The notes under the pieces: generated by a model
The model's database searches: none
The model's input: only the letters and a program-made list of their open reading frames with translations
Told to the model about the DNA's origin: nothing
NCBI GenBank assembly: GCA_965112155.1
Contig: OZ218102.1
Direction: 5' to 3' (one strand)
Length of the DNA: 64,000 bases
From: Podarcis liolepis
Lineage: Eukaryota
Position numbers and translations under genes: made by a program
In this document: one piece after another, positions 1 to 64,000 of the stretch
How the letters are laid out: every line of letters starts with the position of its first letter
How positions within the stretch are numbered: the first letter of the stretch is position 1

Positions 1-567
1 AAAATCACCATTGCAATACCTCGCATTCTGTTAGAATAAAACCTTTGTAAGAAATTAGCAGCTACTTAAAGAGGTCACGTTTTGTGTAGTTAAACTGCTG
101 TACAAGATGGACTTTGCAAGATATGACTTCTGAGTTGACTATGAACAAAAGTGTGCCTTAATGAATATAAAGATTTAAAAACCTGGAAAGTTTGATGAAC
201 AGTCCTTTAATATTAGGTCAGGCAGAAAAAAACTGACCTCATCAGGCAACATCTTTGTTATGAGGTAGCAGCAGGAAATGCCTACACAGTGTGCTACATC
301 CTAGCCTGTGGATAGTCTTATATCTCTGTCAAAGTCTATTTCTTCATGCACGTGCCTAGCCAGCCATGGGCTGGTAGGTAGTACACTCTATTTGAGTCCC
401 CTATCCATGGCTGCCACATGTCCAGTAACTGTGTGAATAGGCCCTAAAGCTGTCTCTATTTTTGGAAGTCAGTAGGTATGGAGGGAACAGAGAGGCAGGA
501 TAGAACTCCAAGCATTATTAAAAAAAATAGGAGTCCAGTGTAATACTTTCCTCTCTTTTTCCCCCAG

Positions 568-609
568 GAGCTTTTGTTCAAGGCCCACCAGGACCTCGTG
601 GCATACCAG
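568..609 (+). CDS. COL17A1: COL17A1 exon (42 nt): (G)AFVQGPPGPRGIP
   Basis: Pyrimidine tract + cag at 565-567, donor gtaaaa at 610; phase 1-1 Gly-X-Y. Confidence 0.85.
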
Positions 610-1549
610 GTAAAAAGGGCTTTTGTTCGATTTAAGAACTTCCCTTTGAGGGATTTTCAAAAGCTGCTCTATTGTTTTGGTGAAACGCAGTTTTAATGCA
701 CAGGTTTAATCCCCAAAGCATTTCTGAAGAATTTGTTCAGTGAAAGCACAAGCTGATCTGCCTGTGTGATTTCCAGACTTCCTCCTCTCTTCCTGCTGTA
801 ATAATTGACAAGTCTCAGACCATGTGTGTGATTACTTGTGACTTGGGAACTAAAATGTGACTTCAGTATGTGATAGCCTTGGTATATGCTACTTCAGGAT
901 GAAGCACTGTCCTTTGGCCTCACCCAGTTGGTTTTAGGTCCCACCCACCTGTCCCTCAGAGGGCTGGCAAGATAAGAATCTGGCCCTTGGGATAACAAAA
1001 GTTCCACACTCTTGCTCTAGATGATGTTGAACTCCGGCGCCAACTCAGCCCTAATCACCATAGCCACTGGTTAGAGGTGATGGGAGTGGAAGCCTTACTC
1101 TACAGACTGGTGCAGTTGTATAGGAGACTGAGTTTGCTAAGAGGGTTATGAATGTAGGTAGAATGAAAGCAGGAAAGCAGAAGAGAACAGGTCTCTAAGG
1201 CTCATCTTTTCCTTTGCTGCAACCTGACCCAGTGAATGGTCCGGAAGCAGCTAGTGCTGCAAAGTTGCTGGAGCTAAGTGGGTGCAGACCTGAACATTAA
1301 AAAAAAAAAAAGGATCTGGCATATCCACCAGCAGTGGTGCTGGTCTTAGTCCATTCTGCTGGTCAGAGGGCAAGAGACCCTGAGTGTTCCCCATCACTAA
1401 GCACCAGAGATCTAATGGGCCTTTCTTAATTGCCAGCTCACTCAGCCCTCAATAATTATATAACTATTTTTAAAATTTTCCTTATGGGAACCAGGAGCTA
1501 TTGATGCACTGTAATAACCTGGTTGCGTGGTTTCCAATCTTTCTCACAG

Positions 1550-1591
1550 GTGAACCAGGTCAGCCAGGTCTACCAGGAGCCTCTGTGTCAG
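1550..1591 (+). CDS. COL17A1: COL17A1 exon (42 nt): GEPGQPGLPGASVS
   Basis: tctcacag| ... |gtgagt; Gly-X-Y. Confidence 0.92.
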
Positions 1592-2080
1592 GTGAGTCTA
1601 AATGCACTCTCTTTCTTATCAGCCCCTTCCTCTCCTGCCTCTGAGTCTGACCTGCCCTCTTCCACAGCCTCTTCCTGATCACTAAATCCTGTTTCCCCTT
1701 CAGCTTCTGACACCACCTCCCCCTAGTCTGTTCCTTCTTCTCCCTCTGACCACTCATTGTCATCCCACCACCTGGCTCTGAGCCTTCTTCCCTGGGGGTT
1801 TCCCAGCTGCTTCCCCCCCCCCACTTCTCTGCATCCAGCCAGTCCATGACAATCAGCCTTCACCAACCTGGTGCTCTCCATACATTTTGGATTATAATTC
1901 CGTCAGCCCCAGCCAGCAGGGCCACAATGATCAGGGATGGTAGGTAGGCCGGAACATCTGGAGGGCACCATGTAATGAAGGAGTCTCTAAACAGTACAAT
2001 GTCACATGTGAAGCCCCTGTTCTCTCCACCACCCCCCTCTCCAGATTTCTCATCACCATCTCCCTGATTCCTGTTTGCAG

Positions 2081-2146
2081 GTGCTGGAGTTACCATCCAA
2101 GGACCACCTGGATTACCAGGACCACCTGGGCCCAAAGGAGAGAAAG
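2081..2146 (+). CDS. COL17A1: COL17A1 exon (66 nt): GAGVTIQGPPGLPGPPGPKGEK
   Basis: tttgcag| ... |gtttgt; Gly-X-Y. Confidence 0.93.
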
Positions 2147-2830
2147 GTTTGTGAAGAGCACTGAGCACCCTTTTGCAACTTGAACTTTGTGTGAGAGGCA
2201 AAATCTGTGGCTTCTGGCATGCTGTGATGAGCCTTGCTCCTAGCTGTAAAAGTGCCCAGCTGTGATGTAATGTAAATCATTGTGGGTGACCCTCTTGAGA
2301 AAGCTCTTTTGCTGCTTTTCTTACCTCTTCCCACAGGGCAAAATAGATGGTTACAGTTCTCCTAAGCCAGGAGTGGGGAACCTCAGGCTTAGAGGCCAAG
2401 TGTGGCCCTGTAGGCTTTTCTGTGTGGCCCCCAGGATTCTTTCCAGGCCACCCTCCACTCCCCATGCCATGTCCTTTACCAGCCCAACTTCATCCCCTTG
2501 AGTGGTTGGAATGTGTACTTAAACTCAGACAATGCCTTTTGGTTTCCTGTATTGAGGACAGATGGATGGGTGGAAGGGTGTAAAAACTAGCCTACTGTAC
2601 AAAGGTAGTATTTGCGGTCACTGCTTTGCCCACTTTTGCCTCTGACCCCACCCACCACTGGCACGTGGCCCCCAGAAAATTGTCCTGATGGTAATGTGGC
2701 CCTCGCTCTGAAAAAGCTTTCCCACCAATGTGACTTGGACTTTTATCCCCAGAAGGAGTGCAATTAGAAAGGTCCACAGGCTTGCTGAATGGAGTCAATG
2801 AACACATGTTTTTCTTTGTTTTCCTGTTAG

Positions 2831-2872
2831 GTGATGCAGGTGTACCAGGAGCTCCAGGCATCCCTGGAGGAG
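2831..2872 (+). CDS. COL17A1: COL17A1 exon (42 nt): GDAGVPGAPGIPGG
   Basis: ctgttag| ... |gtaaga. Confidence 0.93.
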
Positions 2873-3271
2873 GTAAGATGACAGCATCAGTAATGTACAC
2901 TTTTGTATATAGTATAAACCATCATGGCCATCCCTAGTGTTAAAGCTTTCTGAAATGTATTGCGTCTTCTTCCTGGGCAAATAAAACAAGGCAATTCAGC
3001 TCACAGAGCAGGGCTGAAAATCCCACTCATGCCACAGAGATGCTGAAGGACTCCATCTCTGAGGAGTCGTGGTCTGGGGCCATGACAGGTTAAGGAGGCC
3101 TGTCATTCTCCTGTCATGTGGCAAATGCAGGCTTGTGAAACACACACAGTTGCTTTGTAATGTACTGTTTCATCCTATGTGTCAGTATAATGCACTTAAG
3201 TACAATGGTCTTTTTAGGCTGCGCCTTGCTTCCATAGTAATAAAAACAAATCAACTTTTGTACTTCTGCAG

Positions 3272-3394
3272 CTGGATCAAGAGCATCTCAGGGTCTTCCA
3301 GGTCCCCCAGGTCCTCCTGGACCTCCAGGCCTAGGAATCAGTGGAATTAGTTCGGCCCGAGACATTCAGCTGATGATTGCTGAGTACCTGCAAA
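3272..3394 (+). CDS. COL17A1: COL17A1 exon (123 nt): [41 protein letters not shown]
   Basis: ttctgcag| ... |gtaagt; GPP run followed by an NC helix. Confidence 0.93.
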
Positions 3395-4052
3395 GTAAGT
3401 CACACACCTTTTGTTAGAGTCATACTCTCATGTCACTATCTGACAGCACTCAGTTCAGACACCTTTGGGGGTTTGGGGAAAGCCTGGAGCTTGTTTGCCT
3501 TCTGATCATCTAATATCTGATTTACTGTGGACATTTCAGATTGCAGGTAGAAGGGGGCTGGAATGCCTCCTGCCTCCTGCCATGCAAAACTTAAGTTTCA
3601 ATATACCCCAATGAAATTTTCCAGTTAAACCTTCAGCAGTATACATTTAGGCATTTTCCATTTCAATGTCAATTAAACCATTGTACTTAACAGGCAGGGG
3701 TTCATGGAAGTTGTCCAACAACTGGAGAGGCAGGGGTTTCCTACCTCTGGTCCAGGTATATGGCTCCTCCCTAAGGACTAAGAGAACTTTAGCACTAAAC
3801 AAATAATACAGGCCAATATATTAAAAAGCTTGGACTCTGGATCCCAAAGTACCCTACTTAAACCTTTGTATGAGAGCAGATAACAAATTATTCTATGGTA
3901 GGAGCAGCCAAGGGGTGATGTAGAATAATCAAGAGTGTGTGTGATTTCGTAGGGTTATGCTGGTGGAGCTGCAGGAGAACCACAAAAACCATGTAAATCA
4001 CCACATCCATCCACTCCAGTAATGATTGTACTCTGCCCTTCTGCTTCACTAG

Positions 4053-4178
4053 GTGACAGTGCATCCTATCTGATTGGACCACCTGGTCCTCCGGGACCAC
4101 CAGGAATGATTACCGCCATTGGTGAGGAATCCTTGGACTACACTGAATTGGCCCGCCGTGTCGTGAGCTACATGTCTG
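4053..4178 (+). CDS. COL17A1: COL17A1 exon (126 nt): [42 protein letters not shown]
   Basis: ttcactag| ... |gtaggc. Confidence 0.93.
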
Positions 4179-4266
4179 GTAGGCACCATGCTTTCATGCC
4201 TTGTCAATTTTGTTCCATCTCTGGACAAACCAGAAAAGCAGGACTAATTTTCTTTTATTTTCTTAG

Positions 4267-4404
4267 GAGTGGATGTGCGCCAGTATTTCATTGGACCCCA
4301 AGGTCCCCCAGGACCCCCTGGCCCCCCTGGACTGGGAGGAGACAGCTTATCTGTGTCCCTGGACTATGATGAATTGACAAGACGGGTTGTCAGCTATATA
4401 ACAA
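4267..4404 (+). CDS. COL17A1: COL17A1 exon (138 nt): [46 protein letters not shown]
   Basis: tttcttag| ... |gtaatg; DVRQY and LDY motifs. Confidence 0.93.
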
Positions 4405-5389
4405 GTAATGTCATATGCATATCTATTATGTTGCACTAAGTGATTTCCCCAACAGCACTGTGAGCTGCAAGTTGGCTTTTTGGTACTACCTGTTGGCTGC
4501 AGGCCCCTTCGTAAATTTTGCAACCACATGTTGTGTGTGTATGGTTACACACTCCTTAGGATGCCACACACAGGTGGGGGCCTCTAGTTATAGGATGCTT
4601 ATTCTTGACCCATTTACCACCACCCAATAGCTTCATGTGGACCCACTTTCTGCTACAAGGGCTATCAGGGCATGTCCCACTATGTTTGGATGATATGCTG
4701 TAGTGGTCAGTAAGAATATACTATTGTTGATTTCCATTTACACTGAATAATCCATTTTTGGTGGCTGTTAGTTCACAGAATTCTCAGAGTAAACTGAAGA
4801 GTTGATCCAGAGAATATGTAATATTATTTTTTCCCTACAAAACACTTCTCTACAAAACACTATAGGAGTGCTTTGAAAATAAAGGATTATTTTACAGAGA
4901 TGCTTTCAATAATCCAGTATTTAGCACATTTACTGCTTCAACACACTGACTAAGAGCCACACCATAGTGGGTTAAGGGTACTCTGTGGTAGGTAAACTGC
5001 AGTTCCCAGGATTCTTTGAGGCAAGTTATGTGATTTAAATGTACGGTGTGGGTGTGAGCATCTTGCCGGAACCACAGTCATGAATTGCAGTATTGATTGG
5101 AACTATAGTAAGTCTTGCAATCCTATCAAGCCATCTTGGGACATTTTATAGACTCACAACTATTGGATTTTAGGCTTCCCTACAATGACCAATGGTTCAT
5201 AGACACCCAACTTGGACTTGCCCCTCTGTGCTCATCTCTGGGTTTTAAAAAGAGTTGAAATGCAGTGGAGACATCTAGGTCTCCATTTAGTTCAGTGAAG
5301 CAAAGGTTTGGCTCCACCTCATTCCCAGGAGGTAGATTGCTAGAGTAAGCTGAGTGGTTGTGTTCCTACTTCAGCTGAGATTGCGTAAT

Positions 5390-5856
5390 GGAGGAAGTAG
5401 CTCAGTAGCAGAGCACATGCTATACATGCCAAAGGTCTGAGGTTCAATCCCCAGCATCTCCTGATAGATCTGGGAATATCCCTTGCCTGGAACCCGGGAG
5501 AGCTGCTGTCCATATTTGTAGATAATATGCTTGTGGAAAACTCTCCCCAAGGAGGCCCATCTGGTGCCTTCATTACGTATCTTTAGGCATCAGGCAAAAA
5601 TGTTTCTCTATAACCAGGCCTTTGGATGATTGAACATTCTGTTGTCTTAAGGTGTTTGTGGGTTAAAGGTGTGTGTGTTTTATTATGTATTTTGTGTTCT
5701 CATTTTGTATTTTTATGTTGTGAAGTGTCATGTGATTTTCTGATGAAGGGTGGTATACAAATTTACTCAGTAATAATACTGAGCTATAATCAATAATAAT
5801 ACTGAGCTATATGCGCCAATGGTCTGACTCTGTATAAGGCAGCTTCTTATGTTCCT
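5390..5856 (+). mobile_element. tRNA-derived SINE (Squam3-like), interrupted by an L2-like 3' fragment at about 5545-5765
   Basis: tRNA head GTAGCTCAGTAGCAGAGC...GGTTCAATCCCC; tail ...GGTCTGACTCTGTATAAGGCAGCTTCTTATGTTCCT resumes after the insert. Confidence 0.75.
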
Positions 5857-6184
5857 ACTGGCACATTCTAGAAATGAGCTGTAAGATCACTGTCAAAAGT
5901 AGTATGTGCTTTATAATTTCTTTTGCAAAGAGACTACAAGTGTGAGGTGCATAGTCCTAATTATTCTTCAAGACATAGCTGATTCTGCCATTCTTAACCC
6001 TCACTTTGTTATACAAGCTAACAGAGTAGGACAGAAAAGTCCTTCTGCCTTTTGTTTAGCTATTCTGTCCTGGCAATGTGGGTAGGGACAGAGGGGATTT
6101 GCTTGCATAGCGGGGGGGGGGGGGGAAGGGTGTGTGTGTGTAAATCAGGCCTCAGATACTTATTCACATTCTTCCTTCTTTCAG

Positions 6185-6286
6185 ACTCAGAATTTGATCG
6201 CTTTGTAGGGCCACCTGGGCCACCAGGCCCACCAGGCAGTGCGCTTTCCTCCATCACTGCAGAGGACATCTCCGCCTACTTACAAA
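6185..6286 (+). CDS. COL17A1: COL17A1 exon (102 nt): [34 protein letters not shown]
   Basis: ttctttcag| ... |gtaaat. Confidence 0.92.
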
Positions 6287-6855
6287 GTAAATATGATTTG
6301 CCATACTCTGTGCTTGGGTACCATGTAGGAGTCTGGGATTTCTTGTGGGGGGTGGGGAGTTGCTGGGCTTTCTAGGACAGAGTAAAGGAAAAAGAAGGGG
6401 GGTAGAGAAATTGAGCCACGTTCAATATGCAGCAATACAGTGAATCCTAATATTGTAAGATCTGGGTGTGTTAGTCATCACCAGCAAAGGATGCTAGTGA
6501 CAAAATAGTATGATTGGTCAATCAGCTGATCTAAAATTCTGCTGGTAGCTCCCTATAATGAAAGCTATGTGATACTTTGACTTTCCTTGCTAACAGGGTA
6601 AAAGGGTGTCATCACCCCACCCTGCTGCCAAAAAATTAATGATACTGAATCAAAAATTACAAAGGTATAAAATAGCATGCCATCCGGACATGCCAATGAA
6701 GTTGTTTTTAAACATAATGGTGGCTAAGTGCATATGATTGTGCTGTTAGAATTGGGGGGGGGGGGCGAATGACATAGGAGAAAGAATTCAAGCAAAGGGT
6801 CTGCTTGCAATTTCTTAAAAAGCACATAATTAACCCAGTTTCTTCTTCTTCCAAG

Positions 6856-7008
6856 GTTTGGGGTACTTCACACTCTCTGGACCCCCCGGACCCCCAGGTC
6901 CACCAGGCCCTCCAGGACCACCTGGCTTGTCAGGAAGTGGCCTTGTTTCCTATGGTGATGATCTTTGGACTGACCAGTTCAGAAGTGACTTGATTAAGTA
7001 CCTTACTA
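6856..7008 (+). CDS. COL17A1: COL17A1 exon (153 nt): [51 protein letters not shown]
   Basis: cttccaag| ... |gtaagt; FRSDLIKYLT resembles human FRSELISYLT. Confidence 0.93.
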
Positions 7009-7887
7009 GTAAGTCACACACGCAAAACCACTTCCACAATTTTGATTGCTATAACCAGCTGCTGCTCTTCTTGAAATTTCAAGTCTGGGCCTCATCCTGG
7101 CACTATGCCTAGGGCTGATCTCATAGCTCTTTTGTAGCAGCTGAGAAATGCTTACTACAGCTGCTATCCTGGACTGAAAAGTCCCTCAAGAAATCAAAAG
7201 TATTGAATATGGTTTTGTCTTAAGGTGGATCCTAAGATTTATTTCTGTTTGGTCATCTTTGACATGTATCACTTATGGAAGAGACTTGTTCTTTAATTTG
7301 TGCTTCCTTTACTGGAACCAGAAGGTCTAAAAAATAGCACCTTAGCTGGTAGGGCATAACCTCTAACCATCAACTCAGTCTCAAGTAGCATCCTCTTGCT
7401 TTAATGAAAAGCTTTCCAGAAACAGGTTCTCTTTGGGGCACCATGCTGTGCCAAGTTTACTAAAATTACTAAAATTGCATCCTGCTACAGTAAACTTAAA
7501 GAGGCTTACATCAATATCATTAACATACTATCAGGTTCTTGCCTGTGGGTGGAACTGACAGTGGATAACCACTCCTGTAGGAATAATGGGTGGAATTGGG
7601 AAGGCACTAGATCCTTCAGATCCCACTGCTCCCTCTGCATGCCCCCAAACCGTCCCAACACATTTTGGTTTTGGGATGTCAAGAGTTCCAAAACTGATAG
7701 GGCTGGGTTTGTGGAAGTTGTGGGGATGGGAGGATTCAGCATCAGAGCTCCCTTGAAGAAGATCTGATGTATCGTGTGACCCTCTGGGATGCCGTCCCAG
7801 AGCACTCTTTGCTGGCTTCAGCACCCCTGTAGAACATTCCATTATAACTGGTGCAGCTCCATTAACACCCATTGCTGTGTTTTGTAG

Positions 7888-8406
7888 GTGACGATATTCG
7901 TGGCATCATCAGAGGACCCCCCGGGCCTCCAGGACCACCTGGTATAGGAGGAGATGGCAGCTTGATGGCTGAATCTTACAGAAGGTCTCTAAATTCAGAT
8001 GGGTCGTATGGCAGGTCCGTAAGTTCTGCCACATCCTATGATGCATCACTTGCCACAGGGGGATCATACAGCAGCTCATTGGGAAGCAATGGAGCATATG
8101 GTGGATCTCTTGGAGCTGATGGATCTCTTGGAGCTGGTGGATCACTTGGAGCTGGTGGATCATACGGTGGATCTCTTGGAGCTGATGGCTCTTATGGTGG
8201 ATCTCTTGGAGCTGATGGTTCTTATGGTGGAGCGATTGGAGCAGGTGGATCTTACGGTGCTGGAGCAGGTGGATCTTACGGTAGTTCAACTGGAGCAGGC
8301 GGATCACAGATGAGATCTACAGGTGCAGGAGGATCCTATAGTGGCTCATTTGCTGGGGCACTGGATTACAATGAGTTGGCAGCCAGAGTGTCAGAAAACA
8401 TACAAA
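7888..8406 (+). CDS. COL17A1: COL17A1 large exon (519 nt): short collagen run plus Gly/Ser-rich NC4 domain
   Basis: ttttgtag| ... |gtaagt; ends in LDYNELAARVSENIQ (human LDYNELAVRVSESMQ). Confidence 0.95.
7974..8363 (+). repeat. Coding minisatellite, unit about 30 nt (SYGGSLGADG-type decapeptide), in COL17A1 NC4
   Basis: Repeated tatggtggatctcttggagctgatgg units. Confidence 0.9.
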
Positions 8407-9058
8407 GTAAGTATATCCATATTTTACCCCATGCTATCTAAAGTGCTGTGGACTGTTTAGAGTTTGTGTGTGTGTGTGTGTTTGGGACATGTGATTCTTA
8501 GACCATTAAGTTGTGTTCCACTCCTTTGAATATATGCAGTGTAGATTCCATGAGCTATTCTAAGGAAAAACTTGGCATTCTTTTTTGAAATGACCCTAAA
8601 AGTGCACACATGAGAAATGTTAAATTGAAACGTGCTGTATGTACCTCTGAGGGAAATCCCAGGAGCAGGTTCCTTCCTTGACTGCTAGATCTTGGATTAT
8701 CACAGCAAAACAGTTTAATATATGTGCTCAGCAGAATTGGTGCAAAAAGTTTCCCCAGAGGATCAAAACATGAAATCAGTTTCCTAACTCAGATTAGAAT
8801 CCTTCACCAGCACTAGGGCTGATGTGAGTTGTAGGCCAAAACATCTGGAGGGTACTAGGTTGGTGAAGGCTGAAGTACAATGCTTCAACTATGGGCTGAG
8901 TCTTTTTCTGGAGTGTTAAGGATGCTTTAAAAGTAGTACAGAAAAATGCCACGGCTTCAAAGGGCGGGGGGTGGGAAGAGATGCTTCCTTGAGTTCTGAC
9001 TTCATAGCAAGGATGTAGAACCGGTGGCCCTCCTGATGTTCTGAACTGCAACTCCTAT

Positions 9059-9115
9059 CTACGCTAACTGGGACTAATCAGAATTAACTACGCTAACTGG
9101 GACTAATCAGAATTA
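9059..9115 (+). repeat. Tandem duplication, 29-bp period
   Basis: ctacgctaactgggactaatcagaatta occurs twice in tandem. Confidence 0.95.
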
Positions 9116-9248
9116 GGGGTTGCCTACCTCTGCTTTATCGAATGGAATTTTCACTGCTGGACACAAAGCATTTTGAAGAGCCAGGGGGTGAAATTGGTCA
9201 TGTCAACCTTCGTATACTCTATTTCAAATTTATGTTCTAATTTCCCAG

Positions 9249-9389
9249 GCCGAGGGCTTCTGCAGGACATGATGACTTATGCTGTGCAAGGACCACCTGG
9301 GCCTCCAGGGCCTCCTGGCATTCCAGGCATCAGCAAAGTGTTTGCATCCTATGGCAATATCACTGCGGACCTCATGGAATTCTTCAGAA
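9249..9389 (+). CDS. COL17A1: COL17A1 exon (141 nt): [47 protein letters not shown], with N-glycosylation sequon NIT
   Basis: tttcccag| ... |gtaagt; highly conserved NC2 sequence. Confidence 0.96.
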
Positions 9390-10138
9390 GTAAGTCACAT
9401 CCCTGTTGTCATTTTAATTTAGGATATACAAAGATTTTAAATGAAATGAAATACTGCAGCTGCTGCTTTACTGGGTAGGGAGTAGTTTAGGGACCACTCC
9501 AGATTAGTGGATTTTTTTTTAGCAGGTGCATTCTGCAACATGTCATTGATGCAATAGTAGCGTGTTAATGGTGGATGCATACTGGACGGTCTACACATCA
9601 TTCCCCTATACTGGTTGTTTTGCAATAATCCCTCAATGTTATACATTAGTGCCTTCTCAAGGGGCACTCTTGCCGTATATAGTGCAACCACAAAATAATA
9701 ATATTCTTGGAATGTTTGTGGTACAGAAAGTTACAGGGTTTCAGCAGGAAGCTATGGGACATGCACTGCCTGGAAACGAAGCAGTATGACATGCCAAAAC
9801 TTTTGCAGGCACAAATGGTATTGAAAGTGTGATTGTGCGTAACTGCTGCAACAACTTGATGAGTACAAATCATGATGAACGCTCAATAAAGAGGCCCTAG
9901 ACGTGTAGAATATAGTAGAATATAGCCTTGTGACAACCTGCATTTCTGCCCCATTAGAAGAGGAGGCAGTCTCTCAGATATGGCTTACCTTGATTTTGTA
10001 ACCTGGACCCTTCAGGCTTTGCGGTATTGAATTACTTTGTTAAATGGGCCATAAGCACAGAGCTTTTCATTATGGACGTTCTTATATTTACAGTTAAGAG
10101 CAGATATACACAAACATGATGTTGTTTGTTTTCTACAG

Positions 10139-10201
10139 CTTATGGAACTATCCCAGGTGCACCTGGACAGAAAGGAGAGATAGGATTCCCAGGACCCAAA
10201 G
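10139..10201 (+). CDS. COL17A1: COL17A1 exon (63 nt): TYGTIPGAPGQKGEIGFPGPK
   Basis: ttctacag| ... |gtaaga. Confidence 0.95.
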
Positions 10202-10407
10202 GTAAGAAATTTGCATTAAGGCAGGCTGTGCTCTGGCTGATTAAACCATCCCAACTATGTTTGTCTAATCATTTCTGTCCACCCTCTTTGCTTTCATAAT
10301 TTCTTTAAGATACTTGTTCCAGGTGTATTCTTGAGTCAAGTGTTGTGATGATCATGACATATATTGTTCATGCCTCTTAAAGTTTGGCCAGTCTGACACT
10401 GGTGGCA

Positions 10408-10710
10408 TAGAATCATAGAATTGTAATTAGGAAAGGATCCAGAGGTTAACCCCCTGCAAAGCAGGAATCTCAGCTAGATCATACAGCTGCTTAAAAGTCT
10501 CAGAGGGTGAGTCCACCACCTCTTGTGGAGACCTGTCCCACTGTCAAACAGCTCTCACTGTCAGAAAGTTCTTCCTAATGTTTAGTTGGAATCTCCTTTC
10601 TTGTAACTTGAAGGTTCGGGTTTGGGTCTTGGCCTCTGGAGCAGGAGAAAACAAGCTTGCACCATCCTCTATGTGGCAGCCCTTGAGATATTTGAAGCTG
10701 GCTATCTTAA
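10408..10710 (-). mobile_element. CR1 LINE 3' fragment
   Basis: Reverse-transcriptase C-terminus (FKYLKGCH...[22 protein letters not shown]) and a TTCTATGATTCTA tail. Confidence 0.9.
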
Positions 10711-10989
10711 GAGCAAAAATCCTTTTTGGGAGCTTGCAAAGCAGCCCTGTCCTGCTGGTGTGGGCGAATGCTGAATTTCCTTTGTTTAATCCTGCCTGTG
10801 AACAAGTTTGCATATTCTGGCTACCTGCCTGTTCCCAGGCAGGAGTTCCTACTTTTAAATGCTGATATGCTTGTTACCTAACAGAGGTGTGCCTGCTCAG
10901 CTCTTAAGTATTTTTTTCCAAAGTGGTAGCACTGTTAATAAGTTGCTGCAGAAACAGCTTAGAGTCTTGTGATATGTTAAAGACACAGG

Positions 10990-11165
10990 CTGCATACATA
11001 CATTTAAAGCAGACTTAAATGGCAAGGCTTACACCAAAGAATTCTGGGAACTATAATTTGCCCCCAGAAAGCTATGATTTCAAGATGCTTGGCAAACTGC
11101 GGCTTCCAGGATTCTTTGGGAATCATGTGCTTTAAATGTGCACTGAATGTGCTTTAAGTGTACGT
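10990..11165. mobile_element. Palindromic non-autonomous element (MITE-like); related partial copy at about 4985-5055
   Basis: Inverted ends catttaaagca...tgctttaaatg and internal attctgggaact / ttccaggatt. Confidence 0.5.
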
Positions 11166-12297
11166 CTGCCCCTTGCACCAACTGTGTTGGCATAAAAATA
11201 CAAATCTATCCTTCCCCATATCTTAATCTGCGTTTAGCCTTTCCATGGAAAATCTGGTAAGATTTTTTTTAAAAAAAAATTGTTTCCAGCTGTCCATTTG
11301 CAATGTTAAGCCCACGTTTGGAAGTCTGGAAGTCCCCAAAGTAAAAATAGTACAGGGTGTTTTTAACCCTTTAATTGCTGTATGAATTAAACTTAACCCT
11401 TTTCCTACAAAGAAGGCAAAGTCCTGTGACACCTTAGATATGAATTTATCTCAGAACTAGCATTTGTAAACAAGAGTTTACCTTATCATTTGTATGAAAT
11501 AGAAAATATCTCTCTCACAAACACAAATTTTTAATCCGAACTTGCAGAAAACAAATAATTGATAGAAGAGATAATTGAATACATAATTGAATTCAGCTGA
11601 CATCACTAAGGTTCCCATTAATGTATCTAGATTGCTGTTTTCTGAACACTTCCACAACATGGTCACTAATGTGTCACTTACAAAGGTTGTTTGCTGAAGA
11701 AAGAAAATGTGGGAGGAACGCCATTTTAAACCACACACATTTTTCTGATTCAGTTTACATATACAGGAATTCTTTTTTTTAAAAAACAGTTTGTTTCACT
11801 TCTTCCATTTCATTATAAGATAGATATTATGGGCTTGGTCTACTGAGTATTCAGACAAAGCCCAACTGTTGCCACAATGGATGATTATCTGGCTGTAACC
11901 ATATTGTTTTCTGTATCTGGATAGTTAGATTCTCTCTGTAAAATGCTATTTGAAAATGTGTGCATTTCACCTTAATTTCTGAGTAGTAGCATGTGCCATA
12001 GATGTTCAGCACCCCTGAGTGAATGAGCACATGTTCTGTAGATAAATTATCCTCATGGGACTAGCCCAACTGCACAAACAAGAGACTTGCATTATCTGGC
12101 CATGTTGTGTGTGATCTCAGAAATATGCTTCATTGTTCTCTATGGCATACTTATCAGATTGCAGCATGATGGGATAACGCATGGGGTCAGCTTTGGAAGA
12201 TACACTCTTCAAGAAGTGGGCCTGTGTTGTAGCTGAACTATTTTAAATGAGTAGCAATCTCAATCGAGTAAAATATCATTTCTCTTCCCTCTGCTAG

Positions 12298-12369
12298 GTG
12301 ACATAGGACCAATGGGCCCCCCTGGCCGCCAAGGCCCAAGAGGACCAAGGGGTGAAAAGGGCGAGAAAG
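12298..12369 (+). CDS. COL17A1: COL17A1 penultimate exon (72 nt): GDIGPMGPPGRQGPRGPRGEKGEK
   Basis: tctgctag| ... |gtattt. Confidence 0.95.
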
Positions 12370-12976
12370 GTATTTGTTTTCCAAATTAGAAGGGGAAGCA
12401 TAGCGCGGGTCCAAGCATGAAGACTTAGCATTTGTCATAGTTCTAGTGTAGCCACCTGTATTGTGAGAGTCAACCTTCCCCCACTTTTTTCAGAGACCCA
12501 TACATAGGCAATGACTCAAGCAAACTTTATTTATTTTATCCTGCTTCTCAGACAACTGGTGTCTCCCAAAGTGGATTACGTAAATGAAAAGAAGAACCTG
12601 CAATTAAGTTTACAAATAAAAATGCACAACACACAATGGAAGGGGAATTGAGGGAAGAGGCTGAGGATGTGGCCAGATTGAACTTCCTTTGCTTGAATAG
12701 CAGCTGATAGCTTCTGTTCCTGTGGCTGCAGTCAGAGTATCCTTGCTTGCTTCTGCAGTCCCAGGGCAGTTGGAGCCAAATGGTCTTTCAGGCAGCTCCT
12801 TCCTTGGCCTCCCCATCCTGAGGGACAGTTGGAAGTGCAGTGGTTCTTGTTCCCTGGCAAATGGCAGAGGCCAAAGTGTGCTGCTCTTTAGTTCCTAACA
12901 GTAGCATGAAAGTTGGGAAAATGTGTACTTGTACCTGTAAAGTAACACTTTCTTCATCTTATTCCATCTCTCTTAG

Positions 12977-13026
12977 GTGAAGCAGTGTATGTTGGCCGAA
13001 GGAAAAGGAGAAGCATTGGGGTCTAA
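12977..13026 (+). CDS. COL17A1: COL17A1 last coding exon: GEAVYVGRRKRRSIGV*
   Basis: ctcttag|; TAA at 13024-13026; polybasic NC1 tail. Confidence 0.95.
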
Positions 13027-14888
13027 TCTAAGAACACAAATTTGAGCAGAAGATTTCTCAACTGCTTATGGTTGCTTTTTTATCTCAGTGGAGACAAAAA
13101 CCCCGTTTCCAGTGACTTCCAGCAAGTGACGACTAACACTTGGTACTTTGGGAATGGTTTTCATAACATTTTATCTTATTTCTAAGATATGGGTGGCTTC
13201 CAGTAGTACATATTGAACTAATGGCTCATTTGCTTGTTGTCCCATATGAATTGGCTGGAACAGAGTATAGCCCTCATCTAAACCCAAGGATTTTATAACA
13301 GCATAGCCTCAAAAGTTGTAACTTACTCCCCAGGAAACTCACACTTCAGTTTCTCTGGATGAAGATTAGCATGAGAAATCTTCAACAGAAACTCAACCAA
13401 AGTTGAAAGGATTGGAGTCAGAGGTTGTGTATCTTCCTTTGAAGTAGGAGAAAGCATATCCAAAATTATCAAGAATATGGATTTAAGAGTAAAGGCTATG
13501 CCAGTTGTGATAATACTCAACTATATGCTAGCAGGATGCATAACCATAGGCTACATTTTATTATTGTTAAATCCACTTAATCTGTTATAAAATGCATTGC
13601 AAAAATGTGAAGGACCTTGGGGCTGTTAGTATATAAGCACTTTGTTGGAATTTTTTTTAAAATGTCTGCTGTGGTTTTAATTACTATAAAAGTGCCTTTT
13701 TAATATAAAGCTTCCCGATTAGAGCTTGTTTACACTCTAGCCTCACTTTAGCAGAAACCAGACACTGAAGTATTATGACAGACAAAGTCAGGGAAGCTTA
13801 TGCATACAAGTACAGCAGCCTGCCCACCTTCAAAAGTGAGCAGTTTTATCTATGACCATTTCTTCCTCTACTGCCTGCTTGCAGTGAGCATCTCCTAAGC
13901 CATCTGTTGTTTTTAAGGTGCGGCAATCCCCATTAGCATAGAATGATGTGCAGCAAGGGGAATTTAGGCAACATGCCTGAGTCTGTGCAAAGTCAATAAA
14001 GTTTATTTTCACGTGTCCTAAATCATATCAATATATCAAGAAACTAATGTTGTACAGTGTGAATCCTCTATCCCGTTATTATACATGCAATCATGGCAGC
14101 AATAAAGTGATAGCTAAGTCTGGAGGGACATGTTTTTGGGCCACAGGAAATTTATCCATGTAAATCCTGATGTTGCGACACATCTCAAGATGTTACGGAA
14201 TTGTAATTTGTTAAAAACATTGCTGGGTATAGGTCAACCTTAATTCCTCCATTTGCTCCAAGATACAAATTTAGTGTTCCGTAACTGATAGCAAAAGATT
14301 CAGAATTTAGCTAAGAGATCAAGGAAGATCAAATTAGAAAAATTAACACCAGTGTTGGAAATACACATTTCCTGGACAGGTTAACTATTGCCTCCAACCT
14401 TATCAAACATATAAATCGAAATTGATAGCTGCAGTTCGCCATCTTGTGAAATAAAAACCAGTTTTCTACAATACAAAGAGGTAGATAGTTGCATGGCTTT
14501 CTGGTGTGACCTAAGACTAGCACTTCCACTAAATGTGTCCAGTGGGGCTTTGAACTTTTTTCTCCCTCCATTCCAACATACCTAGGTAGCTAATCAAAAT
14601 TAGTTTGTGACATGGTACTGAGCTTGGGAGCTGTTTGCTAAGGGACTCAGAATTGCATACAAGCCCTTAAGTGCACAAATTATGTCTGGATCTGTGACCC
14701 TTGACATGATGACTTGTGCTCAAGGGATTCCATCAGGGTAAGATGAATCTCCTGTAACTGGCATACCATTTGTCTGGTTTTGCAACTTTGGAGCAAACAT
14801 CCTATTAAATAGTATTTTCAACATATCAAGCAATTGGTTGTGCATTTAAACCAGCTATATCTGTTACTGAGACATTTACTTTTTAAAA

Positions 14889-14894
14889 AATAAA
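14889..14894 (+). terminator. COL17A1: Probable distal COL17A1 polyadenylation signal (AATAAA); other candidates at 13995, 14101 and 14450
   Basis: AATAAA followed about 15-30 nt later by a GT/T-rich downstream element; transposon-rich DNA begins just after. Confidence 0.5.
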
Positions 14895-15103
14895 GTTACT
14901 TCCAATGTGTTAAGTTTCTTTCTTCCCCTGTCCCATGAGCTGTGTGGATTACACTATGTTTCCTGATATGCTTGCATATTATACAGGTAGGCAAGGGTGA
15001 GTCATTTGGTAGATGAATGGAAACTGAATGTGTTTCCATCTTTCAAACCCCCATTTTGTTTTGACACAAAGTGTCCATGTTTCTTCTTAACATTATCTTT
15101 CAA

Positions 15104-15322
15104 GTGCAATCCTATACATATCTGCTGAGAACTCCTGTTTAGCTCAGTGGGATTTGGGACATGGGTAGTGCTGCAGTTTAAACCACTGTGCTGCTTGGAC
15201 TTGGACAAATGCCGGCTCCCTCAGCCTGTAAAGCGAGTTGGGCGCCGCAACCCCAGAGTCGTTCGCGACTGGACTTAATTGTCAGTGGTCCCTTTACCTT
15301 TAAACATGCACAGGATTGCATC
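15104..15322. mobile_element. Short palindromic element (gtgcaatcct...aggattgca) containing an internally deleted Sauria SINE (15156-15302, +)
   Basis: SINE 5' end GGGACATGGGTAGTGCTG joined directly to the 3' part ending TACCTTTA; an uninterrupted copy of the host element lies at about 54289-54380. Confidence 0.75.
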
Positions 15323-15713
15323 CTTAAGAGCATCAAAATAATTTCAGTCATTTATCTGAATTTTGGTTTTCTGTGGCAAAAAAGCGTTTAAGTATTTGAA
15401 GATGGCTAATATCTCTCCTCTCATTCTAATTATCAAGCAAAACATACCTAAGTCCTTCAGCTGCCATCCAAGTGGTGGCAGCTGTGGTCAGAATTGCCTG
15501 TGCTTGTGTCCTACCTACACCCTTGCTGCAGCTGGTACAAAATACAGTGGCCAGTGTGGTTTTTGGCATTAACAGCCCTTTTCTTTCAAGACACAGAAAG
15601 AACAGTGCTAGTGGAAGAAAAGTATAGATTCCTACAAAATGGGTAATGGACCACAGTACTTATTCTACAGATCTTTCTTGTAGTTTATTTTGTTTGAAAT
15701 ATATGGGCTTCCC

Positions 15714-16046
15714 TTCAGTATACCTGAAGGAGCGTCTCCACCCCCATCGTTCTGCCCGGACACTGAGGTCCAGCGCCGAGGGCCTTCTGGCGGTTCCCTC
15801 ATTGCGAGAAGCGAAGCTACAGGGAACCAGGCAGAGGGCCTTTTCGGTGGTGGCGCCCGCCCTGTGGAATGCCCTCCCATCGGATTTCAAGGTGATGGAC
15901 AACTACCTGACATTCAGAAGACATCTTAAGGCGGCCCTATTCAGGGAAGCTTTTAATGTATGATATTTTAGTGTTTTTTGGTTTCTGTGGAAGCCGCCCA
16001 GAGTGGCTGGGGAAACCCAGCCAGATGGGCGGGGTACAAATAATAA

Positions 16047-16100
<54 letters not shown>
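15714..16100 (+). mobile_element. Young 5'-truncated L2-clade LINE with an (ATT)n tail
   Basis: ORF2 C-terminus ...RTLRSS...RAFSVVAPALWNALP...FRRHLKAALF; CpGs retained; ATT microsatellite at about 16043-16099. Confidence 0.9.
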
Positions 16101-16255
16101 TCAAATGAAAATGAACTTTCAAAGCTTGTGGGGGCAGGGGCAGATATAACTCTAATTCACCAATTAAAAAAAAAGTTTGCTACCAAGAGTAGGCGGCTCA
16201 CAGGCAAATACTTCAAGTACAGCACTAACTGAATTGAAATTCTTCCTTCTGAAAT

Positions 16256-16261
16256 TTTATT
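16256..16261 (-). terminator. SLK: Probable distal SLK polyadenylation signal (AATAAA on the - strand); more proximal candidates at 18172 and 19912
   Basis: TTTATT on +, about 4.3 kb after the stop codon, just before the intergenic transposon block. Confidence 0.45.
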
Positions 16262-16511
16262 GTATCTCTGCCTAGAGATAAAAGAAACCACATCCCAACC
16301 CTTAAAATAGCACTTTCAAGGGGCCAGAACTTGTGCTTTGGTAAGAAGCTTTTCTAAAGAAAACAAATAGTAACACCTTAGGCAAGAATAAAAAATTTGT
16401 GCTCCAGAAGAAATCAGTAGCATCAACTTCCAAAGAGATTATTTAGAATCTTAAGATCTAACAGTATTCCTATGTTCCACTGATTTAAATGAAAGTAAGA
16501 TAAAGGAAAAG

Positions 16512-17725
16512 TTGTTCTTACCATAAATGATATTTCACTGAGGATGTAAAGAGAGTTCCAAGCGGATTGCGTTGCTTGCCCTGCAGCTTGGAGGCAGAAA
16601 ATGCCTATATAAGTTTTCTGCTCTCTTCCTGTTGAGGCTCAGTCCTATTTCTTCGAACAGCTTAGGAGGAAACAAAACTCAACAGCACAAAATGTGATAA
16701 AATGTGTACAAAATAGGAAACAACCAGAAAAAGTGGGAGAAAAACCATTCTGGAAACCAACAAAATCCACAAGGACTAACACAACTGAATATGTATTGCT
16801 TTCCCATGCTGAGCCTGAAGGCTCAGTGAGGCAAGTGCCTGTCGTTCACCAGGCATGGATTGTATCTCCTCAGGAACGGCTGCCATTATGCTTGCCAATT
16901 TCTTCGTTCCTTGCTGCCTCCAAGCGTTGTAGTCTCAGAGCTGGTTGGTTTAGGACTCAATGAAGCAGCAGAGGATGATACCCCCAGTTTTTCCTCCAGC
17001 AGCAACTTGCCAGAACTCAGTTTCCGCCCCTCTCAGGTGGGCACCATTGCCATTATAAGAGAACAAGGGAGGTGTTCATGGTGAGTCCAGCACCTCTTTT
17101 TCTAGAAAATTAACACTGGATGTCCCTTGCACAGGACTCAAAGGAAGAGGCTGCACTTGCAAGGGCCCTCCCTGGGATCTTCAGAAATAGCGGCCCCCTG
17201 GATGCTTGCTGCAGCTACTGCTGAGTGTGGCCCCAACCCCAAAACTTGGCTTTTTTCCTCCTTCAAAGAAGTAGCCCTGAACTGTAGGGATTTGTCTGTC
17301 TTCCCCATAATGAGAAAGTGGAAAATCCTAGCCTCACAGCTCAGGATGGAGCTTAGAAAGGGAGAGAAAGAAAAAAAGGCAGGAAACAAGTGAGGAAAGG
17401 TGAAGGAATTTTTTTTCTTTTTCTTTTTTACACAGTAAGAGAAAAAGAGAGGAAGAGCAGCTGTAGAAAACAAATAAGAACAAAAGACTCAATATAAGAA
17501 GGAGAAAAAAGAACAGGCTGGCTATAAGGGAAAAGCCTTAAAGTTTCCAAACAGAATGTTTCTCCGAGTTGAGACAGGAAATGGACTGAGCCTCAATAGA
17601 AAGAGAGCTGAAAAATCTTCCGTAGAAGTTTTGGGCATTTCCTGTCTTCAAGTTGCAGCAACACAATCCGCTTGGAGCCCTCTTCCATCCATAGGTGACA
17701 GGAATGGCAAACTGACCTTAGGTGG
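16512..17725. mobile_element. Degenerate element with inverted terminal repeats, probably DIRS-type (tyrosine-recombinase retrotransposon), non-autonomous
   Basis: About 105-bp inverted arms at 16542-16645 and 17583-17690; TTCTTACC...ATTTC terminus resembles vertebrate DIRS ends; no intact ORF. Confidence 0.55.
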
Positions 17726-20537
17726 TATGATTCTAGCAACTGACAAGCTAAAATAAAGACAGCGGTTCAGTAAAAAGTTTTCTTCTTTGACATAATCAGC
17801 TTAGCTCAGAATTATGAGGGCTTTTTGGTGCCCTTGTAGTAGAGCAACAAAACTGAGCTTCAATATTAATGGCAGTGTATTTTCCTTCATCAGATTATCT
17901 GTGAAGGAAACCATTTCTCACGCCATCAAATCAAAGCCATATATTGATATCATTTTCAATAAACTCCACTGTGTACCTCTATAGGGAAACCAATCAGGTG
18001 CAGGTGCTCAAAGTTTCAGCCAGGAGGAGGAGCCAAACACAAAACAAAAATGCAACATTTTTGTACAATTAAACCTTTTATAATGGTGGGGAACTTGGTG
18101 GCACAAAGGGCAGACCCCTCTCATGGGGCCCCTCTAATTAATGCATTATCTGACTGCCAGCCTTTACCCTGTTTATTTGTGGCTAGGTTCAGACATCACA
18201 TACACACAGCATGGTTTGACTCTCAAGAATGTGCCCTTTGTTTGTAGGGTCCCTTTTATGTTCTAATTTCCTCCTGCAGGACCTGGTTATCCCTGGTTTC
18301 CAGGGATAACCAAATTAGATAAAATACAACAAATGTACTGTATCTACAAATCAAGTTGCTTCTAGATCAATTTCCGGTATATAGTAACCATAGCACCACT
18401 GATTTTGGTGTCATGGAAACCTAGGGTTACCATGAATTGGAAAATAAAAAGAGAATCAGAGTATGCAAGTACAAGAGGAAAAACACATGCACATTTCTGA
18501 CAGTTGAACCATGGTTTGGCACCTGACCCTAACATCCTGTGTCATGACACCGGGAACCATGTTGGGATAATAAAGGTCTGATTTTGTAGCATGTGAAACA
18601 TGCAAAGAAATGAACACTTTATATGCAACACAGGGCAATAATGATGGAAGAACGCCACCAGGCAATCATCAATATAGGAAGAAACCGAGTAGGGCTAAGT
18701 TCTGGTGCTCATTTTGGTTCTGGTGCCCCAAGAAACAGCAACACCACAGAATCCTTTCAGACTAGCACACAACACACACAACTCCCCAAAGGAATCCACA
18801 AACTTGAGATTTTTAAAGAGTTTTTTAAACAGATAGAAACAGTATTTAATGTTATAATCAATACTAGTTATTTCGTAAAGGTGACTTTTAAAAAAAGTAA
18901 AGGCTTTTGAAAACTTTCCCACCAAAACAATTCAGAATAAACAGATTTCAGAACTTTGTAAAGAGCAAAATGCCACATTCTAGTTGATGTATATGCGAAT
19001 GTACAACCTGGTACACAATACATATTTATAAAATAAAATGTGAAGTATTAAGGCTAGCTATGAAATATTTGTTAGGTAGATTATGATTAAAGGAAAACAA
19101 AATTTAACTGAAACATGCATCTTCAAAGTATGTTTACTATACTGTCACAATTAAACAATCTGATCTGATAAGATCAACCTCAGTATCCGGATTCAGTAGC
19201 CAAAGTATTGAGCACACTTGATTAAAGTACTATATATTTTTATAATCTGCTTCCTTCACATGCAGGAATGCTGCTGACATAATATAAAATTTGTAAGAAA
19301 TTGGACAGTATTCACATTTAATGAAAAGACTGCAAATGCGAAAACTTACAATTGATTATTCAAAGCTACCTACTAAAAGATTAGGCTGCGAAAAAACAGG
19401 AAGCAACCAACATTTATATTACAAATCTAACTTTGGCATATCAAAAGGACAGTCTACAATACTGTTTTTGATATGACTGAGATCTGAAGCCTGAAAAGAC
19501 AGCAGCTGCTGTTTAATGCAGGCACATCTCCTGCCAACAACATGATAAATATTTCTATCCCACCCCCACAGCAAATAAGTTATAATACAACTATGAATTT
19601 TAGAAATAAAACCATTTAACTTTAGTTACTTCATGGTAAAACAATGAAGCAGATTAACCGTTTGTCTATACATGTAACTTAAATCCTTCTATAGATCAAC
19701 ATACATTTTGAAAGAAAACATGCCTTGCAATCCAGACATCAGCATTGATTTGTACGAACGGGGACAGTCACAGCCATTTTCTGCTCTGGAGTTTCAAAAC
19801 TGCTACTTTGAGTAAGGAGAGAATCCATTCAGTTCACGTTTCCCTAATCGTGGGGGTGAGAATGGGGCTGCAATTTTTGCACACTTTTTCTTGAGAAATA
19901 AATGATATTGTTTTATTTCAGTTTGTAGAGGAATATGGTGTATATTTTAAAGTAGACAGGAGTACTCTTTTTTAAACTTTTACATATTTTAGTGCAAGGA
20001 TTTGACAAAAATTGTGGCAGCGGCAAGCATTTCTGTTACAGTAATATCAGTAACGAGGGCTTCTTTAGTGATAAAGAAACATGATCCTCTTACAAAAAAA
20101 AAAACCGTAGCATGTTTACAGGTTTCAGGCACTGAATGAGGCTAGTGACCCATTTCCTCACGAGGTAATGGGCATAACACAACAAATATTTGGTTAAATG
20201 AGTAGTAGTATATCTGCCTAAGAATCCTCTACAATTATTCCTGGGCATTGCAGATTATCTTTAATAGTTTAGGCTTGCTTTCCAGTGCCAACACAGTTGG
20301 ATACATTTTTTTCAGTCCAGTTTTCAAATGGCTATCCTTGAAATACATGAAATATATCATATTGGATTTCAAGACCAACATTTGTGCTTCTATATCTGAT
20401 ATCACTGATTGTCTCCACTGAAGGTGGATGGAGTTCCACTGAGGTTCTTGGATGCAGAGTGTAGATTTCATTGTGACAGAAGCTGAAGAGGAGAAGCTGA
20501 AAGACGCACCCAAAGCCACCTCACAGAGGCTCCAAAT

Positions 20538-20684
20538 TTATGATCCAGTGGAGTGCAGGCTAGGGACTGCGTAGAATTTAGAAATCCGGCTTTGCGATGA
20601 TGGATTAAGGCATTCAGATTCTCCAGACATTTTAAAGAAAATCTCCTGTTCTTGAAGCTTACGAGCAAATTCCTCTTCTAATGT
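20538..20684 (-). CDS. SLK: SLK last coding exon (147 nt): TLEEEFARKLQEQEIFFKMSGESECLNPSSQSRISKFYAVPSLHSTGS*
   Basis: Acceptor at 20685-20686; TAA at 20538-20540. Confidence 0.98.
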   Translation of the reverse strand, partial: TLEEEFARKLQEQEIFFKMSGESECLNPSSQSRISKFYAVPSLHSTGS

Positions 20685-20846
20685 CTAATGACAAACAACA
20701 ACAACATTTAAACAAAATAAACATGATGAGCTTGGTGTTAGTTCTTGATCTGATTTATCAGAGACAAGCTACAAAACCAACTGCCCCATATAGTATTAGT
20801 ATAGAATATAATATTCTATTGGTGATTCAAAGTCAATCTGCATTAC

Positions 20847-20960
20847 CTTTTTCCTTGGTCTCAGTTTCTCTCGCCATTCTTTAAGTTCTTGGCTATGTTC
20901 CTCATCCAGCTCTTTTAATTTCTGAGTCTCGTGTTCAACCAGCAGGTGGCATTTCTCATT
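20847..20960 (-). CDS. SLK: SLK exon 18 (114 nt): [38 protein letters not shown]
   Basis: AG/GT boundaries; conserved sequence. Confidence 0.98.
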
Positions 20961-21418
20961 CTGAAAATGGGATACAGATAATCCTTTAGTAAAACTAAAT
21001 CAGATTAGACATTTGGCTACTTGTATAGAAGCATATGCTGACCTAATTCTTTAATTAGCTTAATCTGTACAGTAGCCAAGATAATTCCTACATAGCAATG
21101 TTCTCTATCAAGATTTTAGCTTTTCAACAGAAACTCTTACTTGAATTCCTCAAATAGGGCATGAAGAATATGTATTATGGTTTTTTAAAACTTTATCTGA
21201 AGCTAAAACTATGAACATATCTCAGAGCTAGAATCACAAGATTTATAGTGCAGACTGACGGGTTTTCCCACGATTTTTTTTTTAAGTTGCAAAAAGTTAT
21301 GCAATCTATCAGAATCTACTTTTTTTGGTTCTCACACACAGAAATTATTCTATTTCAATAAAGAGGTAACAGCTTTTATGAGATCAGCCCATCCAGAAAC
21401 CTCATGTTGTCTTCTCCC

Positions 21419-21565
21419 CAGTGCTTTTTTTCCTAAAAAAAATATTTAGGGGTACTCTCATTTTCCTACTCATGTTGAAATACTGCCCCTCAATGAGGCC
21501 AAACTTTGATTCACAAAATGTTTAGGGGTATGTATACCCCTGCATCCCCCCAGAAAAAAGCACTG
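21419..21565. mobile_element. hAT-type MITE
   Basis: TIRs CAGTGCTTTTTT...AAAAAAGCACTG; 8-bp TSD cttctccc/cttctctc. Confidence 0.85.
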
Positions 21566-21774
21566 CTTCTCTCTACACACAAGATCCCTATACACAGTCC
21601 ATTTTGTGTATAAATATTCCCCGGTCTTCTGTTTGCCAAAATTTCCACAGCTACTTGTAGCACAGGGAAATGTTAATACACAAATATACTTCATGCAGTT
21701 GAAAAAGTTGGAAGAGATCATAGCAGTAACAAAACTGTAACACTGCTACAAATCCGCAGCTAAACCCAGTTAAG

Positions 21775-21990
21775 AGACATGCTGGAAGATCTGGATTAAT
21801 AAGAGATGTTTTCACCTAAACACCAAAAAGATACCAAACTCATTGGCACATAAATCTCACAGAGAAGGGCATTCCACATGCAGGTCACTACCACAGAGAA
21901 GGGCCCTCTTTCTGGATATCACCCACCTGACTTCAGAAGGTGTGGAGACTTAGAGGAGGGCCTTGGAAAGAAAAACTGGTGCAGATTCAT
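21775..21990 (-). mobile_element. Old L2-like LINE 3' fragment
   Basis: gcattccaca...accacagagaagggccct is the reverse complement of the RAFSV...LWN region. Confidence 0.6.
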
Positions 21991-22146
21991 TTGCAAAAAA
22001 AAAAAGAACAGAAATACTGTGTGTAGTACCACAACTACAAAGTGTCACATGTAACTGCAGCACATGAAGTGCCATCACACTGAAAACAGACCTATCCCAT
22101 GTATAAATTACATAAAGGGGCACATTTGGGATTAACATTGTTTAAC

Positions 22147-22272
22147 CTGCAGCTGATGTAATTCTCTAATGTTGGCTTCGCACTGCAGCTGGAGGTCTCG
22201 CATTTGATTTTCATGTTTCTGATGTTGAGCCAGTCTCTCATTTTTTTGCCTTTTTTCTTCCTGAATAGCAAA
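22147..22272 (-). CDS. SLK: SLK exon 17 (126 nt): [42 protein letters not shown]
   Basis: AG/GT boundaries; conserved sequence. Confidence 0.97.
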
Positions 22273-22701
22273 CTTTCAGAGAAACAGGAGGACTTAAATT
22301 AGAATTTTTGAAATGTTTATAGACTCAAGCATATAATTAAATGACAGTGTAACATTCAAAAACAGTATATTGAAATAACTAATATTAGACAGATTTGAAA
22401 AAACATGGGCTTGCAAAAACCTTCTTGGTTCATTCTTAATACATACTGGATAAATGTGGATCTTACCTGAAGGAGCTGATCCACAAAACACATAAGCAAC
22501 AATATGACTTGGTTCTTAAACCAATTCTAACTGGCCCACTAGATTCAATAGGCTAATAGTAAATCAGCTTCAAGCACACACACATAGCTGAAGACATCAC
22601 TTCCAGAGACTTGGACTCATCAGATTTTTGACTTGAGAGTTTCATAGAACTGCATAATCTGTGTATGCAGATTCCCCCTTTGTCTAAAATCACTGCTTTA
22701 C

Positions 22702-22890
22702 CTGCTTAATCTTTTCACGATCCTGTTCCGGAGTGCTTGAGGAGTTTATTCTTAGGCTCTTTTTAAACATTGCCATCCTAGTTTTTGCTTCACTACGCTG
22801 GATTTTGGGCAACCGAGCTCTTTCCTGGGTATGCTTGTTTTTTAATTCCTCAATAAGCCGCTGGTTATATCTTTGCATCTGTTCTGTTTC
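22702..22890 (-). CDS. SLK: SLK exon 16 (189 nt): [63 protein letters not shown]
   Basis: AG/GT boundaries; conserved sequence. Confidence 0.98.
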
Positions 22891-23249
22891 CTTTTAAAAA
22901 AATGAGGGGAAATACATTTTATATATCATCAAACCTTTATTGGCATCACTTACAAATGTTCAGAATAAATAGGCCAATGCGGTCTCGTCGCCATTTCAAC
23001 AGTACATTTAAAGTATTTAATATACATTTTACCCTGTGCAAATAAAACACATCATAATTAAATTTTCTGTATCAGAAAAACTGAAGATAAATCTTTTTTT
23101 AAAAAAAATAACTGGTTAGTCAACCAGCAGTAATAACAACATACAAATTTCAGCCAACTGAAAAGATCAAATCATATTATTTCAAAATTTGCAGCTCTCC
23201 TTTTACCTACTACCATCACTCATAGTTTTCATTTATTTATTGTCTAAAC

Positions 23250-24128
23250 CAGTGATTCTCTACCCTTTGGGTATAATGACCCACAAGTCCAAATTTGCTT
23301 GGTACAGTAACCCATCTTTTTATTGTCACATGGATTTCGCAACTTAGGCCTTCAACATCCATCTGTTTAACTGCAATTTTGTCTATTTTACAACCATTAC
23401 TTGAGGCATCCAAGGAAAACGTTCCTTAACACCCCTATTGATATGAAATTTGTGTAAATATTTAAAGAACTATAATGCTATTCATTATTTTATTTATAGG
23501 AATGTAAGACCAGCTATCTGACTGCAATATATTGCTTCAAAAGCTGTAACTTTTATTCAAAAACCGCTGTGTTAATATAACAAATTATGGATATTTTAAA
23601 TAGTTTTATTCATGAAAAAGTCCATTTTGGCGAGTATCAATGGGGTAGCTGAGCTTGTATTTTGTCAACAAGTAGGCTGATGCAGGTTTTGATGGTTGTT
23701 AGACATGGTCTCAGATCATTATTGATAAATAAGATAATGATATTATTTATTAGTTTGACTAAGCAAGGAAGGATGGACTGAGGGTGGTGCCAAGCCTATA
23801 AAGCTTGACACCTGCCCTTGCACTACAGGGATAGAAAGGCACACGTCCCTTTCCTAACCCCCTCCACAGAAGAAACCACCCATGCCTTCTCAGGAAATGC
23901 AGGGGGCAAACTTGCCTCCATGCTAGGGTGGGAGCAGCATTCTGACATTTGGTTACAAGTGCCAACACAGCATTATAATATGCAAACAAAAACCTGCAAG
24001 AGGTATTCATCATACCAGTTCAGAGCAAAAGCAATACTTATTTTGGTTTTACTTATATGGGCCACACCTCACTTGCTCAGGTACTGTGACCCACTTGTGA
24101 GTCGTGACCAACAGCTTGGGAATTGGTG
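23250..24128. mobile_element. Old hAT (Charlie-like) DNA transposon remnant
   Basis: CAGTGATTCTC start, degenerate ...ttgggaattggtg end, 8-bp TSD gtctaaac/gtctaaag. Confidence 0.7.
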
Positions 24129-24356
24129 GTCTAAAGTGTTTGTGTGTCCCTCCCTCCCTCCCTGAATTTAAGGCGCTGTTTTGACCTTATGAACATTGGG
24201 ACTAAATATCAGTGCATCAAATAACTTACACAAAATATAAAAGTATTAAATACTAAAGAAAAAAGGCAAGAAATAAATAAATATAGGTAGTGGGAAGGGA
24301 TGTATTTGAACCAGGATTTGGAGCCAGCAAAGAGGACGAACTAGGATCGCACTAAC

Positions 24357-24481
24357 TTTTTCATGCCGTTTAAGCAGCTGATGTCTTTGCATGAAGTACT
24401 GATCTTTCAGTTGCTGTTTTAGCAGTTGGTGTTTTTCCTGCAAGTGTCGTTCTTCTAGTTCCCATATTGCAGCTTCACGGG
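24357..24481 (-). CDS. SLK: SLK exon 15 (125 nt): [42 protein letters not shown]
   Basis: AG/GT boundaries; conserved sequence. Confidence 0.97.
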
Positions 24482-24926
24482 CTAGAAGGGAATAAAAATT
24501 CTGTCAAAATTACAGAGGAGTCACCCCAAAACATTCCTTATACAATGTATTTCACGAAGCAATCAATAACAGAATAACCCCAATGAAATATTTAATGGAG
24601 AAATGCATTGAAGAAATTATTCCCCATCAAGTTATCCAATAACAATTCACCAAAATTGTAGACACAAGTAGGCTTGTTTCAGAAACAGACAAGCCATTTT
24701 AAAATGGATTCTGTACACCATTTTCTGCTTGCCTAATAAAAACTCTTCTGTACAGCTACAGTCTTCAGTGCATTTTCATGCCTTCACTAGAAGGACATAA
24801 ATTTAGGACATGACTCATTCCACAAGTTTCATGGGGCTTGCATGTGAGCTGTACTAGTGCCCAGAGCCCTTAATGCTTCTTTAAGTTGATGAACAGTAAT
24901 CCAACACTGGGGAAATGGAGAAATAC

Positions 24927-25056
24927 CTCTCATGAGTTGTTGCTTATTGTTCAGACAGTCCCGCTCAATGGTAGCTAGCTCAGTTTTTTGCTGCTGAATG
25001 ATTTTCTTTAGCGATGCATCCAGTTCTTGCTGCTGCTTCTGTACAAATTCTTGTTC
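24927..25056 (-). CDS. SLK: SLK exon 14 (130 nt): EQEFVQKQQQELDASLKKIIQQQKTELATIERDCLNNKQQLMR
   Basis: AG/GT boundaries; conserved sequence. Confidence 0.97.
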
Positions 25057-28024
25057 CTATCGGAAATTAAGCCAAATTGAGTACATTATGCATAAGTCTC
25101 AGACGTCTTAATTTGTATACAGCCTTCTTCTAAAGGATCTCGGAGCAGCCTTTTAGCTCACAACTAGCAGGTAAGGCGCAATATGCGGAGAGCGAAAGAT
25201 GCATACACTTTGCCACAAGCCAAACTTCAAACAGGGATCTGAACCTGGGTAACCCATATTCAAATCACAACATTATTTTCTAAGGGTCAATTAAAACATT
25301 TACACAGCAAGTGAGCTTGCTGTACTTACCACAGCATTTGAAGTGCTCAGCACTATAAAATGTGAGGGGAAACATGCATTTCTCAACAGTAGCAAACCTA
25401 TACTGGGAAACTAATGGGCCCTATGAGTTCTCTCTCTTTCTTTTCCCTCCACCAATTACTGCTTTTTCAGCAAACATATAATTTGGTCAATAATATATGA
25501 GACAGCCTTGCGGGCAGCCACTTGCCAGCCCAAGTTAATTCTTCGTGGGCAAGTAGCTTGTCAGATCAGTTGCTGTACCCTGCTATGTCTTTGTATGCCG
25601 GGCCATTACAGCCTTTATGCTAATCAGCAAATATGGAAAAAAACACACACAACTTAGAGAATCTTTAATTTAAGAATATTAAGTTCAAATCTTATACAAA
25701 TTTGCTTGCAAATTATTATTAATACATTTATATTAAATTACCAAGTAAACAAAATTCTGTTTAGGAAAGCAACAAATGACAAGACTAGGGCTGAGCTGCT
25801 TCAGAAAAAACTTGTTCAAAATTAAAAGAAAGCCACCCCCACCCCCAAAATTTTCTGGTTTCTTTCTTTTTGGTAGATTGTTACAGAAATAGCTGGAAAA
25901 AGTGTCCATTTCATAATCCCTTGGGGGCTAGGATTGATCACTGTCCAGTTTAGGAAACACTGCCTTTACTCTAAAAGACTTCTTGATGTTGACAAATAGC
26001 CATATCAGATTCAGTACATAGTGCTATTGTGACATGTCCATTATATGATCCATAAATGGCTGGGAGGAAGAAAGCAGGGTGGGATGAAGGTCAGAATAGT
26101 CCAAGGAACAGCAAATATAAATAAATGGCTGAAAATTACTGCAACTGAGATAGGTTTAATGTATTTTGTGGGAAGAAAATGTATATTTTCTGTCTCAATC
26201 ATTACTTTCAAGCAGAAATGGAAACTGGGGAGGGGATTTAACCCATGTAAAAAAAAGCCTTCATATAAACAAGAATATTTGCTGCACAGAACCAGCTCTC
26301 TCTTGCTATCTGTTAACAATGGATGGCAAATTACTCTTGAGAATCAATTGAACTGTCTCGATTCACTCTATGTGCGAAGGATACTGAAAAGGTTTAGGTT
26401 AGAATGTGTACATCTGTCTTTTAAAGAACATGTGAAAAGTCTGGGGAAACCTCTGGCCCACATGAATCCTCTCCAAGATAAGGATGCCTATTATATTTTC
26501 AACATTGTATTTTCATGTTTCAGAGCAAGATACCCAGACCAGGTAGAGGACACGTGACAGCTTAAAAGACCAAACACTTCCAAAATTCAAAATGCAGAAT
26601 TTACAAGATTGGCTCCTCAATGGCACTGTAAACAGTTTCACATTAGGCAACTGATGTACTTATTAAGCTGCACCATCTATAGCGTGTAATGTGAGGCTGG
26701 TAGATAAGCAAGTGCTGGGGAAATGAGGCCAATGGCTTCCAGATGCACATTTTGAACAGTGCACATACACAAGAAAAGGGCTTCCAAAGATTAACATAAC
26801 AAGTCACGTGTAGCTATTTTAATGGAAGTGGTTACATGTGAAGTATTTATCACCTATTTTGTGGAAAGGAGCTTTATGAAAACAGATGTCACAAGCTCAG
26901 AAAATAACTAGAAATATTGGCCCTACATTAGAAGTTGATCCAATCCTATACAGATCATTCCACGAACGGAAAGAAGGCTGTGTGGAAATCTAACAATGTC
27001 TGAGCACTTACACATTATTTCCAGGTGTGGGGTGGGCACATGGTATCTCTCTCGATTATATAATAAAATTTATGCAACAGGGACACGTCATGTTGAGACA
27101 GGTCCATGTTTTATGCATTGGGTAAGTCACATCTGATGTCCTTGTAGTTCAAAAGGTTCATATAAAAGGAAGACGTGTGATTTATGGACACAAATGAGAA
27201 AATAAATAACAAATCTGCAAAGTTCACCTCCAGGCCAGGTTGCACAGAAATCATCCGCCCTGATCACAATTTTTTACTTGCTAGTAATCTTCAGACAAAT
27301 TGCATCTGACCAATTTGATGAAGATGTTATCCGATGTCTGATGTTCCTACTCATCTCACAAGAACCAACAGAAAGCACCATATAGGAAGATGTGTACATC
27401 CATCAGAATTGGTCACTTCTTTTCCTAACAGCAGCTTCTTTATGCCACATGCTAACTCACTTTTAAAAGCTTCAAGGGATTAAACAGAAGGTTCTATTAA
27501 GTGGGTGGGGGAGGAGGAAAATGAGGAATCCATTTGCCAAAACCCCCCAAAATGAACTTATGTGATTCTATTTATTCATCCTCTACAGGAAAAGCACAAT
27601 GTAGCAAAGAAATTAGATGGACAATGGAACAGTGCAGCAGTAATGGTGGTGATCCTCTGTGTTTGGGGACATTAGGTTCTTAAGGTCCCTTTCCCCTTTT
27701 TGCATGCAAATTACCCCTGGTTAGCATTAACTACAATGCAACATCAAGTTTGCACCAGTGCTAAGCATGGTTAGTTTTAATCAAAACTTGAAAAGTAGAT
27801 TTTCAGTGCAATTTTCAAATCTTAGTTTAAAAACTAAGCATATTTAGTGGTGAGGTAAACATAACACCAAACTAGAGTTAACACTAACCAGAAGGGAGGA
27901 CCTGGAAGCCTACTGCACAATTCCACAGTTTAGATATCACTCTTATTATATATGTATTAGATCAATGACAAAGACATTTTCTGGAAATTATAAATTATGT
28001 AAGTGTGGAATATCTGTACAATAC

Positions 28025-28055
<31 letters not shown>
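28025..28055. repeat. (AT)n(AG)n compound microsatellite
   Basis: Read directly from the sequence. Confidence 0.95.
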
Positions 28056-29373
28056 TAGTTAAAGTATAGTTTCTTTTTTTAATTCTCTCCTAATGAAAGT
28101 CAGTGAGACTGAAATATATTCAACTTTGGTTAACTTGTGTTTCCTGAAAACTATAGAAAATATGCATTATTTTAAACATCCCCCCAAAACTGAAGAAAGC
28201 TTTACCTTCAGAATCATTTTTTTTTTACAAATGCTACCGTCTTCACATCAATATTAGGGACTGAACTGTCTCAACTCCCTGGAGAGTTGAAGGAAACCCC
28301 CAAAGCAAATTTCAGAGGATGAGGGGGGGGGGGCATGTGAGAGGAAGAGAGGGAGGAAAAGTTCGTAGTCTACCACTATCAAAATTCTAATGAAAAGCAG
28401 GAAAAAATGTGTAGAGACAAATCCAAAAACCCAGATCTGTAGAGACAGATGTCAACAACAAGAACAACAGATGTCAACAACAAGAAAGGTATAGGTCCAC
28501 TGTCTACTTGATGGCTTTGATGAAGTGAGACAAATGGCAAATGTACCTGCCCTTCTCAAGCAGCAATTCTGTCAAATTGCAGGAGCTGGATTATTAAACT
28601 GAAATGAAAGCAAGTAGTGTTTTAGTCCTGAGGTTTCCTCAGTTTAGATGAGTATGTTTTAGAACACAAAACATTGAGAATAACCTAGATTAGATAAAAT
28701 ATATCACCACAGCCTATTCTGTAGTTTTGTGAACGAAAGGTCAGTTGACATAGACTTCCATGTCAGGCTTGTGATCACTAACATTGTTACGCAATTAAAA
28801 GAGACAGAGAGATTTGGTATACAGCGCTGATGGGGAGCCTGGATGTTCTACAGATTCCTGTTCCCAGAGCCATGTAACAAAAGGCCATTTCAATAAAGCT
28901 TGCAAAGCAAACTTTCCACCTTCCTACTAAAATCTCAACTACCATCTGGTGGAACAGAAGAGAGAACACAAAGGTAGAAGCGGGTTTGTTTAAAAAATAA
29001 ATTACCAATACTGCACAAGGCAGAGAAGAAAAAAATGTCACAAGGGTGTTCCTTGCCCCATGAGTCAAAACTTAGGATGGCTGACTCTATAAGGGTATAG
29101 CAGGGAACACCCATTGTCAGGTGGTATCAGGAAGCATTCTGGAAAATGCCTGTTTCACTGCACACAGAAAAGCAAAACATAGCACTGGTTTCACACATGT
29201 GCTGAAAATCAACAAGTCTCATTTGCCCAGTTTGTCCATCACAATCTTTGTGCAGATGAACCCATTTTTAGATTTTTTTAAAAAATTCATCAGCACATGC
29301 GTGTCAGAGAAAAAGCAGAACAACAAGCTAGAACTACAGAGGAAACACCCAATTTTTGGCATGTTGGACTTAC

Positions 29374-29445
29374 ATCCTGCATTATTGCATTGAAGAGGGT
29401 ACATGAGGACAACTGAAAAGACTGAATCATAACCTGAGCAACGCC
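29374..29445 (-). CDS. SLK: Candidate extra SLK cassette exon (72 nt): GVAQVMIQSFQLSSCTLFNAIMQD, with internal 39-nt and 12-nt variants
   Basis: ctctgcag|GGC...GAT|gtaagt; stop-free, phase 0-0; internal acceptor cttttcag and internal donor CAG|gttatg both keep the frame. Confidence 0.7.
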
Positions 29446-30899
29446 CTGCAGAGCAGAATACAATGTACTTCCGAGGTCAGAATGCAAGCACAAACCATGC
29501 ATTCAAACACCGAACATAAGCAATAAGACTGTATGACTCATTAGTGGAGCACCTCCCTCCCTAAAAGTAGAAGTGGAGTACAGTGATGTGGGTGGAGCTA
29601 TGAGAACAAAAATTACACTGTATTCATAAAGACACCAATTGCAAAACAACGTAAAAACCGTTATGTCTTCAGTATTTATTTTATTTTGCTAGATAATGCC
29701 CTACAACCTAGTCCTATTTAACCTATATTGTTAACTCTCTGTGCCCAAAAGATATTGATGAATTTTCTCCAATATATTTAAGACTGTAGTTACTCAATAA
29801 GCCTTCATGTAGTACAATATTGGCTGGACGTACACCTTCTCAAATATCCAGTTCCAAGAGATGTGCACATTCAAATATACACAGTTGTCTTTAGAAGGCA
29901 GTAGCATACACTACTGTGAATATCTGCAAAAGCTGGATTCTGCTCCATACATGAGATAAACTGGCGTTGGACAGTCTGGCAATGCCTCCATTTTAACTCT
30001 CTTTCCTCTCTTTCACTCCCCTAACATTCCACCTGTATTTCTTTAGTGCTTTAGTGCACTGACTCCTGAGATTTCTCTGTCATTCAGGGAGTTCAGCAGC
30101 AGTCTCCTGACCCCCTCACATCCTTGTACAGAAACTGTGATACAGCTCACTTTAAAAATTTATACCTGAAGCATTACTTCAGAAGTACTTCAGTCTCATT
30201 GTACATGAATACATAGGAAGTATTCATGGATATCAGAAGTTATCTGTACTTAGTCTGGGATTTAATACCAAGACAAGGAATGTCAACAAGAAGTGAAGAG
30301 TTCTTCATAGCCTTAATCACTATATACACTGCCACACACCCAGATCCTTATATATTTCAGATGCGCTTCGTTTCAGACAGGAAATGTAATCAATAGTATG
30401 TCTGCTGCAATAGCATGCTTGGAACACAGAAAGTACAGGCAAGCCATTAAATAATGAACATGGACACCATCATGTCAACTGCATTGCCTGGTATTAAAAG
30501 ATTCAAAGGTAAGATATAATGAAAAATTGCTTATAAAAATATTATTTACTACTTTTCCACTTTGATAACGTTATTCTTTATGGTAAATGCCCTGAATAAA
30601 GTAAACATTACAGCCTGAAATTCATATCCACACCTGAATACACACTAACTACATAAATTGCATTTTTATAACTTTGGCTGTTGTTCTAACTAATCACATC
30701 TAAGTAAATGAATACTGAATAGATTGCACTTCTGTTTATATGACACGTTTGAGCTACGGTTTTAAGAATGGTCAGTCATTACAAATTAATATCATATTTA
30801 CTCAGAGGGAAAACAAAAAGCAACCACTATGGAATGGTTAAAGCTATTGTGAACAAAGCTGCTTGGTTGTTTTTAGAAGCATGAAGCTGCTGCGGTTAC

Positions 30900-30992
30900 C
30901 TGAGCATGCTGGGATTGAGAAAGTTCCTCTTTCTTGCGTTTCATGAGCTCTTTTCTCAGCTCTTTTGGTGCTTTCTCCACTTCATTAAAAAC
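30900..30992 (-). CDS. SLK: SLK exon 13 (93 nt), cassette exon: VFNEVEKAPKELRKELMKRKREELSQSQHAQ
   Basis: Phase 0-0, 31 codons; corresponds to the known alternatively spliced exon of mammalian SLK. Confidence 0.96.
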
Positions 30993-31006
30993 CTATAGTG
31001 CACAAG

Positions 31007-31244
31007 CATGCAGAAGGTGGGGAAGATAACCCTTTTTCTCCACAGCAAGCATTTTATGGTGAATATGAGAGGAGCAGGTCAGGCATTATAAAGGTTATCA
31101 GAGAGCATGCATTGAAGCCAGAAGAGTTAGCTTGGCAGAAGATGGATGGAAGAAGCAGACATGCACAAAGCATTTGCGGACTGCATTCTACAAAGAAGTG
31201 CACGAGCTAATCGTATTCTAGAAACTAGTTTCATTTTGCATGCA
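31007..31244 (-). promoter_or_regulatory. Cluster of four RBFOX motifs (TGCATG) upstream of SLK exon 13
   Basis: CATGCA on + at 31007, 31106, 31160 and 31239. Confidence 0.8.
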
Positions 31245-32438
31245 ACTACTAATTAGATGCTTTTACATTTACTTTTTATGCAATCATTCAGTATAACACA
31301 AAGGAATTTAAGACCGTTGTCAAAGGAAGAATGATACTGGGAGGGACAACAAATGATTTTACCGTCATGGAAAAGCTCCAAAATAGCAGGATGTTTAGAT
31401 TTCTCAAAAATAACAGCTACTGTTGACATTATGTCTCATTTGAGACACAATTGTCTAAAGAACAACTTTCATAAAAGTAAGGCACCTCAAAAGGGGCATT
31501 TGCAGAGCATAGGAAAGTGTAAATCAAGTGTCTAGTTTCATATAGCTTATCTAGCTAGTGACATTCAAAGAAGGCAACCACTTACAAATATTTTTCAGCA
31601 ATGTATGTCAAAGGATCTAAAGGATAATTTTGTCAGGAAATAATAATGCATGTTATATAGATAATCAAAAGTATGATTGTGTATTTTTCATACTCTCATG
31701 AAGAGATTCAGTACTCTAGATGTTATTTCCTACAAAAGAACTAGGAGGTCACAACTATCCAAGAACAAATGGCTGTTTAAAAGTCAAAGAACCCAAAGAA
31801 AACAAAGCCCAAATCACCACATGCTACTGTTCAATGAAAAAGATTGGTCCTGAGTGCATTAAACCTCTTCACCAGATTTCCTTTTGAGACCCAATTACCA
31901 ATAGAGACTCAGAGTGCAAGAAATTCAGCAAAAAGAAGAAGTAATAGTCAATATTGTGCAAATTAAACACAAGTGATGGTATCTTGGAGATTAAATGACA
32001 TATATTACTTAGTATAAAAATCATGAAAAGTTGTTTAAAAACCAAATGAAAGCACCTAGAAATCTGTGCAATCTGTTCATATTATATGCCTCAAAATTGG
32101 TATATTATCTAGAAATTGTTGAACTGCTTTTTTAAAAGTTAAGATGAGAAGTAAAAGATTACAGGCACTTTCTGCAGAACAATGAGATTATAGGTAGAAT
32201 TTCTGCATTTTGCACAGCTGTATTTCTCCCATCCAGTGTAATGAAAGAATACAAATTTCAATTTAGTTTGATTTTAAATCAATTGAACTTGATACATAAC
32301 TATGCTCTCTGCTGAACTCAAACTAAACTCAAATTAAATTTAAAAAATCCCTTTATCACTGACTGGGTCATTTCTAGTCCTTAACATATATTACAATCAA
32401 TCCCCCATGTGAGTCATTCTGAAAGATCAAGGGTTATA

Positions 32439-32663
32439 CAGTGGTACCTTGGTTTACAACCATAATCCGTTCCGGAGGTCCATTTGTAAACCAAAACAGG
32501 TTGTAACCCAAGGCGCGCTTTCGCCAATGGGGCCTCCCCCAAAAATTTGTTCGTAATCCAAAAAAAATCGGTTGCAATCCAAAAAAGGGTTGCAAATCAG
32601 AACATGCACTTCTGGGTTTGACGTGTTTGTAATCCAAAATATATGCAAACCAAGGCACCACTG
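32439..32663. mobile_element. Tc1/mariner-pogo (Tigger-like) MITE
   Basis: TIRs CAGTGGTACCTTGGTT...AACCAAGGCACCACTG flanked by TA TSDs. Confidence 0.9.
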
Positions 32664-33729
32664 TATCCAATGCTAGTCCTACTCAGGGTAGATTCACTTA
32701 AGTTGCAGTCATCACTAACTTAGGTTCACTGGGACTAATTCAAAGGAGTGCCATGGTAATCGTTCTCCCAGCACAAGTGTTTTATCTTGCCAAATGGAAA
32801 GAGCTTGCTCTCCTATTCCAGTGTGCTGTTCTGGAGGTTATCCTTCTCCATCCGAGCCACTTTAATGCTGTGCGGAGGGAGGAAGAAAGCCCTGTTGCAT
32901 TATCCAATGTCCACGTGCAGGCTTCTGCTAGCGGGGCTCAACAGCTGAATCTAGATTATTAGTTTAAATGGCTTTACAATGTGTAGAACCAAGTTGGCAA
33001 CAATAAATCTTGCTATCAGAATTATGAATGCAAACAAAGTTGCTTAAGATTGCAGTTTTAAGATTTTCTGGAGGCACAGAGTAGTCTTCCACAGCACAGA
33101 GTTCTAGACTCTTCCACACAAAGTTAATTAAATCGCCTTTTTAACAAATTCAACTACAAGTAAAAAGAAAAAAAAAACATTGCATTTTGTTATGAATGTT
33201 TCATGAACCAATGCACAAATATCCTCATCCCTCCACCTTTGTGCTGCTTTTATATGTACTGAATATAGTAAGGAAAATCTTTATTTGTCACACATATCCA
33301 AAGAAGCACATGTGACAGATATGTGTGCAATGGATTCTAGCAGTTCTCCCTATTGAACTCCTAGATCAATTTTACATTGTCTGTAACATACAGGTATTGA
33401 CTACATATAACATTTGATACTGTTCCAAATAAATGGCGAAACTCCTATTGCTAACGATGATGTTTAAATCATAAGGGTGGAGACATCTACACCATATAAT
33501 TGTTTTTTCATTATATTTTCTTTGCTCCTATATAAGGTTACTATTTTCATTGCACATGGCTGTTTTTTATTTTAAAAAAACTTTTCAGTGCTAAATATTA
33601 TTATAAAAATACATCTACTGTTGAGGCATCTTATGGTGATACATCTTTTTTTCAAAGTAAGACTGCAGACATCACTGGAGACCAAGAAATACCAACCTTA
33701 TTTTTTCCAACTAAATAAATAGTATTTAC

Positions 33730-33909
33730 CTCTTTTTTCCTGTTTTTCAGCATGTTCTGAAATTTGGACAATTCTTTCTCCTGTTCTGCTTTGATGCGTT
33801 TTGCTTCATCACGTAAGCGATTTGTATGTTCCTGTTCCAAGCGCTCTATTGTCTGTTTCTGCTGTTTTTCCAGGTTTTCAATCTCCTGGTCATACTGCCG
33901 CTTCTTGCT
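33730..33909 (-). CDS. SLK: SLK exon 12 (180 nt): SKKRQYDQEIENLEKQQKQTIERLEQEHTNRLRDEAKRIKAEQEKELSKFQNMLKNRKKE
   Basis: Coiled coil; AG/GT boundaries. Confidence 0.98.
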
Positions 33910-34945
33910 CTGAAAAATAATTCCATTAAATTTTATATTTACCTATTGTTGAACTTGATGGGTTTGAGGCAGGGCAGAGGACGTCTGCACAAGTAACAAT
34001 TGCCTATGCTTTTCAGTTCCTAGATTTTCTAACTAGATTTCTGCCGTTATGAAGCACAAAAAATACTTTAAAAACCCCATAGAAAGTCTTCAAAACTCAG
34101 AATCAGAAGTGGAACTAATTGTTATTGCACAGAGTTTAAAAATATTGGCAGAACTGGGACTGATACTATAAAGTTTATTTCCTTCTTGAACACAAACACA
34201 CACAAATTCAGCTCTTGAGAATCTAACATTTGGAACTCAACATACGTAAACTATTTTGTAAAGGGTATAGTGGTTAAGCTTTGTTTTGTATGCAATCTTT
34301 AATACAGGAGCCTGTTTCAGATATAATAGGGAGTATTTTTCTCTGCCCAATGAATAAGCAGACCCCCCCCATACATAGAACACTTTTTCAAGTAAGTTTT
34401 TTTATTATCCATTGCAAGGAAAAAATAATTGCACATGGGCTAGAAGATCACAGTGTTTTGGGTACCACAGTCTACTACAGAAAGGCAAAGATCATGAACT
34501 GGGCCTCTGAAATTATTTTGAGATATTTTCTACAGTTGTCAAAGTATGCAACAGCTTCCTCTTCAGTATAGCAATCCTGTAAAGCTGCATTCACTACCTA
34601 CAAGTAGAAAATAAACGTTTCTAACCTTCAAGGGTAAGAAGTGGCCACATTCTGCCAATTCTAGTACTGACCATGCCTTAACAAGACACTCTCAAGCTAA
34701 ACATTGCAGCGCTTCACTGCCTTTTCCACTGTTGGCAGCCAGTGACTACATGCAGGGCTACCATTGCAGTAGTTTGCAGTTCAGTTAAGGCTTTTGGTAT
34801 GCAAGTTTCATTCATAATACATAAGATGAAATGTGGCAACAAGGGCAAGGATATACCTAGAATGACTTCTAGGCTGCTTACATTAAGTAAATTAACTCAA
34901 AATAAGGGGCCTGCAAAATGTGGGTGCAAGGGAATCAAACCTTAC

Positions 34946-35069
34946 CGTCATTTCTTGTTCAAAGCGCCTGAACATCTGTTCTCTTTGTTGTAAAAGTTTA
35001 TTACTAAGCTGCTGCTGAGCTCGCTGCTCTTCTTTTTGTAGAAGTCGTAACTCTCTTAATTCTTGACGC
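34946..35069 (-). CDS. SLK: SLK exon 11 (124 nt): [41 protein letters not shown]
   Basis: Coiled coil; AG/GT boundaries. Confidence 0.97.
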
Positions 35070-35179
35070 CTGGTAGGAAGGAGAATGGACGCAGTATCGC
35101 AGGGGAGAAAGAAACAGACTGAGTTCAGAATTCTGCATCAGTGTACAGTGTAGATGCATTCGGGGGCTGTGCAGAAATA

Positions 35180-35545
35180 TTATTTATTTATTTATTTGTT
35201 ATTATTTATTAAATTTCGATACTGTCCTTCATCCGAGGATTACAGGGCAGTTTACAGTAGAAAAACACAAAAATGCACAACATAGTAACAAACAAAAACA
35301 ATACTCTCCTACTGGGCCATAGATTGTTTAATTAGACAAGGGCCTGGGAGAAGAGGAATGTTTTTGCCTGGCATCTAAAAATATGTAATGAAGGTGCCAT
35401 GTAAGAGATGGGGAGAGAATTCAACAACCACGGAGCCAACACAGAAAAGGCCCATTCTCGTGTTGTTACCCACCAGACCTCTCATGGAGAAGGCACACAA
35501 AGAAGGGCCTCAGATGATGATGTCATAGTCTGGATTGATTCATAC
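35180..35545 (-). mobile_element. L2-like LINE 3' fragment
   Basis: Same family as 5545-5765 and 46625-46975; TTTA-rich tail at about 35180-35210. Confidence 0.7.
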
Positions 35546-35681
35546 GTTATTTAAAGGGACAACATGAATTTTGTTAAATATAATCAAACCACAGTAAGTT
35601 ATTAAAAACAAGCATGAGAAAAGTTGTTTTAATTCAGAGAAGAAATCCTCTGTCATTAAGAATGGGTATTTTCAAACTCAC

Positions 35682-35812
35682 CGAAGATATCGTAATTCTT
35701 CACTTTTAGAATCACTTTCTGTTACAATTTTAGAGGTAGTCACACTTACTTCCACACCATCAACAACAAATTTGCGAGTTTTCTTTAATGTTTTCTTGTG
35801 TCTTTTAGTTTC
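35682..35812 (-). CDS. SLK: SLK exon 10 (131 nt): [44 protein letters not shown]
   Basis: Conserved [17 protein letters not shown]. Confidence 0.98.
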
Positions 35813-36342
35813 CTGAATAAAAGATCATGCATTATTTCTGTGCTGCATAAAGCATACTTGTCCAACCTTTACTTATTTTTGAAAGAACCCAAAGCCTGCA
35901 AGTTCAAAGATTTCAGTTTTCAACCAACAGAATTAGATACTAAATTTCTTTATTTAATTCTGTTTCTTTTCACAAGATGGGCAAAGGTGGACTCAAGTTT
36001 GCTATGAGGTATGTTCTTAAAGAAGAATTCATTTCTTCAACTGGCCATTTTGGACCAGTATACTACTGAATATACAGACAAGGCTGAACTAAAGTAATCA
36101 TCTGAATAACTGCTACATATGCAATCCACGTAATCAAGAACAGAAATATAATTCAAACCTATTTTCAAGCTGTTAATTCAGAAGTATATACTTATAATTT
36201 CAACGTAATTTACTCTCTACTATGGACATCTAGGGTAACAGCCTTAACATTCTTATTCTGCATGAATTCAGGAAACTTCACTTAAATTTGTAGACAGATA
36301 TCTAGTTATAAACATAAAATATATTATATAGTGTGTATGTTA

Positions 36343-36705
36343 AAAATTTAAAGGTACCCCTGACTGTTAGGTCCAGTTGTGGACGACTCTGGGGTTGTGC
36401 ACTCATCTCGCTCTATAGGCCGAGGGAGCTGGCGTTTGTCTGCAGACAGTTTCCGGGTCATGTGGCCAACATGACTAAGCTGCTTCTGGCAAACCAGAGC
36501 AGCGCACGGAAAAGCCATTTACCTTCCCGCCGGAGCGGTAACTATTGATCTACTTGCACTTTGACGTGCTTTCGAACTGCTAGGTGGGCAGGAGCTGGGA
36601 CTGAACAATGGGAGCTCACCCCGTCATGGGGATTTGAACTGGCGACCTTCCGATCGGCAAGCCCTAGGCTCTGTGGTTTAGACAACAGCGCCACCCGCGT
36701 CCCTC
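36343..36705 (-). mobile_element. Full-length Sauria SINE with a 14-bp TSD
   Basis: GGGACGCGGGTGGCGCTG head on -, TACCTTT tail; TSD tagtgtgtatgtta at 36329-36342 and 36706-36719. Confidence 0.95.
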
Positions 36706-37312
36706 TAGTGTGTATGTTACACATTGCCTATATTAAGGCTAGCTAACATTTTTTTGCTCAAGGGCCACATTGATATTTAACTACCCCTCTGAGGGCCATG
36801 GTATACACATGCACTTCCATACAGCTCACATATGGACCAAACATACATGCACCACCACATATGTATACATACCATGCTCACCAGTTCTATACACAACTCT
36901 CTCGTTCTCTTACACACACATAAACACTCAGTATTTCCAGCCTTTCTTATTCCAGCACTGGTGTAGTAAAGGCTGGAAACACAGCCTTTTATTTTGCCCC
37001 TACCCCTGTGCTGGAGTGGAGGAATATGCTGCCTTTTGTTCTTAAAAAGCAGGCAGAGAGCTTCATCTCTGATCTTAGTCTTGGGCTTAGAATGGAGACA
37101 GAATCCCAAATTTTCTGATTTTATCTCATACCTTTAAGATCCTATCTAAAGAACAGGTAGAGAAATTTTATCTCCTGATCAGATTCAGAGACAAGCTGTG
37201 GAAGCTAGTGAGCCACTTCCTATGGGTTGGTGGGGCAAATCCAGCGCATGGGCTGCAAGCTAGCTACCCTGATCTGTATCTCTATGTTACTAATAGAATT
37301 GTTGACTCTTAC

Positions 37313-38752
37313 TTGTAAAGATATTGATCCACTCTCCTTGTTTTTAGTGAGGAAACTGGAAATGGACAAGTTCAAATCAATGCTGCTGTTGTCAGCAGTG
37401 GAACCTCTGCCTGAATCTGTATCATTTTCTTTAGTGCTTTCAGAATCAACATGATGCGAGTTTTCAACACTATCCTGATTGCCAGATTTATCTTCTGCCT
37501 CATTTTCTGCAGAGCTAATGCTAATATTGGGTACCGGAGAAACCTCATGTTCATGCATCTGCTTGGCTGCAGAATCTTCAAGCTTATTTTCAACTGGCAA
37601 ACCACTGGAAACTGCTGATCGGTCTGTGTCCATTTGTATATTATTCTCATGCTTCTCCTCAGCTCTGTTTTCTACTTTATGTTCAGGTTCTGCAATTTTA
37701 TCCCCTGGTGCAATGTTCCTTTCCTCAGTGCTTGCCTCTTCAGTATGCTTTTTGTCTGCTGGCTTATGCTCAATGTTGTCTGCTCTTTCTGAAACACTGA
37801 CCTCTGTTTCCTTTGTGCTGCTTGTCTTCTTTGAATCGTCATTGTATCCCTCAACTAACTGCTGATCAGAATCTACCATTTTCCTCATTTCTGAGACTTT
37901 CTCAGAAGCATCCTCAGCCAGGCACTCTGCTGGCTCCTGAGCATTTTCAAGCACTTTATCTACATCAGTGACCAGATTGTTGCCAGTACTGTCAATCTCT
38001 TGTGGACTACTGGTACCTTCTTTTATTTGCTTCTGTGGTTCATCAGCTGTCTCAGCTATGACCTTCACCTGTGATTCCTCAGTACCTGCAGTAACTTCAT
38101 TTTTCTGACTTTCGGCCTCTTTCAGATTACCCTCTTTGTCATCCCCTTGCAATTCCTCAACCTCTTTAATTCCTTCGGTAGGCTTTGCCTCTTCCATTTC
38201 ATTTTCTTGGAGGTTTGTGGTACTTTCTTCTTTCACACCAGCTGCTTTAGAGACTGCATCTGTAATTTCTGCACTGCTGCCTCCATCATCAGGAATTGTT
38301 TCTTGTTTGTTTTCAACCGTTGATTCATTTGTGAAGTCCTTTCCTTCCTCTGTTTTTAGACTGGGCTCAACGTTAGTTTCAGATGCTACTGTGCCAATCT
38401 CCTTTTCCTCTTTCTGTGACTCTGTGTTTTCACTTAATCTTGAATTTTCAATTGTCTTCTCAGTCTTCTTTGCTTCCTCATCTTTATGGAGCAATGCAGA
38501 TCCATTCTTCAGTTTTTCAGTGTCTTCTTGTATGGTGCCACTCGTGCTTGCAGTGTATTTCTCCTTTTCATTTTTGTCAGGAGTCACACTTGTTTTTTCA
38601 CCTTCAGGTGCACTAGTACTATTCTGTTCTGTGGATGAACGCTCTGTTTTTTCAGAAACAGATTCCAGAATACTGGCATTCTGTGAAAGTTTATCCTCTT
38701 CGGAGCTGGCAATGCTGAGGTCAGATGAGGCTCGTTTACTTGCAGGTAACTG
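37313..38752 (-). CDS. SLK: SLK exon 9 (1440 nt): acidic low-complexity linker QLPASKRASSDLSIASSEED...SIDLNLSISSFLTKNKESGSISLQ
   Basis: Long open frame with conserved ends; TAGCAG acceptor and GTAAGA donor. Confidence 0.97.
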
Positions 38753-39342
38753 CTAAAATAGACACACAAAAAACTGATTAGCTATACAATGCTGTAATAA
38801 GGAAATAATGCTATCAAAGTTTTATATCAACCAATGGGGAATTTAATGGTGATTACAGGGCAGAAGTGACCTGTTCCTTTTTCCTCCCTACTGTGGATTT
38901 TCCTAATTTACTGTACTGATAGGAGGGGGAGAAGTAATCACTGACTCCAGAGCTGGCAGAGGTTTTATCTTATCTGGGACACGCTGGAGGAATGGGAGGA
39001 TCCCATGGTCCTCCTCCCGCTGGAACACTAACTAGAGAGGACTAATGGCAACAGAGATTTCTTCTGCCACAAAGGGGCCTTTGACTGTGGCTCTCCCTTC
39101 TCTGACCATGGAAACGGTTCCATGGCATCCTAAGGAAGCTTACATTTACTTACTTTGCATTTTACATTGGCATCTTAAAGAAAATTGTGTGTAATGCAAC
39201 AGAAAGCGTGTCAGGACATCTTATAAAAGGCAATTAGCATTGTATCTCTAAGCTCAATTACATGAAAGATCAATGGAAATGAATACAATTCATAGCTGTA
39301 AACTGCAGCACAAGTTAAAATATTTTTGATATATTTATTTTA

Positions 39343-39501
<159 letters not shown>

Positions 39502-40893
39502 TTAATCAAAATTAAAAACCATTTAATAGCAACATATTTTATCACTTAGGGCCAGGTTATGGTCTGTTTTGTATCCAACTCAAAATAAAAAATAGAACAC
39601 TTAAAGGAAAATTTATACTGCTTACAACTTTTTTCTGTGCTATCTTGTTCTTCTATTTTCATGTCTAAGATCATTTACATTTATTTGAAATATAGTAAGG
39701 CTGAAGCTAAGAGTGTTTCTCTGGCAGATTATCTTTGCCTGGCCCCATTTCAGAAGTCTTTATTTTTAAATCTAATGTATTTTAGATGGGAACATGAATG
39801 AAGTAACATGAAACCAAGTCATATTCATCCTATTACATTTATTTAGGTTAGGTCCTTGTAAACTATGAAGGAGACTGCAGCTTCTGAAATACCAGGCAGT
39901 AATAAGCAAGGGCTAGAATCCAGAGGACCTATGCATAACCAAGGTCTGGATATACTTTTGTCAGAATGTCTGTCTTCTCCCTAGAACCATCCAAGTGCTC
40001 AAGCTCCCTTAGACATGAGAGCTTCTCATGATAATACCAGTGGTAAGGGAGAAGAGTAACAGCACAGTTTACCAATGGGTGCATGCTATTCACTCACTTC
40101 CCCAATGCCCTCTTCTAAAGATCTGCATGCCTACATTACCAGCTACTTTTAAAATCCAAAGCATGGCCGTTTGGACTAGCCCCCAGTGTCTCACCATCCC
40201 CCTTCCTGCTTTCCAAAGGGGATTACGGACCTGTCATCTTTTGGAACTGCTGCTTCGAGGAGCAGCTGAAAGGGGAGGTGGGGGAGCACTGCTCAAAGCG
40301 ATGGCTGAAAAGGCTTTCCTTGCCCTTCATGTTGGAAAAGTTTAAGGAACCCAAGCAGAGCCCTCTTTGCTTGTGCTTAGCGGCTTTCTGATCAGCTGAG
40401 TTTGGGGATGGGGGACAGAGACTGCAGGGAGGGTAGTTTTAAATTTTCCTCACAGTATTCCTTTCATTCCATCCTGCTGATTGGGAAAGGTTGTGTGGGT
40501 ATACTTGTCTGTGTGCCTCTGTGGTGCATGTTGGATGTATCTACAGTACATGTATATCTACATATCATACATATCTACGGTATGTATATGCAGGTTTGCA
40601 AAAGAGTGTAGAGTTGCCCTGTTTGTCACTAGAATGGCTCCTGGAAAACTGGTATTTTATTTTATGTTGCTTTTAGTATTTTTTACTGCAAGCACAGCAG
40701 TTTTTTAAAAAAACAAGTTACCGGTATTTGCTGCTTTTATCATTCTCTGGTTAGAAAAGTGGGGTATTAACCAGTTTGTGCTGTCTCCTAACTCTCTGGT
40801 GACCAATGGCAAATGGGAATGTTCTAAATAAAGTTAAAACATGCAAAGATTGAAAATTTAGCAGACTTTTAAAATAGTTCCTGTTTTAATTTA

Positions 40894-41049
<156 letters not shown>

Positions 41050-41212
41050 TCAATAAATACTATACATTAAGCACTACATACAAATTGAGTGATGTCATCC
41101 ATGTCATCAGAAGTATATAATGACTGTCAGATAAAAATAATTTCAGTACCGTCTACTTCTTGCCTGCTACCTCTTGTAAGATCCACAGTACACTGTTAAT
41201 AAGCTATTATAC

Positions 41213-41410
41213 GAGAAACGTGCTAAGAGGAAGGCACGCTTGGCAAATCCACAACGTGATCAACTCCCACCTGGGAACCAATGTCCTCAACTGTGGAAGG
41301 ATGTGTGGATCCAGAATTGGCCTCCACAGTCACTTGCGGATTCATTGTTAAAACCGTGTTTATGGAAGACAATCTTACTTGGCTATGAGTGATCGCCAAA
41401 GAAGAAGAAG
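41213..41410 (+). mobile_element. RTE-clade LINE 3' fragment
   Basis: C-terminal zinc-finger-like CGRMCGSRIGLHSHLRIH, short 3' UTR and (GAA)n tail. Confidence 0.85.
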
Positions 41411-41741
41411 ATACTTCAAATCATTTTAATGAAGATTGATGTCCAAGACTATTGTACTATTTTATTTCTATTGCACCACTATCTGCATCCTCATCTTGAG
41501 GCAAGCTCACTCTCCTCCGGTGATGTACATCTATATTTAACTGAAAGCTAGCCTAATTAATATCCAGCTAAGCTTGAAATGCCTATTTGCTTCTGGGGGG
41601 GGAAACAACATTTAACTCTTGAGGCCTAAGTGTGCTTTTTTTGCCAATTGACAATCTTAAAAATTAAGACAGCTCTATTATTCTGTACCTAGGTATTATT
41701 CTTGAAAAATAAAAATACCATAAAATAAAATAGAATAATCA

Positions 41742-41996
<255 letters not shown>

Positions 41997-42266
41997 TCAA
42001 CAGCGAGAAGAAATATATCCAAGGGGAAATATCTATCCCAGTTAAATGGAAATAATCAACATCATCAGAGTAGAGCCACTGAAATAAATGTATATAAATT
42101 ACTTTAAACCATTGATTCCAATGGGTCAGAGTATGACTAATCTTACATATAAATTAAGGTTAATAAAACCAGTAAATGCTCCAACAAAACAATATTATCA
42201 TTTTGTTTACTATACTTGTTTTTTTTAGATAAACAATTGTTTATAAAATGCAATATGCTGCACTCA

Positions 42267-42401
<135 letters not shown>

Positions 42402-43300
42402 TCATACCAATATACACTTTTACTTCAAACAGTGTCATTTATGTAAAAACATGTATAACACCACTCATTTGTCAAGAATATTCAACAGGTTTACAACAAA
42501 AAATATGAATTAATAGAGAAAGGATTAAGCTCATAAGTGATGAGAGCATAGTTTAACCTAGTGAGTAGATCTGTGACAAGTGAGGCACAGGTAGGGGCAT
42601 GACTGAACTCACAAATTGGAAGCTTGTACCTCCAATAGCACTGAGCTTCCTGGGCACTCTTCTCCAAAAGAATCACTTTAATCATGTATATTTGCATTGG
42701 TTTTATAAATCATTGAATGTTACTATAATGACAAAGATTGATTTTCTTGGGGTTCAAGAAGACAGAAAAATGGATGAGGTTTGTAGAAGTTTATATTTAT
42801 AATGGAATGACCAATATGCTCTGTGAACACTTAACTGTTATAGTTATGCATTTTAATTATTTGATTATATCGTTTAATATTTTGATATAAAATTCAGAGG
42901 AAAAGAGGCATAAAAGTCCACATCAACAGATATATGAAGGGAATTTATTCTACTAGTTACTACTAGCAAAGATGAGTATCCCCAATAAGCACTAAGCTGT
43001 TGTCCCCACTAACATCATGAATGCTTAGTAAAATTTAACACAACAGTGCAGTTCCACCTGAAGCCACACAATGGAAATGGGCTACTTCACAGTACGCGGT
43101 TAGAAAAATATTTAGGAATTTTGACGGAAATCTGCTTGCCCGAAGTAATTATTTTCCCTTCCTTCCACCCTGGGTTATTCTGGGCATTCTCCCAAACCTC
43201 CAGAGTGGATTTGGCGAAGGCTTGGAGATATGTGGGGGAAGGAGAGCCCTGCTGCATTAGCAGGAGTCCTTGTGCTGACTTCTGCTTATAAACTGGACTA

Positions 43301-43532
43301 CAGTGGTAACTTGGGTTACGAACTTAATCCATTCTGGAGGTCCGTTCTTAGACCAAAGTGTTCTTAAACCAAGGCACACGCTTTCCCTAATGAGGCCTCC
43401 CGCTGCCAGTGTTCAGCTTCTGTTTGTCTTCTGGGGCAAAGTGTGCTAACCGGAACACCTACTTCCGGTATTGCAGAGTTTGTTGTCCAAAGCATTCATT
43501 TACAGGACTGTTCGTAGACCGAGGTACCACTG
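43301..43532. mobile_element. Tc1/mariner-pogo (Tigger-like) MITE
   Basis: CAGTGGTAACTTGG...CCGAGGTACCACTG with TA TSDs. Confidence 0.9.
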
Positions 43533-44113
43533 TAGTTGAATCTGGCCCTATGAGTTTAAGAAGCCAGTTTGCCCATACTGAAATGTTCTGCCTAAAGATG
43601 CAAATAGTAAACGGAGCTGAGGAGGAAGCTGTTCCTCAGTTTAAGTCAATAGTTTCAATCTGGGAAGAAAAGAAATGTATGTCCATTCCTTAATCCCCAC
43701 ACATTCATGTGGATTTCCTAAAATGGCCTTTAAACATCTTAGTAGGCTAAGTTATGACCAAACAGCAAGAAGCCACCACAAAAAGCAGGGGTGAAAGGCA
43801 GACACTGCCCTGAAGATCTAAGCTCAAACTATGTTTAAAGATTTATTGTGAGAATGAAATAAAGCTATATATAATAATCTAAAAGGAGCCTAATAATCCA
43901 ATGAAACAAATTACAGCACAACGGAAGGCATTTGCTTGCTGGTACAAATATTCAAAATGCTGGAACTAAATAGGCACATCTTATTCCTTAAGACTAAAGT
44001 AAGTACTTTGGTATTCAATGAATAATTTACATATTGACTCCACTCCCACAGTATGTATTGAAAGCCAAGTACAAACAATTGTTTAAAAGTTGGATTAAAA
44101 ATATATTGCTCCT

Positions 44114-44295
44114 ATAAGGACATAACAGTCCTGCTGGATTAAGCCCAAAGACCCATGTAGTACAGCATTTTCATCTTACAACGGCCAACTAGATGCCTAC
44201 GAGAAACCTGCAAACAGAGACTGAGTGTAACAGTGCTCTCCTCACTTGACTTGTGATTCCCAGCAACTGGTATTCAGAAGCATGCCATTCATATT
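44114..44295 (-). mobile_element. CR1-related 3'-end fragment; a second copy lies at about 61945-62105
   Basis: cctgctggatt...cccatgtagtacagcat...ggccaactagatgcc...cagcaactggtattcag motif shared by both copies. Confidence 0.6.
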
Positions 44296-44775
44296 ATCTC
44301 AGTGGTTATTGCTTCTGACCAATCAAGGAATTCCATTGAGTGGACAGCTGGCGTTTTTATTTTCCCACATGGAAACCTTAGCTGATATGATGGGGTTTCT
44401 TGGCATGGCACCTGACCATGCAGAAGCAACAGCCACATTGTAAGGGTAGCATATGATTGAACCTTATCTGTGACTGCCAAATGCTGGGGTTTAAAAAACA
44501 GGCAATGAATATTGATAGCATGCCTTGATTATAATCTTCCCCAAGCATTTGGTAGCTCAGTACAATACGAAGAAATGGTCTAGCTATGTAGATCATTTAT
44601 CTGAACAAGTACAGGCATTTTAAAGTGTTTCTATGTGTGTCCCAAAAACATACCATGTCAGGCTTTAAGAAACATTACAGTATTCAGTACAAGTATTACA
44701 ATAGGCCCACCCATTCACTCTGAAATCCAAAGGAAGTTTGTCAAATGTAATTACAATAATTACTTAAATTGTTTA

Positions 44776-45042
<267 letters not shown>

Positions 45043-45322
45043 TCAGAATATAAAAACCATCATTTGCAGATTGCATTGATTCACATTTTTTAATAAACAT
45101 TTGCTTCAACCTGATAAGTCTTAAAAGCTGATCAAACAGAACAGGATTCTCCAACCTAGTGTTGATTACATGTGTTTGACTACAGCTCTTATCATTCCCC
45201 CAGTCACCTTGGCCACTGGAGTGAACAACTTGTAGTTCAACACAGTAGGAGGGTACGAGGTTGGAGAAAGCTAATGTAGAAGCCACTGTGTGAAGAAATA
45301 TAAAGAAGCACCACGAAGAATC

Positions 45323-45627
45323 AAAACAAAAATGAGAACAGGCTCTGATGCTTACTGGTCACATGACTTTTATTATAGTTCTATGTGTTTTGGAATGAAT
45401 AGTCCTTCAGGAACTTGAAAAACTTGCAAGCTCCTGAAATTATCACCCTAGCTATTCATTCCAGACACAGAATAAACCTGTTCAAAGTTGGTTGTTAAGT
45501 TCAGACTTTCCAAACAAGTACCTTAAAGTACTTACAAGCTTTTCAAGTTCCTGAAGGAGTATTTCAGAAACAGAGCTAAAATAAAAGTCTTGCAACACTA
45601 AGCAGTGGAACCTGTTTTCTTTGTTTT
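45323..45627. mobile_element. Inverted pair of Penelope-like terminal-repeat fragments
   Basis: Arms at 45323-45430 and 45533-45627 are reverse complements and contain ccttcaggaacttgaaaa(a/g)cttg. Confidence 0.6.
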
Positions 45628-45816
45628 AATGTAAACGCTATGTCATAGATATTTATATCCACAATAGTTCAAATGCTGTCTTGTTTTTCATTTTGCAGCA
45701 TTGCTGAATCATGATACTTGTGTGTACGTGTATGTTTGCTACTAAATACATTAAAATAAAACAGTTTAACTATAGATATTCTTATATATAAAATGTGTCC
45801 AGAAAATATATTAAAC

Positions 45817-45951
45817 CAGGCATGGGCAACCTTTACCCCTCACCCCCCAATGTTGCTGAACCACAACTCCCATCATCCCCAGCAAGAATGATCAATAGCC
45901 AATGATGGATAATTCAGCAACATTTGGAGGGTCAAGGGATCCCCATACTCT
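45817..45951. mobile_element. Short hAT-type MITE (ACAACTCCCATCATCCC family); other copies near 1020-1090, 8800-8870, 45150-45270, 55230-55325 and 59870-60008
   Basis: CAGGCATGGGCAAC start; internal palindrome tgttgctgaa...ttcagcaaca. Confidence 0.7.
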
Positions 45952-46624
45952 GTGGTGAGCAATCAGTTTCTTCCAAGATTCAAAGTGCTGCTACAGCCCT
46001 CATAAAATACTTTTAAGGTTTTTTTGTTTAAATTTTTGTTTAAATTTTTGTTCAAATTCAATCAGATTCAAGCATAACAAAATTCTAAAAATTAGCAGAA
46101 TTCCTACACTGTGAAAAAATATGTCCCACTGTTTTCCAAACTATTTTTTTATCTGGAGCACATTTCTCACATATCAGAACTGGCAACACACTTTCTTTTA
46201 CGCCTGAATTCTTTTATCTTATACACCCGTCAAAATGGAGGTGGCTGAGAGTGAAATAAGGGAGGTGCTGCAGAAGGAACAGTACTATTAAAGTTCCATA
46301 AATTATTCTGGCCTCCAGCTTTCCCATCAAAGCTAAAATGAGAGATAAGAATGGCCTATTGGGGAAGTTCAATAAGTCCTGCTGCTCTGGTAACTAGGAT
46401 GAAGTAACACTCTTTTGGGGGTTTTACTGTGGTTTTCAAGAGGTCTTGAAATGAACTCCTTTAGTGAGATCAGAAACTACTCTTTCCTTAAGGCCTTTCT
46501 TAGGAGTGACAAAAGCTTTTTATTTTGGAAGGATTTTAACTACTAAATTAATTCCTAGGGTAGATTTGGTAAGTAGTGTATTTTGTGTTAAATGTATACA
46601 AATGTTTAAAATCACAAGGACCGC

Positions 46625-46975
46625 CCGTCCCCAAATGAACCAACCTGAACCCTGCAATCCTCATTTGAGGCCCTTTTTTGCGTGCTTCTTCCATGGGAGG
46701 TCTGAAGGGTGGCAACACAGAGTGGGCCTTTTCTGCAGCGGCTCCCTGCTTGTGGAGGGAGGCTCACCTAGTGCCTTTGTTACGTACCTTTCGGCACCAA
46801 GCAAAACATTCCCCTTCTCCCAGGCCTTTTGCTAATTAAACAATCTGTGGCCTTTTAAACTGTGTGTGGTGTGGTTATTGTTTGTTTGTATGCTATTTTT
46901 TGTGTTTTTATATTGTAAACCACCCCATGATCCTCAGATGAAGGGCAGTGCAGAAAGTAGATAAATAAATAGACA
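46625..46975 (+). mobile_element. L2-like LINE 3' fragment
   Basis: gggccttttctgcagcggctccctgcttgtgg (RAFS..AP.LW) and terminal gatgaagggcagtg...ataaataaat. Confidence 0.7.
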
Positions 46976-47060
46976 GACAGATATTTTGGTACACAGTATA
47001 ACCAAACTGTTAATATGCAAAATTGTAGCTTTCTTTTGCAAAACGTAATATTGTACTTGC

Positions 47061-47109
47061 CCAACATTACTGCATCTACAGCACCACCAGCACAGAATTC
47101 AATCAGGAT
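47061..47109 (-). CDS. SLK: SLK exon 3 (49 nt): ILIEFCAGGAVDAVML, followed by a GC donor
   Basis: tatgcag|ATC...TTGG|gcaagt; the frame with exon 4 requires the GC donor. Confidence 0.95.
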
Positions 47110-48015
47110 CTGCATATAAAAAATAAAATAATCTATTTTTAAACTTCCAAGTATTGAGATTTAACTTTGGCTAGTCAGAGCACCGAAGATAAATCAAAAC
47201 TCCCCTAACCAAGGACTCAGCTAGATGGGTAAAGAAAAAGCTATTTTATGTGTTATATATGTGATATAACATTGTGCCACCAGATGGCGCTGTGGAGTCC
47301 TACTTAACCTGTTTTCCCTGTTTAAATTTACAATACATTTAACTGAAACACTCAAGTATATCAACATTTTGAGGCTTCTGATGTTTGACTAATCAGTCAC
47401 TCTCTCCTTTCCTCTTTGGGTTGTGAATGTTTGTTGATGACAAAAGATGGCAGGCTTTTACTGGCCATATTGCTTGCTTTCATTTATAGAAAAGAAGAAC
47501 TCTGCATCTGATATTTAGCAAGCAGCAACAATAGAAAACCTAGCATTTTGTTACTGTTACAATGTGTGGGCACACAATGAAAAACATTGCAATTCCTGTC
47601 CCAGACCAACCCTCAAACACTCTTTCTAGGGAGGCTATATGCTTAAATCAAATTGAGCAATGCTTATGGGCAGAACTGTCTATACCAGGGTGGGGAACCT
47701 CAGGCCCACCAGCTGAATGTGGCCCTCCAAGCCTCTTATCTGGTCCTCAGGGCTTTCTCTAGGTCTCACACCCCTCCCCTACAGGTCTAGAATTCTAAGA
47801 TTTAACAAATTGACCTTATAATATGCAACTCCCCCATTAGCTAAAATTTTAAGAAGGCAACAGACTTTGGAGGGTGGAAATTCCACGAAAATTCTGGAAA
47901 CCCGGGATTGAGGCTTATACCCCCATGGTTTTCTGAATGTAGTAAGCCACAGTAAACAAAGTGTGGCCTGCCTAGTGCAGGTCAGGCTCTCTGTGTATCT
48001 CTCCCCCACTTAGGA

Positions 48016-48362
48016 GGGTAAAGGGGACCCCTGACCGTTAAGTTCAGCCGCGGATAACTCTGGGGTTGTGGTGCTCATCTCGCTTTACTGGCTGAGGGAG
48101 CTGGTGTACAGCTTCCGGGTCATGTGGCCAGCATGACTAAGCCGCTTCTGATGAACCAGAGCAGCACACAGAAACACCGTTTACCTTCCCCCTTGAGCGG
48201 TACCTATTTATCTACTTGCACTTGACGTGCTTTCAAACTGCTAGGTGGGCAATAGCTGGGACCGAACAACGGGAGCTCACCCCGTTGTGGGGATTCGAAC
48301 CGCCAACCTTCTGATCGGCAGACCCTAGGCTCAGTGGTTTAGACCACAGCGCTACCCGCCCA
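48016..48362 (-). mobile_element. Sauria SINE
   Basis: Colinear with the 36343-36705 copy. Confidence 0.93.
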
Positions 48363-48728
48363 CCTGTCAGTTGGTGAAAATGATCTGTTCCTTTCACCTA
48401 GGCTGGCAAAAATAAAAGCCCAATCCATCACATTTGAGAGCATAAAGATTTTTACAATGAAAGGGCAAGATATAAGTACTCTTAAATAAATATATAAATT
48501 TAAAGTAAAATATCTTATTTTATGAATTGAGATCTCTAGCAAAAGCTTTTGCCTTAACAGCAAGCATATTTAGGTCTAAAGTTACACTCCAGAAGGTTTA
48601 AGCACCCTTTCCTCCACTGTCAACAAACTGTACATATGCAAACAAAAAGTACTAATTAAACACCCATATTGTACTGAAGTATTGTTTTGTCAAGTCATAA
48701 AGACACTGTAATTTCACATCTTTTCCTA

Positions 48729-49031
<303 letters not shown>

Positions 49032-50542
49032 TTAACATTGTAAAATGTCTATGTTTTAATTGCCCTCTAATTCATTGTCTCATCTCTCATCCAGCTTTTA
49101 CTGTTACTGGACTCTTTGGGGAGTGGGGAAAACAGTCTACAAGTTTATTCCTTCCTGCATTACTAAAGTACCTGAAGGCAACAAAAAGAAGGGGAGGGTG
49201 ATAAACAACTGAAAACTTTAAGGTAATATTACACACTGCTTAAGTCTTCCACATCTGAATGTGGAGGTATGTTCTTGTTTCTGGTTAATCCTAGACGAAC
49301 TGCATATGAAAGTAGCAACCCACATAATATGTAAGACCTAAGACACAAAGTACACCTTTGTCTCCTTGTAGAGGTTTAAACACATCCACAAGTAAAAAAA
49401 TGACACACAAGGTGAAGGCAAAACTGTGAACTAGTGTGATGTTCTACATCACTGATAAACACACACAGAGAGACACAGGTTGCCAAATACAGGCCAGGAA
49501 ACAAGTCAACAAAGTTGTGAGGATACAACCAGGAAGAAATGCCACCAATAAAATCGGAAATACTCAACTTCTTGGGTTTTTTGTTGTTGTTAGGGGGTGG
49601 ATATTGTAAAGCATGATGGCATTAACATGGTGTCAGGCTAAATGCAGCGTTTCATTGTGCATTCTGTGGGCTTTGGCTCTCTTGTGGGCTTCATCTGTCT
49701 TCATGGCTATTACATGCCTCTACTGTTTTGAGTGCCGTTTCCATATCAACCACTTCAGCATTAGCAACAGACTACCCAGTGTATTTGTTGCGGTTCTTTT
49801 CCTTCCTCCCAGACATGGTTACTTACAAACCACAAAGTTATATATACAAAACTGGCAATAACCTGAAGCATTTAAAGCAGTTTGGATTTCTTTCATCTCA
49901 TGTATTAATTTCCCTATGGAGGGCATTAAGCCAAAGTGTCCTAGAATTCCTTTTGGAAAGATTTGTTGACATAAACTTGACTTTTACCTTGCCATATCCT
50001 TGATTATTATGGAAGCGAATCTTCCGCTCCTCTCCCCTATCTTTGCATGTAAATTTCCTGTATGTGACAATGTTATTCTGTTATATTGACTTGTTTATTA
50101 GTGTGCATATTTATGTATATCTTTAAAACAAATACACACTTGTCTGGTTAAGAATATTATTTCCCTCACATTTCCAGTAGCTCCATGGGCCGTATTCACA
50201 TTTTCTAAGCTAAAATGAAACACACCTCATTTTTACCTTTTATATCAAGGAAATCAGTGGAACAAACAAACAAAAGTTGTACATTTGCAAGAGCTGTCAA
50301 AACAGCAGCAAATGATTCAGAGTGGAAGCTGCAGGTTCACCTTTAAATGTGAACATCAGTTGCAAAGTTAAAGGTTTGGAGAGCTGGAGTGTTGGAAAGA
50401 CTAACTGGGCTGTGAGTTTGGATGGATGGAAAACTATTTATTTACTTATTTGCTTACTTGCTTCTTTGGCACCCAGGGCAGATGTCCTGTCACAACCCTG
50501 GCCTATTGTGACATGGAACAGATCAACCACCAAAGCAAAATT

Positions 50543-51002
50543 CCATATTTTCCCGTGTATTAGATGAGGTTTTTTGACTCAAAAATCATGTCATAAAACT
50601 GGGGTTGTCGTATACACAGATAGTGGCATGGGGGGGGGGAGCTACGCGCTGCCAGCTAGCCAGCTAGATGGCGGGCACGCAACTCCCCCCCAATGCTGCT
50701 GCGGGAGGCGCGTGCTCAGGGGAGCATTTCCCGCAGCTACATTGAGGGGAAGCTGCGTGTGCCAGTCAGCTGGTTGATGGTCCACGCTCTAGGGAGCTTC
50801 CTGCCCACAGTGGCATGGGGCGAGCGGTTGCCCACTTTGCCAACCCCCAGCAACAGCCCTGCTGGGGTGATGGCACAAGTGCAATTTCCCCTTTAAAAAG
50901 CTCAACAACTTTGGGCCATCTCCCCTCATTTTCTTTAAAGTTAGTCCCCCAAAATACGGGGCATCTTATACATGCGGGCATCTTATACATGGAAAAATAC
51001 GG
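50543..51002. mobile_element. Tc1/pogo-like MITE
   Basis: TIRs CCATATTTTCCCGTGTAT...ATACATGGAAAAATACGG followed by TA; GC/CpG-rich interior. Confidence 0.8.
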
Positions 51003-51039
51003 TAACATGGAAAAGGAGACGTAGTAATTCCACACACTT

Positions 51040-51815
51040 AACATAAGTCAACTGTGTGATGCAGTAGCAGCGAAAGGGGTGGGGTGGGGGGGAAAGGTAA
51101 TGCTATTCTAGGCTGTATCAACAGAAGTATAGTGTCCAGATCAAGGGAAGTCCTGCCTTATTCTGCCTTGGTCAGACCACACATGGAGTACTGTGTCCAG
51201 TTCTGGACACAATTTAAAAAGGATATTGGCAAGCTGGAACGTGTGCAAAGGAGGGCAACCAAGATGATCAAGGGTCTGGAAACCAAGCCTTATGAAGAAC
51301 GGTTGAAGGAGCTGGGTATGTTTAGCCAAGAAAAGAGACTGAGAGGAGATTTGATAGCCCTTGAGATATTTCAAGGTGGCTATCACATGGAAGAGGGAAC
51401 AAGTTTGCTTTCTCCTGCTCTAGAGAAATGGCTTCAAGTTACAAGAAAGGAGATTCCAACTAAAGTTCAGGAAGACCTTTCTGATTGTAAGAGTTGTTCG
51501 ACAGTGGGACAGTGGTGATGGGCTCTCCTTCATTTGATGTTTTAAGCACTGGTTGTATGGCCATCTGTCATGAAGAAGAAGAGGAGTTTGGATTTGATAT
51601 CCTGCTTTATCACTACCCGAAGGAGTCTCAAAGCGGCTAACACGCTCCTTTCCCTTCCTTCACCACAACAAACACTCTGTGAGGTGAGTAGGGCTGAGAG
51701 ACTTCAAAGAAGTGTGACTAGCCCAAGGTCACCCAGCAGCTGCATGAATGTTAGTTGAGATTCCTGCATTGCAAGAGATTGAACTATGGGTCGTTTTCAA
51801 TTGTACAGTTCTATA
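51040..51815 (+). mobile_element. CR1 LINE 3' fragment with a nested SINE 3' end (about 51572-51745, -)
   Basis: [17 protein letters not shown]...YCVQFW...[16 protein letters not shown]; insert has a (CTT)n tail and is flanked by catgaa repeats. Confidence 0.9.
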
Positions 51816-52529
51816 GTAGCATTACCTTAAGTCCCCTGTGGCTGGAAGATGCTGCCCACAGAAAGGAACGAACTATTTAGTATGCCTGCAAGAAGCAAAT
51901 CTGCAGCTTGACTTCTATCACTTCAATTTGTAATGCTCATTTTATTTTTTTGTAGTGGTTTGTATAACTGCATTGGTAATTTAATTTTGGGGAGGAGATG
52001 TCGCAGAAACCATAGTTCAGAGATGCTGGACTTTTTTTTTAAAAAAAAGGAAAACATCTCATTTACTTTATTAGTTGATCTTCAATGGCTGTTCAATGTG
52101 GTTTGTGCATGAATCATTCCAGATTGTAAGTGGGCCTCCCTAAATAACTGCAAATGCTTTACTGAGTGAATGACAGACTCACAATGCAGCTTCAAAGTAT
52201 TGGGAAAGGAAGTGATGCACCAAACCAAATAAATCAACAATACTCCACTCATATTAGATTTTTGTTACTGTGATGGAGTCCAGATTTTGCTTTTGTAAGC
52301 TATGGCCAGTATTTTTGCTGGCCTAATAACCGACCTAGGTGTCATGTAATACTACTGATCTATATCAGGAATGGTGAATCTTTTTTATATCCTCATACAC
52401 ACATACTCATAGAAGGGTCTAGATGAAAGTTTCCTACCCCTGTTCTATATGTAGGGAAACCCATCATTATAAGCTACTGAAAATAAACCAGCATATCTAA
52501 AGACAATAGCCTTATGGGCCAGTATTTGT

Positions 52530-52668
52530 TTTCTGTGGAGAACTGCTTTCTGTACAGTCACACTGATCTCCAAGATCTCAGTCTTTCCAACCCAGCCACC
52601 CGCTAAGATACTTTAAACTGGAGGTGTGTAGGACTTAACCTGGGACCGTCCACATGTAAAGCATGACA
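52530..52668 (-). mobile_element. Degenerate tRNA-derived SINE (Squam3-like)
   Basis: Reverse complement reads catgctttacatgtggacggtcccaggttaagtcc...ctccagtttaaag. Confidence 0.55.
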
Positions 52669-55600
52669 AAGCAATAACCTCTTCGTTTTAGGAATTTTTT
52701 CAGATCTTCCCGTTTTCCAAAACATTTTCAAGCACTCAAGAACATCTATCAAGCCTAGAGTCTTGTACCTTAGAGATCAGACATGGGGACAGTGAATGCA
52801 AATAATATTTGTGTTATGCTACAAGAGTAAATCTGTGTACAGATAATTGTGTAGTACGGTCTCCACTAAACGATTATGGAGGTTAAACTGTGAATACAGT
52901 TGCAGAAAAGCTTGAGGAATGAAACAAAACTCCGTTGTTTTTCTTCCATAGTTTCACTGAACTATGAAGTAGTAACTAGCATCAATATAAATGTAGAAGT
53001 GAATCTTATCAGTGAAAAAAAATGACTAGGCTAACTTCCAACAGTTTCCGCAAGCATATTATACAACTTTTTAAGTTGTCACTTTATTCCTCTCACATTC
53101 TAACTCTCAGTTTACCAGCAGGACCATCTCACATGCTTTCCTCATTAATAGGCGAACAAACAAGTAACAAAACTGCATGACTAGCTTTTCAAGTACTACT
53201 TGTAAAAGAGGCTTTATACAAGAATGTGTACTAGGCAAACACATTTATCACACAGTGATTCATTTTTCCTTCCACAGAATTAAAATCAACTTTGAGAAAC
53301 AACAATTTACAAATAATTTTAAGCAGGGTCTAATTTGAAAACTGCATTGATGTTGAATAAGTGTCAAGACTTTAATTTATAAAGTTACAAGTACGTAGCA
53401 TAGTTCATGGCACAAAATCATAAGCATATATTTTAATTATGCATATATGTATGTATTTATAGTCTGCTTTCGTAAATGTTTATCAAGGCAACATACAACA
53501 TGCAAAAGGAAAATTAATTCAGTAAAGCATCAATAAAACACCACTAAAACACCAGAAAATATTAGGTTATAAGGAAAAATATAATGTAGTAAACATCTAT
53601 ATAAACAGTTTTCATACAGCATTTATCTCCCTTGAATGGCCTATTTGAAGTTAGCTGAATTTGAAAACATTCCATTATTTCCAAATAGTAAAAATACAGT
53701 ATTACAAGTCTGTTGAGCTTAATAGGACCATAGATTGAATGCTACAGACTCGATGCAAGAGCTCCTTTATAAAAGCTGCTGTTGGCAGAACAGAACACAA
53801 TTATACGCAGAATTGAGAAGATTTTTCTCCAAGAGGTGATAACTGTGCTCTACCACTTTGAGTTTCTAACTTAAATGTGATGTAAATTAAGAAACAAAAT
53901 GTACTGCATCTATATGCATAAAGGCAACACACCTAAGCATAATTCTGCAAGTGTTACTATTTTATCCATAATTATCAAGCTTTAAGACTATATTAAAGTA
54001 ACTATTATGTTTGGGTCAAAATGTCTTCTTTCAAATGGGTAAACTCTTATTAACATAAGAATGCTAAAACAAAGAAACAGGCAACACATTAAGAGTGGAC
54101 TAGGAAATTCTATGTAGGATTATGGAGATTGCTTAGGTAACAATCTCCTCCCCATGGAATTCTATTGGGGGCAGGCTCTCCCGACCCTCCAGAGCAGATT
54201 TAAAGAAGATACAGAGAGTACCAGCCCTGTTGCATCAGTGGGAGTGTTCGCACTGCTAGTAGAATGGGATGACTGAATTTGACCCTAAGGCTGCAACCCT
54301 AGAGTTTTCTATTTGAGGGGAAGCTCCATTTAGTTCAGTGGCACTTATACTTCTGGGCTGATGTTCACAGGATTGCACTGAAGGGACAGATTCCTTAACT
54401 TTTTGCCTTTTATATATCCTTCTAACTGTCTGCCCCTACTAGGTGCAGATTTTCCATCATCAATCAAGTACATGGAAATAGCCTCTTCAATATTTCCACA
54501 GATTTCTTTCTTCTGTTGCACTGGTTAGTATTACTGTATCTGTCAAAGATTTGGGAAATCATGCTATCAGTAAAAGTGACAAGAGCCAGGTCAATACCCT
54601 TCCTGCAAACAGACACTATTTATTCTTTCTCCTCATCTTATCTCTTCCGTCTGCCATCACTCTGAAAATAACTTTAGTGTAAATACTGCTGGTGCTTGGG
54701 ACACTTTTGTGCATCCTGACCAATCATCTGATTTGAGAACCAAGGGATTAGGAAATCTGGGCACACAATGCAATTATCAGACTTTCCTGCCCCCCATGGC
54801 ATCCAGACAATTCTAATGCAGGCAGGATAGAACTTTACATGCCATTTCCAAAGTACTTCCCAAAACAACAGTGCAACAGAAACTATGTATTGGGCTTATT
54901 CACCCTTGTGGCTTCAAAGTCATTAGCTCCAATGTTAGAAGCCGCAGGCTTCACACATGCACACAATTCTTTCATTATGACACACTGTGTTACACATGAC
55001 AGTGTTAAGGAGATTGCATGCATTGCCCTTTGTCTTAAAAGCATGACTTTTTAAACATTGGTACAAAGATAAAAGAAGCTGCATGCATTTTCCAAAGCAC
55101 TGTCCAGTGCTAAGCACCATCTCCACTGCAAACCAAGACAGGATAGTTAGTGGGTGGTGGCAGAGTGAGGGGAAAGGAGCCAAGTGAATGAGAAGCATGA
55201 GGGTGAGTGACGTTTACTTAAGATCCTTAAGAGGTTGCCATCCACAACTGCCATTAATTCAGCTAGCTGGAACCAATGTAAGTTGGAACCCAACAGCAAC
55301 TGATGGCCAAAGATTCACCATCCTGCTTTAGTATGTAAGGCTCAGCTGAAAGCTCCTATGTAGAATTGGGATGAGAGTGGAGGGAAAGGGAATCCCCTGA
55401 AAAGAATTTGGAAGTGGAGAAAGTACAACTTCTGCCTGGAGTTATTCATAGCAGCTGACATTTTTACTAAAATCCCTCAGAGTGATGCAATATTGCTTGG
55501 TGGGATGGGACTGATGGCACTAGGATCATTTCAGGACAGTAAAAGCAAATCTTGCACCCCAAGGATTTAGTCTTCTCTTCAAAAATTGTCAAAGTATCTC

Positions 55601-56730
55601 CATTTTGTTGCACAGAAAGGTTAAAGCCTAATACTTTTGTGGACTATGTACTGCCACATTAACTTTCTCACTATCCCCTCCCTCTTGCCTATTTTTCAGC
55701 TAACAAAAACATGGACTGTGCCTAATGAAGTTTAATCTAATCTCATTGCTGCTTGCCTTCCAGCAGGCAGCTAAGACTTACAATTATCTATGCTCTGGTC
55801 ACATTCCATTTATACAACATATACATGGGGCTGTCTTTAAGCAATGCATCTGGTTCAAAAATAAGTAGTTAGGCTCCCAATGAGGATGGGCAAAAAGAAA
55901 GAAGAAGCAGCTTGCCAGTCTCAAAATGACTGCCAATAGCTTCCAATCTATTTAAGATGACAATTCAAAAACAGATTTTAATCTTTTTCAGGCAAGCCTC
56001 CCTATGAAGAAAAATCCATAATCAAAATGCTACAATGGAAAAAGCATTTCCATCTGTATTAGTTCCCCAACAGTAGATGAGACTAGGCCATACTTTCCTA
56101 CAGTTTTGCTGTCCCTGAGTAACCAAGAGTTGTTCAGTATTCTTTGTGACAAGGAGGTAGCTGCTCCTTTACTGGCTGATGGGTTCAGACTGGTCTCTCC
56201 TTACCATGATAAGAGGAAGAGGGTGCATCCTCCCAATGGCCTTTGGCCCCCGTGCAAAAGGCAGAGTTGGAGTACACAGCTCTGCTGTCCCAGGACAAAT
56301 GTCTTCATAAAAAACAGAATAAATTATACTAATGCTTTTAAAAAGATGGCTTAGATTCACAGGTAACATATCTACAGATAAATTAATATTTTAAAGCAAC
56401 AACCTAGAAATCTATATAAGGTTAATCCCATATTCTTGGCTGTATTAGAATACAAACCTCACATTATTTCCACATACATCTTGAGAGCAGAACTGCAATA
56501 CACTTGGCATGATACAAATGTGCGCACTTTGTGACTACTATACTATACACTGTAATTCGAGGAATTAAAAAGAACAACCTGTTTGTTTGACTAAGTTGTG
56601 AGCAGAGGGAAATAGTGCTGGAAGCAGTAATGTCAACATCACAATATGCTAATAAAGCATTCTATGCAACTCAGAATTTTGCATACGAATGCCTCCTTAG
56701 GTTGCTTCAGTATCATTGACCTGCAGGGTG

Positions 56731-56806
56731 TTTTGTGTCACCTTAAAGACTAACAGTTGCATTGTCACATGAGCTTTCATACATCATAGCCCCTTTGTCA
56801 GATGCA
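56731..56806 (-). mobile_element. Penelope-like element terminal fragment
   Basis: gtgtcaccttaaagactaacag...gagctttc...tcagatgca, typical of a reptile Penelope terminal repeat. Confidence 0.75.
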
Positions 56807-57629
56807 ATATTTATCTGCTTTCTATCTTCTGTCATTTCCAACCACAACAGCCACTATCTACTGAACAGCCTATTCATAATGCTTTCTTCAGAAAAAAAAA
56901 CATGCCAATATAAAGCTTTTCAGTCTGGAGAAAGGAAATGGCTGAAAATTCTGTAACCCGAGGCAAACATTTGTTGCTATCCAATGTTCAAGCATGTAAT
57001 ATGATCACCAAGAGCAAGTTTTGCTTTTATTATAATGGGTTCCTTACCATTAGAACTCAATTAGAAGCCCCAGAGGAATATTTCTCTTCCTACTGATAAA
57101 AACCATATGCATAAAAATTGCCTTAATGAAAGTTTGAAACATTTGTTCACTTCAATTCAGGAAATAGTGTGTAAGATGACATCACATAACAATAAAATGA
57201 CAAGAAAGATCAAACATCTAAGCTTCCAGAAGTCTGATTTAGTTTAATATAACTGCTACTTTTTCAAATTATAGTGAATTTAATTTGGATTCTTACCCAG
57301 ATCAAGTTTGAAATGACCAAAATACTGAAACAACGAATTCTGCAAAGGTTTCCACATATATCAGTTAGTGAACTGCTTTGGGTAGCAGTCTCAGTGCCCT
57401 TCTCCCTAGTTACGAAAGTCACAACTTTCAGCTTGTTTTGTTGGGTTTCCTTTATTAGCTTTTATGAATTATATCAAATTTACTACTTTAAATTCAACTG
57501 AAGTTATCTTATTCTTTTAAAAAATCAAAATAAACACAACAGGGCCACAACATTTTGATTGATGGATTACTGACAACCCTGGATCCCCAATACACATCCA
57601 ATCCATATTCCTCTTTGGAATATCTAGAC

Positions 57630-57890
57630 CAGAAGTAGGGAATCTTTTTGGCTGGGGGAGCAGACCTTTACTTTCCGCCACCTTGTGGGTCAACTTTGAC
57701 AGGTGAGTGGGGTGACCCATGGGGGTGGGGTCTGCTTTGCCAATACATTCACTGTGGGGAATTCAACTCCACGCCCAGCTCATACCTGATACCACTCAGT
57801 GATGTTAACTGATCGACAGTCAGTGTTCTTTGGTGGAAATGGGACTCATAGGTCTACTAGGACATCCAAGGGCAGAGGTTTCCCACACCA
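57630..57890. mobile_element. hAT-type non-autonomous element
   Basis: Perfect 8-bp TSD atctagac at 57622-57629 and 57891-57898; degenerate TIRs. Confidence 0.75.
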
Positions 57891-59512
57891 ATCTAGACAG
57901 ACCTCAAACCTGCCCATTGCTAACATGGCATTCTTTATAAAGAAATGAAAAGCACTATACTATTTATACAGTTATAAGATGAATAGTTATAGAGATACCT
58001 TTATGCAGCCTTGATACAGTTAATTGTATCCTGTTATAAAATCACGGGTGCTAACATTGGTAGCACTCAGAACCCAGCCATTAATCAATGGCTTTAAATA
58101 ATTATCTACTCTTAGCATAACTTGGATATCACCTCTTATTAGACAGTAAATCAAGTCCCAGAAAATAATAGTTTACAGAATGCCTTTTTTTTTTTACTCA
58201 ACAAAATGCAGGTTTTTAAAAAATAGGCTCAATTATGGCTTATAATGTAAAATGTTTTAATATATATTTATTCTGTCCTGAAAGTATATTAAATGCTATC
58301 AATATGTTGAAAACCATATCCTACCCATTCTGCTTATTATTGCAGAATTCCACAAGTCTCCTAGAAATCGTTTACAGAGATTAGAGGCCAGTCTAAGGCA
58401 CAAAACTAAAAATGGATAATTAAGTGGAGAATAGCAACAGACAGCTGGAAGGAAAAATTAACTACTGTTTTAACAAATGCTTAACTGTACAACCGATGGT
58501 CATTTCCACATCTTGGGAAACAGAAACTGACAGATGGCAGCAATCTATAAAGTTTATTCATAGTTCCTTATTCAATTCAGAGATAAATATGCAGCATGAA
58601 AAAGAAACTGAAATCTGAGCAAATAAAACCACAAAATGGCTTTAGGAAATCCCAAACCATGGCACTAGGAGACTGCTCAGAAAATAGTGTCCTAGAAGTG
58701 CTATATTCAAGACAAAACTGAAATCATGAGTTTTTTCTACCATAAAAATATATTTTAGCAAAAATATATACATGAACAGCTAATACGCCCTTTTGGTACC
58801 TTGCTTCCTCCTCTTAAAATAAATGTTTGAGGTTAACAAGAATTAACTCATACCTTGGAGAAAATGACTTGCCTTATAAAGGGATGGGTGGATACAGTCT
58901 ACATACACACTCCATGTACTGAAGTGTGAAAGAAAGACTCCAGATTACTCATGAGGTATACACCCAGCTCATAAGTGACTAATGAAAGATGGCAAGAATC
59001 AGCATGTACACCATACTTCCTTGATTTGAAGAATTAAAAATTATTAACCCTGGATAATATCAACTGCACTATTATGCATACTGATATGCCATCTTGGGCT
59101 TCTTTGGGAAGAAAGGTGGGATGTAAACTAATAAGATTTCTGTGCTTGTGTATAACAGAGGAAGTTAGTTGCTTTTGTTTTCAACTCATTGCAGGAATTG
59201 AGAATGTTGTGTCTGATGTGCAATAATAGATAAGCATAGCTAGTCTTTTCTACTGTTATGAATCTTAATCCCATACTGAATCCAAGATTTCTGTGCTGCT
59301 CAGGAACATGAAAGCATACTCCATGATTAAAGCAAGGAATTGGATGATTAAAATATCAAACGTACAGCCTTAAACAATTATGGTACTTTTCACTAAAGTT
59401 GAAGAGAATATCACTGCATGTGCAAAACTTCCAGAAGCTAACATGATGCAATATGTTCAGGAGATTGGCATCTATAACTGTATGAATGAGTCATACAAGA
59501 CACACTTTAAAC

Positions 59513-59845
59513 CAGGGGTCTGCAACCCGTGGCTCCGGAGCCGCATGTGGCTCTTTTACACCTTTGCCGCGGCTCCGGGGCGGATACTAGCGAGGGGAGG
59601 CGGCGCATTGTGCGCCCCGACACTCCCCACTGTGGCGGGCGCTGTACTGGCTGTGATGTCGCATGGGGGCAGTGCGTGCGTTAGTCACGCACCGTCCCGA
59701 CGTCACCTTCCTGCCCGCTGTCAGATCGCGGCTCCGGAGATATATTTGTTTTAAATGTCGCAATGGTTTTGCGGCTCCCAGGTTTTTTTTTTCTTCGAAA
59801 ACGGGTCCAAGTGGCTCTTTTTGTCTTAAAGGTTGCAGACCCCTG
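59513..59845. mobile_element. Young hAT MITE
   Basis: Perfect 15-bp TIR CAGGGGTCTGCAACC; perfect 8-bp TSD ctttaaac; CpG-rich. Confidence 0.95.
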
Positions 59846-60012
59846 CTTTAAACCATGTTCCACAGAAATGCTGTATCAGGATGTGCAATATATGGTGTTC
59901 TGGGAGTTGCTAAATCACAACTCCCATCATCCCTAGCTACTAACCATACTGACAATGGCTACTGGGAGATGGAGTCTTACAATACCTGGAGGGCCACAGG
60001 TTTCCCTTGTGC

Positions 60013-60013
<1 letters not shown>

Positions 60014-60045
<32 letters not shown>

Positions 60046-60161
60046 TATTTATTTCTACCCAACCCATCCGGCTGGGTTTCCCCAGCCACTCTAGGTGGCT
60101 TCCAACAGAAGGTTAAAAATACATCAAAACATCAAACATTAAAAACTTCCCTAAACAGGGC
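60014..60161 (-). mobile_element. 3' end of the same L2 family as 15714-16100, with an (ATT)n tail
   Basis: ggctgggtttccccagccactct...ggcttcca is the reverse complement of the 16000 region. Confidence 0.85.
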
Positions 60162-60419
60162 TATATCTCTCCACCATAATTTTCTAAAAGTAAAAGTGAT
60201 TTTTTGGTAGTATTTTATGTTCCTCTTTTAATGCTAATGAAAAGCTAAAACAAAGATTTAGCTTTGTGTATTCCAACACTTACACTTTGGCTTTCTATGC
60301 AAATGCAGTTAAGGTGGCTAAATACAAAAACAAAACAATATAATCAAGTAGAATCTAATGAAACCAGCAGAGAGCAAACGAAATACTGTATTCAAAAAGT
60401 CTCAGTTAAAAAATGCCCA

Positions 60420-60850
60420 CTGAAAGCAACAGTTTTCAAGGCATGTTTGAAAGCAGGTAATAAAGAGGCATATAAACGTCCCAGGAGAAATTATTCCATA
60501 ACCTGGGTGCAACCATCGAAAAGGCCTCTCTCATTCCAACTAGCTGCACCTGTGTCAGCAGAAGGACAGCAAACCTCAAGCTGATTTGTCCAGTCCAGGC
60601 TGTCAGGGCATTTAAGGCCCAATCAACCTCTTGAATTGAGCCTGGAAAGAAATCAAAAGCTGTTAAATTGGTACAACCAAATTCCTGGTGACTCCAGATA
60701 ACAGTTTCGCAGCAGTATTCTGAACCAATTGAACTGTGTTCAAGAGGAGCCCCATGTAGAATACTTTACATAATCCAACCTGGGAGTGACTAAGCCATGA
60801 ACAAATGAGACTTGATCTGATTTCTCAATGAAAGGGTGCAAGATAGTAAT
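60420..60850 (-). mobile_element. Old L2 LINE fragment
   Basis: attccataacctgggtgcaaccatcgaaaaggcc and taatccaacctgggagtgactaag motifs of L2 reverse transcriptase. Confidence 0.6.
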
Positions 60851-61109
60851 AATAATAATAATAATAAATTTATTACCAGATAGTTATGTCACAGGCACCT
60901 GCATAAATAGGGCAGATCCAGGAACCACCCCCAAATCTATGAGCCTGATGCTGGGAGTGCAACCTGGCATATAACAGATTAAATATTTATTGCAAGAACA
61001 GTAGTACTACCAACCAAAACAAATGAGAGGTTCAGGGGAATCAACAGGATCACAGTCCTCCATCTCCCAGGACAGGTCACCCAACAGGGTGAACAAGGCA
61101 ATCTCTTTT

Positions 61110-61885
61110 TTTAAATGATAGTTTTGCAATTTAAAATACACATCAACAATTCCTTTTACATTGACATATGTCTTCTACATTATTTTTCCCTGCATATTTG
61201 CATACTTTAAATAATAATTATTGACTTCCCTCTACCTCTTAACAGCTTCTTCTCACTTTATTTCATTTTCTTTTGTACCATGTCAAAATCCTAACAAACC
61301 TTTCTTTACAGCAAAAGCCTCCAAAGGTGATAACCACCATGGTGTATTTGGTTCTAATAACTTTTTGGTAACATTCCCAGACTGAGTATTTTCTAATTAT
61401 ATGCTCGAGGAAGCCTCTATGTGCTTTCACTCTGTTATAGCCCAAATACCCCTGCCAGCCGAATCTATTATCCCACCCCTCTATGTCCAATGTATTTGTG
61501 TTTTTCAAAATCATCCATTCCTTTGTCGAGCAAAGACATACAGCTTCATAGTATAATCTGAGGTCTGGCAATGCAAAGCCCCCCTCTGTCCTTTTTCACC
61601 GTCAAAAGTTTATACTTAATTCTAGGTTTTTTGCCTTGCCATATGAACTTTGCTAGTTCTTTCTGCCACTATTTAAAGCAGCTTGTCCTGCTTATTATAG
61701 GGATCATTTGGAATAAGAATAGCATTTTTGGCAGCACTGACATCTTGACAGTCAAGATTCTTCCCCATAACAATAGATTTAGTCTACTCCAAATTTCCAG
61801 GTCTTTTTTTATCTCCATCCATACTTCCACATAATTATTGATATATATATATATTTGTAGAGATCCAAATTCCTAGATATTTGAT
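61110..61885 (-). mobile_element. Degenerate L1-clade LINE ORF2 fragment
   Basis: GGFALPDLRLYYEAVCL...EG...FGWQGYL and IKYLGIWI motifs, with frameshifts. Confidence 0.85.
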
Positions 61886-63035
61886 CTTTTTGAACAAGGC
61901 AATCTCAGTCCCACACCAAAATGAAGAGTACAGCACTGAAATACTATCATATGAAGAGCCCTGGTGAATCAGACCATAGACCCATCTAGTCCAGTAACCT
62001 ATTCTCACTGCAACAACAAGATGCCTAGAGGAAGTTTCAAAGCAGGATCTGAGCACATTCTTCCCTACTTTCAAACGCCAACAACTGGTACACAGAGGTA
62101 TACTACCTCGTACATAACGAAACTATAGAATTGGCTCTTATAAGATGTAGTGACAACCAGTAAACTGGATGTCCTTAAAAGATCATTCGTAAAATTAGTA
62201 CCATGCACTAAAGAATGAGATGCCTGAAAATTGTATTAGTGCTTCCTCTGAGTGTGTTTTTCCTGAAAACACTTAATACTTGTTCTACAATCTCTAATAT
62301 GCAAACCTCCCAATTCTGCTCTCTGATGAGCTCATGCTTTAAAATGCTGTTTTGCATATATTCACATATATTCCCCCAACCACCATAAATCAGCAATTCA
62401 AAACCAAAGGCATAGTACTGTATCTATGAGGAATGGGATTCTTCCTTTTAGGAGTTACTTCATAAAGATCTTGCTAAGCCTAAGCCAACTGTTTAGAAAG
62501 CAGCTTGTCATCTAGAGAAAGGAAGGTTGAAGTGATAAGCAGCACTTGCAGAAGTCATACAAAAACAATGTTATATGAAAAACACACACAAAATTGAGTA
62601 TTTTCCCCCTAGCAATGTACTTTGTTGAAAGAAACTAATTTCATGCTTTCATAACAAACTGCATCTAGTAAGGCCTGCATTTTGACAGTGGTGAAATGAA
62701 GAGAATCCAGCATATATACATGCAAGAAACTCTTCTATTTTTTATAAATGAAATTCAAAACCGGTCATAGTTGAAAAACCAGCCAACAAGAAAAACTTTG
62801 CAATACCAAAGAGGGGGGAAAGGGTGGATAAATGATCCAATACTTTTCCATCTCATATTTCTATTATTCTAAACTGCGACAATTCATAGAATCAAAGAAC
62901 TGTAAAGTTGGAAGGCTGGCATGATCAAAAGAAAAACCATGTTTGCCCTAAGATGTAAACAACAGAACAACCAAAATCATTCTAAGGATAATGAAATCTT
63001 TATGATATAATGAGATGTTCCCAAGTTACAGGTTA

Positions 63036-63260
<225 letters not shown>

Positions 63261-63387
63261 TTAAACTACCAGCAACTCAAAAACCGTATCAAAACCTCAG
63301 AGTAGACAACAGTTTGGCTTTTTCCAACACCTTTCTTCCTTGCTTTATGATCCAAAGGGATAAAAGGCACACAACTGCGGCAGTTAT

Positions 63388-63983
63388 GTCACGTGAGAAC
63401 TTTGATGCTGCCAGCAAACCAACAGAAAAAAAGAGTTTTTGACCTTAATTTTTAGATGCAGTATACAATAATCCAATGTCAAGTAGAACAACTTCTTTCA
63501 AGTCTATCTCTCTAGCTTTAAAAGCCAAATAATCATTTGATCGCAAATTTCTTGCTCATAATAACCATACCATAGTACATGGCAAGGCCCCAAAGATGCT
63601 ACTAGATAAAGTACATTGATGGTCTACAGCCATCAGTTGTGGCAGTCTTGGGGCTGGAAAAAACATACCAGCACAATATTTTTGATGGTGTAGCAAAACA
63701 TCTGGTGCAGGATACTTGTGCCAAACAACGAAAGGGCAGACAGCAGTATTCAAATCCTACTACTCCAATACTACTTATTTAGCAACAAGGATTATAGGCA
63801 CCATTTCAGGACAAGCCTCCTTTCGCTTGATGAAACAGCTTCAGGACTCCAACACTGTGAAGATTGCACATCCTCCTTCATATTTTGGGTAAAATAAAAT
63901 AAAAAGACTCCTTATCCAATGGGCGTTGGGAGCCAGTTTCGCCTGTTGGGAGAGAAGAGGAAAGTGAGAAAGACCGTCCCGCC
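63388..63983. promoter_or_regulatory. Candidate SLK promoter/5' elements: E-box GTCACGTGAG (63388-63397), CCAAT (63916-63920), GC box CCCGCC (63978-63983)
   Basis: Motif matches upstream of the ATG; CpG content rises toward the window end. Confidence 0.35.
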
Positions 63984-64000
63984 TTGACAACTCACGAACT

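Follow-up and report, generated by a model that had tools for sequence, protein, structure and literature searches.

Here a 72-nt stretch within the SLK gene of the lizard Podarcis liolepis (minus strand, 29445-29374 of a 64,000-nt genomic sequence, termed here the window) is identified as a genuine SLK exon, an identification that we regard as close to certain: the peptide that it encodes, GVAQVMIQSFQLSSCTLFNAIMQD, has hardly changed among predicted isoforms ranging from sharks to mammals, so that the stretch is in all likelihood an exon whose use is optional. The overall reading, held with moderate confidence, is that this is the lizard copy of a shark-to-mammal exon that is included or skipped as a whole unit, that is predicted to place a hydrophobic insert at a hinge within the protein and that may be governed by an RBFOX-type switch. 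The exon is not a new kind of system; it is already annotated and, apparently, uncharacterised.

The minus strand of the window carries SLK: the large central exon shares 93% identity with SLK of Zootoca vivipara in a protein search, the named matches to that exon are all SLK-type, and exons 10-14 translate in frame. (The exon numbering is that of the human convention, also used in a paper on SLK splicing.) Exon 12 (33909-33730) and exon 14 (25056-24927) are constitutive and are the upstream and downstream partners, respectively, of the 72-nt exon; between them lies exon 13 (30992-30900), the known 93-nt, ESRP-dependent cassette bearing a nuclear localisation signal (NLS). The 72-nt exon is located between exons 13 and 14--that is, 1454 nt downstream of the former and 4317 nt upstream of the latter--and all four exons are in phase 0. 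Elsewhere in SLK, the RefSeq X1 and X2 forms of many squamates, lacertids included, differ by one residue, which suggests a conserved 3-nt alternative splice site. The plus strand holds, from 1 to about 18300, Gly-X-Y collagen exons of a gene convergent with SLK, presumably COL17A1 judging by synteny; one of these exons (7866-8441) contains a long Gly/Ser/Ala/Tyr repeat tract. Segments at 51060-51518 (+), 15628-15963 (+), 61263-61595 (-) and about 36350-36700 resemble decayed LINE reverse-transcriptase frames and a SINE.

The bases and positions quoted in the initial annotation are all present on the minus strand, and the three readings that it offered, of 72, 39 and 12 nt, are each stop-free multiples of three in phase 0, the phase of exon 12, exon 13 and the start of exon 14. 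The 72-nt unit has the properties of a conserved, frame-preserving cassette: AG/GT ends, a length that is a multiple of three, no stop codon and a phase matching that of its neighbours. Its 3' splice site (29446-29480, -) ends in ctgcag immediately before 29445 and has a modest pyrimidine tract, with TGC at -10 and -5; a branch-point-like CTGAC, which is a consensus match only, occurs upstream at 29480-29476 (-). Its 5' splice site (29368-29373, -) reads GAT/gtaagt, with GAT ending at 29374. Genomic open reading frames (ORFs) of other vertebrates that read through the exon place a Gln codon just before the peptide in all cases listed, and Val-Ser directly after it; these flanking residues would fit a retained CAG acceptor and a GTNAGY donor. 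A search of the lizard's own genome indicates that the region is single-copy and found no paralogue. One automated goby SLK model in UniRef has the 72-nt exon plus nine residues read from the intron, as would arise from a downstream donor.

A search with the lizard reading frame over the exon returned 63 matches among 76 candidates, the majority being named isoforms of SLK. The proposal that SLK intron 13 harbours an extra in-frame cassette, used alone or with exon 13, is borne out by isoform models across vertebrates, and that search recovered orthologous peptides in sharks, sturgeons, eels, teleosts, frogs and birds; turtle and snake SLK predictions likewise contain the 24-residue peptide, and a second search added mammals, namely marmoset (A0A5F4WIM2) and goat (A0A452EZX9). 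In the predicted SLK proteins the 24 residues begin exactly where exon 12 or exon 13 ends, and the start of exon 14 follows them directly. The lizard exon shares position, length and phase with its counterparts in predicted isoforms of zebrafish (XP_005156929.1), zebra finch (XP_012430027.5), bamboo shark (XP_072413385.1), sterlet (XP_033886911.1), gopher snake (XP_070802321.1), marmoset and goat, and it shares 19-23 of 24 residues with those compared. The surmise that some automated annotations might already include the exon was also correct, inasmuch as RefSeq and UniProt carry it in isoforms predicted for many vertebrates.

Two sets of isoforms, consisting throughout of automated gene models rather than proteomic data, were tabulated. 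The first, which is enriched for the 72-nt exon, comprised 228 proteins, 197 of which span exons 12-14 (31 lacking an anchor were dropped): the 72-nt exon occurs alone in 130 and together with exon 13 in 14, exon 13 occurs alone in 26, both are missing from 22, and the remaining 5 are odd models. The second set was chosen through another exon and comprised 200 reptile and bird proteins, of which 187 span the region (13 were dropped): 66 have neither exon, 112 exon 13 alone, 8 both, and 1 the 72-nt exon alone, the nine carriers of the 72-nt exon being eight sea-turtle models and that of the gopher snake. The gene models of other vertebrates thus fall into four isoform classes--neither exon, exon 13, the 72-nt exon, or both--and the orthologous exon is both included and skipped across these automated transcript models.

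The lizard peptide is identical to those of sturgeon, eel, frog and finch at 23 of 24 residues and to those of shark and zebrafish at 22 of 24. Mean identity of the peptide is 92% over seven lineages (shark, sturgeon, zebrafish, bass, frog, finch and a bovid), as against 86% for the 24 flanking residues on each side and 62% for exon 13 in the same lineages. By these peptide comparisons, the 72-nt unit is conserved beyond chance and, as aligned here, is more conserved than the adjoining constitutive coding sequence.

The exon is absent from the 15 of 20 lacertid cluster members listed, which cover five species, and among the squamate models examined a single one, from the gopher snake, includes it; the exon is likely missing from lacertid gene models. 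At codon 21 (29383-29385) the lizard has Ile, and the snake model and a squamate-type ORF have Val, where Gln is usual in predicted vertebrate isoforms (11 of the 15 variants compared); the gopher snake peptide has several further changes. Because squamate copies drift at conserved positions, selection on the exon may be relaxed in squamates. Such substitutions, together with the lack of the exon in the listed lacertid models and its presence in just one of the squamate models examined, are what would be expected if an exon that functions in other vertebrates were a fading relic in lacertids, rarely or never spliced. We nevertheless consider this unlikely: in the lizard copy the reading frame is open, the two outer splice sites are intact and 23 of 24 residues are kept; one snake model does include the exon; and contigs from a close relative differ from this DNA by 0.9-1.4% here versus 2.3-2.6% in the other pieces listed, a weak indication drawn from four runs of one species (P 0.04-0.21).

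Contigs from four runs presumed to be RNA of one related organism (4 of the 24 runs listed) were followed from exon 14 through the candidate. They cross both candidate splice sites uninterrupted, with a mean word depth of 3.7-5.6, a measure that cannot rank parts of the gene; exon-14 contigs have depths of 70-138 in three of these runs and are lacking in the fourth. No contig joint or loose end occurs at 29445, 29434, 29412 or 29374, and none occurs at the 5' end of the constitutive exon 14 either; at 24927, the other end of exon 14, contigs are joined to the next exon by loose ends. In one run, loose ends flank 25232-25264, in the intron preceding exon 14, which suggests that the organism of that run has an insertion there that this DNA lacks.

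The surroundings of the exon suggest how its inclusion might be controlled. Both flanking introns carry the (U)GCAUG motif expected of an RBFOX-regulated exon: a TGCATG (29501-29496, -) 56 nt upstream of the acceptor and a GCATG (29300-29296, -) 74 nt downstream of the donor. RBFOX motifs upstream of an exon usually repress its inclusion and those downstream usually activate it, and the -56 motif, being in a repressing position, points the opposite way to the one at +74. Translated flanks from mammal-type and fish-type read-through ORFs have Ser-His-Val downstream of the exon, which is compatible with a retained GCATG. A motif scan located four further copies of TGCATG upstream of exon 13 (31007-31244, -; starting at 31244, 31165, 31111 and 31012), a cluster lying within about 250 nt of exon 13 and far above the background of 0.52 TGCATG per kb on this strand. 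RBFOX proteins might then repress exon 13 through the four upstream motifs and promote the 72-nt exon through the downstream GCATG at +74. A switch of this kind, turning on the 72-nt exon in non-epithelial cells, is a reasonable conjecture from motif positions, if one that we would place slightly short of probable; the tissue expressing the 72-nt form would most readily be muscle or heart, with neurons next and some other tissue a little behind.

Exon 13 provides the natural comparison. Like it (HsaEX0060174, MmuEX0043706, DreEX6061391; SLK-202 versus SLK-201), the 72-nt exon is a phase-0 cassette, adjacent to it and with the same C-terminal insertion point. Exon 13 encodes 31 charged residues with an NLS, is epithelial and ESRP-dependent, has been well studied and is 62% conserved; the 72-nt exon, in contrast, is uncharged, hydrophobic, 92% conserved and unstudied. 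ESRP dependence of exon 13 in human, mouse and zebrafish is recorded in rows of the supplement to PMC5703972. The listed models of zebrafish, carp, bamboo sharks, two frogs and the gopher snake have one exon, the other or neither, and so fit use of the two exons in separate tissues. The pair is not strictly exclusive, however, because there are also models with both, from sturgeon, bass, white shark and sea turtles, and the two occur together in 14 of the 197 and 8 of the 187 models tabulated above. Nor does the pair show the sequence similarity or the steric block of mutually exclusive exons: the inserts are 24 and 31 residues long and unlike in composition, and a 1454-nt intron separates them.

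The peptide encoded by the 72-nt exon is hydrophobic (GRAVY +0.33 to +0.67) and lacks Lys and Arg, in which it differs from the flanking sequence as well as from exon 13; that of finch exon 13, by comparison, has a GRAVY of -1.2 and 8 Lys/Arg. It belongs to no Pfam family and has no match in the PDB. The whole-protein score of the Pfam PKK family is 206 with the insert and 191 without it, and the first PKK repeat could not be usefully aligned to a profile made from the second. An amphipathic-helix reading of the peptide was discarded, as it stands at chance level (62% of shuffled peptides match equally).

AlphaFold2 was applied to frog SLK with and without the insert (60 and 66 aligned sequences). 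Without it, helices at 782-887 and 898-1004 are separated by a 10-residue break (888-897), within which the exon 12/14 junction falls; with it, the helices extend over 782-889 and 912-1028 and the break (890-911) is 22 residues long. The insert itself occupies residues 894-917, the last six of which prolong the following helix, the rest being of low confidence. The frog models are weak overall (mean pLDDT 54, pTM 0.31, with 891-911 below pLDDT 50), and their long helices have pLDDT values in the 80s. The insert is thus predicted to sit at a hinge between two helices of about 110 residues each in the C-terminal coiled-coil region. That hinge would accept either the basic, NLS-bearing insert of exon 13 or the hydrophobic insert of the 72-nt exon. 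Because the peptide is nearly invariant within a flexible segment, a binding motif is suggested; the insert would most likely form a short docking surface, changing the location of the kinase or its binding partners, a role that is proposed tentatively.

A more specific possibility is that the insert is a nuclear export signal opposing the NLS of exon 13. The peptide matches the class 1c and class 2 export consensus patterns, and the exon 13 insert bears an NLS and controls nuclear localisation according to PMC5453322 and PMC12423296. Yet when the residues of the peptide were shuffled 20,000 times, 55% of the resulting sequences fitted an export class too, and skipping of exon 13 is, according to PMC12423296, already sufficient to render SLK cytoplasmic, so that an export role appears decidedly improbable.

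The initial annotation had gone further, reading the exon as a composite in which an inner donor defines a 12-nt, SRRM3/4-dependent neural microexon (GVAQ; 29434-29445, -; donor CAG/gttatg) and an inner acceptor (ttttcag) defines a 39-nt form (29374-29412, -). There is something to commend the inner sites: an in-frame AG/GT is present in the candidate exon and absent from exons 11, 12 and 14; CAG/gttatg looks usable as a donor, having 8 of 11 consensus matches; the SLK donors at 22147 and 24357 likewise begin with gtta; TGC occurs at -10 and -5 of the outer acceptor; and automated annotation is prone to miss very short exons. Neither short form, however, appears in any of the 428 proteins, none of which matches the 4-, 13- or 20-residue forms; 389 of them show the start of exon 14. 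Moreover, the inner donor amounts to a Gln-Val codon pair, in place of which goat has Gln-Ala, Astyanax His-Val and the snake Pituophis Gln-Ile, and the inner acceptor to a Gln codon, which is His in Pseudophryne; inner sites are therefore lost in these four while the whole exon is retained. The AG-free zone of the inner acceptor is only 7 nt. The 72-nt exon contains four in-frame CAG codons, two of which the initial annotation used, and SLK is Gln-rich, the constitutive exons 11, 12 and 14 containing 5, 8 and 5. The inner splice sites are not beyond chance. The composite reading is accordingly regarded as very unlikely, and it is highly probable that the 72-nt exon is used as a whole unit only.

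The proposed regulation by SRRM3/4 fares no better. Microexons are classed in PMC12626424 as 3-27 nt in length, or as long as 51 nt under a broader usage, and the supported unit, at 72 nt, is longer than either. TGC within -20 to -5 occurs at 486 of 2170 YAG sites on the minus strand (22%), so the two UGC motifs of the outer acceptor are weak evidence; mammal-type flanks read Ser-Asp/Asn-Pro-Gln, which makes TGC impossible at -10 or -5, whereas translated fish-type flanks can hold it at those positions. No row for slk, slka or slkb occurs among the 708 zebrafish neural exons of all lengths in the PMC12626424 supplement, and zebrafish slka models do include the 72-nt exon; the list is an indirect test, and it would likewise omit an exon that is used in muscle too or that has low coverage. 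The supplements of ASCOT (PMC6952364) have no Slk row, and these two absences lower the probability of a purely neural, SRRM3/4-driven exon. In sum, the 72-nt exon resembles SRRM3/4 neural microexons in being frame-preserving, highly conserved and provided with UGC near its acceptor, and differs from them in its length, in its absence from the zebrafish neural list and in that the UGC positions are not kept in mammal-type flanks.

Very unlikely, too, is that the peptide is conserved only because the RNA is constrained (by its structure, by editing or by densely packed splicing elements), as the apparent conservation of the flanking intron in read-through translations might suggest: the folding of the exon is unexceptional (z = 0.03), all of the 25 longest inverted repeats lie clear of it, and most substitutions are conservative.

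The openly accessible literature covered here yielded no paper on the 72-nt exon or its isoforms; VastDB, subscription papers or bioRxiv supplements may well record it, together with values for tissues. SLK was not found in the accessible portions of the supplements of PMC5630039 (figure PDFs and Table S4), PMC12626424 and PMC6886504 (part); it appears at gene level only in that of PMC4750973, and only as exon 13 among the matches listed (5 of 7) from that of PMC5703972. The papers on SLK splicing consulted here describe two coding forms, with and without exon 13, one of them putting the number of coding isoforms in human at two; the exon 13 switch is linked to nuclear localisation, PLK1 phosphorylation, apoptosis and the epithelial-mesenchymal transition in these papers, PMC5453322 and PMC12423296 among them. 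Because RefSeq and UniProt models already contain the 72-nt exon, what is gained here is the recognition of a gap between annotation and literature, together with an exon that is likely missing from lacertid gene models.

If this interpretation is correct, gel-based assays of exon 13 may have mis-scored the 72-nt exon, since the two differ by only 21 nt. A second, more tightly conserved exon at the same hinge would mean an overlooked form of SLK with its own partner or location. Such a form may, though we suggest this with some reserve, constitute a third class of SLK isoform in jawed vertebrates, mammals included, in which, in neurons or muscle, a 450-million-year-old exon puts a hydrophobic segment for docking in place of the basic, NLS-bearing insert of the hinge.
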